Virus record (IMG/VR): IMGVR_UViG_3300022921_000003
DNA length: 64,000 bases
Strand: one strand, 5' to 3'
From: an uncultured virus (IMG/VR IMGVR_UViG_3300022921_000003)
Taxonomy: Duplodnaviria > Heunggongvirae > Uroviricota > Caudoviricetes
The notes under the pieces were generated by a model. The model made no database searches and had not been told where the DNA came from. It was given only the letters and a program-made list of their open reading frames with translations. Positions 1 to 64,000 of the stretch are shown one piece after another. The translations under genes and the position numbers were made by a program. Numbering within the stretch: position 1 is the first letter of the stretch; every line of letters begins with the position of its first letter.

Positions 1-251
1 ATAATATACTTCTTGGGTGAACCCCATACGTCTTTCGCATTAACTCGAATGAATCTTTTGTTTGTTTCTTGTTCGTTGGGATTAGGAATAGTCAACATGA
101 CATTCTTACCCTTCAACCAAGCATTTCTTTTGTTAGTTGTCATCTGCAATAGAGTCGTATCATTACGAACTGCATTGAGTAGTTTCTTGTTCACATTTGA
201 ACCCTCTCCCTTAGATACTTGGTGGGCTCTTTGCTTCTTCCTCTTAGCCAT
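1..251 (-). CDS. Hypothetical basic phage protein (partial, runs off window start)
   Basis: Hand-translated from ATG at 251: MAKRKKQRAHQVSKGEGSNVNKK...VWGSPKKYI, with no stop before the window edge; overlaps the stop of the upstream Usg-like gene. Confidence 0.7.
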   Translation of the reverse strand, partial: MAKRKKQRAHQVSKGEGSNVNKKLLNAVRNDTTLLQMTTNKRNAWLKGKNVMLTIPNPNEQETNKRFIRVNAKDVWGSPKKYI

Positions 252-480
252 TAATAATCTCCTTCACTGGCCTGTATGATGTATCATACTCATCGCATAA
301 AAGAACTTCTGATATAACTGCATCAATGTTCTCATGCCAAAAATTTAAAAACTTGTGTACTCTTGGATAGTCTGGTTTAACATCCTGTGTCTGCCAAATA
401 AACTCTTGCAGAATGTCCTTATAATCAGGCATCCAATAAAGTATATTTAGTGTGACTATAGATTTTCTTTTTAGTATCAT
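244..480 (-). CDS. Usg-like family protein
   Basis: ILYWMPDY...LQEFIWQ..D..PDYPR..KFLNFW...IDA matches the alphaproteobacterial Usg-like pattern. Confidence 0.75.
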   Translation of the reverse strand: MILKRKSIVTLNILYWMPDYKDILQEFIWQTQDVKPDYPRVHKFLNFWHENIDAVISEVLLCDEYDTSYRPVKEIING

Positions 481-1742
481 GTTGATGGGCCTGGGTCATA
501 ATTTTCTAGATACTGATACTCTATGATTGCAGCATAACCACCAAATGCTTTGTTGCCTTTCTCGTTAACCAGAAACCTTCCTGGCCCAAATACACCATCT
601 TGTACAGATTCAGGGAATCGTCCAAAACATCGAAACGTGCCTTTTATGTTGAGAATTTCATTATCAACAGCAACAATATTGCCGGGGTGATCTTCCAACA
701 ATGATCCCGGCATAGAGAATATCAATTCTTTCCCATTAATTTTTACGTTTTGAGAACCTGTACCACCCGCATCTGTCTTTATCCACAAATACATATGTGG
801 TCCGTAATAACTATTATAATGTGTACCGATAATTTTTTGATTAGTCGAACCTTCCTCTGGTACTACGAGAGCATTTTTCATATTATCTCCAAGGTATAAA
901 GAAATAGCAACCATGCCTGTTGGTTCATTCTTTAATGTAACTTTCAATGCGAATAGTTCACCAAAGTTCCCATCTTTACCAAGTTTTGTTATTTGAGACA
1001 AACTAAATTTTTCTAATCTTTTTGATTTTCTATTGGTCATACCCCCGTCAGGAGTAAAGGTTTTTCCTGATCCGGGCTGAACAACTTTTGCCTCTCCTCC
1101 TGATGGAGTCTTAATTGTTTTTTCTGCCTTTACAACTTTTATCGCACCTCTATCCTCAGTTGGTGCTTGATTAGAAACCGCATAAGATTCTACCTTTGCT
1201 TTATTTTCTGTAACTGTCTTACTAACGGTTGCATTCTGTGTTACAGTAGACACAGTTTCCGTTTCTGGTGCAACTGCTGCCTGCAAAACGTTTGTTGCTT
1301 TCTCTGTTGCTGGATTTGTACTACCCGCTTCCTTTTCAATGTTAGGAACCACATTACAGATATTACCACCAGAGGTAATTGCAGATAGTCCATCACTGAC
1401 CAGTGTACCCAAATCCTTACCCGCAGCCTCAAGGTCTGCACCAAACTCTTTTGTAATTGTTGCAAGAGAAGATAGATATGCGGGTGTGCCTGGTATAAGT
1501 TCAGACAATGCTTTAATTTCTGCCTGTAGATTTAGTTTTGGTAGTTGTGGAATCTCAATAGACTGCAATTTTGCAGTTAATGTGTTAAGTTCATTCTGTG
1601 CAGATGCAAATGCACCGGCTGCTTCAGATGCTGCAGCATCAATCTTTGATTCAATATCTGCTGCAGCCTCGTCCAACTTCTTGAACAAATCGTTCATCTC
1701 TGGACTTGCACCACATAGATTTGAATTTGCAAAATCTACCAT
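477..1742 (-). CDS. Hypothetical protein, probably virion/baseplate associated
   Basis: 421-aa ORF directly downstream of gp5, with SD AGGAG; Ala-rich helical N-terminus. Confidence 0.6.
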   Translation of the reverse strand: MVDFANSNLCGASPEMNDLFKKLDEAAADIESKIDAAASEAAGAFASAQNELNTLTAKLQSIEIPQLPKLNLQAEIKALSELIPGTPAYLSSLATITKEFGADLEAAGKDLGTLVSDGLSAITSGGNICNVVPNIEKEAGSTNPATEKATNVLQAAVAPETETVSTVTQNATVSKTVTENKAKVESYAVSNQAPTEDRGAIKVVKAEKTIKTPSGGEAKVVQPGSGKTFTPDGGMTNRKSKRLEKFSLSQITKLGKDGNFGELFALKVTLKNEPTGMVAISLYLGDNMKNALVVPEEGSTNQKIIGTHYNSYYGPHMYLWIKTDAGGTGSQNVKINGKELIFSMPGSLLEDHPGNIVAVDNEILNIKGTFRCFGRFPESVQDGVFGPGRFLVNEKGNKAFGGYAAIIEYQYLENYDPGPST

Positions 1743-1751
1743 CGTTTACTC

Positions 1752-3353
1752 CTATGCCACGGGTGCGTCAGTGTTAACCTCAGAATCACCATCAGAATCA
1801 GCACCCTGAGAGTGAACGTGAGTAGTGAGAGATATGTTTGTTGAACCACCATTCTTTGCAGTAACTTCACTACCAGCACCCTGTAGGTCTATAGTACCGA
1901 CACCTGTAGATGTATGGTTCCAAGTTGTTCCTGTAGTTGAAGTCCATGCCGTACCAACGGTTTGCGTAAGTGTTGTCTCTGGATTGATGGTCATTGCAGA
2001 TGCAGACTTCATGTTTAGTGTGGACCCTGACTTGATTGATACAATGCCAGAGATGGTTGACTGTGAAAGGTTACCACTTACGTCAAGCAGATAGTCTTTC
2101 GATGTTTTGATGTGAACACCACGTTCACTTTCGTTGGAGTCCATCTTCTTACCATCAACAGACAGTTTCCATTGACCGCCGACAACCTCAACACTAGACT
2201 TCTCTTTGGAAACAATCGTGTCACCACCGATACGTCCCTTTACATCGTCTTTGATGTTGTATGCATGGTTACCGACAATCTCTTCCTCACGGTTACCACC
2301 TATAGGCTCACCAGTGTTTGGATCAGACTTTGCACCAACCTTAATTCTTTCGTTGCCGTGTATCTTTCTATAGAAGTCACCTTCGACTTCCAGTATGTAA
2401 TCACCCTTGATAAGTTGACGAACAGAACCCTCTACAGTGATATTCTGTGAACCCTTGATGACAATGTTCTCACTACCGATAACAATCTCATAGTTGTCAC
2501 CGATAATCTTGGTGACCATATCACCATTTGGATGAATCTCTTCAAATGTTCCTGACATGTGTTGACGGAACAGACGTTCTGCGCCTGGACTGTCATCAAT
2601 CTCTGTAATGTGTCCAGACTCAGATTCAAATACATGGTTGTATGGATACACACCAGAGATATATGGATTTGCATCTTCAACAATACCCTTTGGGTGTGGT
2701 TCTTCCCAGAATCCTCTTGTCTCTGCTTCTGCGGCGTCAGATACACTTGCAAGATTTGGTTTGGTTGCAGTAGGGATACCTGTAGCATCTGCTTTGTCTT
2801 TGACTATTTTTGCAAAATCAGGATCGCCACGCAATCTACTTAATCTACGAGTGGAAAGAGATAGATGTTCTTCAGAGGCAGCACCTCTAGCAAGACGACT
2901 CGTATCTGATTCTCCTACATCATGTCCAGAGTGTCCTATATTGCCTGGATATGGACCAAGTTTTGGTTGAAACTTATAGGGAGTTTGTGGTGATGATGGT
3001 GACCTTGGATCACTAAACCCTTCTGCTGGATTTGCTTCTTCTTGTGGTGTGCCAGGAAGAGAACCGATAATCAGTGGTTGTTGAAACTCATTGTCACGAA
3101 AGAACCCTACAACCCATGCACCTTCAACTAACCATGAAGGTGTAGAACCCAATCCTTGCATGGATGGGTCTGTTACAGGGTGCATGACATGTGACCAAGG
3201 CAAATCAGCCGTGGGGAGTGCAACAACATCCTCAGTATGATAACCAAGGCATCGCACTCTCACACGGCCGACTTGTTCTGGATCATTTCGGTCTTCGACA
3301 ACGCCGACAAACCAGTTGAATCCATCACGTCCCATGAAATAACTATTCTGCAT
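1752..3353 (-). CDS. gp5: Baseplate hub/spike protein gp5-like (no lysozyme domain)
   Basis: N-terminal OB-fold WFVGVVEDRNDP..GRVRVR; YPYNHVFESESGHITEIDDSPGAER; VxG beta-helix repeats; late promoter TATAAATA at 3359-3366. Confidence 0.9.
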   Translation of the reverse strand: MQNSYFMGRDGFNWFVGVVEDRNDPEQVGRVRVRCLGYHTEDVVALPTADLPWSHVMHPVTDPSMQGLGSTPSWLVEGAWVVGFFRDNEFQQPLIIGSLPGTPQEEANPAEGFSDPRSPSSPQTPYKFQPKLGPYPGNIGHSGHDVGESDTSRLARGAASEEHLSLSTRRLSRLRGDPDFAKIVKDKADATGIPTATKPNLASVSDAAEAETRGFWEEPHPKGIVEDANPYISGVYPYNHVFESESGHITEIDDSPGAERLFRQHMSGTFEEIHPNGDMVTKIIGDNYEIVIGSENIVIKGSQNITVEGSVRQLIKGDYILEVEGDFYRKIHGNERIKVGAKSDPNTGEPIGGNREEEIVGNHAYNIKDDVKGRIGGDTIVSKEKSSVEVVGGQWKLSVDGKKMDSNESERGVHIKTSKDYLLDVSGNLSQSTISGIVSIKSGSTLNMKSASAMTINPETTLTQTVGTAWTSTTGTTWNHTSTGVGTIDLQGAGSEVTAKNGGSTNISLTTHVHSQGADSDGDSEVNTDAPVA

Positions 3354-3370
3354 GGAACTATTTATAACAG

Positions 3371-3541
3371 TTAATGTAGGTCTGGGTCGCGTCCGTAGCG
3401 TTTCTCTACGGTACTCCAGTTGTACCTAAGTACTTCAAGTTTCTTGTCTGGATTTTGCATCTGTAATTGTTGAAGAACCTCGCCGGCTTCATCTTTTTCC
3501 AGATGTTCTACCATCGTAGACACGATTTTATACTTTTCCAT
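3371..3541 (-). CDS. Small hypothetical protein
   Basis: ORF ending GRDPDLH; SD AGGAG precedes ATG at 3541. Confidence 0.6.
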   Translation of the reverse strand: MEKYKIVSTMVEHLEKDEAGEVLQQLQMQNPDKKLEVLRYNWSTVEKRYGRDPDLH

Positions 3542-3563
3542 GATTAACTCCTTTATCAATTGA

Positions 3564-4178
3564 TTAGTGATCTTTAATCATCGGTTTTGAAATAATCAAA
3601 TGTGTTCTTTCGGGTCCACAGTTAACAAAAGTGTGTAGAATTGTAGTATCAACCTCATAGAGAAAACCGTCAGCAGGTATGTGAATTACTTCATTCAACG
3701 TAGGAAAAACAAAGTAAGCATTTGGGTTGGTTATAAGGGCCGCATGATAACGAGGAGAGTTGTCCCTATGAACAGAATATGATGTGCAAGGATTCATATG
3801 CATAATTCTAGCACGTTCACCGTCCACATCATGTATCATATCAGCAAAAACTGTACCCTCGTAAATTTCATTTAGTGTTCTGAAATCTGACTGATTTACT
3901 ATAAATCTTTTCTGATAATACTGATATGCACCATCATTCGAATGCCATTTACCATCAGTCCAATCTACATCCGCACCTAGACCATCTGTATATTGATTAC
4001 CTATAGACTTTTCCCTGCGTTGTACACAAGTCTGTAGGTTTTGTCCTTTTTCGAATTTATGACTGTCATACAATTTACTTCCTAAACGAGATTGTATACG
4101 TTCCCATTCAACTAGACATCTATCTAGATCATAGGAATGATTTGTCTTTTTGATGGGCATGGTTAGATATTTAGACAT
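3564..4178 (-). CDS. Asp/Asn beta-hydroxylase-like 2OG-Fe(II) oxygenase
   Basis: HxD (HRD), distal H (LHTFVN) and R (ERTHL) in double-stranded beta-helix spacing. Confidence 0.7.
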   Translation of the reverse strand: MSKYLTMPIKKTNHSYDLDRCLVEWERIQSRLGSKLYDSHKFEKGQNLQTCVQRREKSIGNQYTDGLGADVDWTDGKWHSNDGAYQYYQKRFIVNQSDFRTLNEIYEGTVFADMIHDVDGERARIMHMNPCTSYSVHRDNSPRYHAALITNPNAYFVFPTLNEVIHIPADGFLYEVDTTILHTFVNCGPERTHLIISKPMIKDH

Positions 4179-4215
4179 TTATTCATATTACCAAATAAAA
4201 TATAATAAGTCAAGG

Positions 4216-5268
4216 TCACTTCACAATTAAGTTATCTTTATAGATACTTTTCAAACCAAGTGCTTCTGTATTGAACTTGACTAGATTACGAAGTGACTTT
4301 TCAGTAATAAATGTCATTAGAACGTCTCGTTGTCGGTTTCCATCGACACCAATCTTCCATTCATACTTACCAACCTTCTTCTGGATATTGGCAATCGCAG
4401 TAGCATCTTTACTCATTGCGGTAAGTGCATCCTGCAACTTCTTTGCGTTGGGATTATCTTTACGCACCCAAAGAGCCTTTTGCATACCATCTCTAAAACT
4501 TTTTACGAGTTTATATGCATCATAAAACTCACCACTTGGTGCAACACCGTACTTATTTTTGAACAAAATCTCAAACTGCATATTGGGATAATTTGGATCA
4601 TCCATATGTGATGCACTGTTTGCGTCTAGAATACCATGTGTAAACCACACTCTAGCATCTGGATTTGATGCAACATGTTTCTTGTATGCGGCAGGATTCT
4701 CTCTTGTACCATTCAGTTCACCACGTTTGAATGCTAGACGCCGTTCACCTCCACTCATACCTGATACCCAAGTAACATTTTTCTTAAAACATTCAATATA
4801 CTGATCTACACTCAAATCAGGTCCACACAATAACATTGTCATTGCAAATGCCTCAGGCACCATTCCAGAACCAGCGGCAAATGAAATCTTATCCCCTGAT
4901 TTGTAATCCTTGCGAATACCCGCAATGATATTCAAGTTCATAAGTCCAATGCTGGTATAGTCTGCATAATTGTAATCAACGTTCTCTTGCAGAAATGAAA
5001 CACCATTCCCACCATGAGACACCATTACAGTCTTATCGTCTTTCTGTAGGTCATTATGAAACTTATTGAAGCCGGGAATATCTCTTGCGCCTGGAATGGT
5101 TTTAATAATAATTTTTTCACCAAGGAAGGGGGCAAGTTCTTTAGCAACGATTTCAGTCCATACAGTGGTTCCGCCGCCGGGTTTTTGTGGAACAACAAAT
5201 GTATAATCCGCACTTGCTGTCGAAGTCATTCCTAGCACCATGGCTAGACTCATTACTAGTTTATGCAT
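4216..5268 (-). CDS. tctC: Tripartite tricarboxylate transporter substrate-binding protein (TctC/Bug family)
   Basis: Signal peptide; FVVPQKPGGGT and IPGA motifs; adjacent to tctA. Confidence 0.75.
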   Translation of the reverse strand: MHKLVMSLAMVLGMTSTASADYTFVVPQKPGGGTTVWTEIVAKELAPFLGEKIIIKTIPGARDIPGFNKFHNDLQKDDKTVMVSHGGNGVSFLQENVDYNYADYTSIGLMNLNIIAGIRKDYKSGDKISFAAGSGMVPEAFAMTMLLCGPDLSVDQYIECFKKNVTWVSGMSGGERRLAFKRGELNGTRENPAAYKKHVASNPDARVWFTHGILDANSASHMDDPNYPNMQFEILFKNKYGVAPSGEFYDAYKLVKSFRDGMQKALWVRKDNPNAKKLQDALTAMSKDATAIANIQKKVGKYEWKIGVDGNRQRDVLMTFITEKSLRNLVKFNTEALGLKSIYKDNLIVK

Positions 5269-6706
5269 AACTTAATCTCCTTTTTGTGGTTATACCCCAA
5301 GCAAATACACCTGTAGTTAATAGTAAAAGTATAACAAATATTGGTCTTGTGACCAGTTGTTCAATAGAATACAAACTCGTCACTTGTAGTGTTAGAGCCT
5401 CTACACGCTCTGCTAGTATAAATCCAATTACCATTGCAGGACGACTGAATTTATATTTCTTACACAGTATGCCTAGAATACTGCACACTGCAAGAATAAA
5501 ATAATCTTCCCATCCACCTGTATATTGAACACATGCCCAAGTAATGAACACAATCAACAGGGGGAAATAATACTTGTATGGCACACGAGTGATGGCACTG
5601 ATGTATCGTGTAAACAACAAACAGAACACACCAACCAGAACAGTTGCCCACATAAACCCAAATGTTAGACTGTCAAAGAAACGTTCGTCCTGTGCTAAGT
5701 CTGGTGTACCCAGTTCAAATCCCAAATACATAAACAATGCCATGATCACCGCTGCGAATGGTGCGCCGGGGATACCAAACAACACAGTAGGAATCATTGA
5801 TGTTGCCTTCTGTGCATTGTTTGCACCCTCTGGTCCAATAACACCTTTGATATTTCCATCACCAAACTTTTCTTTAGGGTGTGCTGCAACAGTTGACCCA
5901 TATGCCATCCAATCCGACATTGCTCCACCAAGTCCAGGCAGTAAACCAACGAACGCACCTATGAAGCCACCACGCAATGCATCCCACTTACTATTCCATA
6001 CAGCCTTCACACCCGCTATTGTTTGACCAAGTTGATCTACACTGTTCACGGTTTTACGTCTACGTTTCAATCCATCTACAAGTTCTGGAATAGCAAACAA
6101 CCCTGCAACAAAAGGCATTAGTTGTATACCATTACCCAAATAATCCCAACCTAATGTATAACGGTCAGCATTTGTTGCAGGGTCAGTACCAATAAGTCCC
6201 AAACCAATCCCAACTACAATCGCAATCAAACTACGAACCCACCAAGTACTTGACACAAAACCAACAGTCGCAAGTGCAAGCATGGTAAACGCCCACAGTT
6301 CTGGTATGCCCAAGATCATTAACAGGTTTGTGTACCAAGGTAATAGTGCAAAGGTGAGTGTTCCCCAGAGTAAACCATTCACAGTGCTGGTTGTCACTGC
6401 GGCAGTTATTGCGTAGGTTGCTTGACCCTTTTGTGCTAGAGGAAACCCGTCTACCATCGTAGCAGCAGCACTGTTTGCGCCGGGTATTCCAAGAAGAACA
6501 CCTGTATAAGTGTCACCTGTTGTAGAGGCGGCAACGACGGCCATACAGAATATCACACCCAAGTAAGGTTGATCGGCAAAATAACTAATAAATCCAAACA
6601 ACGCTACAAGGCCAGTGGTCGCACCAGCACTTGGAATGATACCTATTAAGAGTCCGTATAATGTTCCTGCTACAAGAGCATAAATTTCATGCATAGAAAT
6701 ACACAA
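5261..6706 (-). CDS. tctA: Tripartite tricarboxylate transporter permease TctA
   Basis: Multi-TM protein; LLGIPG...AATMVDGFPLA, GLLPGLG, PEGANNA and LFGIPG motifs; start codon uncertain (TTG 6706 or ATG 6694/6690). Confidence 0.9.
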   Translation of the reverse strand: MCISMHEIYALVAGTLYGLLIGIIPSAGATTGLVALFGFISYFADQPYLGVIFCMAVVAASTTGDTYTGVLLGIPGANSAAATMVDGFPLAQKGQATYAITAAVTTSTVNGLLWGTLTFALLPWYTNLLMILGIPELWAFTMLALATVGFVSSTWWVRSLIAIVVGIGLGLIGTDPATNADRYTLGWDYLGNGIQLMPFVAGLFAIPELVDGLKRRRKTVNSVDQLGQTIAGVKAVWNSKWDALRGGFIGAFVGLLPGLGGAMSDWMAYGSTVAAHPKEKFGDGNIKGVIGPEGANNAQKATSMIPTVLFGIPGAPFAAVIMALFMYLGFELGTPDLAQDERFFDSLTFGFMWATVLVGVFCLLFTRYISAITRVPYKYYFPLLIVFITWACVQYTGGWEDYFILAVCSILGILCKKYKFSRPAMVIGFILAERVEALTLQVTSLYSIEQLVTRPIFVILLLLTTGVFAWGITTKRRLSYA

Positions 6707-6792
6707 CAGGCATTGATGCCTGCGAATCCTTTCAAATTTGTGGGGGAAACACTTCTGAACTTCACGCTATGTCCGTTAGAAATGTTGTACTT

Positions 6793-7497
6793 CTATTTAG
6801 TACGCCACACAAAGTAGATTCGACCTCTATGACTGTCTGTTTTTATATCTAAGATGTCTACGTTAAGTTGTTCAGCACAATTAACAATGAAGTTTGCATC
6901 CCAAGGGTAAAAGTAAATCCAGTTGCTGTGATTTTTACTACCCACAGGTCTGTCTGCTTCATCATGTGGTAGGCCGGGATTGACACGAAAGAACATAACA
7001 GCGCCGGGATTACACAAACTTACTGCATGTTCAAGTTCTGCAAATACTTTATCAGTGCTACCAAAATTAATACTACCCAGTGCAAGCGTAGCATCATACT
7101 TTTCGTCTGGATGGTAATCCAACAGTTTCACTTGCAAGTCCGCTGCATTGTTATATGGATCAATACCAATTAGGTTATGAATCTTACCTTTGAATTCATG
7201 ATAACCACAACCAATATCCAATACACGTTTGGGATTTAAACTGTTTACCTCATCAATAAGTTTCAGTCCACTGTACTTGTACTTCTTCATTTCAGCTTGC
7301 CAGTGATTTCGAAAGTAGTTATCAAGCACCTTGTCATCTATCTGATCGACAAGTTCTCCCATATGTGAGTATTCAATTTGATCCAGTTCAATATCAAAGG
7401 TACTCTGTATAGCGTGTCTTAGTGTATTGGGTTGACGCAATAACTGTGGACTAACATGTATTAGTTGTTCAAGCTTGTTTAGAATTTTATGATTCAT
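6793..7497 (-). CDS. Class I SAM-dependent methyltransferase
   Basis: VLDIGCG motif I, GIDP, YDATLALGSINF. Confidence 0.8.
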   Translation of the reverse strand: MNHKILNKLEQLIHVSPQLLRQPNTLRHAIQSTFDIELDQIEYSHMGELVDQIDDKVLDNYFRNHWQAEMKKYKYSGLKLIDEVNSLNPKRVLDIGCGYHEFKGKIHNLIGIDPYNNAADLQVKLLDYHPDEKYDATLALGSINFGSTDKVFAELEHAVSLCNPGAVMFFRVNPGLPHDEADRPVGSKNHSNWIYFYPWDANFIVNCAEQLNVDILDIKTDSHRGRIYFVWRTK

Positions 7498-8035
7498 TCA
7501 TTTCCCCATAAGTTGCAAGGAATACATCACTGTGATGGACATCCTGCTTCCACGATAGCATATGCTTTTGTCCAAAGTCGAGTATTAATTTATTCTGTTG
7601 TGCAATTTCTTTTCTCATACCGTTCTCGTCACCATACCAATCATAGTTAGGATACGATATGTCAAATCCACCCGCTTGCATCCACCAATCGAAACTGGTT
7701 TCATCAGGACGGTACACAAGTTGTATCAATGCGTCGGGATATCGTTTGATAATCTCGTCAAAGTGATAAACCCACTCATGACTCATGAGTAACATCGTTC
7801 CAGTTTTGTCTTGAAACGGTGCAGTCAGGTTATCATAATTCAAATTGGTGTCAAACTCCATTCCTGTGCCGAAATAACTGTCCATATGACCACCATAATC
7901 TCCATGACGATACACACGATGCGGTGCTCTATCAGTGGTGTTGTATTGCAACTCTTTCTTTAGACGTTGTGCCACACCACTCCATCTACTGCCAGGAACA
8001 CCTGTAAAGAATATCAGTTTTTCATTCACAACCAT
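7487..8035 (-). CDS. P-loop/sulfotransferase-like protein
   Basis: N-terminal IFFTGVPGSRWS motif; likely start ATG 8035. Confidence 0.5.
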   Translation of the reverse strand: MVVNEKLIFFTGVPGSRWSGVAQRLKKELQYNTTDRAPHRVYRHGDYGGHMDSYFGTGMEFDTNLNYDNLTAPFQDKTGTMLLMSHEWVYHFDEIIKRYPDALIQLVYRPDETSFDWWMQAGGFDISYPNYDWYGDENGMRKEIAQQNKLILDFGQKHMLSWKQDVHHSDVFLATYGEMNES

Positions 8036-8729
8036 CTGGAACCTCAAATTTTCTGTAACCATTTTCATTATAGTCACACCAACTCTGCTCAACGAGCATC
8101 AACCACTCATCCTCTCTATGAGCATGCTCTGGAAAAGGACAGGAATCACTGAGAAACAGATCATCGTAATGCAACAGAGTTCTGTCATTTGTCATTTCAA
8201 TGAACTTACTCCGTGCAGGGGTTGAATTGAATCGTTTAAAGATTTCTGTTGGACCACCTTGAAAGGCTTCTTCCAGACTTAACTGTTTCAGAAACGTTTG
8301 GTTTGAACTTCTTACATCATTTTCTGTGATACCACCATGTTTATAATCATTTTTCAATACCCGCTCAATAAAGATTGTGACATAATGCTTTGGTTCGAAC
8401 TTCAAGGATATGATTTCATAATCATACTTCTTCAATAGGTCAATATACTCTGAATAGAGTACATTTTCTGTTCCTTGTATAGTTGTAGGACTGCAACACC
8501 ACAGTGGATGTGCAGGCACATACTCATAAGGATTGACTGACAGAACTTCTTCAAACCGTTCCAAAGTCATATCACTCTCACGAATTAGCTTTAACCAATT
8601 CTCACATTCGAGTGGTTGTGGCTCAGTTTTGTTTGCACGATCAAATGATATGTCGGGTTCAACTCCATTAAGAAATCGAACCGTCATATCACCTTTCGTT
8701 CCACCAACGTATTCAAAGATATACTTCAT
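8022..8729 (-). CDS. Hypothetical protein (possible sulfotransferase-like fold)
   Basis: 235-aa ORF coupled to its neighbours; N-terminal YVGGTKGD glycine loop. Confidence 0.55.
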   Translation of the reverse strand: MKYIFEYVGGTKGDMTVRFLNGVEPDISFDRANKTEPQPLECENWLKLIRESDMTLERFEEVLSVNPYEYVPAHPLWCCSPTTIQGTENVLYSEYIDLLKKYDYEIISLKFEPKHYVTIFIERVLKNDYKHGGITENDVRSSNQTFLKQLSLEEAFQGGPTEIFKRFNSTPARSKFIEMTNDRTLLHYDDLFLSDSCPFPEHAHREDEWLMLVEQSWCDYNENGYRKFEVPDGCE

Positions 8730-8980
8730 TCAGGAATAATCTCAGATGGAAGAATAAAGTCCAGTGAACCACCAGAACCCTCAACTTCGATATAAACCGA
8801 GTCAAGAGACTTACCCTTAATCGGTACATACTTCTTCAGCTTCTTGGAATAGGTAAGAAATACCCCATTTTCCAACTTCACATCATCATACGAGTCCTTA
8901 TCAGAACCAATCGCACAGATTTTCGCGATTTTCGACTCGCCGTATTCACCCACATAGGTCACTACTTCACCGATATTCAT
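8726..8980 (-). CDS. Hypothetical protein
   Basis: 84-aa ORF with SD AGGAG; stop overlaps next start (ATGA). Confidence 0.65.
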   Translation of the reverse strand: MNIGEVVTYVGEYGESKIAKICAIGSDKDSYDDVKLENGVFLTYSKKLKKYVPIKGKSLDSVYIEVEGSGGSLDFILPSEIIPE

Positions 8981-9142
8981 ATTTTCTCTCCTAGAGTTTC
9001 ATAACTAACACAATTAAACCAAACCATACTACACTACCCAACAACAACAGTCCCAATACCACGAAGACTGCTTTCATACTTCTCACAGGATGGCGTATCA
9101 GGTAATACACTGCAAACCCTGTAAGAAGTAATATCAATAATC

Positions 9143-9301
9143 CTACCATAATCCCAATGATCTTCCGTTACCCACTATGATGAACAGACAGGTAACAATA
9201 TGTAGAAGAACCCATGCAGTTCGTATCAGTGCAACCCTGTCTGACTTACGGTTATCAGAGTATGCCTTTGCACCTATTGCTTTACACCAGTAGTTCCACA
9301 T
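9143..9301 (-). CDS. Small membrane protein
   Basis: Hand-translated MWNYWCKAIGAKAYSDNRKSDRVALIRTAWVLLHIVTCLFIIVGNGRSLGLW; one TM segment. Confidence 0.55.
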   Translation of the reverse strand: MWNYWCKAIGAKAYSDNRKSDRVALIRTAWVLLHIVTCLFIIVGNGRSLGLW

Positions 9302-9610
9302 TCATGCTGCTCGACGTGCAATGTCATCATCAATCATTTTGTTCATACCTTCAAGGGTCATGGGATAACCACGCATCTTGAGTATCTTAGCAACCTTGGG
9401 ATTTACATAACCCTTTGTCTCAAGAACCTTCAGAGGAGCCATACCACCATCCAGAAGATCGAAGTACTCATTCACATCGAAGTTATCACGAAGGAACTTC
9501 TTGAATGCAACCATTCCACCATACTTGAACCGTGCAACGAACTTACCATCATACTTGAGGTACATACCGTCATACTTGAAGTTCTTGTTCACAAACTTGG
9601 TCATAGTCAT
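9302..9610 (-). CDS. Hypothetical early protein
   Basis: ATG 9610 downstream of early promoter module. Confidence 0.65.
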   Translation of the reverse strand: MTMTKFVNKNFKYDGMYLKYDGKFVARFKYGGMVAFKKFLRDNFDVNEYFDLLDGGMAPLKVLETKGYVNPKVAKILKMRGYPMTLEGMNKMIDDDIARRAA

Positions 9611-9619
9611 CTCCGTTGT

Positions 9620-9664
9620 TTTCTGAGTATGTCTAATAGTACCATACTCAGAAAGGTTTGTCAA
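9620..9664 (-). promoter_or_regulatory. Sigma70-type early promoter module
   Basis: TTGACA(9659-9664)-17bp-TACTAT followed by TAGACATA. Confidence 0.8.
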
Positions 9665-9819
9665 CAAAATAATGCAGGGAAGTTAAACTAAAAGCCACTC
9701 AGTTTTGGGGGGGGGTGTCTTGGAAATAATCTCAGAAAATATTACTTAGGGAAGTTATTGCATTTATAGATTAGGAACACTCTGTCAGTCTTAAGGGGGG
9801 TATAAGGCATATGCTCAGA

Positions 9820-9928
9820 TAAAAAGAGAGAGTGTCGGTCCACCTAGCAATTCAGCAATATACGAAAGACCATTCGGGACACTCTCTAAGTTATACCCTA
9901 TAGTATCACACTAGAACCATATTGTCAA
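9820..9928 (-). ncRNA. Candidate small structured RNA with its own sigma70 promoter
   Basis: TTGACA(9923-9928)-17-TACTAT; 10-bp stem AGAGAGTGTC/GACACTCTCT followed by a T-run; no ORF. Confidence 0.45.
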
Positions 9929-10103
9929 CCATATTCTCAAACTTTTTCATAGCCACCTCAAAGGGAGTATCCTCATAGAGCTCCACTGCACTAGTCCCAC
10001 ATGCCTTTGACTCTATCTCATAGGTGTAGTCTCTCATACGCCAGAGATACATGGGAGTGACCCCATCTAGGTTAGACTTACCAGTAGCAACCAATCCAAT
10101 CAT
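9906..10103 (-). CDS. Small hypothetical early protein
   Basis: ORF track; one of a run of small coupled ORFs. Confidence 0.55.
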   Translation of the reverse strand: MIGLVATGKSNLDGVTPMYLWRMRDYTYEIESKACGTSAVELYEDTPFEVAMKKFENMVDNMVLV

Positions 10104-10104
10104 A

Positions 10105-10287
10105 TCAGAAACACTCCTCATCCTCAGCACATGCTAGACGCAATGCAGTCAGACCCATGAACTTATCCAGTGCTTCTGCTGCAGCAACCTCTGCATCATC
10201 CTCACTGTAACCCTTAGCAGCAAAGTCTGCCTTGTATTCAAAGAACTTGTTCTCTAGGAACGTCTCTTCGTAGTACTCCATGCTCAT
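10105..10287 (-). CDS. Small acidic hypothetical protein
   Basis: ORF track; SD GGAG upstream. Confidence 0.6.
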   Translation of the reverse strand: MSMEYYEETFLENKFFEYKADFAAKGYSEDDAEVAAAEALDKFMGLTALRLACAEDEECF

Positions 10288-10424
10288 TCCTTGATCTCCT
10301 TCATCTCTAGCAGCCCGTTACGCCGGAAATACATTTCCTTGGCGGCTGCTTCAATCTCATCAGGGAAGTATCCCATGACACACATCCGTTTCTTACAGAT
10401 TTCAAGGCATTCTTTGTAGGTCAT
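10284..10424 (-). CDS. Small hypothetical protein
   Basis: MTYKECLEICKKRM...; downstream of early promoter at 10482-10487. Confidence 0.55.
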   Translation of the reverse strand: MTYKECLEICKKRMCVMGYFPDEIEAAAKEMYFRRNGLLEMKEIKE

Positions 10425-10444
10425 TTCAATCTCTTTCTCTTTTC

Positions 10445-10487
10445 TCATCTTATGTCTTACAATACCATACGCAGAGGATAATGTCAA
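10445..10487 (-). promoter_or_regulatory. Sigma70-type early promoter module
   Basis: TTGACA-17-TATTGT followed by AAGACATAA. Confidence 0.75.
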
Positions 10488-10669
10488 GAAGATTCTGCTA
10501 TCAGTTCTGGAAGACTCCCATCCATTTTCCACAACGTCACCTCAATATCCCCACGAGACACTCTCTCATTGAACACAGCATCAGCTTCGCTTAGCGTTTC
10601 AGCGTCAAACGCTGGTGTGACTGTGTTGTCATCAATGAAACCCTGAACGGAAAATTTTGTATCAGTCAT
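10484..10669 (-). CDS. Small hypothetical protein
   Basis: SD GAGG; promoter TTGACA-17-TATAAA upstream (about 10710-10738). Confidence 0.6.
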   Translation of the reverse strand: MTDTKFSVQGFIDDNTVTPAFDAETLSEADAVFNERVSRGDIEVTLWKMDGSLPELIAESS

Positions 10670-10762
10670 TCATCAGTCCTCTATGTCTTCATAACCACTC
10701 TACATACCCTTTATACACCATTGTCAAGGGATTGTCAAGTACTTTTTTGCATAAAAACAAAA

Positions 10763-10791
10763 AAACCTCAGATATTTCACTGAGGTTCTTT
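10763..10791. terminator. Probable intrinsic terminator
   Basis: AACCTCAG/CTGAGGTT hairpin flanked by A/T runs, downstream of gp43. Confidence 0.55.
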
Positions 10792-11123
10792 GATATTGAG
10801 CCGATAGGTTGCAGACTTTAACCCACACTACTCTATGTTTTTTTAAGCCTTTTTAATGATTGCACATTATTTGTGCGTTGACTACTATTTGTGCAGTATT
10901 CTTCCGGAGCATCCTTCACCCTCTGTATATCCTCCCATATATCCCATTGTATTCCATTCTTATACTCTTCTAGTTTATTCATTATCCAGTTCTTTCAGTC
11001 TATTCTTACTTGCTTGTACCCATGATTGTACACTCATGTGGTCTTCATATTCCTTATTGTTCTCATACTCTCTTACTACATACTCGCAGCATTCTCTAGT
11101 TCTTCCGTGATATGTTAGATATG

Positions 11124-13622
11124 TCATCCAAAGAAGTCCTCCAATGTTCCTTGTGTACCATATGAGCTATCAATCAACCACTTAGCCTTCTCTGCGATAA
11201 ACCGTAGTGGTTCTACGAAGCTCTTCTCAAATTGCATGTCATAGTCTATCTTATCCATTATATCCAGTTCTCTTGGTAATGTGGTGATAAATGAGAATGC
11301 AGATGATTGATAGATGTTTGGTTCTTTCATATGCAGAAATCTTACCTTGTCACCCTCTTGAATATACGGATACCTGTTGGATAGATTGTTCTTTTGTACG
11401 AGGTGATTATACAGTATTCCACCCTTGACATGTATAGGCGCACCCTGTTTAAACAGTCTATCTGTCCCTCTATACTTGGTTACACCATTGCATGAACGTG
11501 GATATGCGATGTCTTCTGGTGGTAATTTCATGAATTCTTCACGGAAATCCTGTATAAACGTGTTCAGTTCCTTCTCTGTTCCACCCATGATGATGTTCAT
11601 TGCATCCTTAATTCTTGCTCTACAGGGGGCTGGTGTGGATGATTTGACTGCTTCGATACCCATCATCTTGAGTTTGGGTTCCTTGTATCGTACTCCCTCA
11701 GAGTCATGTACATTGAGAATATACCTCTTCTTTGCAGTCCAGATGCCCTTATCTGCAATGACTTCTCGTTTCATGTACATCTTCTGGTCATATGCATTCA
11801 TATGCGTTGCAAGAGCCGAATAAGACTTATCAATAAACGGTTCCAGCTTCTCTTTTGCAAGTTTATCCAGAAAGGCCACGACTTTGCCAGTCTCTTGTCC
11901 CTCTCCAAAGATTTTATGTACCAGTGCGTCAAAAGTAATGTATACCGAGTCCGTATCCGATGCAATAACATAGTCTATATTCTCCGTCTTTAACACCTTG
12001 TTCAGATGTATATTCAGTGCCTTTTCGATCCATCGAATAGACAATTGTCCCGCAGTGGTGATAGCAGTTGCAATCAGCAGGTCATAATACCGAAACCAGT
12101 TGTTACCGATTGCACCATATGCGGAGTTCAGTGAAATCTTCTTTGCCATCTGAATGTTGTTATACTTGGATATATCCTTCAGAAGTGCAGGGTTCTTGGT
12201 ATCCTCGTATTCCTGTTCTGCTTGCAACATGAGCTTCTTGTACTTCACACGGTCATTGTACATGCTCTCCATCAATTCTGGTAGAAAGCCCCGGATATCT
12301 TTTCGGAAAAATGCACCATTCGGTGTCATGCAGTATTCAGTGTCATTCTTTGCCTTACCCTCTAGCAGTTTATCCACCATACCTTCTGCAAGGTCAGCAC
12401 CACTATTGACAAGCGTCTCTGGTGAGATGTTATACTGCATGATCAGATGTGGATACAGGGAGTTAAGGTCAAATGACATTACCCAGTTGTGCATACCCAC
12501 CTGTGGGTCTTTCACATATGCACCCTCGTATTTCTCGTTCTTGCCATGTTCTTTCTTGGGTGGAATGACCAGATTTCTCTCACGAAGGTGATTATAGATG
12601 AGAATATCCCAGTACCGCACCGTACCAAGAACATCAGTCAGGTTGACCTTTGCCTCGTATGCCATCGTCAGACATAGTTCAATGAGGCGCATCTTATCCT
12701 CTAGTTTGTCAACCAGTTCCACGTCAGTGATGTTGTATTCGATGAATGACTGATAATCCTTAGTGTACCACTCACGGAAAGTGTCAAATGGATTGCCATC
12801 CTTACGTTCACCCAGTTCGACATATGCAATATGGTCCAGTGTGTACCGTTCTTGGTTCGTATATGTGAACTTCCGATACAGGTCGTAATAGTCCAGTGCA
12901 GATACACCGTCGATGGTGTAAATCTGGTGTGTTCTACCCATCTGATACACTTGACGGTCAAATACGTTGCGCCATGGAGATAGACGTTTCACCTCGTCCT
13001 CGTCAAACACTCGTTTGATACGATTGCAGAGATAGGGAATATCGAAGAATTCAGTGTTCCATCCTGTCACGATATCTGGTACATTCCTCTCCCAGAACGC
13101 AAGAAACTCCTTGAGCAGATGAACTTCACTCTCGCACTTGATATATGTCACATCATCACGGTCATTACGGAAATCATGCAATCCCCACACCACAATGCGT
13201 TTGGTTTGATGATTCTTGACGGTAATGGACAACATGGGCTCGAGTGCGTCCTCTGGTTTCGGAAAACCGTTCTCGCACTCCACCTCAATGTCGATGGTGA
13301 TGACAAGCATCTGGTCCAAGTCCCAATCGACACGGCCTGGATACTCGTCTGCAATCCAACAATAGGGATATTGTGTGTTACCAAACACGATATCCTGATT
13401 ATCTCTATCTGCAATCCAATCCTTGGCATCACGAATGGAGTCGAACTTATGCGGTAGTACAGCACGCCCATCTAGGGTACTGTATCCTGTTCTCTCCCTC
13501 GTGTTCACAAGGTCGAATAGTGTGGGTTGATATTTAACTCTCTTGGTGAGACGTTTGCCGTTCTCGACATAACGTACCAGAAGAGAGTTGCCGTATTGAA
13601 GAACATTTGTATAAAAAGACAT
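11124..13622 (-). CDS. gp43: Family B DNA polymerase (T4 gp43)
   Basis: DIEV exonuclease I, GWN..FDIPY, FDLNSLYP, KISLNSAYG and SDTDS motifs; no intein seen. Confidence 0.97.
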   Translation of the reverse strand: MSFYTNVLQYGNSLLVRYVENGKRLTKRVKYQPTLFDLVNTRERTGYSTLDGRAVLPHKFDSIRDAKDWIADRDNQDIVFGNTQYPYCWIADEYPGRVDWDLDQMLVITIDIEVECENGFPKPEDALEPMLSITVKNHQTKRIVVWGLHDFRNDRDDVTYIKCESEVHLLKEFLAFWERNVPDIVTGWNTEFFDIPYLCNRIKRVFDEDEVKRLSPWRNVFDRQVYQMGRTHQIYTIDGVSALDYYDLYRKFTYTNQERYTLDHIAYVELGERKDGNPFDTFREWYTKDYQSFIEYNITDVELVDKLEDKMRLIELCLTMAYEAKVNLTDVLGTVRYWDILIYNHLRERNLVIPPKKEHGKNEKYEGAYVKDPQVGMHNWVMSFDLNSLYPHLIMQYNISPETLVNSGADLAEGMVDKLLEGKAKNDTEYCMTPNGAFFRKDIRGFLPELMESMYNDRVKYKKLMLQAEQEYEDTKNPALLKDISKYNNIQMAKKISLNSAYGAIGNNWFRYYDLLIATAITTAGQLSIRWIEKALNIHLNKVLKTENIDYVIASDTDSVYITFDALVHKIFGEGQETGKVVAFLDKLAKEKLEPFIDKSYSALATHMNAYDQKMYMKREVIADKGIWTAKKRYILNVHDSEGVRYKEPKLKMMGIEAVKSSTPAPCRARIKDAMNIIMGGTEKELNTFIQDFREEFMKLPPEDIAYPRSCNGVTKYRGTDRLFKQGAPIHVKGGILYNHLVQKNNLSNRYPYIQEGDKVRFLHMKEPNIYQSSAFSFITTLPRELDIMDKIDYDMQFEKSFVEPLRFIAEKAKWLIDSSYGTQGTLEDFFG

Positions 13623-13692
13623 ATGATGACTATATATCATTTACCCCAATCTGTCAAGGAACTTATAAATAGTATTCTATAGGAGTGAACAC

Positions 13693-15072
13693 ATGGCAAA
13701 TTTCAGAGCTGACTTGCAAACATATGGTCCATTTGGACATGACAACAAAGTATTTGAAGTACCAATGATTGCAAACAAGAATGGTGAGGTTGTCACTACA
13801 GAAAATCCATTCCCTGTCACCATTACACAGGCAATTGGTTATTCAAACCGTTCTACAGTGAATGACGCATTTGGTCGTCTTAGAGTTTCCAATCCACATA
13901 CACTATTTGACTCCTCACTACGATATGGTGATAATACAGATAAGTGGTCAGAGAGTGAAACAGATAACTCCGGCAACTCTGGATCAGCACATAATGCCAG
14001 TCAAGGTTTGATGGATATTACTCTTGGCACATCTAGTGGTGACGAGATTATTCGTGAGACAAAGAGAGTGTTTTCATATCAGCCTGGTAAGTCACTACTG
14101 GCATTGAATACCTTTGTGATGAATGAAGGTAAGACTAATCTTCGGCAGAGAGTTGGATATTTTGGTGCTGAAAATGGCGTATTCCTTGAACTTGATGGAA
14201 CTGATCTGTATATTGTAAAACGCAGTAAAGTGACAGGTTCAGTAGTTGATACCAAAATTGCACAGGCAAACTGGAATATTGACACAATGGATGGTGATGC
14301 AGACACCGCAAATCCATCTGGTTATACTCTCAGTATTGATAAGGCACAAATTTTCTGGTCTGATTTCGAATGGCTTGGTGTTGGTTCAGTTCGTGTTGGT
14401 TTTGTTGTCAATGGTCAATTTATTCCTGTTCATGCATTCCATCACGCAAATACAAGTGATGCAGCATATGATGGTCTATCCACTTATATCACTACCGCAA
14501 CACTACCATGTCGGTATGAGATTACTAATACAGGTGCTACAGGTTCAGCATCAACGCTCAAACAAATTTGTTCCAGTGTAATGAGCGAGGGTGGATATAA
14601 TAACACATCCATTTCTCGCTCTGTATCAACTGCCATTACTGGAAAGAACATTTCAGATACCGCTGACACACCACTAATTAGTATTCGACTTCGTAGTGGT
14701 AGAACAGATGGTGTTGTGGTTCCGATGTTTGCTGATCTGTATGGTTTACAACAAGCAGCATTCCAATATAAGGTTTTTACTAACGTAACAAGTCTCACAG
14801 GTGCCAGTTTTGTGTCTGCTGGATCAGACAGTAATATTGAGTATGATTTATCAGCAACAGCATTAACTGGCGGCAATAAGATCATGGAAGGTGTGTTTGT
14901 TGGTGATACAAAGGGTGGCGCATCAAATATAGATTTTGCACACCTCAATCACCAATTACAGTTAACAAGATCATTGGGTAGTTCTACTGGTGATATTTTC
15001 ACACTCGCAATTAGAGCAACAACGAATAATGATGATGCGGTTGGCGCATTGAACTGGCAAGAACACAGTTAA
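13693..15072 (+). CDS. Putative virion structural protein (beta-rich)
   Basis: 459 aa, DAFGRLRVS motif; late promoter TATAAATA 13664-13671 and SD AGGAG. Confidence 0.65.
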   Translation: MANFRADLQTYGPFGHDNKVFEVPMIANKNGEVVTTENPFPVTITQAIGYSNRSTVNDAFGRLRVSNPHTLFDSSLRYGDNTDKWSESETDNSGNSGSAHNASQGLMDITLGTSSGDEIIRETKRVFSYQPGKSLLALNTFVMNEGKTNLRQRVGYFGAENGVFLELDGTDLYIVKRSKVTGSVVDTKIAQANWNIDTMDGDADTANPSGYTLSIDKAQIFWSDFEWLGVGSVRVGFVVNGQFIPVHAFHHANTSDAAYDGLSTYITTATLPCRYEITNTGATGSASTLKQICSSVMSEGGYNNTSISRSVSTAITGKNISDTADTPLISIRLRSGRTDGVVVPMFADLYGLQQAAFQYKVFTNVTSLTGASFVSAGSDSNIEYDLSATALTGGNKIMEGVFVGDTKGGASNIDFAHLNHQLQLTRSLGSSTGDIFTLAIRATTNNDDAVGALNWQEHS

Positions 15073-15115
15073 GTCTCTTGACACACATTCTATTCTGTGA
15101 TATATAAATACTGTT

Positions 15116-16360
15116 ATGGACACATTTCTAGAACTCCTCTCTGAAGATAAAGGTGGCAAGAACTTACATCTTGAACACCTTGAAGACGAAATACTCAACT
15201 ATGGCGTTGATGGTGGACGGGCTGCAATTAACTTTCTCCGTTCTCTCCGTGATATGTTGGCAGGAAGTTCCCGTTCTTCCGTAAACATGACAGTTAAATG
15301 GGATGGCGCACCCGCAATCTTTGCTGGTATTGACCCAGCAGATGGAAAGTTCTTTGTCGCAAAGAAATCCGTGTTTAACGTCAATCCTAAGCTGTATAAG
15401 AGCAACGAGGAGATTGATGCTGACTTGTCTGGTACATTGAACAGTAAGTTCAAAGTAGCCCTCTCAGAACTCTCTAAAATCGGTATAAAGGGTGTTCTAC
15501 AGGGTGATTTGATGTTTACCGACGACATCGAAACTGATACCATTGATGGGGTGTCCTACTACACATTCCAACCCAACACCATCGTATATGCGGTTCCTAC
15601 TGACAGTGATTTGGGTAAGTCCATGAGCCGTGCAAAGATTGGTATTGTATTCCACACCACATATACTGGTGACGATCTACAGTCCATGAAGGCATCCTTT
15701 GGTGCAGATATCAAGGGACTCAAGAAGACATCCTCAGTGTGGATGGATGATGCAACATACAAGGATACATCTGGAAGTAGCACATTCACAGACAAAGAGA
15801 CACAACTGATAACCAAATACCTCAGTGATACAGGTCGCACATTCCAACGTATCAATGCAAATGGACTAAAGGCGTTCCTACGTCTACAGGACAGTATGAC
15901 AGGTAATCTTGCTGGTGCATCACTCAAGACATACAACAACAGCATGGTCCGTAAAGGTCAGAAGATTACTAATCCATCCGCACATGCAAAGGGATATGAG
16001 GATTGGGTCAGAATGCACTTCGACAAACAGATTGAGAAGGCAAAGAGTGATGCTGGAAAGAAGAAGTATCAGAACATGCAGAAAGAGTATGTTCGTGAAG
16101 TCAAGAAGCACACCAAGAATCTAGGTAACATTATTCAGTTTCAGAACCTACTTGTAGAAGCAAAACAGGTCATCGTGAATAAACTGAACTCAGTGCGTCA
16201 GATGACTGATACCTTCATTCGCACTTCCAATGGTTATAAGGTTACTAGTCCAGAAGGTTACGTTGCAATTGATCGTGTAAAAGGAAATGCGGTCAAACTT
16301 GTTGACCGCATGGAGTTCTCCTTTAACAATTTCACCGCCATCAAGGCATGGGATCGTTAA
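15116..16360 (+). CDS. Conserved T4-like phage protein (DUF6267-like)
   Basis: [24 protein letters not shown] and EGYV...KLVDR.EFS..NF motifs. Confidence 0.7.
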
Positions 16361-17370
16361 CCGTACTTGAATTCCTTTCCTGCTGCTTCTTCTAGTCGAG
16401 CCATGACATCTTCAGTGAAGTATGTCTCAGGGTCATTCAGAATAGTCTTACCAAACTGCTTCGAACCATCAGGCAACTCAATACGAGTCGATACCTTCTT
16501 GAAGATTTCATACTTCTCTGCGAGTTCCAACAGACCATAGTACTTGTCCAACCCAGTGGAATAGGACAGTCTTACATCCACCATCTTATTCTCAATGGTC
16601 AAACGAGATTTGTGGTTCTTGCAGTGAATAATATTTCCCACAACCTCAGTACCATCCTTGTCCTTCTTCTTAGACAGATAGACGATAGAGGATGCTGCAT
16701 ACTTCAGACCAGAACCACCACCCATCTCTTTTGTTGGGAACATGGAACCAACAACGTCATAGGTATGGTTGGTGACTACCATAGGCACCTTTGCCTTACC
16801 TAGTTTCAGTGTCAGGACACGGAACGCAGCCTTGAGTACCTGTGCTCGTGTCATGTCACGAGTCTCTTTACCATCTGCCGTATCCTCTACCTCTTTAGTG
16901 GTAGATAGCATACCCAGTGAGTCGAGACACAACATCATCTGTGGACGGTCACCTTCTGGTTTCGACAGATGGTCATCCAGAACACGAATTGCCTGTGTCC
17001 GAAACTCCTGTACAGTGGTGACAGGCATGACAACCATACGCTTGGGGTCAATACCACGGTCAATCACCATCTGACGTGTGATTGCACTCTCACTCTCAAA
17101 GTATAGAACACCAGCATCAGGGTTCGCATCAAGGAAGTTCTTGACCATACCCATGAGAAAGAATGTCTTACCTGTTGCACTCTCACCAGCAATCGCAGTG
17201 ATCTTATTAGATGGTAGTCCACCATATAGACTACCCGACAGAAGTGCATTGAAGATGTATGAACCAGTGTCAATAAAGTTCTCTACATCACCAGCCTCTA
17301 CTCCATCATCTACAATTGCAGCGTACTCGTTTCCTGCTGCCTTGATTGCGTCCTGTAAAAAATTACTCAT
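16357..17370 (-). CDS. uvsX: RecA-like recombinase UvsX
   Basis: GESATGKT Walker [23 protein letters not shown]. Confidence 0.95.
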
Positions 17371-17689
17371 CCATGCCTCCTTTATAAATCAGCGTTTCTT
17401 CTTCCATTCTCTGCTCAATGATATCAACTAGAATATCACCAATCAGTGTAAAGAAATCCTCATCGAACTCATCGCGAGGAATGTTGTTGTTGTCTTCTAT
17501 GTTGTAGTCAAACGAGAGTTGTGCAAACCCCTCTGGTGTCGGTTCTGGAACACTAATGCGTCCATACGAATAGACTACACCAGAGAACCTATGGTCACCA
17601 CGCAAGAGAACCGATGCTTGAGCATCGTCCTCTCTTGATACATACTCCCATGTGTCTGGATTAATTCTTGGTATGCTCATACTTGCCAT
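17363..17689 (-). CDS. Conserved phage protein, gp40-like position (head vertex chaperone?)
   Basis: Acidic 108 aa between gp41 and uvsX; GVVYSYG and IGDILVDII motifs. Confidence 0.5.
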
Positions 17690-19059
17690 CCTTCTCCAAA
17701 ATCTGTATTATCAAATACAGGTTCATTAAATGTGTCTTCTTTCTGGTTACTGTCAACCAGACCATCCTGTTCACTTGCATCTAGGTCATGCAGACGCATC
17801 TTTGCACGGTCGATACCGATAACAAATCTCTTGTTCATCGTTGGGTCATTGTATCGGTTCTTCAACTGCTTGACTGCGATTTGGTTTCGTTCCTCAAGTT
17901 CCTCACTAGAAATAAGCGCAAACATGAGGTCTGCCGTAGCAGGAAGACCAAAAGACTCTGACGTGTCTTCCAAACCAACATCTGTGTTGGAGTACCCGCT
18001 CCTTGTGGTCTGTGTTGCCGACATAATCGGGACATTTGTTTCAACTGCGAGTCCCCTAAGCTCCTCTGCAATCGATTTAATATACATGTACGAGTTGACA
18101 TTTGCTGCCCCCTTGAATCTACTAGATGCACAGATGTTTAGATAGTCAATGAAGATGATATCTGGTTTGAATGACTTCTTGACTGCGAGCTCCTTGATAA
18201 GACCACGAAAGTGTCCAGAGTGTGCAGATGCAGTTGGATACTCCTTGATTACCAATTGACCAGTGGTGTTCTTGATAATCTTGTTGATCTTGTCATCATA
18301 CATCTGTTTTGGTAGACTATGTAGGTCTTCCATAGAGATATTCATGAGGTTTGCATCAATACGTTCTGCGATACGTTCCTCTGCCATCTCCATAGAAATA
18401 TACAGGACGTTCCTACCTTGGTTCATACAGTTCGCTGCCATGTGACACATAAACAGAGACTTACCCACACCAGTTCCAGCAAGGGCAATGTTCAGTGTCT
18501 TGGGTGGTAGTCCACCCTTAGTAATACGATTGAAGAAGTCAAGGTCGAAAGGTATCTTCTCCTCTACCGTGTGGTAAAATTCGAACCGTGATTCTGCATC
18601 AAGTAGATAATCATGACCAACAGAGTTATCAAAACCAACGGCCAAGGCATCAGTGAGAATGCTCGGAATAGCATCGACATTTCGATTCTTATCTTTTCCA
18701 TCAATAATTTGAATACCTTCAACGATTGCATTGTATACCGCCTTATCCTTACAGAATTTCTCTGTAGTCTCTACTAACCACTCTAAATTCGCATCATCGT
18801 CTTTCTCAAGACTCTTAACTACATCAATTACCGCCTTGACATCTTGTTCGTTCAAGTCACGGCGAGTGTCGATCTCAATTTCAATAGAAGTCTTGTTTGG
18901 TAGAGTGTTGTATTTATCTACAAACTTCTGTATCTCTTCGAATACAATACGTTCACTACGGTCAGAAAAGTAATCCACCTTCATATGTGGAAGTACCTTT
19001 CTGGCGTAGTTCTCGTTTGAGATTAACTCAGATAGAGCTGTCCTCTCAATTGTCTTCAT
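17677..19059 (-). CDS. gp41: Replicative DnaB-like helicase gp41
   Basis: AGTGVGKS, IDYLNI, ATQTTRSG, ESFGLPATAD, KQLKNRY. Confidence 0.96.
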   Translation of the reverse strand: MKTIERTALSELISNENYARKVLPHMKVDYFSDRSERIVFEEIQKFVDKYNTLPNKTSIEIEIDTRRDLNEQDVKAVIDVVKSLEKDDDANLEWLVETTEKFCKDKAVYNAIVEGIQIIDGKDKNRNVDAIPSILTDALAVGFDNSVGHDYLLDAESRFEFYHTVEEKIPFDLDFFNRITKGGLPPKTLNIALAGTGVGKSLFMCHMAANCMNQGRNVLYISMEMAEERIAERIDANLMNISMEDLHSLPKQMYDDKINKIIKNTTGQLVIKEYPTASAHSGHFRGLIKELAVKKSFKPDIIFIDYLNICASSRFKGAANVNSYMYIKSIAEELRGLAVETNVPIMSATQTTRSGYSNTDVGLEDTSESFGLPATADLMFALISSEELEERNQIAVKQLKNRYNDPTMNKRFVIGIDRAKMRLHDLDASEQDGLVDSNQKEDTFNEPVFDNTDFGEGWQV

Positions 19060-19657
19060 CTAGTCGGCCTCGACACTCAGAGAGAAATTCTTGTTGTAGG
19101 TCATGGGATGTTTCCCAGATATTTTCCCACACAATGTCCTGACTCTCTTCTGTTAAATCACCATCCTCGTCCTCTTCAATGTCATGATGCTTCTTGACCT
19201 CTTCAAGAATTTCATCATAGTCCCACTCAGATGATTCGTCTAGTTCATCTCCAATGTAGAAGTTAGCACCAATAAAGTTTGGCATCTCATCCTCATAAGT
19301 CACCTCAGTAACAACATCAGGACAGATTGCAGCAATTGCAGTCAACAGATTCTCAACACCAGTTATAGGAGCACCCCATGCAGAAACAGTTCGAATCGTA
19401 CAACCGCTCTCACCAATTCCGCGGAAACAGCTGTCCTCAAAGTCTTCGATATAACACCACTTGGGTCCGATGTTTTCGAGGGTCCACTCGTATTTCTCTG
19501 ACTGCTCATAGGTTACGTTTGTTCCATCAACAAACATATCACCGAACCACTTGTAGTCCTCAGTTTCACGCACTCTAGAATACAGTTCCTTAATAAGATT
19601 AACTGCATTCGAATTTAGATTTTCCATGTCAATGCATGTGTTTACATTGTTAGCCAT
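19046..19657 (-). CDS. Acidic hypothetical protein (ferredoxin-like YubB-type fold possible)
   Basis: W..ENIGPKW and SAWGAP motifs; SD GAGG before ATG 19657. Confidence 0.55.
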   Translation of the reverse strand: MANNVNTCIDMENLNSNAVNLIKELYSRVRETEDYKWFGDMFVDGTNVTYEQSEKYEWTLENIGPKWCYIEDFEDSCFRGIGESGCTIRTVSAWGAPITGVENLLTAIAAICPDVVTEVTYEDEMPNFIGANFYIGDELDESSEWDYDEILEEVKKHHDIEEDEDGDLTEESQDIVWENIWETSHDLQQEFLSECRGRLDEDN

Positions 19658-20114
19658 TTTCTTCCTCTTCCAAAAAATATTGTGAGACAGGTATCTCACA
19701 TCTCACTAAAAAGTCCACACCCACAGTTTCCCTATAAGACTGTGAATATACAACTTCACTTACTCCAGCAGAGTATAACATCTTCGCACAAGAAAGGCAA
19801 GGTGCATGTGTAATAAATGCTACTGAACCTTCACCTGACTCGTTTGACCTCGCAAGTTTTGCGACAGCGTTTGCCTCTGCGTGAATTACCTCTGGTTTTG
19901 TAACTAACTCCTTTGTTACCGCAATCTTAGATACTTTAGAATAGACCTCATCTTCACATTCATTGGTCCACCCACTCGGCATACCATTGTATCCGATACT
20001 TATGATACGGTGGTCCTTAACCAGAACACACCCCACCTTAAGTTTCTCTGCTGTGCTGCACTCTGCATATGCATGTGCAGCCCGCATGTGTGCTCGAATG
20101 TGTTTAGGTTTCAT
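19650..20114 (-). CDS. cd: dCMP deaminase
   Basis: IGYNG, HAEANA and PCLSC zinc motifs. Confidence 0.9.
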   Translation of the reverse strand: MKPKHIRAHMRAAHAYAECSTAEKLKVGCVLVKDHRIISIGYNGMPSGWTNECEDEVYSKVSKIAVTKELVTKPEVIHAEANAVAKLARSNESGEGSVAFITHAPCLSCAKMLYSAGVSEVVYSQSYRETVGVDFLVRCEIPVSQYFLEEEENG

Positions 20115-20491
20115 ACACCATTCAATCCCAGTGTGGTCTTTAGGTCAGGCGCACGGTATCCCGGCCCCTTCATAACCTTACCATCCTCACGATAGATAGG
20201 TTTACCCTCTGGTCCAAGTTTAGTCATGTTGCTATTATGCACCTCTTCGAAACATTTGTCAAGGTCCAATCCAAAAGAATGTCCAGCACCATAAACGACA
20301 TACAGAAGGTCAGTGAGTGCATCAGCAACCTCTACAATGTTTCTCTCTTCGATTGCTTGACCCAGTTCCTTAAGTTCCTCGTCAATCAGGTCGTATCGCA
20401 ATTGTGATACACTTGTCCATGTGGGTTCAGTCTCTACAGTCTGACCAAACGCAGTCATGAACTCTGCTACCTTCTCAAAGTTCGTACTCAT
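20111..20491 (-). CDS. MazG/PRA-PH-like nucleotide pyrophosphohydrolase
   Basis: LIDEE..E...VADALTDLLYV..G, EVHNSNMTK, REDGKVMKG. Confidence 0.85.
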   Translation of the reverse strand: MSTNFEKVAEFMTAFGQTVETEPTWTSVSQLRYDLIDEELKELGQAIEERNIVEVADALTDLLYVVYGAGHSFGLDLDKCFEEVHNSNMTKLGPEGKPIYREDGKVMKGPGYRAPDLKTTLGLNGV

Positions 20492-20885
20492 AATTATCTG
20501 TCTCCTCATTCTCATTCAAAATAAATGCACCATTGCGAAGATGAAACTTACGAGCCATCTCTGTCTTAGGTGATAATGTGACTAGACGTTTGAAGTTATT
20601 CTCAATCGCATAGTCTCTCAGTTCATAGATTATATCACGTCCTGCGCCTGGAGCATAACTCCATACAGTGTATGCGATACAGTTATCACCCTGTGGATGT
20701 GAGTACAGGGCAAGTTCTCTTACAGTTTTTGGAATATCTGTTGTAAATGCTGTGCATACAATGGCGGTAGGTTTATCCTCGCCAATGTAGAACATCTCGC
20801 CCACAGACTTGCGAAATGCATATGATAAAGAAGGACGAACAGGATCGTCCTTCACAAAGGTTTCATCACTAAGTACCTTGATCAA
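20475..20885 (-). CDS. GNAT-like conserved phage protein
   Basis: DDPVRP, YTVWSY..GAGR and VTLSPKTEMARKFHLRNGA. Confidence 0.55.
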   Translation of the reverse strand: MIKVLSDETFVKDDPVRPSLSYAFRKSVGEMFYIGEDKPTAIVCTAFTTDIPKTVRELALYSHPQGDNCIAYTVWSYAPGAGRDIIYELRDYAIENNFKRLVTLSPKTEMARKFHLRNGAFILNENEETDNYEYEL

Positions 20886-21016
20886 TTCAGTCTCCCAGAC
20901 TGCCTCAATAGGTATGCCAGTACATTAGACCAGTATTGGATACCCCATTCTGATTTAGATGCTTCACATGCCCTTAAAGCTGTCTCGGCATTTCCCACTA
21001 GACGTTCCCAGTTCAT
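20882..21016 (-). CDS. Small hypothetical protein
   Basis: MNWERLVGNA...; stop overlaps next start. Confidence 0.5.
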   Translation of the reverse strand: MNWERLVGNAETALRACEASKSEWGIQYWSNVLAYLLRQSGRLN

Positions 21017-21227
21017 TCTCTTGCAACCTCTCAACCACGTCACCAAACATGGTGAACATATCTTTAACCTTCGCAGATTTATCTGCTTGTGGGATGCAGA
21101 TTGCCTCTGCACCCCGTCCTTGTCCCTCGACAAGATTTGCATTCTCCATGCATGTGTTCATGTCTGGCATGTTCACTGCATACTCTGCACCACTCATAAG
21201 AGTGACAACCAACAGTGCCTTAATCAT
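20964..21227 (-). CDS. Small secreted/membrane protein
   Basis: Hydrophobic N-terminus, paired Cys. Confidence 0.55.
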   Translation of the reverse strand: MIKALLVVTLMSGAEYAVNMPDMNTCMENANLVEGQGRGAEAICIPQADKSAKVKDMFTMFGDVVERLQENELGTSSGKCRDSFKGM

Positions 21228-21490
21228 TACACCTTACTCCATCCCACCATATCGCAAATATACTTAGTCGTTCCAACCAGAACCATGTCACCCATCATTG
21301 TGCTGCGACAGGTCTTTCCACCAAACATGGGAGTCACATCTTCGTTCTCCCACCAACCGCAATCAATCGAGTTGGTGAGAGTAAATGCAATCTCACATGC
21401 ATCAATGTCACTCGTCCCATCAGCAACTTCGACAAGGGCAACGGTGCGAGCAAAGTCTTCTGCCGCACCGTGAATAACCGCAACCTTCAT
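21227..21490 (-). CDS. Hypothetical early protein
   Basis: MKVAVIH...RST.GD motif; SD GAGG. Confidence 0.6.
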   Translation of the reverse strand: MKVAVIHGAAEDFARTVALVEVADGTSDIDACEIAFTLTNSIDCGWWENEDVTPMFGGKTCRSTMMGDMVLVGTTKYICDMVGWSKV

Positions 21491-21843
21491 CAGATCACCT
21501 CTACCGGCTTGTTCCACTCACCAATCTTGATATCGTTGTACCAAGCGGTATCGAAATAGTCAGTCATCGAATCACTCCGATCATACCAGTTTATACCCTT
21601 CATGGCAGCAAGCAATTCCATCAAGAAATTCTTTGCAAGACCATCAAACCATCCGAGATGGTAGACGTTCACACCGTTTTCAATCTCTTTGTCAGTGAAG
21701 AGTCCAGCAGGAATCTTCCGAAGGGTCACAACCAGAGTGCTGCCATTGTTAACCTTGATGGTTCCCTTGACACCGTACTCAGCAAGAACCTTCTTGATTG
21801 CAGGGGCAAGTTCTTTCTTCGTCTCTTTACTCACATAAGCCAT
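21490..21843 (-). CDS. Conserved hypothetical early protein
   Basis: WYDRSDSMTDYFDTAWY motif; follows early promoter 21894-21899. Confidence 0.7.
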   Translation of the reverse strand: MAYVSKETKKELAPAIKKVLAEYGVKGTIKVNNGSTLVVTLRKIPAGLFTDKEIENGVNVYHLGWFDGLAKNFLMELLAAMKGINWYDRSDSMTDYFDTAWYNDIKIGEWNKPVEVI

Positions 21844-21854
21844 TTGTCTTTCCT

Positions 21855-21899
21855 TCTCTGATTATGTCTAACTATACCACACTCAAACGAATCTGTCAA
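21855..21899 (-). promoter_or_regulatory. Sigma70-type early promoter module
   Basis: TTGACA-17-TATAGT-TAGACATAATCAGAGA. Confidence 0.85.
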
Positions 21900-21902
21900 C
21901 AA

Positions 21903-22196
21903 TTAATTCCACTTTTTCAAATATTTTTCATAATCATATAATCCTAAACCAAAAACTATGTCTTTGAATAAACGAAGTGTTTTTCTACCACCACCAGGCA
22001 AACGTAAAAACTTTATCTCCCATTCTCTCCATCGACTGTCATTGAGCATATCATCAACAGTTTCAACTTCATGAACCTTTTTATAAACCATTAAGACGTG
22101 CATTAACCGTCTATAAGTAGGGTTTACTCTTCCCTCTTCATTTAAATCAACTAGTCTTTTTGATTTTGCAATGTCAATCACAGTATCAATTTTCAT
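21903..22196 (-). CDS. Hypothetical early protein
   Basis: AT-rich ORF between two promoter modules. Confidence 0.6.
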   Translation of the reverse strand: MKIDTVIDIAKSKRLVDLNEEGRVNPTYRRLMHVLMVYKKVHEVETVDDMLNDSRWREWEIKFLRLPGGGRKTLRLFKDIVFGLGLYDYEKYLKKWN

Positions 22197-22206
22197 ATTT
22201 CATCTC

Positions 22207-22251
22207 TCTCTGATTATGTCTAACTATACCATGCAGGATTCGTTTTGTCAA
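22207..22251 (-). promoter_or_regulatory. Sigma70-type early promoter module
   Basis: TTGACA-17-TATAGT-TAGACATAATCAGAGA. Confidence 0.85.
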
Positions 22252-22257
22252 CCCCTG

Positions 22258-22794
22258 TTATGCAGCAACCGCAAATATTTCTGCGTCACTACCGTAGAGG
22301 TCAAACTTCTTGGAAACCAACTCACGCTTTCCAGACTTGGGGAAGTCGATGAACTTGGAATAGGGTGACTTCTTAGCATACACCGTAATGTCACGTTCCT
22401 TGTTGAGTTTGTTCCAAACGTAACGACCACCAGCAGACTGTGAGTGACCAGCCATCAGGGTGATATCCATCTTCTTCATGAGGAACTTATAAATCTTGAT
22501 TGCAAGGTTATTACCCTTGTAACGACTATCGACGTTCAAGAGGTCAACATGCCATGCACCACGCTCTTTCGACAGTTCTACCTTTGCAGCAATGCGATGG
22601 CGAGTGTCCATGTCACCATAGGGAGTGCGAACCCGTTTGGTTATGTTGCGGTCATAGACCCACACAACATTATATGTGCGTTCTTCTTTCTCAATGTAGA
22701 TATCATATCCAAAGGCACGACCTACAAGCTCTAGGTCTTCTGTGCTACCATAACCAAGGAAAACTCCCTTGTTCATCGTAATTCTGTCAACCAT
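22258..22794 (-). CDS. GNAT-family acetyltransferase-like protein
   Basis: VDSRYKGNNLAIKIY acetyl-CoA loop; QSAGGRYVW. Confidence 0.6.
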   Translation of the reverse strand: MVDRITMNKGVFLGYGSTEDLELVGRAFGYDIYIEKEERTYNVVWVYDRNITKRVRTPYGDMDTRHRIAAKVELSKERGAWHVDLLNVDSRYKGNNLAIKIYKFLMKKMDITLMAGHSQSAGGRYVWNKLNKERDITVYAKKSPYSKFIDFPKSGKRELVSKKFDLYGSDAEIFAVAA

Positions 22795-22809
22795 TTGTAA
22801 CCTCTTGAT

Positions 22810-22853
22810 TTCCGATTATGTCTAATCATACCATACGAAAAGGGGTTTGTCAA
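22810..22853 (-). promoter_or_regulatory. Sigma70-type early promoter module
   Basis: TTGACA-17-TATGAT-TAGACATAATC. Confidence 0.85.
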
Positions 22854-23057
22854 TCAAAATCGACTCGGAATCCAAGAAAAATTCACATCATCTAGCCAAC
22901 GCCATTCACCTGTTTTCAGTGATTTTATGGGGGGCAATGCGGGTTTGGGGTCCATACCTAGAACGCCGGGGGGAAGTTCTAGAACTTCCCACTTGTCTCC
23001 GTGTTCCCGAATACGATTCTTACCCTTGTTGGTGATGCCCTTGAGGGTGAGGATCAT
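22854..23057 (-). CDS. Small hypothetical early protein
   Basis: KGKNRIREHG..W motif; coupled TAATG junction. Confidence 0.6.
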   Translation of the reverse strand: MILTLKGITNKGKNRIREHGDKWEVLELPPGVLGMDPKPALPPIKSLKTGEWRWLDDVNFSWIPSRF

Positions 23058-23242
23058 TATGCCCGACCTCGACCATTCATATTCGGCATCTTTAACCCAG
23101 CTTTCTTGAAAGCTTCAGAGATACGCTTCTCAGGGTCTTTACCATCCTTCCAGACTTCCAACTCGGAAATGTCAATCCCTGCTTCTCTCATGATCCGCTT
23201 CTTGATCATCAGGTCACGAAATATCCAGTTGCAATTCATCAT
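23057..23242 (-). CDS. Small hypothetical early protein
   Basis: Follows promoter 23295-23300 and a purine-rich SD. Confidence 0.6.
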   Translation of the reverse strand: MMNCNWIFRDLMIKKRIMREAGIDISELEVWKDGKDPEKRISEAFKKAGLKMPNMNGRGRA

Positions 23243-23252
23243 AACGTCTTCC

Positions 23253-23300
23253 TTTTCTCAGTGTATAACTAACTATACCACACGAAAAGGGGTTTGTCAA
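23253..23300 (-). promoter_or_regulatory. Sigma70-type early promoter module
   Basis: TTGACA-17-TATAGT-TAGTTATACACTGAGAAAA. Confidence 0.85.
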
Positions 23301-23313
23301 CAACTTTTTTCGA

Positions 23314-23976
23314 TTATCGACGCCTTTTTTGCATTTCCCTTGCAATCCAAGACTTTGCACGTCCATTCGAAACCTTGTTACGAAGAAGACCCTGCACACG
23401 TTTCCAGACCTTACCAAATACGTCCTCACCAGCATCGTTGTTATCCACAATGATCATACCTGACCCAAAGTGGTTGTTGAACTTACCGATGTTGGACTGA
23501 ACGTCCTTCCAAGACTGAACGACGATGGATTCTGGAACACTTCTAGCACGTTGTGCATTGCGTTCAAGTGCAGTGTCCAGTGAGGTGTTTACGAAAATCA
23601 TATAGGTGTCGTAACCTAGTTCTCGTAACTGTTGAGACTGACGAGCAATCTTATCATAATCCCGGCCGGTCCCATCTATGATAAGTCCAAGGCGACCTTC
23701 AAGATAGTTTGCCTGACGAGCCTTGGTGATTTGTTTTGCACGGTCACGAACAACGTCTCTCTCCTGCTCTTCCTCTGGAGGCATCTTAAGAGATAGACCA
23801 GCATCCTTCAACAGTTTCTCGAAAGCATCGTCTGAGTTGACAATCTTGAGTCCTGTTCCCCCAGTGGTGCGCCTGACAACGTATGACTTACCGCTGCCAG
23901 GCCCACCTGCTAGGAAAAATGCTTTAAATATGTTGGGGTCGTAAACCCCTTCCTGTAGTTCGTGAAAACTCTTCAT
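23314..23976 (-). CDS. P-loop kinase (zeta-toxin/AAA_33-like)
   Basis: AGGPGSGKS, VNSD, IIDGTG and ALERN..R.R. Confidence 0.8.
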   Translation of the reverse strand: MKSFHELQEGVYDPNIFKAFFLAGGPGSGKSYVVRRTTGGTGLKIVNSDDAFEKLLKDAGLSLKMPPEEEQERDVVRDRAKQITKARQANYLEGRLGLIIDGTGRDYDKIARQSQQLRELGYDTYMIFVNTSLDTALERNAQRARSVPESIVVQSWKDVQSNIGKFNNHFGSGMIIVDNNDAGEDVFGKVWKRVQGLLRNKVSNGRAKSWIAREMQKRRR

Positions 23977-24171
23977 TTTGCATCTGCCCTTTTCTATATC
24001 CTGACATTTCTATGATGTATTTATCATTCTCTGAAAGTGGTTCCAATTCCATTTTACGTTCCTGCCTCTGAAAGTTCAATTTCTTAATGCGATTCTTGGT
24101 CTTAGCCATTTTATCTTCCTTTCGCTGTTTGTATTGGGATATAGATTTTTTTGAGATGGGCGTCTCCTTTC

Positions 24172-25587
24172 TTAGTATAGGGTGTTGATGATTTCTTGAT
24201 CACCCTCTTGAATAGGTTCTGGATTGGTGCTTGTGGGTAGTTCTCTGTTGAGAGAATCCTTCACTCCTTCAATAATCATTCTATGGTGAGAATTTGTATT
24301 ATCGAAGTCATGACGAATTTTTGTCACAAGAAACTTACCATTGTATATTCTATCAAACTTTTCGTTCTCTGTTGTTTTTGTTGATGCGGTATATGGAAGA
24401 TTGATATCTACTACATCACCAGCCTGAATATTAGTGCTTCCGTTCACAGTGATTTGTACAGTGAATCCAGTTTTAATTTGTTGCAACTGAGCATTTCTTC
24501 TCTGTATCCATTTCTCTGGAGAATTTGAAGAGAATGGATTTTGGTTGAATTCATCAACAACAGTATTGCTCGATCCAAACCCACTTGTTGGTTGCACAAA
24601 TGTTCTCGCGGGAAATGAAGAGATATTCTTTTTATCTTCTGTAATATAAACACTACTCACAATTGGAAAATCATCCTTATTGTCACCTTGGTATCGGCTG
24701 TTCGTTTTTTCAATATGCATTTCATCTTTAAAATTTGTCATATAGTTATATGTATGTTTTTGATAATTTTTAGAGATGATGTCATGAACATATAATGTAG
24801 ACGCATATGTACCAGACCTATTTGAAAGAATAGGATCATGAGCATTCACTATATTGAAACCCAACAGTGCAGAGAAATCTGCTTCGATATCAATCGCACC
24901 CTTTTTATTTCTTGTTCCTGCTTTAATTTCATAAAACTCTTGTTTGCTCTTTTGTGCATAAAGACTTGCAAGTGATCTAAAATGAAATCCTCTATATGTC
25001 TCAAAACACAAGTAGCAGGGATCATTGTGTTGTTTAGATATGGCCAGATTGGACATGTCTTGAATTAATTCAAAAGGTCTTTTATTTGGGGATATGATTT
25101 TTCTGTTATCTGCACTTGGTTCAAGATACAATCTTTTCTTGGTGCCAAGATGGTCTTGAAACACTTTCTTGACAATATCTGTGGAACTACCAGTGAGGGT
25201 GCGGTTAACTCTCACTCTCTCATTGACTAACGCCTCTCTGGATGAGAAGGAAATACCATATGCCTGAACACCATTACCCATATCTTGACGAGCAATGATT
25301 TTATTGACAAAAAGTGCGTTTTCTGTAAAATCTATAATTCTACTTTTATCCGTGTCAGACGCAGTTGCAATTTTTAATTTTAGATACTCTTGTCCAATCA
25401 ATGGAAACATTGATGACAGGTTGACCGAATCGGCAACCATCATCATTCCAGACAACGTACTTTTAGCGATGTCTTCGAACAAGGTCAAATTCACAATTGC
25501 ATAGTCAATATCAACTGTCTGTCCAGATGATGAAATGAGTTGTGAATACTGTATCTCAAACTGTCCTGCCTGGTAAATCTCAGACAC
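24172..25587 (-). CDS. Baseplate hub/tail protein (gp27-like position)
   Basis: LFEDI...SG...D...PLIGQE, FET..GFHFRS and C-terminal G...AGD.V...GKFLVTKIRH; adjacent to gp53. Confidence 0.6.
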   Translation of the reverse strand: MSEIYQAGQFEIQYSQLISSSGQTVDIDYAIVNLTLFEDIAKSTLSGMMMVADSVNLSSMFPLIGQEYLKLKIATASDTDKSRIIDFTENALFVNKIIARQDMGNGVQAYGISFSSREALVNERVRVNRTLTGSSTDIVKKVFQDHLGTKKRLYLEPSADNRKIISPNKRPFELIQDMSNLAISKQHNDPCYLCFETYRGFHFRSLASLYAQKSKQEFYEIKAGTRNKKGAIDIEADFSALLGFNIVNAHDPILSNRSGTYASTLYVHDIISKNYQKHTYNYMTNFKDEMHIEKTNSRYQGDNKDDFPIVSSVYITEDKKNISSFPARTFVQPTSGFGSSNTVVDEFNQNPFSSNSPEKWIQRRNAQLQQIKTGFTVQITVNGSTNIQAGDVVDINLPYTASTKTTENEKFDRIYNGKFLVTKIRHDFDNTNSHHRMIIEGVKDSLNRELPTSTNPEPIQEGDQEIINTLY

Positions 25588-26114
25588 TAAACTACACTCC
25601 TATTGATCAAATCATTAAACTGGTCTACAAATTCACTAAGGTATGAAGGGTCCAGTAGTCTTATTCTTCGCAAACTGTCTTGCTGTTCCTGTTCGAATTC
25701 TAGATTTGTAATTGGAGTTGCAGATGGGTAATCTGTATTGTCTGTCCCAATGTCAATTTTTATAGTGGTATCACCAGATGTTTGGAAAATTTCATAATGG
25801 TGAATTCCATCCACATTCGAATACTTATTTTTAACGTGTGCGAGAAACTGGCGTCTGCTCATAGGCCATTGATGATATCGGTCAACAATGTCATTCATCA
25901 ACAGAACTACCCAGTGATACTCACTGTCACCATATAACTTATGTGCGATCATTTCTGGAGTCTCGCCTTCTTTCACATCATATGTATCAAAAAATGCTCT
26001 GTTAGTTTTTGCCTTTGAACGAGCAACAATGCGTCTTAAAATATTTGTTGCTACTTTGAATTGACCATTACCAACAGCATCGTATGGAATAACTGGAAAA
26101 GAATTGAAGTACAT
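25587..26114 (-). CDS. gp53: Baseplate wedge protein gp53
   Basis: MYF..FP, GETPEMIA.KLYG...YHWVVLLMN, WP and HHYE motifs. Confidence 0.9.
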   Translation of the reverse strand: MYFNSFPVIPYDAVGNGQFKVATNILRRIVARSKAKTNRAFFDTYDVKEGETPEMIAHKLYGDSEYHWVVLLMNDIVDRYHQWPMSRRQFLAHVKNKYSNVDGIHHYEIFQTSGDTTIKIDIGTDNTDYPSATPITNLEFEQEQQDSLRRIRLLDPSYLSEFVDQFNDLINRSVV

Positions 26115-26116
26115 GA

Positions 26117-27250
26117 TTAGTAACCCTCCTCAACTCTATTGCGATACATGAGTTCGATTTCAGTAAATCTGAGTGTCATCGTTGTTCTTTGTGGTGGTGG
26201 TGAACCAGAGGCATCAGGTTCATATGCAGTATACCTGTCGCCGCCATACTGAACGTCCACGCCAGTTAAGTATGATGTTCCAATTTTGTTTATATGTGAA
26301 TTCTCTTTATCTCTATACATATATTGAATATCAAACACATCTGGAATAGACTGTTCTCTAAGATTCTTTGCACCTGCGATTTGACTTTCCCCATATTCTG
26401 GAGACATGTGGACTTTAAATAACTTAACAATCTCTCTAATTTTTTGAGACTCGGATGCACTTTTTGGAATCATGATAAAGGTGAATTCAAACGACCTTCT
26501 ACCAATCCCCTCAAACATCACTTCCATTCTTGGTGTGATTATCTTACCCCTCTCAAGAGCAACCAACTGAGAAAGGCCGGGTGTGAGGGCATTTGCTGCT
26601 CCAATGACTGCTTGTATTCCACCATCTATCGCAGCATCAACACCTTTTGTTAATACGTCACCAGCTAGGGATTTGGCAGCGCCAAGCTGTCCGCCATATA
26701 ATTTTTCTGCAATTGCAACTGCACCTGTTCCAGCTCCCACTAATGCCTCTGCCCTTCTAGTAATTTCTGTCTCTGCATAGTTTGCATTATATGAAACACT
26801 AACCTGTGGGGGCATATAGAGTGCTATTGACTGCACTATTCTAGTTGACGCTCTCCTAGACATTGTAATACTAGAGTTTGATCCTCTTTGTCTCTGGATT
26901 TTTTCTTGTTGTACTGCTTCGATAGATTCTTTTGTTGCTCCTTGAATGTTATCAACTATATCATCTACGTCTAGACTTGGTTGTGGTGGATTTGGTTTTA
27001 CCTTGCCTGGCTCGTTTGTTCTGATACCAAATAGAATGTAATGTCCCTGCATTGGATCAATAGCAACGTCATCTGGATAAGATATGATGGGTGATTGTCT
27101 AGATTGTGGTGCTAGTCCACCAACTGCATTTTGTGGATTTGCGCCCTTTAGTCCAGCGGCGATCCCACCAACCACTGAGTTTACCGCACTCCTTGCCATA
27201 CTGGTTGCTGCAGCCTGTGCAACGTTTACAAATGCGTCTTTAAGTGCCAT
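26117..27250 (-). CDS. gp48: Baseplate tail-tube cap gp48
   Basis: IALYMP, P..EVMFEG...RSF.F.F...PKS..E and L.FTE.E motifs; late promoter 27278-27285. Confidence 0.85.
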   Translation of the reverse strand: MALKDAFVNVAQAAATSMARSAVNSVVGGIAAGLKGANPQNAVGGLAPQSRQSPIISYPDDVAIDPMQGHYILFGIRTNEPGKVKPNPPQPSLDVDDIVDNIQGATKESIEAVQQEKIQRQRGSNSSITMSRRASTRIVQSIALYMPPQVSVSYNANYAETEITRRAEALVGAGTGAVAIAEKLYGGQLGAAKSLAGDVLTKGVDAAIDGGIQAVIGAANALTPGLSQLVALERGKIITPRMEVMFEGIGRRSFEFTFIMIPKSASESQKIREIVKLFKVHMSPEYGESQIAGAKNLREQSIPDVFDIQYMYRDKENSHINKIGTSYLTGVDVQYGGDRYTAYEPDASGSPPPQRTTMTLRFTEIELMYRNRVEEGY

Positions 27251-27289
27251 GTCTAAATATCCTTATACACTTTGAATTATTTATAACGA

Positions 27290-27733
27290 ATGGCATACAA
27301 AGGTCGATATACACCAGTGAACCCTAAAAAGTATAAGGGTGATCCACGCAACATAGTCTACCGCTCCTTATGGGAAAGAAAGTTCATGGTGTACTGTGAT
27401 AACAGTACGAACATTCTAGAATGGGGGAGTGAAGAAATCATTATACCCTATTTATCCCCTTGGGACGGACGTATTCACCGATATTTTCCAGATTTCTACA
27501 TCAAGGTCAAACAGCACGATGGCAGTGTCAAGAAGATGATCATTGAGATCAAGCCCAAGGTGCAGTGCAAACCACCAAAACAACCCAAGAGAAAGACCCA
27601 AAGATATCTAAACGAGGTCAAAACATGGGGTGTCAACTCTGCAAAGTGGAAATATGCAAATGAGTGGTGTTTGGATAGAGGTCTGGAATTCAAGATTTTG
27701 ACTGAAGACGAATTAGGTATCTCGTATAAATAA
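27290..27733 (+). CDS. gp4: Head completion nuclease gp4
   Basis: NP.KY.GD, YRSLWE, WGSEE, HRYFPDF, EIKP and N.AKW. Confidence 0.93.
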   Translation: MAYKGRYTPVNPKKYKGDPRNIVYRSLWERKFMVYCDNSTNILEWGSEEIIIPYLSPWDGRIHRYFPDFYIKVKQHDGSVKKMIIEIKPKVQCKPPKQPKRKTQRYLNEVKTWGVNSAKWKYANEWCLDRGLEFKILTEDELGISYK

Positions 27734-27737
27734 TACT

Positions 27738-28295
27738 ATGGCAGAGAGCAAATACATTCAGTCTGTAAAACAGGCAGCAGGAGAACGTCCACGTTCCACA
27801 GAGTGGTACAAGGACAAGATCAAGGAGTTTGGTACACCAGGCGCACTAGACTTGATTCGTGACGGTAAGCAGGCAACACGCCCATTCTTTGGACGATTGA
27901 ACATGTTTATCTATGACCCAAAGTTCAAGAAGACACTTCCATACTATGACACTTTTCCCCTCGTTCTTCCCATCGAAAACTATCCAGATGGATTTCTAGG
28001 TATCAATCTACACTACCTACCAATCCCCCTTAGAATTCGACTGTTGGACAGACTTGTAGACTTCTCAAACAACACAAAATTCGATGAGTCAACCACACTT
28101 GATGTTGACTATTCGGCACTAAAGAATGTACGGTTAGTTCGTCCTACCATTCACAAGTATCTTGCGGGACAGGTTAAGTCACGGTTTCGTAGAATTGATG
28201 CAGACGAGTTTACGATTGCGACACTACTACCAGTGCAGAGGTTCAAGAAGGCATCTGCATCAGAGGTATGGAAAGAATCTAGGAGCATGATCTAA
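27738..28295 (+). CDS. gp2: DNA end protector protein gp2
   Basis: YDPK.K..LPYYD.FPLV and GINLHYLP. Confidence 0.92.
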   Translation: MAESKYIQSVKQAAGERPRSTEWYKDKIKEFGTPGALDLIRDGKQATRPFFGRLNMFIYDPKFKKTLPYYDTFPLVLPIENYPDGFLGINLHYLPIPLRIRLLDRLVDFSNNTKFDESTTLDVDYSALKNVRLVRPTIHKYLAGQVKSRFRRIDADEFTIATLLPVQRFKKASASEVWKESRSMI

Positions 28296-29023
28296 TGGCC
28301 ATTCTACCAAACTTTCTAGAGGGAACTGCAATCGGTGTTCTCAATGATGTGCTATCTGCATTTCATTCTAATGAAGGATATGCACAACCAAACCGATATG
28401 AGGTAAATCTGTTTCCACCATCAACTGGTAAGACAGGAGCATCATCGTCATTGATGAACATGTCCGCATCTCTCATGGGTGATCCACAAGGTGGTGGTAA
28501 TGGTAGAGACGTTGGACTGAGATGTGAATCAGTAACCCTACCCGGCATCAATCTTGCAACGGCAACAGACTCAAATATCTATGGTCCAACAAGAGATATT
28601 GTAGAAGGTGTGACATATGCAGAAGAGGTCGCAATGACATTTTCAGCAAGTACTGACTTACAAGAAAGAGTATTCTTTGAGACATGGCAGAAGCAGGCAT
28701 ATAACCCAGATACATGGAACGTTGGTTATTATAAAGATTACGTTGGGACAGTAGAAATTTACCTTCTCGACAAACAAAACCAAAGAAAATATGGACTAAA
28801 ATTGTGGGATGCATTTCCAAAGAGTATTAACGGAAGTGATTTGAGTTATGGCTCATTTAACGAGAACCTAAAAACTACAGTGAACATGTCATTTAGATAT
28901 TGGACACCACTAGACACAAATGGTCAAGGACCAAATATTCTAAACAACATTATTGACACCGTTGCAAATGGTGTTTCAAGACAGATACTAAGCAATATAC
29001 CGAAAGTGCTTCGGAGACTATAA
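28295..29023 (+). CDS. Tail tube-like protein (gp54/gp19 family)
   Basis: PNRYEV, CESVTLPG, YYKDYVG, DAFP and V.MSFRYW. Confidence 0.75.
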   Translation: MAILPNFLEGTAIGVLNDVLSAFHSNEGYAQPNRYEVNLFPPSTGKTGASSSLMNMSASLMGDPQGGGNGRDVGLRCESVTLPGINLATATDSNIYGPTRDIVEGVTYAEEVAMTFSASTDLQERVFFETWQKQAYNPDTWNVGYYKDYVGTVEIYLLDKQNQRKYGLKLWDAFPKSINGSDLSYGSFNENLKTTVNMSFRYWTPLDTNGQGPNILNNIIDTVANGVSRQILSNIPKVLRRL

Positions 29024-29036
29024 AGGATGAAATATT

Positions 29037-29741
29037 ATGGCATTACCCAAACTAAAAATTCCAGAGTATGAACTGATTGTACCATCAACACAGGAGAAGA
29101 TCAAGTATAGACCATTTCTTGTAAAGGAAGAAAAAATTCTGTTGATGGCAATGGAGAGTGATGAACCAAACAGTGTGAGTAATGCGCTATCGACAATTGT
29201 TACAGAGTGTACGTTTGGTTCCGTTGATGGTTCCACCGCACCAGTGTTTGATGCAGAGTATATCTTTCTACAGGTGCGATCAAAATCTGTTGGTGAAACT
29301 GCAACGTTAAGTGTTGTTTGCCCTGATGATGGAAAGACCAGAGTTGATGTGACGATTGATTATAGTGAAGTTGGTGTTCAGATGAGCGTTGACCACACCA
29401 ATGAAATTCAACTGACTGATGACATTAAGATGTTTATGAGGTATCCAACACTTAGAAGTCTGAGTGGTTACGATGAAGAGAACGAGACTGAGAGTACACT
29501 GAAGATGATGCAGACTTGTGTTGATGAAATTCATTTTGGTGATGATGTTTATAAAAGGGTTGATATGTCAGATAAAGAACTTTCTGAATTCTTTGACGAC
29601 ATGACGACAGAAATGTTTGGTAAGGTACAAGATTTTTTTACGACTATGCCAAAGTTGCGTCATATTTTGGATATCAAAAATCCAAAGACGAAGAAGAAGA
29701 GTGAGTATATGCTGGAGGGACTGGCAGATTTTTTTATCTGA
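29037..29741 (+). CDS. gp26: Baseplate hub subunit gp26
   Basis: MALPK, YRPFLVKEEKILL, R.KSVGE, MRYP, MPKL, EGL.DFF. Confidence 0.92.
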   Translation: MALPKLKIPEYELIVPSTQEKIKYRPFLVKEEKILLMAMESDEPNSVSNALSTIVTECTFGSVDGSTAPVFDAEYIFLQVRSKSVGETATLSVVCPDDGKTRVDVTIDYSEVGVQMSVDHTNEIQLTDDIKMFMRYPTLRSLSGYDEENETESTLKMMQTCVDEIHFGDDVYKRVDMSDKELSEFFDDMTTEMFGKVQDFFTTMPKLRHILDIKNPKTKKKSEYMLEGLADFFI

Positions 29742-29743
29742 GT

Positions 29744-29929
29744 ATGTCATACATGTCTGTTAAAAATTATTACAAAACAAATTGGAGTATGATGTACCAC
29801 CACAAGTTTAGTTTGAGTGAAATAGAAGATATGATGCCTTTTGAGAGAGATATTTACGTTGGTCTTACAGTCAATCATCTTCAAGAAGAAGCTGAGAGAT
29901 TAGAACAAGAGAGTAATAGAAGGAAGTAA
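29744..29929 (+). CDS. gp51: Baseplate hub assembly protein gp51
   Basis: YY..N...M.HHK.SL.EIE.M.P.ER..Y motif. Confidence 0.85.
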   Translation: MSYMSVKNYYKTNWSMMYHHKFSLSEIEDMMPFERDIYVGLTVNHLQEEAERLEQESNRRK

Positions 29930-29930
29930 A

Positions 29931-31727
29931 ATGGCACAAGACGATTTAGAATTTATTAGAGCAGTTAGAGCACTAGATGAAGCATCTAAAAGATTAAATG
30001 CGGGTGCTGACAAATTGTTTGATGGTCAAAAACTGACTGATAAGGTCTTTGATAAATTTGGTCTTGGTCAAGCAAGAGATTTCCAGAAGAAGGCAAGTGA
30101 GTTTCTTAATCAGAGAAAACTTAGAAGAGAACAAGAACGTGAAGTTCGTCAAAGATTGGGTGGTAAAGACCCAATCAGTAAGGCAACATTCAAACAACTC
30201 AAAAAAGAAGCAGAACTCACAAAGAAGAAAGAGGCAGTTGATGCTGCATTCAAGAGTTTTGTGGAAACTAATCTAGGACTGAACGAGCAACTTCTAGATG
30301 AGATACGTTATAGACAAAATCTTAAGGAAGACAGGGCGGGTAATCTTAGGGGTGAAAAGGGAAGGTTTGTATCTACACCAGAGAATTTTCTTAAGAAAAC
30401 AGTAGATGAGTCAGCGTTCAACAGACAATTTGTTGATAAGATGGGTTTTGCAAAACAAAACATAGATGCTAAAAGTCCCGGCGACAAGAACCGTGCTGCT
30501 GAAGAAGAGCGAAGAAGTGACCAACAAGCATTTGAAATGGAAAAGACTGAGAGTACCAATGAGATTCTCAGAGATATCCTTGCAGCATTAACTGATAATT
30601 CACCACTCAAAAAAGACAAGAAAAACAACAGTGGTCTTCTTGCGGGATTAGGTGCGGGTGCAGGATTGGCAAACTTACTTAAAAGTCTTGGTAAACTAGG
30701 TAAATTTCTCCTCTTAGGTAGTCCCCTGTTGCTAGGATTAGGTGCTCTCACATACGGACTCTCTGAACTAAGTGACATGGCAGACAAGGTTACTAAAGAG
30801 GTTGTTAATAATACAAAAAAACAAACAAATGCAATTGAGGAGGCAAAGACCGCAAAGCAAGCACAGGAAGCAATAGTAGGGAAAGAGAATCGAAAACTTG
30901 AACAAGAGCGGAAACGACAGCGTGACACGATCACAAGCAAAGCAGAAACGGAAGCTCTACTTCAATCAGGTGCAGATAGGGGGAAAGCAACACTTGAGGC
31001 AGCAGAGAAATTTGAATTCGTTAAAAATTCACAATCCTTTAACGATATAATTAAAAATACTGCAATGGTGCTTAACGCAGCAAGAGACGCATCAATCAGA
31101 GATGGTAATACCATTGAGGCAAGATACGCATCATTTGATAAAGTTCTTGCAGAGACAATTGTAAAGATTAAAGGGTCTAAGACATTTTTGGATGCAGATG
31201 AAAAGACTCAAGATTTTATGATTCAACAGGTGGTCGCACAGGCAAACAAGGCACTTGTTGGTGCAGGCAATAAAAGTGTTTTACTCTCTGGTCTAGACCC
31301 AGAAGCAATGAAGGGTCAGGCAGCAATAGAAACCAAAAGGGCAAGGGCCATGGCTGCGTTAGTGGGCGGTAGAGGTAAGTTTGCAGAAGAAGGGTTTGGG
31401 TATCTTAGTGATCAACTTGGTGGTGGTCGTAATATATTCTCAAAAAGTCAGGTAGAATCACTGGAAGCAAGAGTCGCAGAAGCAAGAAAAGATGCAGAGA
31501 AGGAAACTTGGTACGAAAGGAATATTGGTTCTAATCAAGGTGATATTGATAAGTTAAATACTCTCACACAAGAGTTGGCAAGATTGAGAGATGCAATTGC
31601 AACAGTTGGTAGTAATACAGTTGTTGCACCAAACAATAGCGTAAACACTGTTAACAATAGCAGTGCAACTGTATCCACACCAATTCATATAACTGATCCA
31701 AATACAGAGTATCAGAGATCGCATTAA
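29931..31727 (+). CDS. Putative tape-measure/baseplate hub protein (gp29-like position)
   Basis: 598-aa helical protein after gp26-gp51, central hydrophobic Gly/Leu segment, C-terminal NTVVAP/NN motif. Confidence 0.55.
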   Translation: MAQDDLEFIRAVRALDEASKRLNAGADKLFDGQKLTDKVFDKFGLGQARDFQKKASEFLNQRKLRREQEREVRQRLGGKDPISKATFKQLKKEAELTKKKEAVDAAFKSFVETNLGLNEQLLDEIRYRQNLKEDRAGNLRGEKGRFVSTPENFLKKTVDESAFNRQFVDKMGFAKQNIDAKSPGDKNRAAEEERRSDQQAFEMEKTESTNEILRDILAALTDNSPLKKDKKNNSGLLAGLGAGAGLANLLKSLGKLGKFLLLGSPLLLGLGALTYGLSELSDMADKVTKEVVNNTKKQTNAIEEAKTAKQAQEAIVGKENRKLEQERKRQRDTITSKAETEALLQSGADRGKATLEAAEKFEFVKNSQSFNDIIKNTAMVLNAARDASIRDGNTIEARYASFDKVLAETIVKIKGSKTFLDADEKTQDFMIQQVVAQANKALVGAGNKSVLLSGLDPEAMKGQAAIETKRARAMAALVGGRGKFAEEGFGYLSDQLGGGRNIFSKSQVESLEARVAEARKDAEKETWYERNIGSNQGDIDKLNTLTQELARLRDAIATVGSNTVVAPNNSVNTVNNSSATVSTPIHITDPNTEYQRSH

Positions 31728-31760
31728 AAATAAAGGGGGGAACCACATTCCCCCCTTTAC
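31726..31760. terminator. Bidirectional intrinsic terminator
   Basis: TAAAGGGGGGAA-CCACA-TTCCCCCCTTTA hairpin between convergent genes. Confidence 0.8.
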
Positions 31761-31764
31761 TCAG

Positions 31765-32670
31765 TTACTCGTTTGCGAGTTTTTCAAAATAAGACATTGC
31801 ATCATCGTCGTCTTCCTCTGACACAGTAGGTGCTGGTGCATCCTTAAAGAACTCTGGTGCAGGAGCAGTATCAACCTTTGGTTCTGCAACTGGTGCATCT
31901 TCCATAATATCTACTGCCTTACCAACTGTTACTGTACCGGCAAGAACTGCATCGAGCCGTGCCTTAAGTTCGTCATATGACTTAAAGGCAGAAGGTGCAG
32001 TGAAGTCAGCAAGTGAATGCTCCGTCTTCCACAGTGCCTCAATCTCCTCATCATTGTCGAACAGGGCAGATGGGTCTGCAAACTCTGACTTGTCATAGTT
32101 CCAGTATCCATCTACCTTGCGAAGCTTCAACTTGAAGTTCGCACCTTCCCAGAAGTCAAAGGGGTTGACAGGAGTTTCATCTTGGAATGCGGGCTGCATT
32201 GCCTCCATGATCTTGTCGAAGATTTTCTTACCGTAACGGTAGAGGAAAATCTTACCCTCGTTCTGAGGATTTGCAGGGTCTTCTACAACATAGATGTTGG
32301 AGTAGTACTGCAACTTACGCTTCTGCTTCCGTGCAATCTCCTTATCGGACTCAACACCTGAGTTCCAGAGTTTGGAGTTGTACTCTGACACAGGGTCATT
32401 CTGACCCACAGTGGTGAGAGAGTTCTCAATGTACCACTGACCTGTTGGACCTTGGAACGCATGGTTCCAGACCTTTGCCCAAGGCATGTCCTCACCCTCT
32501 GGTGCGGGAAGGAAACGAATGACTGCGTATCCGTTACCAGACTTATCCATGACTGGCTTCCAGAGACGTTCATCAACGTAAGACTTCTTTTCTTGAGGGG
32601 CAGACTCTTTCTGGGCAGCACCCAGCAGTGAGTCAAGACTGTTCTGTTTCTTCAATGCCGCAAGTGACAT
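31765..32670 (-). CDS. gp32: Single-stranded DNA-binding protein gp32
   Basis: D.SGNGYAVIRFLP, WYIENS, PFDFWEGANF, NYDKSEF; acidic tail. Confidence 0.96.
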   Translation of the reverse strand: MSLAALKKQNSLDSLLGAAQKESAPQEKKSYVDERLWKPVMDKSGNGYAVIRFLPAPEGEDMPWAKVWNHAFQGPTGQWYIENSLTTVGQNDPVSEYNSKLWNSGVESDKEIARKQKRKLQYYSNIYVVEDPANPQNEGKIFLYRYGKKIFDKIMEAMQPAFQDETPVNPFDFWEGANFKLKLRKVDGYWNYDKSEFADPSALFDNDEEIEALWKTEHSLADFTAPSAFKSYDELKARLDAVLAGTVTVGKAVDIMEDAPVAEPKVDTAPAPEFFKDAPAPTVSEEDDDDAMSYFEKLANE

Positions 32671-32705
32671 ATCTTTCTCCTTATGTTAACGTATGTTTTC
32701 GTATG

Positions 32706-33566
32706 TTAAAGTATATTTAATTTATCACAAAGACTGTTCTTTGTCAAGTAACTTAGATTATTAAATTTGCCGTGTTGGTCTGTTAGAAAAAACTCTTCTT
32801 GACCAAAGCGGTCAACAGGATCAACCCAATAGAATTTAACATCCTTATACTCTGTAAAAACAGTTTGCATCTGGTTAATCCAGTTAACTGGATTAAATCC
32901 TTTTGCATCACTTGACAGATAATTATCTGTCCCTTTATATATGTTGTTCAACGGCTCATCATATGACGATAGGTCAAACCCCACTATATAAACTTCATTC
33001 GCACCCTCTTGACAAGCAAGGTGTAGTGCGGTATTACCAGCAGACCACCCAACAGGGTAGTCAATACTATTTATTCCATCATCCTCTTTAACGTATGTAA
33101 TCCAAATGCCAACGTCCTTCTCCATCTTTGCACGAAGGTCTTTCATGTTGAGGTCTGGATTCATCTTCATTGCAACCTCAATCTTCTCCTGTAATGTAAC
33201 AGGGTCTTTACCTGAGATGACACATTGCTCTGTGTGGTTGCCCACCCTTTCTGTTTTGTGAATGAAAGACTCTGGTATGTCATATCCCATGAACATCATA
33301 TCTGCGATCTCGGCGGGGACAGGACTCCAGTTTGTAAAGTGAAACCTCATCGTGTCACCTGTAGTGAACTGGCCCTCTAATAAATCAGAAGTGTAAATCT
33401 CTTGTTGCATGGGGTAGTCTACTGCGACTAAATTATCCACCCACATATCACGATAGATTGCATTGCACCCCCAAGTAACTACGTCCTTATCATTTCTATC
33501 AAAAGTAGTAACATTCTCTGCCCACTTTCTAGACTCCCCGTTACCAAATACGACTGCTTTACTCAT
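32706..33566 (-). CDS. Conserved phage protein (MptE/Maf-like Rossmann fold)
   Basis: GNGESR, GCNAIYRD, AVD, GWSAG..A, GFD and NIYKGT motifs. Confidence 0.55.
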   Translation of the reverse strand: MSKAVVFGNGESRKWAENVTTFDRNDKDVVTWGCNAIYRDMWVDNLVAVDYPMQQEIYTSDLLEGQFTTGDTMRFHFTNWSPVPAEIADMMFMGYDIPESFIHKTERVGNHTEQCVISGKDPVTLQEKIEVAMKMNPDLNMKDLRAKMEKDVGIWITYVKEDDGINSIDYPVGWSAGNTALHLACQEGANEVYIVGFDLSSYDEPLNNIYKGTDNYLSSDAKGFNPVNWINQMQTVFTEYKDVKFYWVDPVDRFGQEEFFLTDQHGKFNNLSYLTKNSLCDKLNIL

Positions 33567-34224
33567 TCACAAATTCCTGTATCATGGGGAAGATGGGTGC
33601 AATTGCAACTGCACACTCTCTGGCAATCTCCATGTGTTCTTTCTGCGTTCCATGACCACTGCGAAGCTCGATGAAATGCACCCATGAACGAAGAGTACCA
33701 TTCATATACATGCGTGACATGGTAAGACCCTCTGGTAGAACTGCACGAGCCTGTTCTTTTGCAATACCCTTACTGATTGCCCAGTTGTATGCAGAACGTG
33801 CGTCCTCAATCACCATCTCCTGTAGAGTGTCCCATTCCTCTTGTAGTTTGGGGTCGTCAATCTCTACACTATTCTGACGGTTCTTCTCGTCCTGTAGACG
33901 AGCTTCTCTGGTAACGAATTCCAAATCCTTAGTCGGGTCTGCATAACGCTGACTGAACTCTTGAAAAGAGAACGAGCGGTGACGCAATACCTGTCGTCCA
34001 ATATCTCGTGTTGTCTCAATCTCAATACACGCACTAACCATCTCTAGAGGTGACCAGTGCTTGTGTTTAATAAGATATCTAACCAATTTCTCGGCGGTAT
34101 CTCTATTCAACTGATTAGAGGGATTAGATACACGGGCACAATATGCAATAAGGTCTTGTGCGGTATCTATACCAATGAACCCTTCTTTGGGTACTTGTGA
34201 ATGTGATATAAGTTTTACTGTCAT
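33559..34224 (-). CDS. thyX: FAD-dependent thymidylate synthase
   Basis: HWSPLE, RHRSFSFQEFSQRY signature, EQARAVLP, TQKEH. Confidence 0.95.
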   Translation of the reverse strand: MTVKLISHSQVPKEGFIGIDTAQDLIAYCARVSNPSNQLNRDTAEKLVRYLIKHKHWSPLEMVSACIEIETTRDIGRQVLRHRSFSFQEFSQRYADPTKDLEFVTREARLQDEKNRQNSVEIDDPKLQEEWDTLQEMVIEDARSAYNWAISKGIAKEQARAVLPEGLTMSRMYMNGTLRSWVHFIELRSGHGTQKEHMEIARECAVAIAPIFPMIQEFVNE

Positions 34225-34252
34225 TGTTATTTCAATAATTCCTCGTTTAGAA

Positions 34253-34328
34253 TGGTGCCGCTGAGAAGATTCGAACTCCTGACCCATTGATTACAAATCA
34301 ATTGCTCTACCAACTGAGCTACAGCGGC
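34253..34328 (-). tRNA. tRNA-Thr(UGU)
   Basis: GCCGCTG acceptor; anticodon arm ATTGA-TT-TGT-AA-TCAAT; GTTCGAATC T-loop; encoded CCA. Confidence 0.95.
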
Positions 34329-34337
34329 ACTCTCTCC

Positions 34338-34528
34338 CTACTTTCGGTTACGATTATCCCGATTGTTGTTTGGACGACGATTGTTACGCATCATCGCCAT
34401 TTCTGCAACTCTCTCTGAGAGTTCACCATTCTTCTTGGTGAGTTCTGCATTATCCCACTGCAATGCCTTCACAGTGTTCTGGAGTTCGGCAACCTTTGCC
34501 TCAAAAAAACCTTCAACACGATCCATCT
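34338..34528 (-). CDS. Small coiled-coil protein
   Basis: MDRVEGFFEAK...; SD GAGGAG. Confidence 0.6.
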
Positions 34529-35106
34529 CTGGACTCCTCAATTAATGTTAATAAACTTATCTTATACCTATTCTTGTCAATTGTCAAGAACCTTTTATAA
34601 TCATTCATAAATCTTTTTAGGTCAGGCCATACAATATCGTCCTCTAATAGTTTATCCCAATTGTCACTGAAAGATACTAACTCATCTAGAATGATGAGCG
34701 TCTCTAGTGATACACGCCCACCCAGAAACTCCTTGAGAAGTTTCGGGTGGTTGTGTTTCTTCACCTCAAACAGTGGTTCGAATTCCTTCACAAGTGGAGT
34801 CATCTCAACCACAAACATATCAAAAAAGTTACCCCGCTTCAACTTCCATGAGTTATAGTTCTCATCATTGAAGTTGGCGATGTAACCCTTCCTGTCCTTG
34901 ATGAAGTTGGACAGAAAGTAATTCTTGACTTCCTCTTCTGACTTATATTTTCTGGATAGACGCACGAAGAACCCACGGTCCTTGCGCTTATAGAATGTGT
35001 CTCTGGAAATGCGAGTCTTACCTTTGTACTTCACAAAGTCATAATCAGTCTTTCCAAAATGCGCCTTGAAGGCACAGTACATCAAATATATGTCAATCGG
35101 TTCCAT
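34513..35106 (-). CDS. gp59: Helicase loader gp59
   Basis: Y.A.K.HF....YDF.KY.GK, KRKDR.FF and HP.LL...L...VSLET. Confidence 0.88.
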   Translation of the reverse strand: MEPIDIYLMYCAFKAHFGKTDYDFVKYKGKTRISRDTFYKRKDRGFFVRLSRKYKSEEEVKNYFLSNFIKDRKGYIANFNDENYNSWKLKRGNFFDMFVVEMTPLVKEFEPLFEVKKHNHPKLLKEFLGGRVSLETLIILDELVSFSDNWDKLLEDDIVWPDLKRFMNDYKRFLTIDKNRYKISLLTLIEESRDGSC

Positions 35107-35239
35107 TACAGATACGCTTCGATACCCAATCAGTTAGAATGTTAGGAAATACCCCGTGAATAAAAAGAACAATACCCATTGACCACGCATGAAAGAGGTG
35201 TTTGAAATAGGTGGTGTTCTGTTCTTTAAGATGACTCAT
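35093..35239 (-). CDS. Small membrane protein (DUF6356-like)
   Basis: Hand-translated MSHLKEQNTTYFKHLFHAWSMGIVLFIHGVFPNIL...; H....TY..H...A...IHG.FP pattern. Confidence 0.55.
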   Translation of the reverse strand: MSHLKEQNTTYFKHLFHAWSMGIVLFIHGVFPNILTDWVSKRICNGTD

Positions 35240-35454
35240 ACGGGTAACTTAGCTGTTCTTGGTAAAAAATTTAGTTCCCTCGCATTTGCCTCAATCTTCT
35301 CTTTGAGACTTTTTGAGATAAGGTTCCCGACTGTATCGGGTTCGATGCCTTGTTTGTAACAATAATCTAGTACTGCCTCCATGTGGGTAATACCCTTTTC
35401 ATTAGCAATCCTTTCAATCTCAAGAGAGAAAGATTTAGCAGTGTTCAAAGTCAT
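35236..35454 (-). CDS. gp33: Late transcription coactivator gp33
   Basis: FS..IE......HMEAVL.YC...LISK.LKEKI...A..LNFLP. Confidence 0.88.
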   Translation of the reverse strand: MTLNTAKSFSLEIERIANEKGITHMEAVLDYCYKQGIEPDTVGNLISKSLKEKIEANARELNFLPRTAKLPV

Positions 35455-35467
35455 AAGTTCTCCTCTG

Positions 35468-35537
35468 GTAAAAAAAGTTGGGGGCTGACCGTGGACCCCC
35501 GCGAGACTATTTCTGGCGTCTAACCCCTATTATTTAG
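35468..35537 (-). ncRNA. Candidate small structured RNA / terminator
   Basis: CTAAATA promoter-like motif, hairpins AGAC/GTCT and GGGGG/CCCCC, then T6. Confidence 0.35.
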
Positions 35538-35905
35538 AAGGAATATCGAGTCTTCACTCCAATGGTCTTACCCTGTTCTGTAATGTCAGTATCAACATTG
35601 TAAGTACCATATGGTGTAATTGTGAAAGACTTGGTAATCTCCCAATCATACTTTAGTCCAACTTCAATAGTATCTACTTCGCTGTTGTCCCAATCATAAT
35701 TTGGAAGTAGGGAAAGAGTAAAACCCTTTGCACCTGCTTCGATACCAAACTCAGTGTTGGTGGTTTCACCGTCGATGTCATACTCTGTGTCAGTTACGAT
35801 TGCGAGGTCAACCATGTTCATTGGATTTGGTTTCTGTGGTTCATTAGCAAGAGCAGTAGATGAAATACCTAGTGCTGCTACTAGAGTGATGATTGTTTTA
35901 GTCAT
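35534..35905 (-). CDS. Small outer-membrane beta-barrel-like protein
   Basis: Signal peptide (..STALA), alternating beta-strand pattern, C-terminal GVKTRYSF. Confidence 0.55.
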   Translation of the reverse strand: MTKTIITLVAALGISSTALANEPQKPNPMNMVDLAIVTDTEYDIDGETTNTEFGIEAGAKGFTLSLLPNYDWDNSEVDTIEVGLKYDWEITKSFTITPYGTYNVDTDITEQGKTIGVKTRYSF

Positions 35906-35906
35906 G

Positions 35907-36140
35907 TTAGTCCTTTCTGTTGATGAACTCCTGTAGTTTCTCTGCTTGAGAGATAACTTCATCAGGATGGAACATCTTTGGAATGTACTGGTCGAAACTC
36001 TTGTACATTTCCTTGTTGTCTTCTGCTGCCTTCTCAAATGCTTTCCATGCCATAGTGGATGCAGTCTCATACTGTTTGTCAAGCATATCTTTTGCCATAG
36101 TCAGAAGATCAAGTCGAATCTCATAAGGTGTCTTAGCCAT
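35907..36140 (-). CDS. Conserved hypothetical phage protein
   Basis: PYEIRLDLL.MAKD...A..L..FI motif. Confidence 0.7.
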   Translation of the reverse strand: MAKTPYEIRLDLLTMAKDMLDKQYETASTMAWKAFEKAAEDNKEMYKSFDQYIPKMFHPDEVISQAEKLQEFINRKD

Positions 36141-36142
36141 GA

Positions 36143-36319
36143 TTACTCTCCCGCAAACTTTGCCATCTGACGTAGAGCAGCAGCCTCTTTGGGATACCCC
36201 TCACGTTCCATTTCAATTGCGGCACGAGTGTAACCATATGGTTGCATTTTTTTGAAAATACGATTGAACCAATCGCCAAGACCTGTTTCAAATGTTAGTG
36301 TGGAAACGATGAATGTCAT
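36143..36319 (-). CDS. Small hypothetical protein
   Basis: SD AAGGAG before ATG 36319; GY.RAA.E..R.GY..EA motif. Confidence 0.6.
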   Translation of the reverse strand: MTFIVSTLTFETGLGDWFNRIFKKMQPYGYTRAAIEMEREGYPKEAAALRQMAKFAGE

Positions 36320-36344
36320 TTCTTTCTCCTTGTGTTTGTGTGTG

Positions 36345-36610
36345 TTGGTGGGTGATTCTGTTGCTAGGACACCCACCGAAACCCCGACACTTACTGCTTA
36401 CGCAGCAAGGGCCATTGGTGCAAAATTATCGTTTGCATTTACTATAGTGGTCTATACGCGACCAACCGTGTAACTCCGAATTCCTATTAACTGCCCGTCG
36501 ATCCTAGTTCGCCCCCCTCAGAAACACACTCAGTAAATGTGCTTGTGGTGGAGGCGGCGGGTACTGCCCCCGCGTCCAGTACAGCGTTGAGTCATCATCA
36601 ACGTTACCTG
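36345..36610 (-). ncRNA. ssrA: Circularly permuted two-piece tmRNA
   Basis: Acceptor piece ending GCGGGGGCAGTACCCGCCGCCTCCACCA (3' end 36546) precedes coding piece starting GGGGGCGAACTAGGATCGAC (36516); tag 36436-36398 encodes ANDNFAPMALAA-stop. Confidence 0.92.
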
Positions 36611-36954
36611 TTATATATAACACTTTTTCCTTTGAGAGTCAAGGAACTTTTTGTCGCCTTATCCTTATTCACAAATTCCACATCTTTACCTGACCCAATA
36701 ATACATGCATTACCATTTGCAAAAGATTCAATGATGGTAATTCCAGTGTCTCCAACGTACATTAGATTGACAGTATTGTTATCGGGGTCAGACCAATACG
36801 CATATGGCTCTTCACCTAGATTTGTAACTGCACCCAGAACAATGTTTAACGGCGCACAGAGAACTGGTTTCTGCGTTTGAAAGAAAGATGGTGGTTCCTG
36901 TGCAAAGGTTGATGTGCTAAGCAGCAGTGCTGTTAGGAATGTTAGATACTTCAT
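36604..36954 (-). CDS. Secreted hypothetical protein
   Basis: Signal peptide; KPVLC and ACIIG.G motifs. Confidence 0.6.
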   Translation of the reverse strand: MKYLTFLTALLLSTSTFAQEPPSFFQTQKPVLCAPLNIVLGAVTNLGEEPYAYWSDPDNNTVNLMYVGDTGITIIESFANGNACIIGSGKDVEFVNKDKATKSSLTLKGKSVIYNR

Positions 36955-37624
36955 TACGTCTTCTCCATTCTGCAACGGATTCGACCAACGCATCTAGATA
37001 ATTGTTTTTGTCCTTAACAAACTCTTGAACAGTTCCGTCCTCTGTGACTACGAGAATAACTACCTGTGAGATTTCAATCCCTGTTCTCTCTCCGAACATC
37101 TCTGCGTATGCAGAGCCTTGAATGTAATAACTTTCATTCCAATCATCATTGCGTTCTTTAGAGGATGTCTTGAAGTCAATAATGGAAGGTGTTCCGTCAT
37201 ATTCTGCAATACAATCTACTCTGCCCGCTACTTTATATTTATCACTGTAAAGACCCGCCTCTTGTGCATAAATGTTATTTAATTTGTGCAATGCACCATC
37301 TTTTAGTTGATTGAACAGACACCAAGGTAGGAAGTTCTTCTTGTGTTCAATCCACTTTTCGGGAAAGTCACGATGCATATTGTTGAGGTAGTCTTCACAC
37401 ATCTGGTGAACCTTAGTACCTCTTGCTGCAGCAGTTCGTGCAACGTAGTTTGCAACATCGTTACCAACACGTTTACGCCATTCCATCAAACCCTGCTTGT
37501 TTCGTACAGATAGTACAGTAGTGATTGATGGGTACTTGTTACCATCTGGTGTTTCATAGAGACGAACACCATCCTTGTTTGTTGCAGATATAGTAGGCAA
37601 CTCTACTGGTTCATGATTAAACAT
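36917..37624 (-). CDS. PD-(D/E)XK exonuclease
   Basis: YPSITTVL, RGT.VH, AGRVDC and IIDFKTS, Q..AY. Confidence 0.88.
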   Translation of the reverse strand: MFNHEPVELPTISATNKDGVRLYETPDGNKYPSITTVLSVRNKQGLMEWRKRVGNDVANYVARTAAARGTKVHQMCEDYLNNMHRDFPEKWIEHKKNFLPWCLFNQLKDGALHKLNNIYAQEAGLYSDKYKVAGRVDCIAEYDGTPSIIDFKTSSKERNDDWNESYYIQGSAYAEMFGERTGIEISQVVILVVTEDGTVQEFVKDKNNYLDALVESVAEWRRRNEVSNIPNSTAA

Positions 37625-37633
37625 TATTAATTT

Positions 37634-37993
37634 CTATTCCTGCAATTCCCACATATTATTAGAATTATTAAAAATTCTAACTGTTCCATCTTCTCCTGTA
37701 GTTATGGAAGTTATACCAGAAGATACCAGGTAATTATTATATTCCGTCCGTGTCAATAGCCATGCAGGGTCGGGATTATCTCCACTAGGAAGATTTCCTA
37801 TATAATCTTCTTTAGAAGCCCAAACAAAAACAGTTGTTTGTACTAAACCATCGTCTGAATAAGTAGCATCTTCTATACTAACCTTTCCTGATGATTGTAA
37901 GTTCGCGTAACCATTTATTCCCAAATAGCTATTAGGCCATTCAATTGAAGTGTTAGGTCTTGTCATAACCCTTGTTACTGTATAAGTTGACAT
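37634..37993 (-). CDS. Hypothetical protein (late, possibly virion)
   Basis: AT-rich ORF; ATAAATA/CTAAATA motifs and SD GGAG upstream. Confidence 0.6.
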   Translation of the reverse strand: MSTYTVTRVMTRPNTSIEWPNSYLGINGYANLQSSGKVSIEDATYSDDGLVQTTVFVWASKEDYIGNLPSGDNPDPAWLLTRTEYNNYLVSSGITSITTGEDGTVRIFNNSNNMWELQE

Positions 37994-38024
37994 ATCTATT
38001 CTCCGTTTATCATGTATTTAGTAT

Positions 38025-38468
38025 TTATGATAATGATCGAATCCTCTCAACGAGTCGTTCTGCTCTTGCCCCTACTTGACGATACCAACGCGAGTCTACC
38101 ATCTGGTCTGCTGCTTCGTTCCAATCCCTTGCGTCTACACCCGCTTTCATACCCTTGAAGGCAGACAGACGAGGACGACCAAGATTGAACATCATGTTTG
38201 CAATCACTTGTTGAACTTCTTCTGGCAACTCATCGAAGTCTGGATAAAGGACGGCGCAGTCTGACAATACTGTTTGGACATCTTGCTCGAAGGCCTCAAT
38301 GACTCTATCGTCCGATACTGGTGTTCCGATGTCAGCACCATATTCGGGGTCAGACTCAAGAACCAGATGGCCAATGCCAAAAGTAGCATACCCAAGGTGA
38401 TCGTTATATAATTCATATACACATCCCTCGTCAATTTTAAGTTGTTCTCTAAGTTTTTCAATATCCAT
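38025..38468 (-). CDS. Phage lysozyme (GH24, T4 e-like)
   Basis: DEG....Y.D..G..T.GIGH catalytic motif; NM.FNLG; S.WY.QV..RA. Confidence 0.9.
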   Translation of the reverse strand: MDIEKLREQLKIDEGCVYELYNDHLGYATFGIGHLVLESDPEYGADIGTPVSDDRVIEAFEQDVQTVLSDCAVLYPDFDELPEEVQQVIANMMFNLGRPRLSAFKGMKAGVDARDWNEAADQMVDSRWYRQVGARAERLVERIRSLS

Positions 38469-39175
38469 TAGTCCATTCCTAGTCCCATTTTGATTTTGTT
38501 GATTAAATAGTTTCGTACAAATCCAGAGCGTACAATGTCTCCAATGCTGAACTCTGTACAGTTAAATTCGTCCATCTCTTCCAGAATGCGAAGGAAGTCA
38601 TGTAGTCCATTCCTGTCATTCGTTCTCTGTAAATCACTCTGGTCAAAGTCACCACAGAACACGATACGAGAGTCTTGCCCAATACGAGTGATGATTGTAT
38701 CCAGTTCGTGGAAGTTCATGTTTTGACATTCATCTACTATAACAATAGAGTTATCAAATGTCAACCCTCTTAGGAAAGAAGTTGACAAAAAGTAGAGTGA
38801 ACCCTGACCCTTTAGACGATCATACAAATTATTGAATGACTGTTCGTTTGGCATCTCAAACATGAACTGAACCATGTTCTGATACGGCACCTGATACAGT
38901 GCAGACTTATCTTCCTCATCGCCGGGAAGGAACCCAATCTCTCTTGTTGGAATGAGAGAACGGACGATAATGACTCGTTCGTACTTGGACTTCAAATCGA
39001 GAACTGAGTTGAGTGCGAGATAGAGTGATGCAAAGGTCTTACCTGTTCCTGCCGCACCAAATAGGAATTGGTTTTTACCCTTATTCCATGTATCAAACAC
39101 AACTTTCTGACTGTCTGTAATGGGTTTGACAGTTACGAGTTGGGAATGATTGATTTCTTTATTCTTACTGGCCAT
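38468..39175 (-). CDS. phoH: PhoH-like ATPase
   Basis: GAAGTGKT, IGFLPG, RGLT, DECQN, TRIG, GD..QSDL. Confidence 0.95.
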   Translation of the reverse strand: MASKNKEINHSQLVTVKPITDSQKVVFDTWNKGKNQFLFGAAGTGKTFASLYLALNSVLDLKSKYERVIIVRSLIPTREIGFLPGDEEDKSALYQVPYQNMVQFMFEMPNEQSFNNLYDRLKGQGSLYFLSTSFLRGLTFDNSIVIVDECQNMNFHELDTIITRIGQDSRIVFCGDFDQSDLQRTNDRNGLHDFLRILEEMDEFNCTEFSIGDIVRSGFVRNYLINKIKMGLGMD

Positions 39176-39189
39176 AACAATCCTTTAGA

Positions 39190-39321
39190 GAGAAAAAGAG
39201 GGGGGAGTGGGGGCGCGCCTTCCCCCCTCTGACACATGGGCGGAGTGACTTCCCAGCTTGCGTAGACGCTGTGCATCCCTTGCTGAAGTTTGATTTCTCG
39301 CCCGTGTCAATTTTATTTATA
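39190..39321 (-). ncRNA. Candidate late-promoter small RNA with terminator
   Basis: TATAAATA 39314-39321; stem GACAC-GGGCG/CGCCC-AT-GTGTC from 39308; 10-bp GC hairpin plus T5. Confidence 0.6.
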
Positions 39322-39625
39322 TAACTCCGTGCTTCTTAAGCACATTTCTTGTCTGAATTTCTTTAGTAGATTGTGTGCTACTTGAACCGTAACGATCTGC
39401 AAGAGGTGTGCCTGGATTTGCCTCAGCAATACGTTGCATGTTCTCTGTAAATCCACCATCTACCTTTGGACCCACACCCATCATGTGGTCACCAGCAATT
39501 GCCACTGGCACGGGAATCTGTTGCACTTGAGGATTGAGTTTCTTATACTCATCAAGTTCAGCCATGGGCATAAACTCGTCATACTCTTCCTGTGTCACAG
39601 TATCATAAAACCTATATGTCGGCAT
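39317..39625 (-). CDS. FmdB-like conserved phage protein
   Basis: MPTY.F......E.......E...Y...NP pattern. Confidence 0.6.
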   Translation of the reverse strand: MPTYRFYDTVTQEEYDEFMPMAELDEYKKLNPQVQQIPVPVAIAGDHMMGVGPKVDGGFTENMQRIAEANPGTPLADRYGSSSTQSTKEIQTRNVLKKHGVI

Positions 39626-39822
39626 TATACGTCTAACTCCAATTGTACTGGTCCATACTTTCTCAAGTCATGTAACTCTTCAGACAGTTCCTTCACACGC
39701 AGTTGTAGATAATGTATCTGTTTCTGCATCTGTGCTATTTCAGTTTTATAGGTTTCTTCAGGCACTAACCGATCCTCCTTCAACCGGCGTCCCATGTACT
39801 CCCAATACGGTTCTCTCTCCAT
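39625..39822 (-). CDS. Small coiled-coil protein
   Basis: ORF track; ends QLELDV. Confidence 0.5.
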   Translation of the reverse strand: MEREPYWEYMGRRLKEDRLVPEETYKTEIAQMQKQIHYLQLRVKELSEELHDLRKYGPVQLELDV

Positions 39823-40312
39823 CAGGTGTCCCACCATTAAACCACTCCGGCATAGGGCGTTTCTTCCATTTCGCGAAACGCATTTTCTCTAGTATATAGT
39901 AGTTTCGATATGCAAGAACAGTGTCATCACCTTTGCAATAATCAGGCATACACTGAGGTGGATCAATGAAACCAACATTTGCAATATTCTCAGGAACCTT
40001 AGAGAGCGCACCGACTAGTCGTTCACTTGCATGATGCTTACCATAACGGAAGGTATACTCTTTAAGAAGATAGTGAAACAGGTCATACAGCCACAGATAT
40101 TGTTCCATAGATGCACGAGTCCAGATTGTAGATGGATGGTTCTTGTGCGCCAGTTTGTATAGACCCATTGCATCTGCATACTCATCACCATCAAGAACAC
40201 GATGTGCAGTTGATAGCATCTGAGCAGTCTCCAAAATCATCTTCACCACATGCTTGTCACAATGCAGCTGTGCTGCTGTCTCAGCGTCTTTCGAAAGATA
40301 GAAAATATTCAC
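39758..40312 (-). CDS. Pyrimidine-dimer DNA glycosylase-like protein
   Basis: NIF.L......A..HCDKHVVKMILE.AQMLSTAH, H.NHPS..W and PQCMP. Confidence 0.8.
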   Translation of the reverse strand: MNIFYLSKDAETAAQLHCDKHVVKMILETAQMLSTAHRVLDGDEYADAMGLYKLAHKNHPSTIWTRASMEQYLWLYDLFHYLLKEYTFRYGKHHASERLVGALSKVPENIANVGFIDPPQCMPDYCKGDDTVLAYRNYYILEKMRFAKWKKRPMPEWFNGGTPDGERTVLGVHGTPVEGGSVSA

Positions 40313-40442
40313 GGTTTAACCTTCACCTTATGGCTGCAATAATGCCAACACAACGCACATCCAGAAGTTTTAAATCTGGCAATTCTACGTTCTTTCCAAT
40401 GTTTAATTCTTTCCCTCATTGTAGGGACTTGTTTACTCATCT

Positions 40443-40949
40443 TCACTTCTCCCATTTATAAAAGATATGGTCACCAATTTCGACTGTCATAGTCTTAGTC
40501 TTTGCCCATGCAGGGGTGACATAATCTGCATGGTAATGAGTTGCACCATCCGTGATATCATAGAATGGCAGTTCGTTTGATAGGATTGCGTCTGCAAGAC
40601 TTAGCATTTCGTTGTATGTATTCTTGTTCTTTGGATTGTCTGATTGACCATCACAGAACCATGAGAACTGACAACGATGCTTGATTGGAATTCTTACATT
40701 CGGGTCTTTCCATGACTTACGAGTTGGACCTTCTTCGACAACCTCACAGATTGAGTTGGGGAACCTATCGTCATTCACACGATTGAGAACAACCGCAGTG
40801 ACTGCCATCCAACCAGCAGTCCCTTGGTTCCTTGCCTCGTAATACATATTCTTTGCGAGACAGATTGCAGACTCGTCATACTTTGGTTGTGGGGACATTG
40901 TTGAACCAACAACAACTGTCCCGATCACCAGTGCCTCAAGTGGATTCAT
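40443..40949 (-). CDS. Cell wall hydrolase (SleB/Hydrolase_2)
   Basis: CLA.N.Y.EAR, AV..VVLNRV...FP..IC.VV, CQFSW, GATHYH and IG.H.FY. Confidence 0.9.
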   Translation of the reverse strand: MNPLEALVIGTVVVGSTMSPQPKYDESAICLAKNMYYEARNQGTAGWMAVTAVVLNRVNDDRFPNSICEVVEEGPTRKSWKDPNVRIPIKHRCQFSWFCDGQSDNPKNKNTYNEMLSLADAILSNELPFYDITDGATHYHADYVTPAWAKTKTMTVEIGDHIFYKWEK

Positions 40950-41124
40950 ACCTCACCCAACTGTTCAGTGAGATACTGTTTGGCATACTTTGTTGCTTCA
41001 GTGCTTTTGAAGTACATCCCAACATCCTCAACCACCTCATCAACAGTGAATTCAGAGGGACCACCGTAAAAATATCCATTACAGAAATCTTCGATATCCA
41101 TCATGAAGTTTTTCATCTGACTCA

Positions 41125-41583
41125 TTACTTAATTCCTTTCACTTCCATATATGCTTTGGTCAGCGGACCCTGCAACTTGTATGCCTCAATCTCCCAAGGC
41201 TGGTCAATGTACTTCACATTCATGAAGTTGCGATACTTACCATCCTCACACTTCCAGAGATTCCGATAACCACCACGCCACCGTTCAATGATCCGTCCCG
41301 TTGCCCACTGCCAAACGTGAACCATCTCATGAACAATCGTTTCGATGAACTCTTCCTTGCTGACCAGACGACTCAGGCGATGGTCAATCTCAAGGATGAG
41401 GTGTCGAGTATCATCACCAACAGTACACCAACCCTGAGCACCATCTTCCATCGTCTTGCAGAAACGAACCTCTACCTCAAGGTTACGAATGCGGGGCATC
41501 AGTACAGTAATCATCGACCACACAATGTCTTCAGCAAGAACCCTGTCTTTCTTCAGACCACCTGTAACATCAACACTAATCAT
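41125..41583 (-). CDS. Zn-metallopeptidase-like protein
   Basis: HEMVH..Q and PWEIEAY; follows early promoter. Confidence 0.7.
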   Translation of the reverse strand: MISVDVTGGLKKDRVLAEDIVWSMITVLMPRIRNLEVEVRFCKTMEDGAQGWCTVGDDTRHLILEIDHRLSRLVSKEEFIETIVHEMVHVWQWATGRIIERWRGGYRNLWKCEDGKYRNFMNVKYIDQPWEIEAYKLQGPLTKAYMEVKGIK

Positions 41584-41594
41584 GACAACCTCAT

Positions 41595-41639
41595 CTCTTG
41601 ATTATGTCTTATAGTACCATACTTGATTCTTTTTGTCAA
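41595..41639 (-). promoter_or_regulatory. Sigma70-type early promoter module
   Basis: TTGACA-17-TACTAT-AAGACATAATCAAGAG. Confidence 0.85.
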
Positions 41640-41728
41640 CCCCTAAAATACAACGAGAGCAAACCATCCCGCCGCAAATAGGGTTAACATGAACAGGGTT
41701 TCAATCGCAACAGTCACAATTTTCTTCA

Positions 41729-41977
41729 TCAGATAATCCTCTCAAGAGTCAATTCTACATCGCCGGTCATGGCAAACTCATCAACAAACTTGTCGGAAAA
41801 CTCTACATACCCATCAAAGTCGTCACCAATGTCTTTTCCAATCGACTTCTCATAGGCACGAATTAACCACGAAGAATCTACAACATGAAAGGGAGACTTT
41901 TTAGTCCCAACATCAACAATGGGGTTGATGTCTAGCAAATCACCCATGATTTCCCGAACCGAAACTTCTTTAGTCAT
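41729..41977 (-). CDS. Small hypothetical early protein
   Basis: MTKEVSVREI...; SD GAGG. Confidence 0.6.
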   Translation of the reverse strand: MTKEVSVREIMGDLLDINPIVDVGTKKSPFHVVDSSWLIRAYEKSIGKDIGDDFDGYVEFSDKFVDEFAMTGDVELTLERII

Positions 41978-41984
41978 AACAACC

Positions 41985-42031
41985 TCTCTCTGATTATGAT
42001 TAACTATACCACACAAAAAGGAATCTGTCAA
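41985..42031 (-). promoter_or_regulatory. Sigma70-type early promoter module
   Basis: TTGACA-17-TATAGT-TAATCATAATCAGAGA. Confidence 0.85.
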
Positions 42032-42047
42032 CCCCTAAAATGACCCC

Positions 42048-42398
42048 CTAGAGATAAAGAGGGCCAGTCCAGTTGATGGTGTAACCACCGTCGAGGATAT
42101 TTCCCCGTGCTTTGTTCCGAGCAGGAGCAGCCCAACCAGCGGCTTTCAGAATATCACCCTTCCGAAACTTCTTATCGTTATCGGTGTTGACAACAAAACC
42201 CCAAACGCTACCACCTTCGGTGAATACCTTGATGTACTTAGTTCCCACCTTGTAGGTGATTTTCTCGTTGAACTCATCGATCATCGTCTTATTGGTTTCC
42301 GTCAAAGCGTCTAGACCCTTGGCACCAGCACACCGTGTGGTCCAGTTGAGGTAGTCTGCTTTGATGTTCTCAATCAGGGTGGTCATTTCGTTGTTCAT
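42048..42398 (-). CDS. Conserved hypothetical early protein
   Basis: G.KYIKV......VWGFV, GDILKAAGW.APA.N.ARGNI, WTGP.YL. Confidence 0.75.
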   Translation of the reverse strand: MNNEMTTLIENIKADYLNWTTRCAGAKGLDALTETNKTMIDEFNEKITYKVGTKYIKVFTEGGSVWGFVVNTDNDKKFRKGDILKAAGWAAPARNKARGNILDGGYTINWTGPLYL

Positions 42399-42411
42399 GT
42401 CTCTTCCTTTG

Positions 42412-42459
42412 TTTTCTCAGTGTATAACTAACTATACCATACGGATTCGGATATGTCAA
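42412..42459 (-). promoter_or_regulatory. Sigma70-type early promoter module
   Basis: TTGACA-17-TATAGT-TAGTTATACACTGAGAAAA. Confidence 0.85.
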
Positions 42460-42488
42460 CAAAAAAATGACCTATTTTGAAAGTTTTT

Positions 42489-42986
42489 TTAGTCAGGGAA
42501 AGATGCGGCTCTAGACCCCTGTGGATACTCTACCTCTTCAACCATATACTCATCTGTCCAGTTGAATGCAGTCTTTACCACATTCGCAGACAATCCCTTG
42601 TAGACCTGATGCAGTTTCTTGTCCTTTGCAGCAACAAGCAGTTTTGCTTCATCTTCATGAAGACCCTCAAGCATCTGAACAAACATTGCCTCTCTCTTGT
42701 TCTGAGTAATCTGTGGATTACCACCCTTAATGAAGTGATACAACTTTCGTGCTTCATATGCAAGCATGTTATGCTCTGTACCTTCGGGTGCATCATTTTT
42801 TGTGTATGGAACGTCACCCTCTGGAAGTTCCCACTCAATTTTAGGGTCAAATGATGATTTGATAATCATACGAAGAGAATCATTGTTATACTTGCGTAGA
42901 TGTTCAATCTTCTCATTCTTGGTTTTCAACTTTGCGACCTTATTCAGAACCTCTGAAAACAGGGGTGTATATGTATCATGTGCCAT
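42489..42986 (-). CDS. Conserved T4-like protein downstream of rnh (DUF6433-like)
   Basis: FDP.I.W.LPEG.VPY and KRE.MF.Q.LEGLH..EA. Confidence 0.7.
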   Translation of the reverse strand: MAHDTYTPLFSEVLNKVAKLKTKNEKIEHLRKYNNDSLRMIIKSSFDPKIEWELPEGDVPYTKNDAPEGTEHNMLAYEARKLYHFIKGGNPQITQNKREAMFVQMLEGLHEDEAKLLVAAKDKKLHQVYKGLSANVVKTAFNWTDEYMVEEVEYPQGSRAASFPD

Positions 42987-42987
42987 T

Positions 42988-43830
42988 TTAAAATTCTCCT
43001 ATGGATTCAACGAGGTTGCGTAACCTCTTTTGTGTAAAGTAATTTAGTAGTTTGCTACGGTCACCTTCTGGTGCATCACGGAACTCTTCCAGAATTTTGA
43101 TGAAGAGTTCATCTGGTGATTTGGTTAGATCAATCAGAGTTTCATTCCTCTGAAAGTTTCTCTTGACCTCATCGTTAGGAAGGTCACCATCAATGAAAGA
43201 TGTAATCTTCTTCTTGCTCAGTGGCTTCTGACGCAATCCATCAACGAAGGTATTGTCTGGGGACAACACGTTAGGGACACCATCACTGGAGTCACCCTTC
43301 ATAACATGTTCTTTCAGATACTCCACTGGGTCAACACCATTCACATACTTCTTGGTGATAGGACTGTACTGTGTCACATTGCGATATTTCTGTAACTGAA
43401 TGAAGTCCTTGTCACCAGAAAGAATCAATGTCTTACCGTTATCGAATTCCAACTCACCACACAGTGCGGCAATAATATCATCTGCCTCTGCACCATATAC
43501 CTCAAGAAACTTGTAGGGGAAGAACTCTTTCAGTTCTGACTTGATGGTATTCAGACACTCAAAGATGGCATCCCAATTCAGATTGGAATCATCCCGTGTC
43601 TTCTTACGATTGCGTTTGTAATTTGGGAAGTAGTCTCTACGCCAGTAGTGCTTCGAGTCGTAACAGAGAACCAGTTCCCCATACTCTTCACGAAACATCG
43701 TGCGATACATGCGAACTGAATTGAGGATCATGTGACGAACCATATCAATCTCTGGTTCGATCTTCTTATTCATATTCAAGTGCATCATCACGCTGGCCAG
43801 ACTAATCTGGTTCATGTCAACTAAAATCAT
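42988..43830 (-). CDS. rnh: T4-type RNase H (5'-3' exonuclease)
   Basis: YWRR..FP.YK..R, EADDII, SGDKDF.QLQ, GD.SDG.PN. Confidence 0.93.
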   Translation of the reverse strand: MILVDMNQISLASVMMHLNMNKKIEPEIDMVRHMILNSVRMYRTMFREEYGELVLCYDSKHYWRRDYFPNYKRNRKKTRDDSNLNWDAIFECLNTIKSELKEFFPYKFLEVYGAEADDIIAALCGELEFDNGKTLILSGDKDFIQLQKYRNVTQYSPITKKYVNGVDPVEYLKEHVMKGDSSDGVPNVLSPDNTFVDGLRQKPLSKKKITSFIDGDLPNDEVKRNFQRNETLIDLTKSPDELFIKILEEFRDAPEGDRSKLLNYFTQKRLRNLVESIGEF

Positions 43831-43832
43831 AA

Positions 43833-44507
43833 TTATTCTTTCATTCTATTTATAATGGTCGCATTGAAACTCATCATGCGTCTTTCACCTTCGACAGAGA
43901 ACGGATATACAAAGTGCTTCAACCATGAAGGAAACACAAGGAACTTACCAACCTCAGGCTTGAACTTCAGATTGTCACTGCGAAAGTTCTGGTTCTCACC
44001 AAACGCAAATTCGATAAGACCCTTTGCTGGATAATGGTCCTTGAAATCCTCTTCCCATTCTTCTGTCATACCCTCTGGAACCTTTAGATAGATTGCAGCA
44101 GAGAAATCTCCATTGTGGTGATGTATAGGATTAAAGTCACCTGCATACTGACTAACCACCCAACTCTGTGTCAGGTGGATATTGTCTAGAGATGGTTTTA
44201 CTCCTGCACCCACTATTCTATTATAACTATGTGCTCGGTTTTTGTCAACCATATAATTCAAATAATCTAGGCATCCCTGCTTCATTGTGCGAAACAGGTA
44301 GTCACGGTCAGACTTATCCTTGACGGGAATTTGAATTTCCTTATTGACCTTACCAACTAGTCTATCAGAGAAGTCCCACTGTTTACTCTTCTCCTCATCT
44401 GCAAGAACCTCATCTGCAACAGTGTTTACAATATCAACAAACCGTTCTGATACAGTTGTCTCTAGAATGGCTGGACTATATGGTTCATGAAACTTCTGGG
44501 TCATCAT
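43833..44507 (-). CDS. Putative 2OG-Fe(II) oxygenase
   Basis: W......DFNP.H.H, S..IYLKVP and FPSWL.H.V.PF....ERR..SFN. Confidence 0.8.
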   Translation of the reverse strand: MMTQKFHEPYSPAILETTVSERFVDIVNTVADEVLADEEKSKQWDFSDRLVGKVNKEIQIPVKDKSDRDYLFRTMKQGCLDYLNYMVDKNRAHSYNRIVGAGVKPSLDNIHLTQSWVVSQYAGDFNPIHHHNGDFSAAIYLKVPEGMTEEWEEDFKDHYPAKGLIEFAFGENQNFRSDNLKFKPEVGKFLVFPSWLKHFVYPFSVEGERRMMSFNATIINRMKE

Positions 44508-44895
44508 CCTCATCCATTCTCATCAACTCCACCATCTCATTCAGTTTATCCATTCGAATAACTGTTCGATGTGAGTTGTCCATTTCAACAGTCGTCTCTG
44601 TGAATGTATCGACAAACTCATGGAGTGGATATTCAAGACCAGCGTCACGATATAGAAGTGACTTCACAAGTTCAATGACTAGGGAAAGGTCACGAGAAAA
44701 ATTTCGTTCTCCAATATCTACATCATTATCACTCATCATATGAATCATATCCATCACAAGTTTAGAAGACAGTTCTTCACAGAACTCCATATCTTCCTGA
44801 CGAAGAAGTTCTTCCTCATTTGGAACGACGACTTTTCTTTTTCGCCACGGTCCTTTTATTACGTTTCCCTCGTTTGGGTTTTGGTTCTCCGTCAT
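44485..44895 (-). CDS. Conserved hypothetical protein
   Basis: NVIKGPW motif; acidic. Confidence 0.65.
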   Translation of the reverse strand: MTENQNPNEGNVIKGPWRKRKVVVPNEEELLRQEDMEFCEELSSKLVMDMIHMMSDNDVDIGERNFSRDLSLVIELVKSLLYRDAGLEYPLHEFVDTFTETTVEMDNSHRTVIRMDKLNEMVELMRMDEDDDPEVS

Positions 44896-45451
44896 CTTCT
44901 ACAACGATCCCTCTTTCTTCATTATACATTTCTTGTGTGTAAACCTGTCCCAATAAGGGATAGTATGTTCCAACATCGAACTTTGGTTCACCCTTCTTAG
45001 GTCCATACCAGTAATACGCTTGTGCGATACAACGATTTTTAATTCTATGTTCTTGATACTCTCCATAGAAACTGTCTACCCAATCTCCAGTGCGAAGGTA
45101 TGCCTGCATATTACTTATATAACCTTCATGGATTTTGAGTTGTGCCTCTGCACCCTTGTCTTTTTGACGAACCTGTTGTCTTGCAGACTTGGCCAAGTCC
45201 TGTTGAGTCTTAATCCACTTCTTGACTTTTGCAGGACTCAATCCGTGTTCGTCTGGTAGATTGCGAAGACTCTCATGAATACTCGACTTACCATAGTTTG
45301 GGTTCTTTGCCGCTCTTGCTTCTCTTGCCTTTGCAAGACGTTCTGCTGCTGCAGCCTTCTGTTCCTCTGTCATAGGTTTACGAGGTTTACGTTTCTTTGG
45401 TGCTGTCCATCCACTGTTGTCAGTCTTGACAGTTACCTTCTTTCTAGGCAT
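44816..45451 (-). CDS. Basic conserved hypothetical protein
   Basis: KPMTEEQK..A.ERLAKARE and YLRTGDW...FYG. Confidence 0.7.
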   Translation of the reverse strand: MPRKKVTVKTDNSGWTAPKKRKPRKPMTEEQKAAAAERLAKAREARAAKNPNYGKSSIHESLRNLPDEHGLSPAKVKKWIKTQQDLAKSARQQVRQKDKGAEAQLKIHEGYISNMQAYLRTGDWVDSFYGEYQEHRIKNRCIAQAYYWYGPKKGEPKFDVGTYYPLLGQVYTQEMYNEERGIVVEDDGEPKPKRGKRNKRTVAKKKSRRSK

Positions 45452-45454
45452 GGA

Positions 45455-45658
45455 TTAGTATCCCTGTTCTTCCATTCGTTTCTTTAGATCACGTTCTGAA
45501 CGGCGTTTTGCGGCAGCCTTTGCCTTACGACGCTTGGTTCCCTTCGACTCATAGAACTCACGTTGTCGTAGTTCATTGAAGAAACCATCTTCTGTTAGTT
45601 TCTTCTTTAGAATACGCATCGCCTTATCGACGTTGTTGTTACGAACTTCAATTCTCAT
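45455..45658 (-). CDS. rpsU: 30S ribosomal protein bS21
   Basis: V.NNNVDKAMR.LKKK....G...EL..REFYE.....RR. Confidence 0.88.
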   Translation of the reverse strand: MRIEVRNNNVDKAMRILKKKLTEDGFFNELRQREFYESKGTKRRKAKAAAKRRSERDLKKRMEEQGY

Positions 45659-45659
45659 G

Positions 45660-46034
45660 TTATTTCCCTAGTCCTTGGTTATACGCCTCATTCTCTAGAC
45701 GGCGTTGCATTTCTGCGTTTCTCTGTGCAACACCTTTTTGACATGCGGCATATGCACCCTCATTACTCTTATAGTCTGAACAGACATCTGCACCAACTTC
45801 TTTGTAGATGACAGTCTGTTTCTGATCCATACTCTGACCAACTGAACTACCAGCAACTGCACCAATTAGAGTGCCGACACCAGTTGCAATCAGTCTACCA
45901 CTACCACCACCGACTTGACTTCCTAGAAGTCCACCAGCACCAGCACCGATAAGTGTTCCACCAGTTTGATTGTTCATCTGACAAGCAGTTAGACTTGCAA
46001 GAAGAACACCCGATACTACAATCGACTTAAGCAT
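45660..46034 (-). CDS. Glycine-zipper 2TM lipoprotein
   Basis: Lipobox LTAC; GTLIGAGAGGLLGSQVGGGSG glycine zipper. Confidence 0.8.
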   Translation of the reverse strand: MLKSIVVSGVLLASLTACQMNNQTGGTLIGAGAGGLLGSQVGGGSGRLIATGVGTLIGAVAGSSVGQSMDQKQTVIYKEVGADVCSDYKSNEGAYAACQKGVAQRNAEMQRRLENEAYNQGLGK

Positions 46035-46485
46035 TTGCTTCTCCTTCTTCTGAGTAGTATACATTCTTTAGTTCAAATAAGTCAATGCACTTTTGGCATC
46101 CACTACAAGGTTTCGACAAACCAGTAATCCATTTACGATTTGTCTTGTTTCTCTTTGCCCTCACAATATATAGTTCACACTTCGACAGGTCGTCAACATC
46201 GACAGACTTGAGTGCATTCTTGATTGCATGGACTTCTGCATGAAAGAAGACAGCATGATTGTTCTTACAGAACTGAGCCTGAAAGGGATGTGTCTTCTTA
46301 TGATTATATCCGTAGGAAATGACTTTACCCTTGCGTACCACGGCGGCAGCAATTCTTGCACCACGGACAGGTTCTACTGACTGTGCAAGTCGAAAAGTCT
46401 CATCGAAGATTTCAGAGTTCACCCTCACCTCACCAGCCTGGTGCACCGTAGACTCTGTCTTTCCTATAAGCCACACTCCAGTCAA
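46027..46485 (-). CDS. Cytidine/deoxycytidylate deaminase family protein (start uncertain)
   Basis: HAE and SKPCSGC zinc motifs. Confidence 0.8.
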   Translation of the reverse strand: MTGVWLIGKTESTVHQAGEVRVNSEIFDETFRLAQSVEPVRGARIAAAVVRKGKVISYGYNHKKTHPFQAQFCKNNHAVFFHAEVHAIKNALKSVDVDDLSKCELYIVRAKRNKTNRKWITGLSKPCSGCQKCIDLFELKNVYYSEEGEANA

Positions 46486-46750
46486 GTCCCATTGCAGGAC
46501 AGATGAAAACGGTATCAGGTAATCCGTTATTATCTATCTCACCTGCCTCACCAGAGATAAAGAAATGACCTGACTTCTCTGGAAATGCCTTACATAGAAT
46601 CTGGGTGATACGAATATCCTTTTCCCTTGCCTTTGCAAGATCAAGACATGCGTCACGCAACCACGCTTCCATAGTCGGGTCAATGTTCTTCTGATTGAGA
46701 CATTGACGGATTAGGTATTCTGCGTTATTGATGAAATCCTGTGTGTTCAT
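46430..46750 (-). CDS. Hypothetical protein
   Basis: FI.GE.G..D.NGLP....ICPA.G motif; SD GAGG. Confidence 0.6.
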   Translation of the reverse strand: MNTQDFINNAEYLIRQCLNQKNIDPTMEAWLRDACLDLAKAREKDIRITQILCKAFPEKSGHFFISGEAGEIDNNGLPDTVFICPAMGLDWSVAYRKDRVYGAPGW

Positions 46751-46935
46751 TATTCAACCTCACTCATCTACTTCTCGCTCCCAAAAACGACAATAAAAAT
46801 GATCACCGCATGAATCTATTTCATGCTGTGGATAACCATTCTCAACAAGCCATTTCTCTGTATCCTTGATACCTTCTGGCAATTCTTTTGGAAATCCATA
46901 CTTCCAACCAGAAGGTGGATCAATAATTAAAATCT

Positions 46936-47376
46936 TCATCCTCGCCTCATCTTTGCAACTTCTTCAGCAGACTTCTTGTTACGAATCGGCACTGCATTGG
47001 ATTTATGCATCTGGGCAATACCGATAATCTCTGTGCCGGTATAGACCTTCTCTTCTTTCTTTGCCATCGTAGGATTGTAGAATTGGTCGGAGCGAGAGGA
47101 TTCGAACCTCTGATCTCCACATCCCAAATGTGGCGGATTACCAGACTTTCCTACGCTCCGTTTGTTGGCGCTCTCGACAGGACTCGAACCTGTGACCCAC
47201 GGTTTAGAAGACCGTTGCTCTATTCCAGCTGAGCTACGAGAGCCTACCCCCATGCGTTTGAGGAACTTCTCATGTTCCTTCTCTGACGCAATTAGGGACT
47301 TAGATTTCTTGGATTTCTTACGCTTCTTCGTATTCGTAGTCGAATAGTAAGAAGGCAATAGATGCATTCCACTCAT
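46936..47376 (-). CDS. Conserved phage protein whose central linker is encoded by two tRNA genes
   Basis: Protein-like termini (MHLLP.Y..TT...HEKFLKRMGV; YTG..IIGIA.MHKSNAVP...AKMRRG); open frame through both tRNAs; promoter TTGACA-17-TATTGT. Confidence 0.7.
   Translation of the reverse strand: MSGMHLLPSYYSTTNTKKRKKSKKSKSLIASEKEHEKFLKRMGVGSRSSAGIEQRSSKPWVTGSSPVESANKRSVGKSGNPPHLGCGDQRFESSRSDQFYNPTMAKKEEKVYTGTEIIGIAQMHKSNAVPIRNKKSAEEVAKMRRG
47084..47160 (-). tRNA. tRNA-Pro(UGG)
   Basis: CGGAGCG acceptor; CCACA-TT-TGG-GA-TGTGG anticodon arm; GGTTCGAATCC; CCA. Confidence 0.93.
47166..47243 (-). tRNA. tRNA-Arg(UCU)
   Basis: GCTCTCG acceptor; ACGGT-CT-TCT-AA-ACCGT anticodon arm; GGTTCGAGTCC; CCA. 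Confidence 0.93.
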
Positions 47377-47408
47377 ATGAATAACAATATACTAGTTGGA
47401 GGGATTTG

Positions 47409-47639
47409 TCAAGATACTTTGTTAGTCTCGTTAACACTCTTAGCAATGATGTCAGAAATTAGGATAAGTTCCTTCTCACCATTCTCATCAGTCTTGGTCC
47501 AAATGTAACCTTCCTTCTCTAAATTAGAGAGTAGGGCTTCAATCACATCAGTCAAGTCGTTGCGTGTTGACCAGCGACCAGCATAGTATGCTCCAGCAAT
47601 ACATGCAACTGCGATTAGTGTGTGAGTTAGTACGTCCAT
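47409..47639 (-). CDS. Small membrane protein
   Basis: N-terminal TM segment; SD GAGG. Confidence 0.6.
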   Translation of the reverse strand: MDVLTHTLIAVACIAGAYYAGRWSTRNDLTDVIEALLSNLEKEGYIWTKTDENGEKELILISDIIAKSVNETNKVS

Positions 47640-47676
47640 AAGTAACCTCTATCCGATTCTACATACCCAATATACA

Positions 47677-48333
47677 CTATTTAGAAAGGTTTGTCAAGGA
47701 ATATCCTACACGAATATCAGATAAATATCCACTAGCATCGTATCTCTCAGGATGCTCATTAGGAAAGTCAGGTTCTACACCATCACTCTCCCATACTGGG
47801 TATAGAGTGTATCCAATAGGTTTATCGTGAAAGATATCGTTTCCTGTTCGTAGGTGTACCTCAATAACCTTATCACCAATCATTTCTATATTAAGGTTTT
47901 TGACACCTTCAAGTTCATTCATCCAATTTGGCAGTATAAATTCTCTATTCCAAGTCTTTGTCCAACTCTTGAAACGAACAAGGTTTTCTTTGTTAGATTC
48001 ACCGACAATGGTACAGAATGGTTTCCAGTAACCAGCACTTCTCTCAAAGTCAACACTTTTGTGAGTACCTTTGAATGTCTCACACCAGAAATGGCCTGGG
48101 GGAACAAGTGCATGTTCTTCCATTTCTTTTGCCTGTGATATGTCTATGTGAATTATTTTTGCACCAAGACCCATTCCATACAGATTGTAGATGGGTCGTA
48201 TGATGTAGTCACCAGACTTTGTAATTGGAATACAAGCTGGTCCTGCATCGTGTCCAAACTTCAGTGCAATTTCAAGTTTGTTGAATATCCACCTGTGTTG
48301 TGGATACTCTTTCCATGCGTCATCATCGTCCAT
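47677..48333 (-). CDS. ATP-grasp-like conserved phage protein
   Basis: W.FNKL, IRPI.NL.GMG.GA, FW.E.F.G.H.S.D and N.E.IG...IE.HLR. Confidence 0.55.
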   Translation of the reverse strand: MDDDDAWKEYPQHRWIFNKLEIALKFGHDAGPACIPITKSGDYIIRPIYNLYGMGLGAKIIHIDISQAKEMEEHALVPPGHFWCETFKGTHKSVDFERSAGYWKPFCTIVGESNKENLVRFKSWTKTWNREFILPNWMNELEGVKNLNIEMIGDKVIEVHLRTGNDIFHDKPIGYTLYPVWESDGVEPDFPNEHPERYDASGYLSDIRVGYSLTNLSK

Positions 48334-48341
48334 AAAGTTAT

Positions 48342-49301
48342 TTAGTAACCGTTTGGAATAATAATGTAGTGAATGAACAGAACGATACCCACACTCGCAC
48401 CAAGACCAATCATCATCTTCATAAAATCTCTAGTCACAAGAGGGAATACCTGTTTCATTTTGGTATTATAAACTGTGGCAATCGCAAGTTCTCGTCCTGT
48501 CAGTAGTCCAACAAATACCCATGTAGTTGACATTGGAATAGAGTTGAGTTCCTTGAAGAAATATAGGATGACAAAGTACACAAGGTCAATCAAAGTAGCA
48601 GATCGAATATATCGTGTTGTCTGTTTCTCCAGAACAATGTTCTGAATCTTACCACCACCCTCTCTAAACATAAATCCAAGAAGAACTATAAAGACAAAAC
48701 TGATCATAATCATCATGTCCCACGATACTTGTCTTGGCAGAAACACGGCGATGTTTGCCATATCGTGACTCAACCAAGTCCACCAGAGAAGTCCAGTTGT
48801 ACACCACTGAGCAACTCTCCAATATGGGCGTGACCAGTGATCGCCGATTGGTTTCTTCTCATTGATTACTCGACTGATAATGTGCCAGAGTGCATATGCA
48901 GCAACAGCAGCAATCGCATAACCCATGATAGATTTCATGAGCATCTTTTCAAGTACGAATGTAGAAGCAAATGCTGAGAGAACAAGGAATGATGTAGAGA
49001 CAGGGACACCCACACGAGTCAGAAGTAAAAGGATTGCTGGAGCCGCAGCATGATACCATTGTATCTCTTGAAACGGTATCTTAGTCAATCGTCCATACGA
49101 TATGTCACCTCCGTGCATATACCAACCAAACCAAAGAGCCCATAATAAAACCGCCGAAGCGGTTAACCAAAGAATCTTCCAATTAAAGCGTTCGTTGTTA
49201 GATGCAATCCAAGTACCAAGTGTCTGTACTGAATCGTTGGCGATAACTGAGTATGCGGCAAGTAAGAATCCAATTACCATCCAAAGTGTGAGTTGGTCCA
49301 T
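48342..49301 (-). CDS. PiT/PHO4-like inorganic phosphate transporter
   Basis: Multi-TM; duplicated ANDSVQ/HDMAN and PVSTS/PMSTT motifs resembling PiT signatures. Confidence 0.6.
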   Translation of the reverse strand: MDQLTLWMVIGFLLAAYSVIANDSVQTLGTWIASNNERFNWKILWLTASAVLLWALWFGWYMHGGDISYGRLTKIPFQEIQWYHAAAPAILLLLTRVGVPVSTSFLVLSAFASTFVLEKMLMKSIMGYAIAAVAAYALWHIISRVINEKKPIGDHWSRPYWRVAQWCTTGLLWWTWLSHDMANIAVFLPRQVSWDMMIMISFVFIVLLGFMFREGGGKIQNIVLEKQTTRYIRSATLIDLVYFVILYFFKELNSIPMSTTWVFVGLLTGRELAIATVYNTKMKQVFPLVTRDFMKMMIGLGASVGIVLFIHYIIIPNGY

Positions 49302-49342
49302 GTGTGTCTCCTATAACATTATGTATATCGAATTTTTGAATT

Positions 49343-49360
49343 GTAACAAAAATTTAACAA
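49343..49360 (-). promoter_or_regulatory. Pho-box-like direct repeat
   Basis: TTGTTAA-ATTT-TTGTTAC, 11-bp period, upstream of the PiT-like gene. Confidence 0.35.
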
Positions 49361-49369
49361 AAAAACAAG

Positions 49370-51448
49370 TCACTTCGTGGTAGCAATGAACACACCATTC
49401 CAATCTTCGGGTAGAGGCTGGGTCTTCATGAATTCACAACGTTCAATCCACATATCGTAATATCCCTGCATCTTACCATCAAACTCATTGTACAGATCAT
49501 TACACCATTTGATTGCAAGGTCAAACTGCTGATTCTTGTAGAGTTCATGCATCTTCTCATGTTGATTTTCTGCCATACCCCAATTTGTGTTCTTCATCAT
49601 ATAATCCATATCACTCAGCACTGTATAGATACGAATACCCACAGACTTACCCTTAACGGCAAGTTCATCTACCTTAAGATAGAAGAAGTCGTCCTTGGTC
49701 TTATCATAGGTTGCCTCACCTACGAGTAACAGACATCCATACTCTTTACACTTGGATTCTATACGAGCAGCAGTTGATACCGCATCACCTAGAACATCAT
49801 ACGAATGACGTTTGGTACTTCCCATCTCTCCAAGGTAACCAAGGCCAGTATTAATACCGGCACCCATACCGACAGGAGGACGACCTTCAGAAGTGATTTT
49901 TTCATTGAATTTCTCCACTGCATCCAACATGAGTAGACCTGTCTTAACTGCACTCTTTGGATGGTCTGGATCATCAATAGGGGCATTGTGAACGTGCATA
50001 GATGCATCACCGATATACTTGATCACCATACCGTCAGCATCAAGAATTGGTTGAGTGATTGCGTCCATGTACCCATTCATGATTTCAGTCAATCCCTTAA
50101 CATCGTCACCGAATGATTCACCAAGAGGTGTGAACCCTCGTAGGTCTGAGAAGCAAATAGAAATCTCCTTCTTCATACCATCCTTGATGAGTGCAGGGTT
50201 CTCTTGCAGTAGACGAACCACAGTTGGGGATGCATATCCTGCAAACTGTTTCTTGATTTCCATCTTCTGTTTGTATTCAGACATGAACCGCATGAACGCA
50301 GCAATGGCCCAAACGAAAAACATACCAAGTGCTGGATAGGACCAATCAATAAGATATCCTTGACCGAACAGATAGGAACTGGTAAAGAACGAACCAACAA
50401 TTAGCACTGGTGCAATCAAACTTACGAACCAAGGAAACACCAGAACGACAACAGCAAGAATTGCACCACCGATTGCAACTGCACCAATCTCTGCAAAGTC
50501 AGACCACCAAGGACGAGAGATATTTGTCCCTGTCATCATCGTTGCAATGGATGTGGCGATAACATCGTGTCCCTGTAGAACACCAACAGGAGTTGCAACA
50601 GGGTTGTCGATACCAGATGCAGTTGGGGATAGAATTACAATCTTACCTTGCACAAATGGTTCTTCTGCATTTGGATCAATATCTGCAAGACTCATTGTTT
50701 TGGTTTTGTATTGGAAGTCAATCCAGATGGACCCATTTGCGTCCGTGATGATTTTAGAGAACTTGGGAATACGAAGTGCCTCGACACCAGCCTCACCACT
50801 TGCCTTCATCTGGTAGGATGGGTCACCCGCTGCAACTCGTAGAGTTTCTAGTGAGATGGATGGAAATAGTTGGTTATTGATTTGCACCACAAGGGGAAGT
50901 CTACGAAGGACACCATCTGCCTCTGGTGGACTACTCATCATACCCACACCAGCTGCAGCATTACCGATTACTTTAACTGGTCCGACAGCAGAATTGTATT
51001 CGTAAATCCAGTTTGTCCAAGGTGGGTCTTCTCCATTACCACCAATGACTGCAACACCTCTAGGAACTGGATTACCCTTTGCCTCGTTGGCGGGTATCTG
51101 ACCGATAACTACAGGTAAGGCAACAATTGATTTAGCAAAATCCAAATCCTTACCACCACGGTCTGGTTGTGAAAATAGAATAGGCATGACAACCATACCA
51201 GCACCAGACTGAAAGAGTTTAATCAACTCTTCCTGCATGATTTCTCTGGGCCATGGCCATTGACCATTCTTATCCATCGTCTTGTTGTCAATCTCGACAG
51301 TAACGATGTCTTCCAGAATTACAGTCTCTTGATTTTGTTGGTGAACGTCCAGTGCTTTCATTCGCACTGTCTCTAAAATCCAAGGATCAGAATATCTCAA
51401 TCCCACTACAGATAATAATAAAACTAATGTTACAATCCACTTTTTCAT
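49370..51448 (-). CDS. CHASE2-domain class III adenylate/guanylate cyclase
   Basis: GQWPWPR, DGVLRR.PL (CHASE2); three TMs; FSDLRGFT, KYIGD, GINTG, LGDAVSTAARIES. Confidence 0.92.
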   Translation of the reverse strand: MKKWIVTLVLLLSVVGLRYSDPWILETVRMKALDVHQQNQETVILEDIVTVEIDNKTMDKNGQWPWPREIMQEELIKLFQSGAGMVVMPILFSQPDRGGKDLDFAKSIVALPVVIGQIPANEAKGNPVPRGVAVIGGNGEDPPWTNWIYEYNSAVGPVKVIGNAAAGVGMMSSPPEADGVLRRLPLVVQINNQLFPSISLETLRVAAGDPSYQMKASGEAGVEALRIPKFSKIITDANGSIWIDFQYKTKTMSLADIDPNAEEPFVQGKIVILSPTASGIDNPVATPVGVLQGHDVIATSIATMMTGTNISRPWWSDFAEIGAVAIGGAILAVVVLVFPWFVSLIAPVLIVGSFFTSSYLFGQGYLIDWSYPALGMFFVWAIAAFMRFMSEYKQKMEIKKQFAGYASPTVVRLLQENPALIKDGMKKEISICFSDLRGFTPLGESFGDDVKGLTEIMNGYMDAITQPILDADGMVIKYIGDASMHVHNAPIDDPDHPKSAVKTGLLMLDAVEKFNEKITSEGRPPVGMGAGINTGLGYLGEMGSTKRHSYDVLGDAVSTAARIESKCKEYGCLLLVGEATYDKTKDDFFYLKVDELAVKGKSVGIRIYTVLSDMDYMMKNTNWGMAENQHEKMHELYKNQQFDLAIKWCNDLYNEFDGKMQGYYDMWIERCEFMKTQPLPEDWNGVFIATTK

Positions 51449-51449
51449 C

Positions 51450-52253
51450 TTACTGTCCTTGTGTTACTGATACAGAGCATCCTCCAGAGGTCTGACAGTC
51501 TTGTGTCAAACTATATGATTGTGCGGTAGTACCTTGTTGCAACATATATAGGTTTGTTGCATACGAACCACCTATCGTAACTGTAGCACTGTGAGTTGCA
51601 CTTCCCTTTTGTATCATATCAACATCATTATTAGAATTGTTGATGGTTAAGTTAAGTGTTTTATCTTGGTTACTTTCCTGTCTCGTATAAACATCATTAT
51701 TACTACCATAGATATTTGTAATGTTTGAATGTTCGTGTCCTGAGTTATTTGATCGTTGGCTTCCCAAAAACGTATTGTTAGAACCATGAATATCTAATCT
51801 TGTAAAATGCCCACCATATTCATAATCATCTATACTATGTAGTGTTCCGTCAGCATCAACTCTGTATCCTTGATAAAAGTCAACATCATTAGAATTGCCT
51901 GCTATGTGAAACTCAAACTTATCACCGCCACATGGAGATTGATTACAGGTCTGTGTAACATTTAGATTGTTGCTGTCACCATCCAAGTCACCACCCCATG
52001 ATGCACCACTACCCCATGCTGAGGTATATCCAACATAACTATTGTCACCTTTTTGGTCAATGTCTACTGTATTACTCGTACCACCAAAACTAAAGTTTAC
52101 CTCGTTGTTACTACCCTCTACAGAGACAGCAATGCTGTTTGAGTTACCACTGGTAACCTGTTCAATAGTTACCGCATTGTCTGCGAGTGCTTCAGTTCTG
52201 ATTAATAATAATGAGAGAATCAGAAGCGTTTTCTTGGGTATGGAGTGTAACAT
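51450..52253 (-). CDS. Curlin-repeat protein (CsgA/CsgB-like)
   Basis: Signal peptide; repeated N....I.Q.G..N units. Confidence 0.7.
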   Translation of the reverse strand: MLHSIPKKTLLILSLLLIRTEALADNAVTIEQVTSGNSNSIAVSVEGSNNEVNFSFGGTSNTVDIDQKGDNSYVGYTSAWGSGASWGGDLDGDSNNLNVTQTCNQSPCGGDKFEFHIAGNSNDVDFYQGYRVDADGTLHSIDDYEYGGHFTRLDIHGSNNTFLGSQRSNNSGHEHSNITNIYGSNNDVYTRQESNQDKTLNLTINNSNNDVDMIQKGSATHSATVTIGGSYATNLYMLQQGTTAQSYSLTQDCQTSGGCSVSVTQGQ

Positions 52254-53253
52254 TACTGCCTGCCTGATTTAGTTGTATTTGTGTCTGTGAGTTTTCACCC
52301 ACAGTGATTTCAACTATTCTGTTATCAAAGTTTCTGAAGATGTACCATTCACCTTCTTTGAATATCTGTGTATTTCCTTCTTCATACGAGCCTGGTTTGA
52401 TTGGGTTTGTGGGAAATGATTCCACATTTGCAAACATTCGTCTGTTGAGTGCATCTAGAATATTTGCAAGTAGATCAACGTCAAGAAGGTTAAAATCCAA
52501 TCGTCCAAAAACCAACTCATCTTTGTCTAGTGCATTTTCATCCAACGCATTTATATCCAACTCGTTGAAGTCTAGAATATTTTTTGCCTCCGCACCACCT
52601 TCCTCTTCTTTCTCCTTTGGTTTCCTGATGATTAAAAGATTGTTTATCTGTGCATCTGTCAAGTCTAGAATGACAGGGGGTGTTGGATTGTTCTCTGCGG
52701 CACCAACAACTGTGGCTTGATATGCCTGATTGAGTATCACTTGTCCTACGTCTGACTCAACTGATATCTCTCCCACACTTCCATCTGCATTGGGTAACAG
52801 AATGATGAGGGACTTACCAATCTCGTCAACTGTCATACTGAATGCAGTTCCAAGAACACCAATCCTTGCGGTGGGTGTACTAATTGCGACTGCCTGACGA
52901 TTGTTCTTTGCGATCAACCCACTTGCATATTTCACTGTGCCTAGTGCAACCTTGAGTCCAAGTTTACTTGTCGTAGGTTTACTCGCATCATACACGAAAT
53001 CATCAATGATAAGTTTACTGTGCTTCTCTATCTGCACCTTTGTCTTATCATCAAAACCAATGCCGACCACACCGTTACCAGTGCGAATATCATCATTCAT
53101 CTCAATACCAGTGTCTCTCTTTACGTCAAGTTTCTCCTTACTTCGAAAGAGTTCTGCTGGTCCTGTTGCCTTCTCTACTGACCCTACTGCTGCAAACGAA
53201 CTAGTCGGTAACAGTAATAGTGACAGAAGAACTACTGCCGTCCGTTGTAACAT
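52192..53253 (-). CDS. FecR-domain secreted protein
   Basis: D.I.T......I.F.D.T.......S.L.ID.F.YD and TPTA.IGV.GT.F. Confidence 0.85.
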   Translation of the reverse strand: MLQRTAVVLLSLLLLPTSSFAAVGSVEKATGPAELFRSKEKLDVKRDTGIEMNDDIRTGNGVVGIGFDDKTKVQIEKHSKLIIDDFVYDASKPTTSKLGLKVALGTVKYASGLIAKNNRQAVAISTPTARIGVLGTAFSMTVDEIGKSLIILLPNADGSVGEISVESDVGQVILNQAYQATVVGAAENNPTPPVILDLTDAQINNLLIIRKPKEKEEEGGAEAKNILDFNELDINALDENALDKDELVFGRLDFNLLDVDLLANILDALNRRMFANVESFPTNPIKPGSYEEGNTQIFKEGEWYIFRNFDNRIVEITVGENSQTQIQLNQAGSNVTLHTQENASDSLIIINQN

Positions 53254-53902
53254 CTACCGTACTTGCCTCTGCACCAGATTGTGTAATACTTGCAGTATTA
53301 CTGGAGCCTGTCATGTTTAGTGTTGTATCATGTTGTGACGCACCACTCTTGGTGATGGTCACTGTATTTGTACTACCTGTGATATCAACATCTGTTAGTT
53401 TATCTGTGATACTTGCAGCAGTTGAGTTTTCTGTAATCGTTACATCATTACTGCCACCACTGATATCTACATCAATATCAACATCGTCAACACCACTGGC
53501 AGTGTTACCAACATTAGTACTAACTGTGTTACTATTACCACCGCTGGCGTTGATTGTAATATTCACATCATCACTACCACCATTCGAACCACCCGTTGTA
53601 CCAACTTCAATGTCAATATCAGAACTGTTACCTGTGATGTTAGATGTGATGTTCGCAGTATCACCATAGATGTCATAATCTAGGGTGTTACTCGTACCCA
53701 CTTGGTCGATGTCCATTGTGGTTGTAGCACCATCACTGATACTTGCATCACCACTAGCACCGACACGGTTACTTGTACCGTCTTGGTTTATGTTTATTGT
53801 TGCGCTTGACCCTGTTTGGTCAATGTAAATCACGTTATCAGCATATGCTGATGGTATCATAGTTAACAATGCTAAAGCCGCAACTGTTAACCTTGTTCTC
53901 AT
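53201..53902 (-). CDS. Curlin-repeat protein (CsgA-like)
   Basis: Signal peptide; NVIYIDQTG...ININQDG..N and G..N...I.Q repeats; Ser/Thr/Asp/Asn/Gly rich. Confidence 0.75.
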   Translation of the reverse strand: MRTRLTVAALALLTMIPSAYADNVIYIDQTGSSATININQDGTSNRVGASGDASISDGATTTMDIDQVGTSNTLDYDIYGDTANITSNITGNSSDIDIEVGTTGGSNGGSDDVNITINASGGNSNTVSTNVGNTASGVDDVDIDVDISGGSNDVTITENSTAASITDKLTDVDITGSTNTVTITKSGASQHDTTLNMTGSSNTASITQSGAEASTVDVTTDGSSSSVTITVTD

Positions 53903-54690
53903 TGAGTCTCTCCTTTATAGTCCCAGAGTTTTTTTCTTCTACCTTCTTCCACCATTGCAATCACCGCCTTTTCAATACCCTGTCTCACGGCATAATTTAC
54001 TGGTTCATTCGTAGAAGTTCCCGCTTCAATCTCCAGAACTTTTGTTCCCATATCATAGAACTTAAATACATTCACCCCCATGTTTGTACTAAGAATAGTT
54101 TTCTCTGTTGTAATTGCCATCAAAACCTCACCAGTTAAAACACTGACGACACGAAGTCCAATCGTTACAACATCCATTCTCCACTCTGTCATTGGACCGA
54201 TACCCATAACTCTGGCACCAAATCCACCAGTATACTTGTTAGAATCATAACCTACCACACCACCTTCGATCATAATTCCTGCAAACTGTAATGCCCCTAA
54301 TTCTTTTGCCTTCTCCCCATCAAATTTCTGTCTCGTATTTCTTATCAACTGTCTTTCTTTGATAAGATTGTCTAGTCCTGACCTCTCCACTACATTGAAG
54401 AACTTACCATCCGCCATGTCCATCAATGCTTTTATCAAATAAATTTCTGCACCCTGTGTAACTGCACTACTCAGATTTGCGATATTGTCTGCTGGTTTTC
54501 TTTGTCCTGTTTTATCAGTAAAAGAATACACAGCAACACTGACAGGTTTACCGTTTAATATCTGTGGGAAATCTCTAAGTTTATTTCCCATAGGTGTCTT
54601 TGCTATCTCAGGTGGTTGTGTGATAGCCTCCGCCGACATACATCCTGCTAATGTAAGTGACAACATCAAACATAATATTATCTTTCGCAT
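53899..54690 (-). CDS. csgG: Curli secretion channel CsgG
   Basis: Lipobox LAGC; AVY.F.D.TGQRKP, S.AVTQG, F.VVER.GL.NL..ERQ.IR, EGG.VGYD. Confidence 0.92.
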   Translation of the reverse strand: MRKIILCLMLSLTLAGCMSAEAITQPPEIAKTPMGNKLRDFPQILNGKPVSVAVYSFTDKTGQRKPADNIANLSSAVTQGAEIYLIKALMDMADGKFFNVVERSGLDNLIKERQLIRNTRQKFDGEKAKELGALQFAGIMIEGGVVGYDSNKYTGGFGARVMGIGPMTEWRMDVVTIGLRVVSVLTGEVLMAITTEKTILSTNMGVNVFKFYDMGTKVLEIEAGTSTNEPVNYAVRQGIEKAVIAMVEEGRRKKLWDYKGETQ

Positions 54691-54699
54691 CCATTCTTC

Positions 54700-55254
54700 C
54701 TAAAATCCAAATCCACTTGTTGGAATAACTAGAGTTGTTACTGTACCATCTGCGGCAGTTACAACTAATGAAACCTCGTCTCCAACCGTACTGTAAGCAA
54801 CTGTGTTTCCCATAATCTCAATTGTACCACTTTCCTCTGCGGCCTCTCCAAATAATTTCTCACTCAACTGTTTACTCAACTCTGCATACACTCTACTCTC
54901 AAAGTTCTTTAAGAACTTATTTAGATTGGTGTTCTCTGATTCTCTCTCTGCCTCTCTTCTTGCAGACTCTTCCTTCGCCTTGATATCCTGTTTTCTCTGA
55001 AACGTTAGGTTCTCAATTGTTAGAACATGTTGACTGTAACCGTTCCCTGTAAATACTGGTGACTTCCATGTGTGCTTCAACTCAGAACCATATGCAGCAG
55101 TCATCAGAAATAACCCAAGAAAAATTCCAAGAATTAGAGAGCAGATAAAAGTAGAAAAGTTGGAAAACAACATCTCCTTATATGTGTAAATGTATGGGTT
55201 AGATTTCCTTAATCTTTCCCATGCAAGTCTCTCAGTCTCGTTTTTGTACTTCAT
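54700..55254 (-). CDS. csgF: Curli assembly protein CsgF (start uncertain)
   Basis: EL.H...SP.F.G.G....L..E, F....ESRVY..LS..L...LFG; adjacent to csgG. Confidence 0.8.
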   Translation of the reverse strand: MKYKNETERLAWERLRKSNPYIYTYKEMLFSNFSTFICSLILGIFLGLFLMTAAYGSELKHTWKSPVFTGNGYSQHVLTIENLTFQRKQDIKAKEESARREAERESENTNLNKFLKNFESRVYAELSKQLSEKLFGEAAEESGTIEIMGNTVAYSTVGDEVSLVVTAADGTVTTLVIPTSGFGF

Positions 55255-55498
55255 CTTGCTTTTCCTTATCCAGATATTCCAAAATCATAGTAAGTTTTTG
55301 ATTCAGTCGTATTAAGTCATTATCCAACATACGAATACGATCAATCAAAGCAATCAAAGTAACATTCGCTTCATTAATTACAGGGTCAACTTCCTTCGTT
55401 GCCCAATTCCAAACATAGTACACAAAATACCCAAGTCCTACTGCTGCTACAATTGGAAATCCAAAATCTTTTATCAGTGCAGCAATATCCATCGTCAA
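55232..55498 (-). CDS. Small membrane protein (GFPI.A TM plus coiled coil)
   Basis: GFPIVAAVGLGYFVY; LDNDLIR. Confidence 0.65.
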   Translation of the reverse strand: MTMDIAALIKDFGFPIVAAVGLGYFVYYVWNWATKEVDPVINEANVTLIALIDRIRMLDNDLIRLNQKLTMILEYLDKEKQDEVQKRD

Positions 55499-55779
55499 TC
55501 TTTCCTCGTATCATTTTTACCATCAGCACGAGCAATACGGCTGATGTCTGGTTTCACACCAAATGCGGTACTCATCAATGTATCAATTCGGATAATATCA
55601 TGGTTCATGGTTTGTACTCTGTTGTCGAGGGCACCAATGATACCCTTCATGCGACCAACAGAGTCCATGACACCATTTAAAATAAAACGCATTGTCAGAA
55701 ATACGAAATACCCACCGGCGCAGGCTGCAGCGATGGGGAATCCGACCTCTTTTATAAAGTCGAAAATACTTGGTTCCAT
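55495..55779 (-). CDS. Small membrane protein, paralog of 55232-55498
   Basis: GFPIAAACAGGYFVF; MNHDIIRID. Confidence 0.65.
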   Translation of the reverse strand: MEPSIFDFIKEVGFPIAAACAGGYFVFLTMRFILNGVMDSVGRMKGIIGALDNRVQTMNHDIIRIDTLMSTAFGVKPDISRIARADGKNDTRKD

Positions 55780-55801
55780 ATCAACTCCAAGAGTTAGATG
55801 T

Positions 55802-56347
55802 TTAGGACCAATTCAAAATCATGTAGTTATTGTCAAGACCATAAGTATGAACATGAGTATAAACACTTCTAGGTGCATGTCTATTTATCATTTCAACCCA
55901 CCAATCCATCGGCTCAATTGTACAATGTGCATTTTCACCATTGGGTAATATTGTCACGGCAGGTCGAGTACATATACCTAAAAACACAAATTTCTGTGCA
56001 TTACTATATATGTATTCAAAGATTGACGGAATTATCTCTCTAGGGATATGTTCCATAACATCTGTGGAATAGATACCGTCAAATGGACCTTCTGGTAGGT
56101 TTTCATACTCTGGTACTGCTGGGTCATAAAGTGTTGGCATAAAACCCCACTCTTCGTGTAGTTTCTCAACTGTGTACTGCCGAGCCTTACCACATCCATA
56201 GTCTAGGAGTGTTTTAGAGCCTGTCTCTTGCACCAAATGTGCAACGAGATTGTGTTGGTGTTTATAAGAATTGCCTGGGAACTTTGTAGTATCACTGTGG
56301 TGCAGTTTATACTGTTCTATGTATTTCTGTTCAATCTCTTTCATCAT
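55802..56347 (-). CDS. Class I SAM-dependent methyltransferase
   Basis: LLDYGCGK, YDPA, DVMEHIP, NAH....WW. Confidence 0.85.
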   Translation of the reverse strand: MMKEIEQKYIEQYKLHHSDTTKFPGNSYKHQHNLVAHLVQETGSKTLLDYGCGKARQYTVEKLHEEWGFMPTLYDPAVPEYENLPEGPFDGIYSTDVMEHIPREIIPSIFEYIYSNAQKFVFLGICTRPAVTILPNGENAHCTIEPMDWWVEMINRHAPRSVYTHVHTYGLDNNYMILNWS

Positions 56348-56669
56348 GTAGTCTCACGAAATATTCTGCGTCAATAACGACAAGTGGTTTACTGTTGTTT
56401 CTTTTGATTATCAATAGAGGTTCGTAGTTACCAGAGTTCTCTGTTGCCTGTTCGTATGACTTCCATACGTTCACTGCCTCTTGGTTCTTACATTCAATTG
56501 AGTAAGGAAACTTCTCTCTCGCAGCACGGGCCATGATGAGGTCTTCACCCCCTGCACCCATACTGCGAGACTCAATATCTTCTGGATGTACTTTCAGTTC
56601 TTCGATTAATAGATTGCGAACCCACTGTTGAAGTCTGCGTCCTTTTGCCTTTGCACTTTGAGTCTTCAT
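56331..56669 (-). CDS. Putative endonuclease/Holliday-junction-resolvase-like protein
   Basis: S.KAKGR.LQ, SMGAGGED and SIECKN. Confidence 0.65.
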   Translation of the reverse strand: MKTQSAKAKGRRLQQWVRNLLIEELKVHPEDIESRSMGAGGEDLIMARAAREKFPYSIECKNQEAVNVWKSYEQATENSGNYEPLLIIKRNNSKPLVVIDAEYFVRLHDERD

Positions 56670-57100
56670 GGACACACCGTTATGTCTTTAACTCTGTATG
56701 GTTGATTAAGAATCCAATCAATCACACTCACACAATATGATACTGTCATTTTTGGTGCATCAATATGAGCAACTCTTTCAGTATCAAAACGACCAAATCT
56801 CACAATCGTCGTATTTATTCCAAGATAATATAATTGATCGTTAGCAAAGTCTAGTGCTGCTTTCTCAGTTGGATAAGTTCTAATCCTATTTCCACGTTGA
56901 TCAGGTGAGTTTGATCCTATGTTGATTATACGTTTGTTGAGTTCAGCAGCCTTATACAACAGTTCAACTTGTTGAAACCCATCGTGTTTGTTGTTTATGA
57001 AAACGTCACATTCTTCTAGGGTGTCTACCGTGTCATAGAATGTACTAAGTGCTTTACCAAGACCCCTTCGTGTTCCATTAATATAAAAATTAGTCGTCAT
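56666..57100 (-). CDS. Short SDR-like NAD(P)-binding protein
   Basis: GT.RGLG, FINN, IINIGS, Y...K. Confidence 0.6.
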   Translation of the reverse strand: MTTNFYINGTRRGLGKALSTFYDTVDTLEECDVFINNKHDGFQQVELLYKAAELNKRIINIGSNSPDQRGNRIRTYPTEKAALDFANDQLYYLGINTTIVRFGRFDTERVAHIDAPKMTVSYCVSVIDWILNQPYRVKDITVCP

Positions 57101-57245
57101 CCTCTTCCCATTCTATATCATGCTCAAGTTCGTCTTCCAAACCCTCACCACAGAATGGGCAAAATGAAATCATGTAGTAATCATCATCCATATGATGTTT
57201 AATCTGACACTCTGCTTCACATGATTCACATACTACTAATTTCAT
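57090..57245 (-). CDS. Small zinc-ribbon protein
   Basis: CESC...CPFCG. Confidence 0.6.
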   Translation of the reverse strand: MKLVVCESCEAECQIKHHMDDDYYMISFCPFCGEGLEDELEHDIEWEEDDD

Positions 57246-58498
57246 GCTGCTTCTATCGAATATGCCTCGTCCCAACTACCTGACAATCCCGCGACTTCAT
57301 ATTCAGTAACACGATTTTCAAAGAAGTTTGTGTGGTCTGCACCGTTCAATACCCATTCCAACCAAGGCAGAGGATTCTCTTTCACCTTGAAGTTTGTCTT
57401 CAGACCAAGTTGTAGAAGTCTACGGTCTGTGATATATCTTATATAGGTCTTTACTTCAGATGCATCTAGACCCTCAATCTCACCCATCTTGTATGCGAGG
57501 TCAACAAACTTATCCTCTAACTTGACTGCAATGCGAGCCATATTGTAAATCTCTGCTTTGAACTCGTCGTTCACAATCTTTGGTTTCTCTGAACAGAGTT
57601 GACGGAATGTCTTTGCATTTCCCTCGACATGCATGGACTCGTCACGAATACTCCACTCAACAACCTTACCCATACCCTTCATCTTACCGTAACGTTGGAA
57701 GTTGAGGAGCATGACGAATGATGCGAAGAGTGCAACACCCTCGTTGAATACAGACTTTGCGAGTGCAAGTCCAAGACCACGAATGGTTCCAACGTCAGAG
57801 TCCTGCATGAATTCAATCTTGTCCATCATCTCTTTGTACTCAAGGAACGCATGGTACTCACTGTCTGACAGTCCAAGTGTCTCGTTCAGAAGTGCATATG
57901 CTCTCTGGTGGACACCCTCACGGGATGCAAAGGAACCGAGCATGTTTCTAATCTCGTTGTTCTTGAACTTGGGAATGAAGTGGTCATAGTAGTTCTGACC
58001 AACGGCAACGTCAGACTGTGTGAATAGACGAAGAATGTTTGTGATGTATTCCTTCTCTACCTGTGTAACCTTACCAGACTTCCAATCTGATACGTCCTCT
58101 GACAAGTCCAGTTCGTCCTCAATCCAATGCGCCTTCTCATGACGAGTGGTAATCTCCACAGCCCAAGGATAGTGGAAAGGTTTGTATGTCTTACTGAACT
58201 CAAGCAGACCACCACCACTTCTCTTGCGAAGAAGGTCATCTGCCTTCTTCATGAGGTCATCGTAACCACCAATGTGTTCACCATCAATGAAAATCTGTGG
58301 GACAGAGTTCACTCGACGCACTGCTGTGTTCTCACCAACAGTCTCTTTGATACCGTTGATGGACTGATAGAAAGCAAGACGTTCTTCCTCATTATCCATA
58401 AGTTCCTCTGCATACTCAAATCCATGATCCTTAAACCATGTCTTTGCCATAGTACAAAATGGACAATCTGTTTTTGTTACGATTCTTATCCCTGACAT
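57242..58498 (-). CDS. nrdB: Class I ribonucleotide reductase beta subunit with N-terminal glutaredoxin domain
   Basis: CPFC, SVPQIFI...IGGY (Grx); then FTQ.D..V, E.VH..AY, EG..LF.SF, RDE..H, NFFE. Confidence 0.92.
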   Translation of the reverse strand: MSGIRIVTKTDCPFCTMAKTWFKDHGFEYAEELMDNEEERLAFYQSINGIKETVGENTAVRRVNSVPQIFIDGEHIGGYDDLMKKADDLLRKRSGGGLLEFSKTYKPFHYPWAVEITTRHEKAHWIEDELDLSEDVSDWKSGKVTQVEKEYITNILRLFTQSDVAVGQNYYDHFIPKFKNNEIRNMLGSFASREGVHQRAYALLNETLGLSDSEYHAFLEYKEMMDKIEFMQDSDVGTIRGLGLALAKSVFNEGVALFASFVMLLNFQRYGKMKGMGKVVEWSIRDESMHVEGNAKTFRQLCSEKPKIVNDEFKAEIYNMARIAVKLEDKFVDLAYKMGEIEGLDASEVKTYIRYITDRRLLQLGLKTNFKVKENPLPWLEWVLNGADHTNFFENRVTEYEVAGLSGSWDEAYSIEAA

Positions 58499-60285
58499 GC
58501 GACACATTCCTCCTGGCTCATTGCTTGACTTTCATAATCCTTCAGTGCTTCTCTTTTAACCTTGATAGACACGTTCTCTGCTTTGTTAGATGTTTCTGTG
58601 CGTAGATAATATAGACCTTTGCATCCATACTTCCATGCGTTGTAGTGTACCTTATGCAGTGACCCACGATCTGCACCAGAGGGAAAGAACACATTTAGTG
58701 ACTGTCCCTGACATAGAAACTCCTGTCTGTGTCCACCCTGTCTCACGATTGCATCTTGGTCAATCTCAATGGCAGTTCTGAATACATCCTTCACCTCGTC
58801 TGATAGGAAATCAAGGTGTTGCACAGAACCACCGTTTGTGATGATGCTGCTCCAAGTTGTCTGGTCATTCTTACCCACCTTCTCTAGTTCCTCTTCAAGA
58901 TAGATATTCTTGACCAGATGTGAACCAGCACGAGTCCTATGCGTGTATGCGTTTGCCTTCAGTGGTTCGATAGAAGGTGATGTAGACACGATGATGGAAC
59001 TGTTTGCGTTAGGTGCGATTGCAAGAAGATGTGAGTTACGTCTTCCTGTCCCTTCCATGTCTGGACACTCACCACGTTCCTCTGCAAGTTTTTCTGTCTC
59101 CTTCACAGCCTGCGTCTTGATATACTCAAATACCTCGACGTTCTTTTTATCTGCATCCTCTGAATCAAAAGGAATACGATGACGATTCAAATAAGAATGC
59201 CAACCCATTGCACCAAGACCAAGAGAACGTTCCTGTTGTGCAGAATAACGAGCACGGGAAATCTCATCACCAGCATGGTCGATAAAGAACTGTAGAACGT
59301 TGTCTAGGAATCGAATAAGATCACGAATCATGGGTGTCTTACTCCACTCATCATACTTCTCTAGGTTCACAGATGAAAGGCAGCACACAGCAGTGCGGTC
59401 TTCACTAGTAGGAAGATGAATCTCATTGCAGAGATTAGAACCGTGAATCTTTAGACCCTTCTCTTTCATCGTCTGTGGTAGGGCACGGTTTGCAGTGTCA
59501 ATGAAATTTAGATATGGTTCACCTGTACGATACCGTGTCTCCAGTAGAAGTTCCCATAACTTCCTTGCCCTCATACTATCACGAACTGTGCCATCGTCTG
59601 GATCAACCAAGTCCCACACCTCGTCACGTTCTACTGCTCTCATGAAAGAGTCTGTCACGTTGACTGCGTGGTGTAGGTTTAGGTTCTTACGGTTTACATC
59701 ACCAGTAGGAATACGCATATTAACAAACTCAATGATGTCTGGATGTGAGATGTCCATGTATGCTGCATAGGAACCCTTGCGTGTCCTTCCCTGACGATAT
59801 GCAGTCATGTCTGCATCTACCGTGTGTAGAAATGGCATAGGGCCTGGTGCTTTCTCTGATACTGCACGAACAGCAGACCAGTGTCCACCAACACCACCAC
59901 CTTTGACAGACAACCAACGGAGTTCTGCACTATGGTCGATGAGTCCTTCTAGACTATCTGGAACATAGGTTAGGAAACAAGAAATAGGTAGAGACTTTAC
60001 CTTTGCGCCTGGGAGTGGTGCATTGGAAAGAACAGGTGATGCAAACATGAACCACCCCTCTGAGACATAATCATAGATGCGTTGTGCGAGGTCCATGTCT
60101 CCGTAGGAGTAGGCAACAGCGGCGCGAGCATATGATTGTTGTGCAGAGGTTTCTTCTTTTAACTGGTAATAATCTTTTAGGAGTTTTCTTGCTTGTTCTG
60201 ATAAGTTGTTGTCTTTTGTTCTGTCGATTTTGATACCTAGATACTCTTCTTCTAGGTCAAGGTAAACTACCTCTGCTGTTGCCAT
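58486..60285 (-). CDS. nrdA: Class I ribonucleotide reductase alpha subunit
   Basis: ISCF, GGG.G, SNLCNEI, GLG.MG, IAPNA..S, QGQS.N, LYY.R and C-terminal CVACQG; no ATP-cone evident. Confidence 0.95.
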   Translation of the reverse strand: MATAEVVYLDLEEEYLGIKIDRTKDNNLSEQARKLLKDYYQLKEETSAQQSYARAAVAYSYGDMDLAQRIYDYVSEGWFMFASPVLSNAPLPGAKVKSLPISCFLTYVPDSLEGLIDHSAELRWLSVKGGGVGGHWSAVRAVSEKAPGPMPFLHTVDADMTAYRQGRTRKGSYAAYMDISHPDIIEFVNMRIPTGDVNRKNLNLHHAVNVTDSFMRAVERDEVWDLVDPDDGTVRDSMRARKLWELLLETRYRTGEPYLNFIDTANRALPQTMKEKGLKIHGSNLCNEIHLPTSEDRTAVCCLSSVNLEKYDEWSKTPMIRDLIRFLDNVLQFFIDHAGDEISRARYSAQQERSLGLGAMGWHSYLNRHRIPFDSEDADKKNVEVFEYIKTQAVKETEKLAEERGECPDMEGTGRRNSHLLAIAPNANSSIIVSTSPSIEPLKANAYTHRTRAGSHLVKNIYLEEELEKVGKNDQTTWSSIITNGGSVQHLDFLSDEVKDVFRTAIEIDQDAIVRQGGHRQEFLCQGQSLNVFFPSGADRGSLHKVHYNAWKYGCKGLYYLRTETSNKAENVSIKVKREALKDYESQAMSQEECVACQG

Positions 60286-60294
60286 TGTTGTCTC

Positions 60295-61284
60295 CTATAC
60301 TCTTTTCCAATTCGCAAACCTCGCCTTTGCTTCTAAACCAGAAAAGATATTTTGATTTATTTGTGTTGTAATGTTTTCTTGGGTGTAACCACCGAGTATC
60401 ATCTCGTTAATATCTTTGAAGGGATTCGATTCAGGCCATAAACAAACTCTTCTCCCTGCATTAATCGCTTTGTCTATTCTCCTGCATATCTCCCTGTTTC
60501 GTGGTTCGTTATCAAAGACTAGGATACTGTCATCAAACTCTGCCTTTGTCAAGTCAGCGTCTGCTGTAGCAACCGCATTGTCTAGGAACATGCTGTCAAT
60601 TGGACCCTCAACAACATAAACCGTTTTGTTCTTGTTCAGTCTGTCAAGACCGAAAACTTTCTCACCATCGTCCAACTTGATGGTGATATACTTAGGTATC
60701 TCTACACCGAAGGCTCGACCTTGGTATGCAAAAATGTCACCCTTCTCGTCACGAAATGGAATAAGGAGTCTGGGGTGGTCGCCCTCCACAGACGGGAACT
60801 TATTCTTGATTAGAGTGTTCGTGAATTTAAAGAATGACTCACAGAGATACAGGTCAGATAGTCTGTCCTTTGGGAGTTGTCTTGCTTCGACAATCTTTCT
60901 TGCGGGGTGATCTTCTGAGAGTTCCGAGATGGAAGATAGACCTTTGAAGATATCCCGTTTGCGAAAGACTGGTGCATCGAACTTAAACTCCGGCTCAGGG
61001 TTGTTAGTCTTGACCCCTGATCTGTATCGTTCAAATATATAGTCTTTGTAAGTTTTTGAGTCTACATGCTTGATGAGATTACCAAGTGTTGCTCCCACCC
61101 CACAGTTATGACACTTGAAGAACAGGTCATTCTTCTTACGAAAGACATACCCACGAGCCTTCGTGCGTGACTTCTGTGAGTCTCCACAGTATGGACAACG
61201 AAAGTTCCAACTATAGTCAGACTTCTTCTTGAACAAGAGAAGTTGACTACTGATAAGATTTAGATATTTTATGTCAATGTACAT
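60295..61284 (-). CDS. gp61: DNA primase gp61
   Basis: RCPYCGDS, KCHNC, QGR, EGPIDS, DNEPRN, KDIN. Confidence 0.95.
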   Translation of the reverse strand: MYIDIKYLNLISSQLLLFKKKSDYSWNFRCPYCGDSQKSRTKARGYVFRKKNDLFFKCHNCGVGATLGNLIKHVDSKTYKDYIFERYRSGVKTNNPEPEFKFDAPVFRKRDIFKGLSSISELSEDHPARKIVEARQLPKDRLSDLYLCESFFKFTNTLIKNKFPSVEGDHPRLLIPFRDEKGDIFAYQGRAFGVEIPKYITIKLDDGEKVFGLDRLNKNKTVYVVEGPIDSMFLDNAVATADADLTKAEFDDSILVFDNEPRNREICRRIDKAINAGRRVCLWPESNPFKDINEMILGGYTQENITTQINQNIFSGLEAKARFANWKRV

Positions 61285-61315
61285 GAACATACATTAACAG
61301 ATTTATAGGATATTG

Positions 61316-61747
61316 TCAAGTAAAGTCGATAAATTTATGCAATAAAAATCCAATAACAATAGACCCACCAATTAGAACGTGTCTCCACTTCTCTAGGACA
61401 CCGACACGGTGTTCAATCTCTCTCTGAATTTTCTGTATTTCTTTGTTCTGTTCTGCATGTTGTTGTGCTGCAGCAGCCATGATTTCTTTGGTATTCGTAG
61501 TGATACGAGAATGTAACTCGTCTATCTTTGACATCATTTCACTACGACGAACTTCAATCTGTTGTTCTGCACCATAGAGTGCTTCTTCCTGTCTTGCAAT
61601 CTTCTCTTCATGCACCGCCAACATACGGTTAATGGAGTTGGAAACATCGGTAAGTTTCTCAATTGCGATATCTAGACGATCATGAATTTTTCTCTGGTCC
61701 TCTAGTTCTTTCTTGAGAAGACGAACCTCTGTTTCCAACTCACTCAT
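61316..61747 (-). CDS. Coiled-coil membrane-anchored protein
   Basis: AIEKL......I..MLAVHE and LEKWR plus C-terminal TM. Confidence 0.65.
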   Translation of the reverse strand: MSELETEVRLLKKELEDQRKIHDRLDIAIEKLTDVSNSINRMLAVHEEKIARQEEALYGAEQQIEVRRSEMMSKIDELHSRITTNTKEIMAAAAQQHAEQNKEIQKIQREIEHRVGVLEKWRHVLIGGSIVIGFLLHKFIDFT

Positions 61748-61749
61748 AA

Positions 61750-61921
61750 CTTAACCCTCTGACTTAACGAGAGTGATAACACCCCAAGCAATTGCTGCCC
61801 AACAAACGAGGTTCATTGGAATAATTGCTGAGAGGAACAATCCAATCACACCAACAGCGATAAGAGCACCACCGTCCCATGATGTACGTTCCATAATTCT
61901 ATCTTTAATCCAACCAAACAT
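61750..61921 (-). CDS. Small membrane protein
   Basis: Hand-translated MFGWIKDRIMERTSWDGGALIAVG...; two TMs; ends approximate. Confidence 0.55.
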
Positions 61922-61922
61922 T

Positions 61923-62171
61923 TTACTTCTCCTTTTCTAGTTCTAAGATTCTTGCCTCCAAATCATCAATCTTCTTAGCAACGTTAGGATATTTTTTTCG
62001 CCAGTTGTCTTCATTCTGTAGGACTTTTAATCCCAATTTTTTAGAGGACCATGATGCTACATCATCTACCTTTTTATAGAACCAGCGTCCTAGTTTGGTA
62101 TCGGCAAACCAACTATCTGCCGCACTTCCAATTATGCTACTTGCAATACTACTAATCAGAAAAAACCACAT
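61923..62171 (-). CDS. Small hypothetical protein
   Basis: SD GGAG, ATAAATA upstream. Confidence 0.6.
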   Translation of the reverse strand: MWFFLISSIASSIIGSAADSWFADTKLGRWFYKKVDDVASWSSKKLGLKVLQNEDNWRKKYPNVAKKIDDLEARILELEKEK

Positions 62172-62199
62172 GTCTTCTATTCTCCACTAATATTTATGG

Positions 62200-63015
62200 T
62201 TAATAATAATCCAAGTATGGTAAAATTGGTCTTTCACGAGCAGCAGCTGCTATAGGTGACCTATGTACCGCACCCCTGTAAATATAAGTTTCTGGGTCTG
62301 CTTCGTGTCTCCAAGGGCCGTAACTTCCTTTTTCTGCACAATACAAATCGAAATCTCTACCTGTCTTACCCTCACTGACAAATTTTTCATAGGTGCGCCA
62401 ATACGCGCAATCACGGCACTGTCTTTTTTTACATGTCGATGTATGACATCTACGAGATAAAACTTTTAACTCATCTGGTAAAAATTCATATTGTTCAAAT
62501 CTTCCCGTCAAAGTTTTGGCAATTTCATCATAATCAAAATCATCACCAGTTGGCACTGGCTCTAAATCAGGAGTCCCCGTTAAATATATGTCAACCTTTG
62601 CACTCTCAAGATGTTCTCTAAGCATATCATGACAGGAAGAAGCAGTATTTTCTAATGATATACCGACTGATATCGCATCAACGCCAGTCTCTTTAACCCA
62701 TACAGGATAAGTTTCATATCTTGGTCTAAGAGCACCAATATTATAAGTTCCTGCTTTAAACCCCTTCCTAATCGGCACCCACTCTTCTTTATATGTCGGT
62801 GTCCAGTTAATCTCTTCAAAGACAAAATCTCTAGTTTCAGACTTTAAAAAAAGGATAATATCTTTAAGTTTTTTTATTGCAGCATCATTGGTGTCATCTT
62901 TTTCAAACTCTTCAGTAGCGTATCTTGCAACTATTTCACAGTCTGTTTCTGTTAACCATCTCCACATAGTATATGTTGAATTAACTCCACCAGAGAATGG
63001 TATCAGTATTTTCAT
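62200..63015 (-). CDS. PP-loop (QueC-like) adenine nucleotide alpha-hydrolase
   Basis: FSGGVNST; C-terminal C....C....C..C cluster. Confidence 0.55.
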   Translation of the reverse strand: MKILIPFSGGVNSTYTMWRWLTETDCEIVARYATEEFEKDDTNDAAIKKLKDIILFLKSETRDFVFEEINWTPTYKEEWVPIRKGFKAGTYNIGALRPRYETYPVWVKETGVDAISVGISLENTASSCHDMLREHLESAKVDIYLTGTPDLEPVPTGDDFDYDEIAKTLTGRFEQYEFLPDELKVLSRRCHTSTCKKRQCRDCAYWRTYEKFVSEGKTGRDFDLYCAEKGSYGPWRHEADPETYIYRGAVHRSPIAAAARERPILPYLDYY

Positions 63016-63264
63016 AATATTTCACTCCATTTTATAATTTATCATTTAACCCCAATCTGGGCGTTTAGGTTCTTCTGCACAATTGCAACCACCACATTGA
63101 CATTCTACACATACAAGTGTGTCACAATGACAATCGTGTTCACAAGACTTACACTTTTTTTCTGTATCCTGTTCCATTCGTTCTATCTCTCCATCTCTTG
63201 TTCCAAGCCCAACAATTTAGTTTTGAACCATATTTCTCACAGAATGCATAAAAACAGTCAAACA

Positions 63265-63747
63265 TTAGTCTTCCTCTCTAGGTATAATTGACCACCTACC
63301 AAAGAGTACTACTGAATAGTACGCAGAATAAATCTTCCACTTTGGAACTGATGGGTCTGCATCTTTCATTGCAGCAAGGAATACCTTGTCTGCTTCCTTC
63401 TTTGCTGCCTTGTAAGTATCAACAACTTCCTGTGCATTTAAATTCTCAATCAAATCACCAGCCTCTGCCCGATACTGACGAATACGTTTGTAGAGAAGGT
63501 CATGAATAATTGCTGCACGGGCAATGTCCCAAGGTGCAATCAACATCCAACAGATGCGTGGAACAGATGCAAGGTCTGTGACGAAACCTTTCTTACATGT
63601 AATCTTTCCATCCTTGGTGACTTGTACGCCAACACTCTTGAGACTATCCACATCAAGGTCTGCATTTGTATAACTGAGAGCCCTTTCCAAAATCCACTTG
63701 CGTGGTGGATGAAACTCTGCACTGATTTTATCGTTAAACTTACCCAT
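63265..63747 (-). CDS. DUF1353-like protein
   Basis: GFVTDLASVPR, AA.IHD.LY, AD..F..AM, Y..V..FG. Confidence 0.8.
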   Translation of the reverse strand: MGKFNDKISAEFHPPRKWILERALSYTNADLDVDSLKSVGVQVTKDGKITCKKGFVTDLASVPRICWMLIAPWDIARAAIIHDLLYKRIRQYRAEAGDLIENLNAQEVVDTYKAAKKEADKVFLAAMKDADPSVPKWKIYSAYYSVVLFGRWSIIPREED

Positions 63748-63758
63748 CGTATTATTCC

Positions 63759-64000
63759 TTATTTTTTAGGTTTTGCGATTGCCTGAGCACCAAAGAATGC
63801 TGCGACAATACCAGCGACTGCGATAAAGTATACTCCTGCCATATCACCAAGAATCTTTGCGGCCTGTTCTAAATTAAACACAGATGCAAGAACCACGATA
63901 ACTGGATACACTAACATACCCCCTAGTGAGTACCATGCCATTGTTCTTTGTGCATCTCTCATCGCATCTGCATCTTCAAGTTCTTTGCGTTTGAACTCCA
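63759..64000 (-). CDS. Membrane protein (holin-like), N-terminus outside window
   Basis: DAQR.MAW plus two TMs ending AFFG. Confidence 0.55.
   Translation of the reverse strand, partial: EFKRKELEDADAMRDAQRTMAWYSLGGMLVYPVIVVLASVFNLEQAAKILGDMAGVYFIAVAGIVAAFFGAQAIAKPKK

Follow-up and report, generated by a model that had tools for sequence, protein, structure and literature searches.

Organization of the locus

The analysed window is a 64,000-nt stretch of DNA from an uncultured virus of the Caudoviricetes (IMG/VR record IMGVR_UViG_3300022921_000003). Its minus strand carries a 146-aa open reading frame (ORF) that is not interrupted by the two tRNA genes lying within it (Table 1). The Rfam RF00005 scores of these tRNAs are 68.6 bits for tRNA-Arg and 65.7 bits for tRNA-Pro, as compared with a gathering score of 29. 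The 160-nt block occupied by the two tRNAs contains exactly five stop triplets (three TAG and two TAA), none of which is in the phase of the ORF; the other two phases contain 2 and 3 of them. The first-pass annotation of this DNA had described two intact, CCA-encoding tRNA genes 5 nt apart nested in the ORF, at least five TAG/TAA triplets that all fall out of frame, and a promoter belonging to the ORF itself. ARAGORN and Rfam RF00005 confirmed the tRNAs, our count agreed with the second statement, and the promoter was found as a consensus match. At its 3' end, the ORF shares the sequence ATGA with the next gene, whose ATG is overlapped by the TGA stop codon of the ORF. The nearest related record, a 67.5-kb fragment (G001), carries the same three tRNAs and one uninterrupted copy of the phrog_27048 family gene.

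Table 1. Features of the tRNA-bearing gene and its upstream region in the window.
Feature	Position	Strand	Description	Tool
Putative sigma-70-type promoter, TTGACA-N17-TATTGT	47412-47384	minus	consensus match only	
146-aa ORF, phrog_27048 family	46936..47376	minus	open across both tRNA genes	
N-terminal coding part, MSGMHLLPSYYSTTNTKKRKKSKKSKSLIASEKEHEKFLKRMGV	47244..47376	minus	133 nt; doubles at the RNA level as the 5' leader of the tRNA precursor	
tRNA-Arg(UCU)	47166-47243	minus	78 nt, anticodon tct, CCA encoded, codons read as GSRSSAGIEQRSSKPWVTGSSPVESA	ARAGORN
Inter-tRNA spacer	47161..47165	minus	5 nt, in frame	
tRNA-Pro(UGG)	47084-47160	minus	77 nt, anticodon tgg, CCA encoded, codons read as RSVGKSGNPPHLGCGDQRFESSRSD	ARAGORN
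Trailer, from tRNA-Pro to the inner ATG	47068..47083	minus	16 nt, in frame (..QFYNPT)	
C-terminal domain, MAKKEEKVYTGTEIIGIAQMHKSNAVPIRNKKSAEEVAKMRRG	46939..47067	minus	begins at the inner ATG (MAKKEEK), ATG at 47067-47065	

The -10 box of the putative promoter ends 7 nt before the ATG of the ORF, which corresponds to a leaderless geometry. Among 73 tRNA-bearing relatives examined, 31 possess such a promoter, and a distance of 6-7 nt was observed in 30 of these 31; the distance between promoter and ATG in tRNA-free relatives is mostly 23-35 nt. Many relatives are start/stop-coupled to the upstream gene.

Both ends of the ORF belong to the phrog_27048 protein family

The phrog_27048 profile spans the whole ORF (E 8.2e-16), residues 4-145 being aligned with positions 3-127 of the 127 profile positions. 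Members of this family without tRNAs (~110-150 aa) have a basic helix at the N-terminus and a YTGT..MHKSNAVP..MRR domain at the C-terminus, with an unstructured stretch between the two. The window protein conforms to the pattern of this domain (Y-T-G-T..G-I..M-H-K-S-N-A-V-P...M-R-R), and residues Y112, G114, G119, M123-P130, and M143 are invariant in 100 sequences (columns Y-G..G...MHKSNAVP...M). By tblastn, four named phages were found to encode proteins of 111-135 aa whose C-terminal end is matched by the last 43 aa of the window protein: Delftia phage PhiW-14 (gp114), Acidovorax phage ACP17, Synechococcus phage BUCT-ZZ01, and Phage C48C1. These proteins have the same N-terminal basic helix and C-terminal YTGT..GI..MHKSNAVP..MRR domain as the window protein; none of the four phages has a tRNA within its phrog_27048 gene, whereas the window gene has two.

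A tblastn search with the N-terminal 44 aa alone yielded no match. These 44 aa were recovered with E 2.6e-6 by a hidden Markov model (HMM) of the N-terminal and linker parts only of 121 tRNA-free members, which was searched against 1114 ORF segments of the window and gave E 0.5 for the next-best segment. By this HMM, the N-terminal MxMH..basic patch..helix is homologous to that of the tRNA-free members independently of the C-terminal domain. The semi-conserved mid motif R....YPSL.T..G, present in most tRNA-free members (A3 consensus), is absent from the window protein, and the tRNA-encoded residues replace it. When cultured phages were searched directly with the nucleotide and protein sequences of the window locus, the matches were tRNA-driven only, and the tRNA-bearing clade was found in metagenomic contigs only. 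The family with a variable central linker that had been proposed in the first-pass annotation exists as phrog_27048 and matches the whole ORF, and the N- and C-terminal halves, which might have proved to be separate genes in relatives, are one gene there. The profile and HMM matches thus assign both flanks to one phage protein family.

The structure predicted by AF2 contains a helix at residues 26-41 of the N-terminal part (block pLDDT 88-90) and a beta-hairpin plus helix in the C-terminal domain (block pLDDT 75-86). The tRNA-encoded residues are without predicted structure, at low confidence (block pLDDT 41-65), and the middle of a tRNA-free relative is also unstructured. With pTM values of 0.23 and 0.32, the predictions gave no sign of contact between the N- and C-terminal parts. 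Pfam had no match for the protein, the best match of a sequence search of PDB had E 0.47, Foldseek against PDB returned nothing at E 0.001 or better, and a wide VIA-align search with the window model returned nothing at Z >= 2; the matches in ESM Atlas and BFVD were only an unnamed viral cluster (0.83) and uncharacterised family members, respectively.

Conservation of the reading frame among relatives

Loci of relatives were collected by DNA scans that are blind to the upstream frame. When the downstream neighbour gene was used as an anchor, all 8 complete tRNA-bearing loci were open, and the MHKSNAVP DNA pattern retrieved at least 120 loci, in which all 7 tRNA-bearing ones were open. The pattern GI[AG]QMHKSNA, applied to viral and metagenome contigs, gave at least 210 non-duplicate loci, among which one or several tRNAs inside an open frame were listed for 139 (94 complete and 45 cut by the locus end), a tRNA upstream with a closed frame for 2, and no tRNA for 69. 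Hence, among the matches listed, 141 loci have a tRNA immediately before the C-terminal core, and in 139 of these it lies in an open frame, a count to be read with regard to the pattern scans, which require an intact C-terminal core and do not sample decayed copies of lineages without an inner ATG. Stops or frameshifts across the tRNAs of close relatives, which the first-pass annotation had named as counter-evidence, are not what these loci display, with few exceptions.

The tRNA cargo of the gene is highly variable. Among the matches listed, there are at least 13 complete cargo sets, comprising Arg, Pro, Ala, Thr, Met, Leu, Trp, and combinations of these, and at least 42 architectures, with leader and trailer lengths that vary in 3-nt steps only and, in all Arg+Pro architectures, a spacer of 5 nt. 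Trailers of relatives differ by a 3-nt indel (FYNPT vs VFYDPS) and by an AAC insertion. In a FastTree tree based on about 90 residues, all 87 tRNA-bearing sequences fall within one clade of 90, and at least 35 cargo changes have taken place. Locus L377 has a frameshift between tRNA-Arg and the C-terminal part, and loci L230 and L384 contain degenerate tRNA remnants that are unrecognised by ARAGORN, the frame being still open. Taken together, these comparisons demonstrate that almost every relative retains an open frame across its tRNAs, although the cargo has changed repeatedly.

Control tRNAs (n=29) had 28% of their phases open, a value that is an upper bound because this small set includes at least 3 nested copies. 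At 28% per tRNA, the chance of an open frame for the two tRNAs of the window is about 8%; the window alone is therefore compatible with chance, and the claim that the frame is open more often than by chance rests on the relatives. The probability that randomly phased blocks all stay open was at most 5e-7 over 17 configurations, as calculated with the nested, already stop-poor sequences themselves, and the chance of an open frame over the 13 complete sets is about 2e-5 by our own arithmetic. An annotation artefact or chance ORF was rejected, since the flanks have homologs, the frame is conserved, and the leader dN/dS is low in frame.

Selection on the protein parts and on the tRNAs

The leader has a dN/dS of 0.11 in frame versus 1.45 and 1.55 in the shifted frames (44 distinct relatives), and the corresponding values are 0.09-0.125 for the Arg and Pro trailers, 0.50 for the Thr trailer (n=7), and 0.05-0.08 for the C-terminal domain; all these ratios are rough because pS, at about 0.6-0.67, is close to saturation. 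They indicate purifying selection on the leader, the trailer, and the C-terminal domain.

In the RNA, compensatory double changes were observed in 8 of the 21 stem pairs of nested tRNA-Arg, with 99.6% of the pair cells canonical (32-33 distinct copies), and in 14 of the 22 pairs of nested tRNA-Pro, with 99.8% canonical (28 distinct copies); compensatory pairs number 11/19 in nested tRNA-Thr and 10/23 in nested tRNA-Ala. Over all nested tRNAs, 98-99.8% of the pairs are canonical, CCA is encoded in 87 of 88, and anticodons are conserved within each type. The in-phase stops of non-nested copies, among them a near-identical tRNA-Arg located outside the gene in L386, are missing from nested tRNA-Arg(UCU) and tRNA-Thr; one such stop of non-nested copies is a TAG in the variable loop. 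Judged by these patterns, purifying selection acts separately on the protein parts and on the tRNA stems. Both readings of the same nucleotides likewise appear to be selected, the RNA as evidenced by covariation and the protein by frame retention, 3-nt indels, and stop avoidance, with the proviso that protein-level selection on the tRNA-encoded residues themselves is inseparable from tRNA constraint.

The inner start codon

Among the matches listed, 86 of 114 distinct loci contain an inner in-frame ATG; the remaining 28 lack such a codon downstream of the last tRNA, and in 23 there is no ATG, GTG, or TTG. Short standalone C-terminal forms occur in L424 and as a 69-aa BFVD entry. Together with the inner-ATG loci, these forms show that the C-terminal domain can function on its own. 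In most lineages, a separately started 3' piece is possible. The earlier proposal that tRNA excision leaves a 3' piece with its own ATG accordingly stands as far as the presence of this codon in the window and in most loci is concerned, but such a piece cannot be the only route.

Alternative explanations

It might be that the passage of ribosomes is selected rather than the protein, be it against polarity or Rho termination, for downstream coupling through ATGA, or for the timing of tRNA folding and processing, and that the fused polypeptide has no function as a unit. Such a requirement would agree with the overlap between the ORF and the next gene, with the start/stop coupling of many relatives to the upstream gene, and with the AF2 models, in which the two ends show no sign of contact. 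However, it would also tolerate a stop anywhere ahead of the inner ATG or a change of frame, while the N-terminal frame always enters the C-terminal frame; moreover, the same two ends occur within a single polypeptide in tRNA-free members, and both ends are under strong purifying selection. We consider this explanation improbable.

Less probable still, and very unlikely in our estimation, is a split gene, in which the tRNAs broke an ancestral gene, the only functional elements are the tRNAs and a short C-terminal protein started at the inner ATG, the N-terminal relic serves as a leader, and the open frame is accidental. Accident would suffice for the window by itself at the chance of about 8% given above, the inner ATG is conserved in most of the listed loci, standalone C-terminal forms exist, and the geometry of the promoter is one that would be appropriate for transcription of a tRNA precursor. 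Against this, an accidental frame would have to be open in 139 of the 141 listed loci and across at least 13 cargo sets, the leader has a low dN/dS in frame, as compared with about 1.5 in the shifted frames, tRNA-free members possess a homologous N-terminal part, the borders on either side of the tRNAs vary by 3-nt steps only, the inner ATG is missing in 28 of the 114 listed loci, and nested tRNAs avoid in-phase stops.

The tRNA-like stretches could also be exapted fossils, which no longer work as tRNAs and persist as linker code, as the degenerate remnants within the still open frames of L230 and L384 might suggest. Compensatory stem changes, canonical pairing at 98-99.8%, the nearly always encoded CCA, high Rfam bit scores, and the anticodons conserved within each type speak against this; since a linker without RNA function would not preserve cloverleaf pairing, we rejected the fossil origin as hardly credible on the basis of covariation and canonical pairing of the nested tRNAs.

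RNA ligases are common in T4-like phages, which together with the chemistry of the processing ends prompts the idea of an intron-like element, cut out by RNase P and RNase Z with the flanks rejoined by an RNA ligase into a tRNA-free mRNA, and this we judge the most far-fetched of the alternatives and rejected, because excision would often break the frame: of the 146 locus entries among the matches listed, only 68 have a block length divisible by 3, removal of the tRNA block shifts the frame in the other 78, including the 160-nt block of the window, and removal of the tRNAs only does so in 84. Contigs of four RNA libraries contained no skipped or joined forms, a result that carries no weight as contigs drop rare variants.

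A probable dual-coding gene and its possible expression

The proposal of the first-pass annotation that the linker has been taken by tRNA genes and that the RNA has a dual function is supported by the phrog_27048 flanks, the N-terminal HMM, and the listed loci with an open frame. We infer that this early gene of a T4-like phage is very probably a genuine dual-coding gene, whose linker codons are functional tRNA genes and which would be translated through them. Its product would have a basic helix at the N-terminus and a conserved beta-hairpin-helix domain at the C-terminus, joined by a disordered middle, and in one clade of the family this middle would have become a landing site for functional tRNA genes. 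On unprocessed transcripts, ribosomes would translate through the tRNA sequence to give the full-length protein, and RNase P and 3' processing would free the tRNAs from the same transcripts. With one transcript for the protein and the tRNAs, each RNA molecule would have to be partitioned in time or number between the products. In a plausible order of events, ribosomes trail the polymerase on the leaderless or upstream-coupled message and clear the tRNA sequences while these are still unfolded, processing being the later step. In the lineages with an inner ATG (about three quarters), the processed 3' fragment could still yield the C-terminal domain alone. A likely reason for the nesting is the packed, coupled early operon, in which the disordered linker would be one of few sites where an in-frame insertion could add ~80-260 nt of RNA gene and leave translation intact; the conserved flanks would double as homology arms for swaps of cargo between phages. 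The locus occurs in RNA libraries from salt-marsh and estuary habitats. RNA-library contigs bridge the borders between coding and tRNA sequence (for instance, X2 record 9 covers 46700-47414), although DNA carry-over may explain them, and such contigs cannot show RNA ends.

A more elaborate scheme is tentative and, in our view, rather doubtful. The linker would be a tRNA docking site with recombination-arm flanks and at the same time a gauge, in which the protein is made first from the leaderless AUG and the tRNAs are then released by RNase P, such that the output would report tRNA processing or need in the host, and trans-translation with the phage's own alpha-type tmRNA would clear the non-stop 5' fragments. 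An alpha-type tmRNA above the cut-off was found in 1 of 2 tRNA-bearing and 1 of 3 tRNA-free records, a sample too small for comparison; the other tRNA-bearing record has a sub-threshold match of 22 bits.

Comparison with known systems

In the thrU-tyrU-glyT-thrT-tufB operon of E. coli and in the T4 tRNA cluster, tRNAs and protein-coding RNA are co-transcribed from one promoter as one primary transcript, and RNase P separates the products. The tRNAs of these units are outside the coding sequences, whereas here they are inside one and counted as codons, and the window locus was for this reason not classified as a tRNA-mRNA co-transcription unit of the tufB type. Similarly, tmRNA combines a tRNA-type and a messenger-type role in one RNA, but its tRNA-like and messenger domains are separate and the tRNA-like part is untranslated, while here the same nucleotides would carry both roles. 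Spurious phage ORFs over tRNAs offer the same raw picture, and in many mycobacteriophage records a hypothetical protein and a tRNA-Leu or tRNA-Trp are found under the same match; spurious ORFs are, however, without homologous flanks or a conserved frame, unlike the present gene with its family flanks and its frame conserved in nearly all listed loci.

The closest precedent found is that of mitochondrial tRNAs within mRNAs of the isopod Armadillidium vulgare (Doublet et al. 2015, as cited in PMC11571959). According to that article, tRNA genes lie there fully inside same-strand protein-coding transcripts, and one RNA stretch serves two products. The present case differs in its setting, a phage of about 150 kb with 40% GC, in the full-size canonical cloverleafs with encoded CCA in a disordered linker, and in the cargo, which has been turned over many times with the frame retained. 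A search by literal wording in a limited collection of literature yielded no description, for phages or bacteria, of tRNA genes nested in frame, and the sections consulted of the pelagimyophage paper PMC7029224 contain none.

Annotation practice, and most thinking on bacterial and phage expression, treats tRNA and protein genes as mutually exclusive. More than 100 divergent phage lineages nevertheless keep canonical tRNA genes inside a presumably translated frame, which was respected each time the cargo was replaced. If translation is confirmed, it would be routine for ribosomes to traverse stretches that fold into tRNAs, RNase P processing and translation would draw on one and the same transcript, and disordered protein linkers could host RNA genes in tightly packed genomes. 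The locus would then also offer a natural system for the race among co-transcriptional RNA folding, processing, and translation, as well as a template for compact engineered tRNA-plus-protein cassettes. The findings further suggest that pipelines that forbid overlaps between CDS and tRNA miss or truncate such genes. In abundant aquatic myoviruses, this locus is a hot spot of tRNA acquisition.

tRNA genes within the open frame

The genes for tRNA-Arg(UCU) and tRNA-Pro(UGG), separated by 5 nt and each ending in an encoded CCA, lie in one uninterrupted frame. Five stop triplets occur in the 160-nt tRNA block: none in the phase of the ORF, and two and three in the other phases. The ORF stop and the start of the next gene share ATGA. 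The tRNAs, ORF, out-of-phase stops, promoter and inner ATG described in the first-pass annotation were all recovered using ARAGORN, Rfam and a check of ORFs and stop phases. As a control for chance opening, 29 tRNAs of the same loci, taken as non-nested, were used; 28% of their phases were open, corresponding to about 8% for two tRNAs, and the 28% is an upper bound because at least three control tRNAs, from a sample anchored on the downstream neighbour, proved to be nested copies. Taken alone, the open frame of the window ORF is within reach of chance.

Coordinates of the features discussed, in the window unless a relative's locus (L-number) is named
Feature	Position	Strand	Evidence or remark
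tRNA-Arg(tct)	47166-47243	-	ARAGORN; Rfam tRNA model 68.6 bits (gathering score 29)
tRNA-Pro(tgg)	47084-47160	-	ARAGORN; Rfam tRNA model 65.7 bits (gathering score 29)
ORF, 146 aa	46936-47376	-	uninterrupted across both tRNAs
Inner ATG of the ORF	47067-47065	-
Promoter-like site TTGACA-N17-TATTGT	47412-47384	-	consensus match
Early-type promoters (examples)	42459-42431, 42031-42003, 23300-23272, 22251-22223	-
tmRNA, alphaproteobacterial permuted (two-piece) type	36347-36646	-	Rfam RF01849 142.6 bits; RF04321 112.7 bits
dCMP/cytidine deaminase-fold protein	46030-46485	-	Pfam PF00383 E 1e-11; phrog_174
692-aa CHASE2/cyclase protein	49373-51448	-	Pfam E 2e-39 and 3e-16; phrog_35576 E 2e-169
RNA-library contig X2 record 9	46700-47414
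RNA-library contig X1 record 4	47083-47674
RNA-library contig X4 record 26	46980-47204
RNA-library contig X3 record 18	47024-47197		3-nt trailer variant
80-aa gene and tRNA-Arg overlap	L386 984-1380
Short-frame C-terminal domains	L022 and L025 1003-1170; L023 97-264; L034 187-390; L036 1003-1206

Protein family of the two flanks

By tblastn, the C-terminal 43 aa of the ORF match longer cultured-phage proteins at their C-terminal end: gp114 of Delftia phage PhiW-14 (131 aa) and proteins of Acidovorax phage ACP17 (113 aa) and Phage C48C1 (111 aa). A further match is an ORF without annotation in Synechococcus phage BUCT-ZZ01. Only these four cultured genomes were found to carry the family gene, in a collection that may mask records near the window, and in all four the gene has no tRNA inside. 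The ORF matches phrog_27048 (function unknown) over its full length (E 8.2e-16); a Pfam search of the ORF gave no match. The tRNA-free members, 113 of 120 among the listed viral-contig matches to the MHKSNAVP core DNA pattern, are about 110-150 aa long and share the C-terminal domain, an N-terminus (MxMHL, basic patch, helix) and a middle that is loosely conserved. An HMM of the N-terminal and middle parts alone of 121 tRNA-free members matched the 44-aa N-terminal flank of the window ORF with E 2.6e-6, against 0.5 for the next-best of 1114 window ORF segments. Since both flanks match the family independently, they are, by these homology searches, the two ends of a single family protein. The family to which the first-pass annotation had assigned the flanks thus exists and covers both of them.

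At five loci (L022, L023, L025, L034 and L036), C-terminal domains (..YSGDYITGLATMHKSNTVPVGRG..MRRN) were observed in stop-to-stop frames of 56-68 codons with no ATG ahead of the domain; these may represent forms that are split, frameshifted or unusually initiated.

Retention of the frame in relatives

A protein database search returned many full-length relatives (141-181 aa). Because protein databases hold open frames only, DNA-level samples blind to the upstream frame were chosen. Sample (a), anchored on the downstream 59-aa neighbour gene, comprised 80 loci with eight complete tRNA-bearing family loci, all open, including a divergent lineage in which tRNA-Pro is the sole tRNA (L071, L076). 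Sample (b), anchored on the MHKSNAVP core pattern, comprised at least 120 loci; the tRNAs lay inside the open frame in 7/7 tRNA-bearing loci, and no locus among those listed had a closed frame together with a tRNA in the 600 nt upstream. Sample (c), anchored on GI[AG]QMHKSNA in viral and metagenome contigs, comprised at least 238 loci (at least 210 non-duplicate). Among its matches listed, 139 carried one to three tRNAs in the open frame (94 complete, 45 end-cut), 69 had no tRNA, and two had an upstream tRNA and a closed frame: a frameshifted copy without the inner ATG (L377) and a short standalone gene for the C-terminal domain, preceded by an unrelated tRNA-Ser (L424). The frame conservation that the first-pass annotation had proposed to check was accordingly found in 139 of 141 tRNA-bearing relatives among these matches. 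Its interpretation, a linker taken by in-frame tRNAs to give a dual-function RNA, is supported in its core by the family flanks and by the frame kept in relatives.

The complete loci, among the matches listed, carry 13 cargo sets: Ala, Arg, Leu, Met, Pro, Thr and Trp as single tRNAs, and Ala+Leu+Thr, Ala+Thr, Arg+Ile+Pro, Arg+Met, Arg+Pro and Pro+Thr. Five extra sets occur in end-cut loci only and may be partial views; both pattern scans together yielded 42 distinct architectures among the matches listed. Within each cargo class, the lengths of the leader (coding part 5' of the first tRNA) and the trailer (between the last tRNA and the C-terminal domain) vary by multiples of 3 nt only, as in the trailers after tRNA-Arg (47, 50, 56 or 59 nt); the spacers between Ala and Thr measure 4 or 7 nt. 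The probability that random phasing leaves the nested blocks open is at most 5e-7 (product over 17 configurations), an estimate made with the nested blocks, whose sequences are stop-poor to begin with; by our own arithmetic it is about 2e-5 for the 13 complete cargo sets. In the Arg+Ile+Pro loci (L329, L330, L376), the middle putative tRNA-Ile(tat) called by ARAGORN is 92-96 nt, a length atypical for tRNA-Ile, and has two length variants in two different phases.

Two layers of selection

Among 44-45 distinct relatives with tRNA-Arg first, dN/dS of the 44-codon leader was 0.11 in the real frame vs 1.45 and 1.55 in the shifted frames. It was 0.09-0.125 for the trailers after tRNA-Arg and tRNA-Pro, 0.05-0.08 for the C-terminal domain and 0.50 for the Thr trailer (only seven sequences), all rough ratios because synonymous differences are near saturation. 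Compensatory double changes were found in nested stem pairs of tRNA-Pro (14/22), tRNA-Thr (11/19), tRNA-Ala (10/23) and tRNA-Arg (8/21); 98.4-99.8% of pair cells are canonical, and 87 of the 88 distinct nested sequences encode CCA. Non-nested tRNA-Arg(UCU), read in the nested phase, is interrupted by stops both in its D-loop and at its variable loop. In nested copies a D-loop longer by one base puts the TAG out of phase, and TGG, CAG or CGG stands at the TAG position of non-nested copies; in-phase stops are likewise avoided in nested tRNA-Thr. At L386, where tRNA-Leu is nested, a tRNA-Arg near-identical to the nested ones sits outside the gene and has an in-phase TAG. These comparisons show protein ends, frame and tRNA stems all conserved at one locus, with tRNAs that appear functional.

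Also at L386, an 80-aa gene downstream of the family gene ends about 24 nt inside the non-nested tRNA-Arg, an ordinary partial overlap unlike the full nesting next door.

Meaning of the open frame

Use of an inner start as the sole route to the C-terminal domain is ruled out: an in-frame ATG past the last tRNA, in a conserved (D/N)(P/S)SMAKK motif, is present at 86 of 114 distinct loci and missing at 28, and 23 have no ATG, GTG or TTG. Intron-like excision and religation was also rejected, as removal of the block puts 78 of the 146 locus entries, the window included, out of frame (139 from sample (c) and seven from sample (b), four of these seven being sample (c) contigs too); the frame is therefore continuous only with the tRNA nucleotides counted as codons. 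L230 and L384 hold decayed tRNA remnants in which ARAGORN calls no tRNA, with residues still resembling tRNA-Arg- or tRNA-Pro-derived peptide, and their frames stay open, so that selection, as judged from these sequences, keeps the frame irrespective of tRNA function. We consider it likely that the frame through the tRNAs is both selected and translated.

Unprocessed transcripts would be translated through the tRNAs into the full-length protein, and RNase P and 3' nucleases would cut the same transcripts to release the tRNAs; because both products come from the same transcripts, protein and tRNA would compete for each RNA or arise from it in succession. At loci with an inner ATG, the 3' fragment left by processing may continue to give the C-terminal domain. 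The linker may serve as the tRNA site because an RNA gene fits there without breaking translation in a tightly coupled operon.

Predicted structure and phylogeny

AlphaFold2, run on the window protein with a 100-sequence alignment, predicted a confident N-terminal helix (26-41), a C-terminal beta-hairpin and helix, and a mostly tRNA-encoded middle of low confidence without secondary structure (block pLDDT 41-65). A modelled tRNA-free relative had the same layout with an unstructured middle. The tRNA-derived residues are thus predicted to behave as a linker. An approximate tree was built with FastTree from 204 sequences, with the N- and C-terminal parts joined into about 90 residues. It places every one of the 87 tRNA-bearing sequences in a single clade (support 0.90) of 90 members, which also contains L230, L384 and L392. 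Parsimony gave four changes of tRNA presence and at least 35 of cargo, which therefore points to a single origin followed by repeated exchange of cargo, always in frame.

Precedents

tRNA-mRNA co-transcripts such as the tufB operon and the T4 tRNA cluster, and tmRNA as a dual-function RNA, are kin in spirit to the phage nested tRNAs. A literal full-text literature search turned up no description of tRNA genes nested in frame in phages or bacteria, and the available portion of a pelagimyophage genomics paper does not mention them. The closest precedent found, described in PMC11571959 (citing Doublet et al. 2015), is in Armadillidium vulgare mitochondria, where some tRNAs are fully integrated within mRNAs and completed by 3' editing. 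Dual coding by a tRNA embedded in an mRNA is thus a known kind of arrangement; compared with that precedent, the phage case differs, and is new, in host type, complete canonical tRNAs and frame-preserving cargo turnover.

Promoters, RNA-library contigs and genomic setting

Promoters in the window and its relatives are consensus matches, not mapped starts. Many in the window have the form TTGACA-N14-TGGTATAGT and precede a leader, about 25 nt long, that includes a Shine-Dalgarno sequence; that of the window ORF is unlike the rest because its -10 box ends 7 nt ahead of the ATG. Such a promoter occurs in 31 of 73 tRNA-bearing relatives with 80 nt upstream; 30 of these 31 have a spacing of 6-7 nt, a pattern shared by the Arg, Pro, Ala, Thr and Ala+Thr classes. 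The other tRNA-bearing loci adjoin an upstream gene. In tRNA-free relatives a promoter was matched in 49 of 108, mostly 23-35 nt upstream. Contigs of four metatranscriptome libraries (X1-X4) span the coding/tRNA borders, with DNA carry-over possible and with ends and strand not visible in contigs.

ARAGORN predicts the tag peptide ANDNFAPMALAA for the tmRNA, whose type suggests that the host may be an alphaproteobacterium. In a small sample of records, one like it was detected in G002, a related fragment that is tRNA-bearing, and in G006, a tRNA-free record of 343 kb. That the arrangement couples tRNA supply to protein, with the phage tmRNA rescuing non-stop fragments, as the first-pass annotation also suggested, is speculation.

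The window represents a T4-like early/nucleotide-metabolism region, with 82 of 93 ORFs on the minus strand. Its gene products include a homolog of T4 RNase H, a 2OG-Fe(II) oxygenase and a predicted dCMP deaminase; the gene of this deaminase-fold protein, which may act on nucleotides or on tRNA, lies three genes downstream of the one that bears the tRNAs. The minus strand has some twenty strong early-type promoters; many are of the TTGACA-N14 form with near-identical downstream leaders (TAGACATAATCAGAGAG..), and this looks like a repeated promoter-leader cassette. The 692-aa protein combines a CHASE2 sensor with an adenylate/guanylate cyclase catalytic domain, a predicted signalling cargo unusual for a phage.
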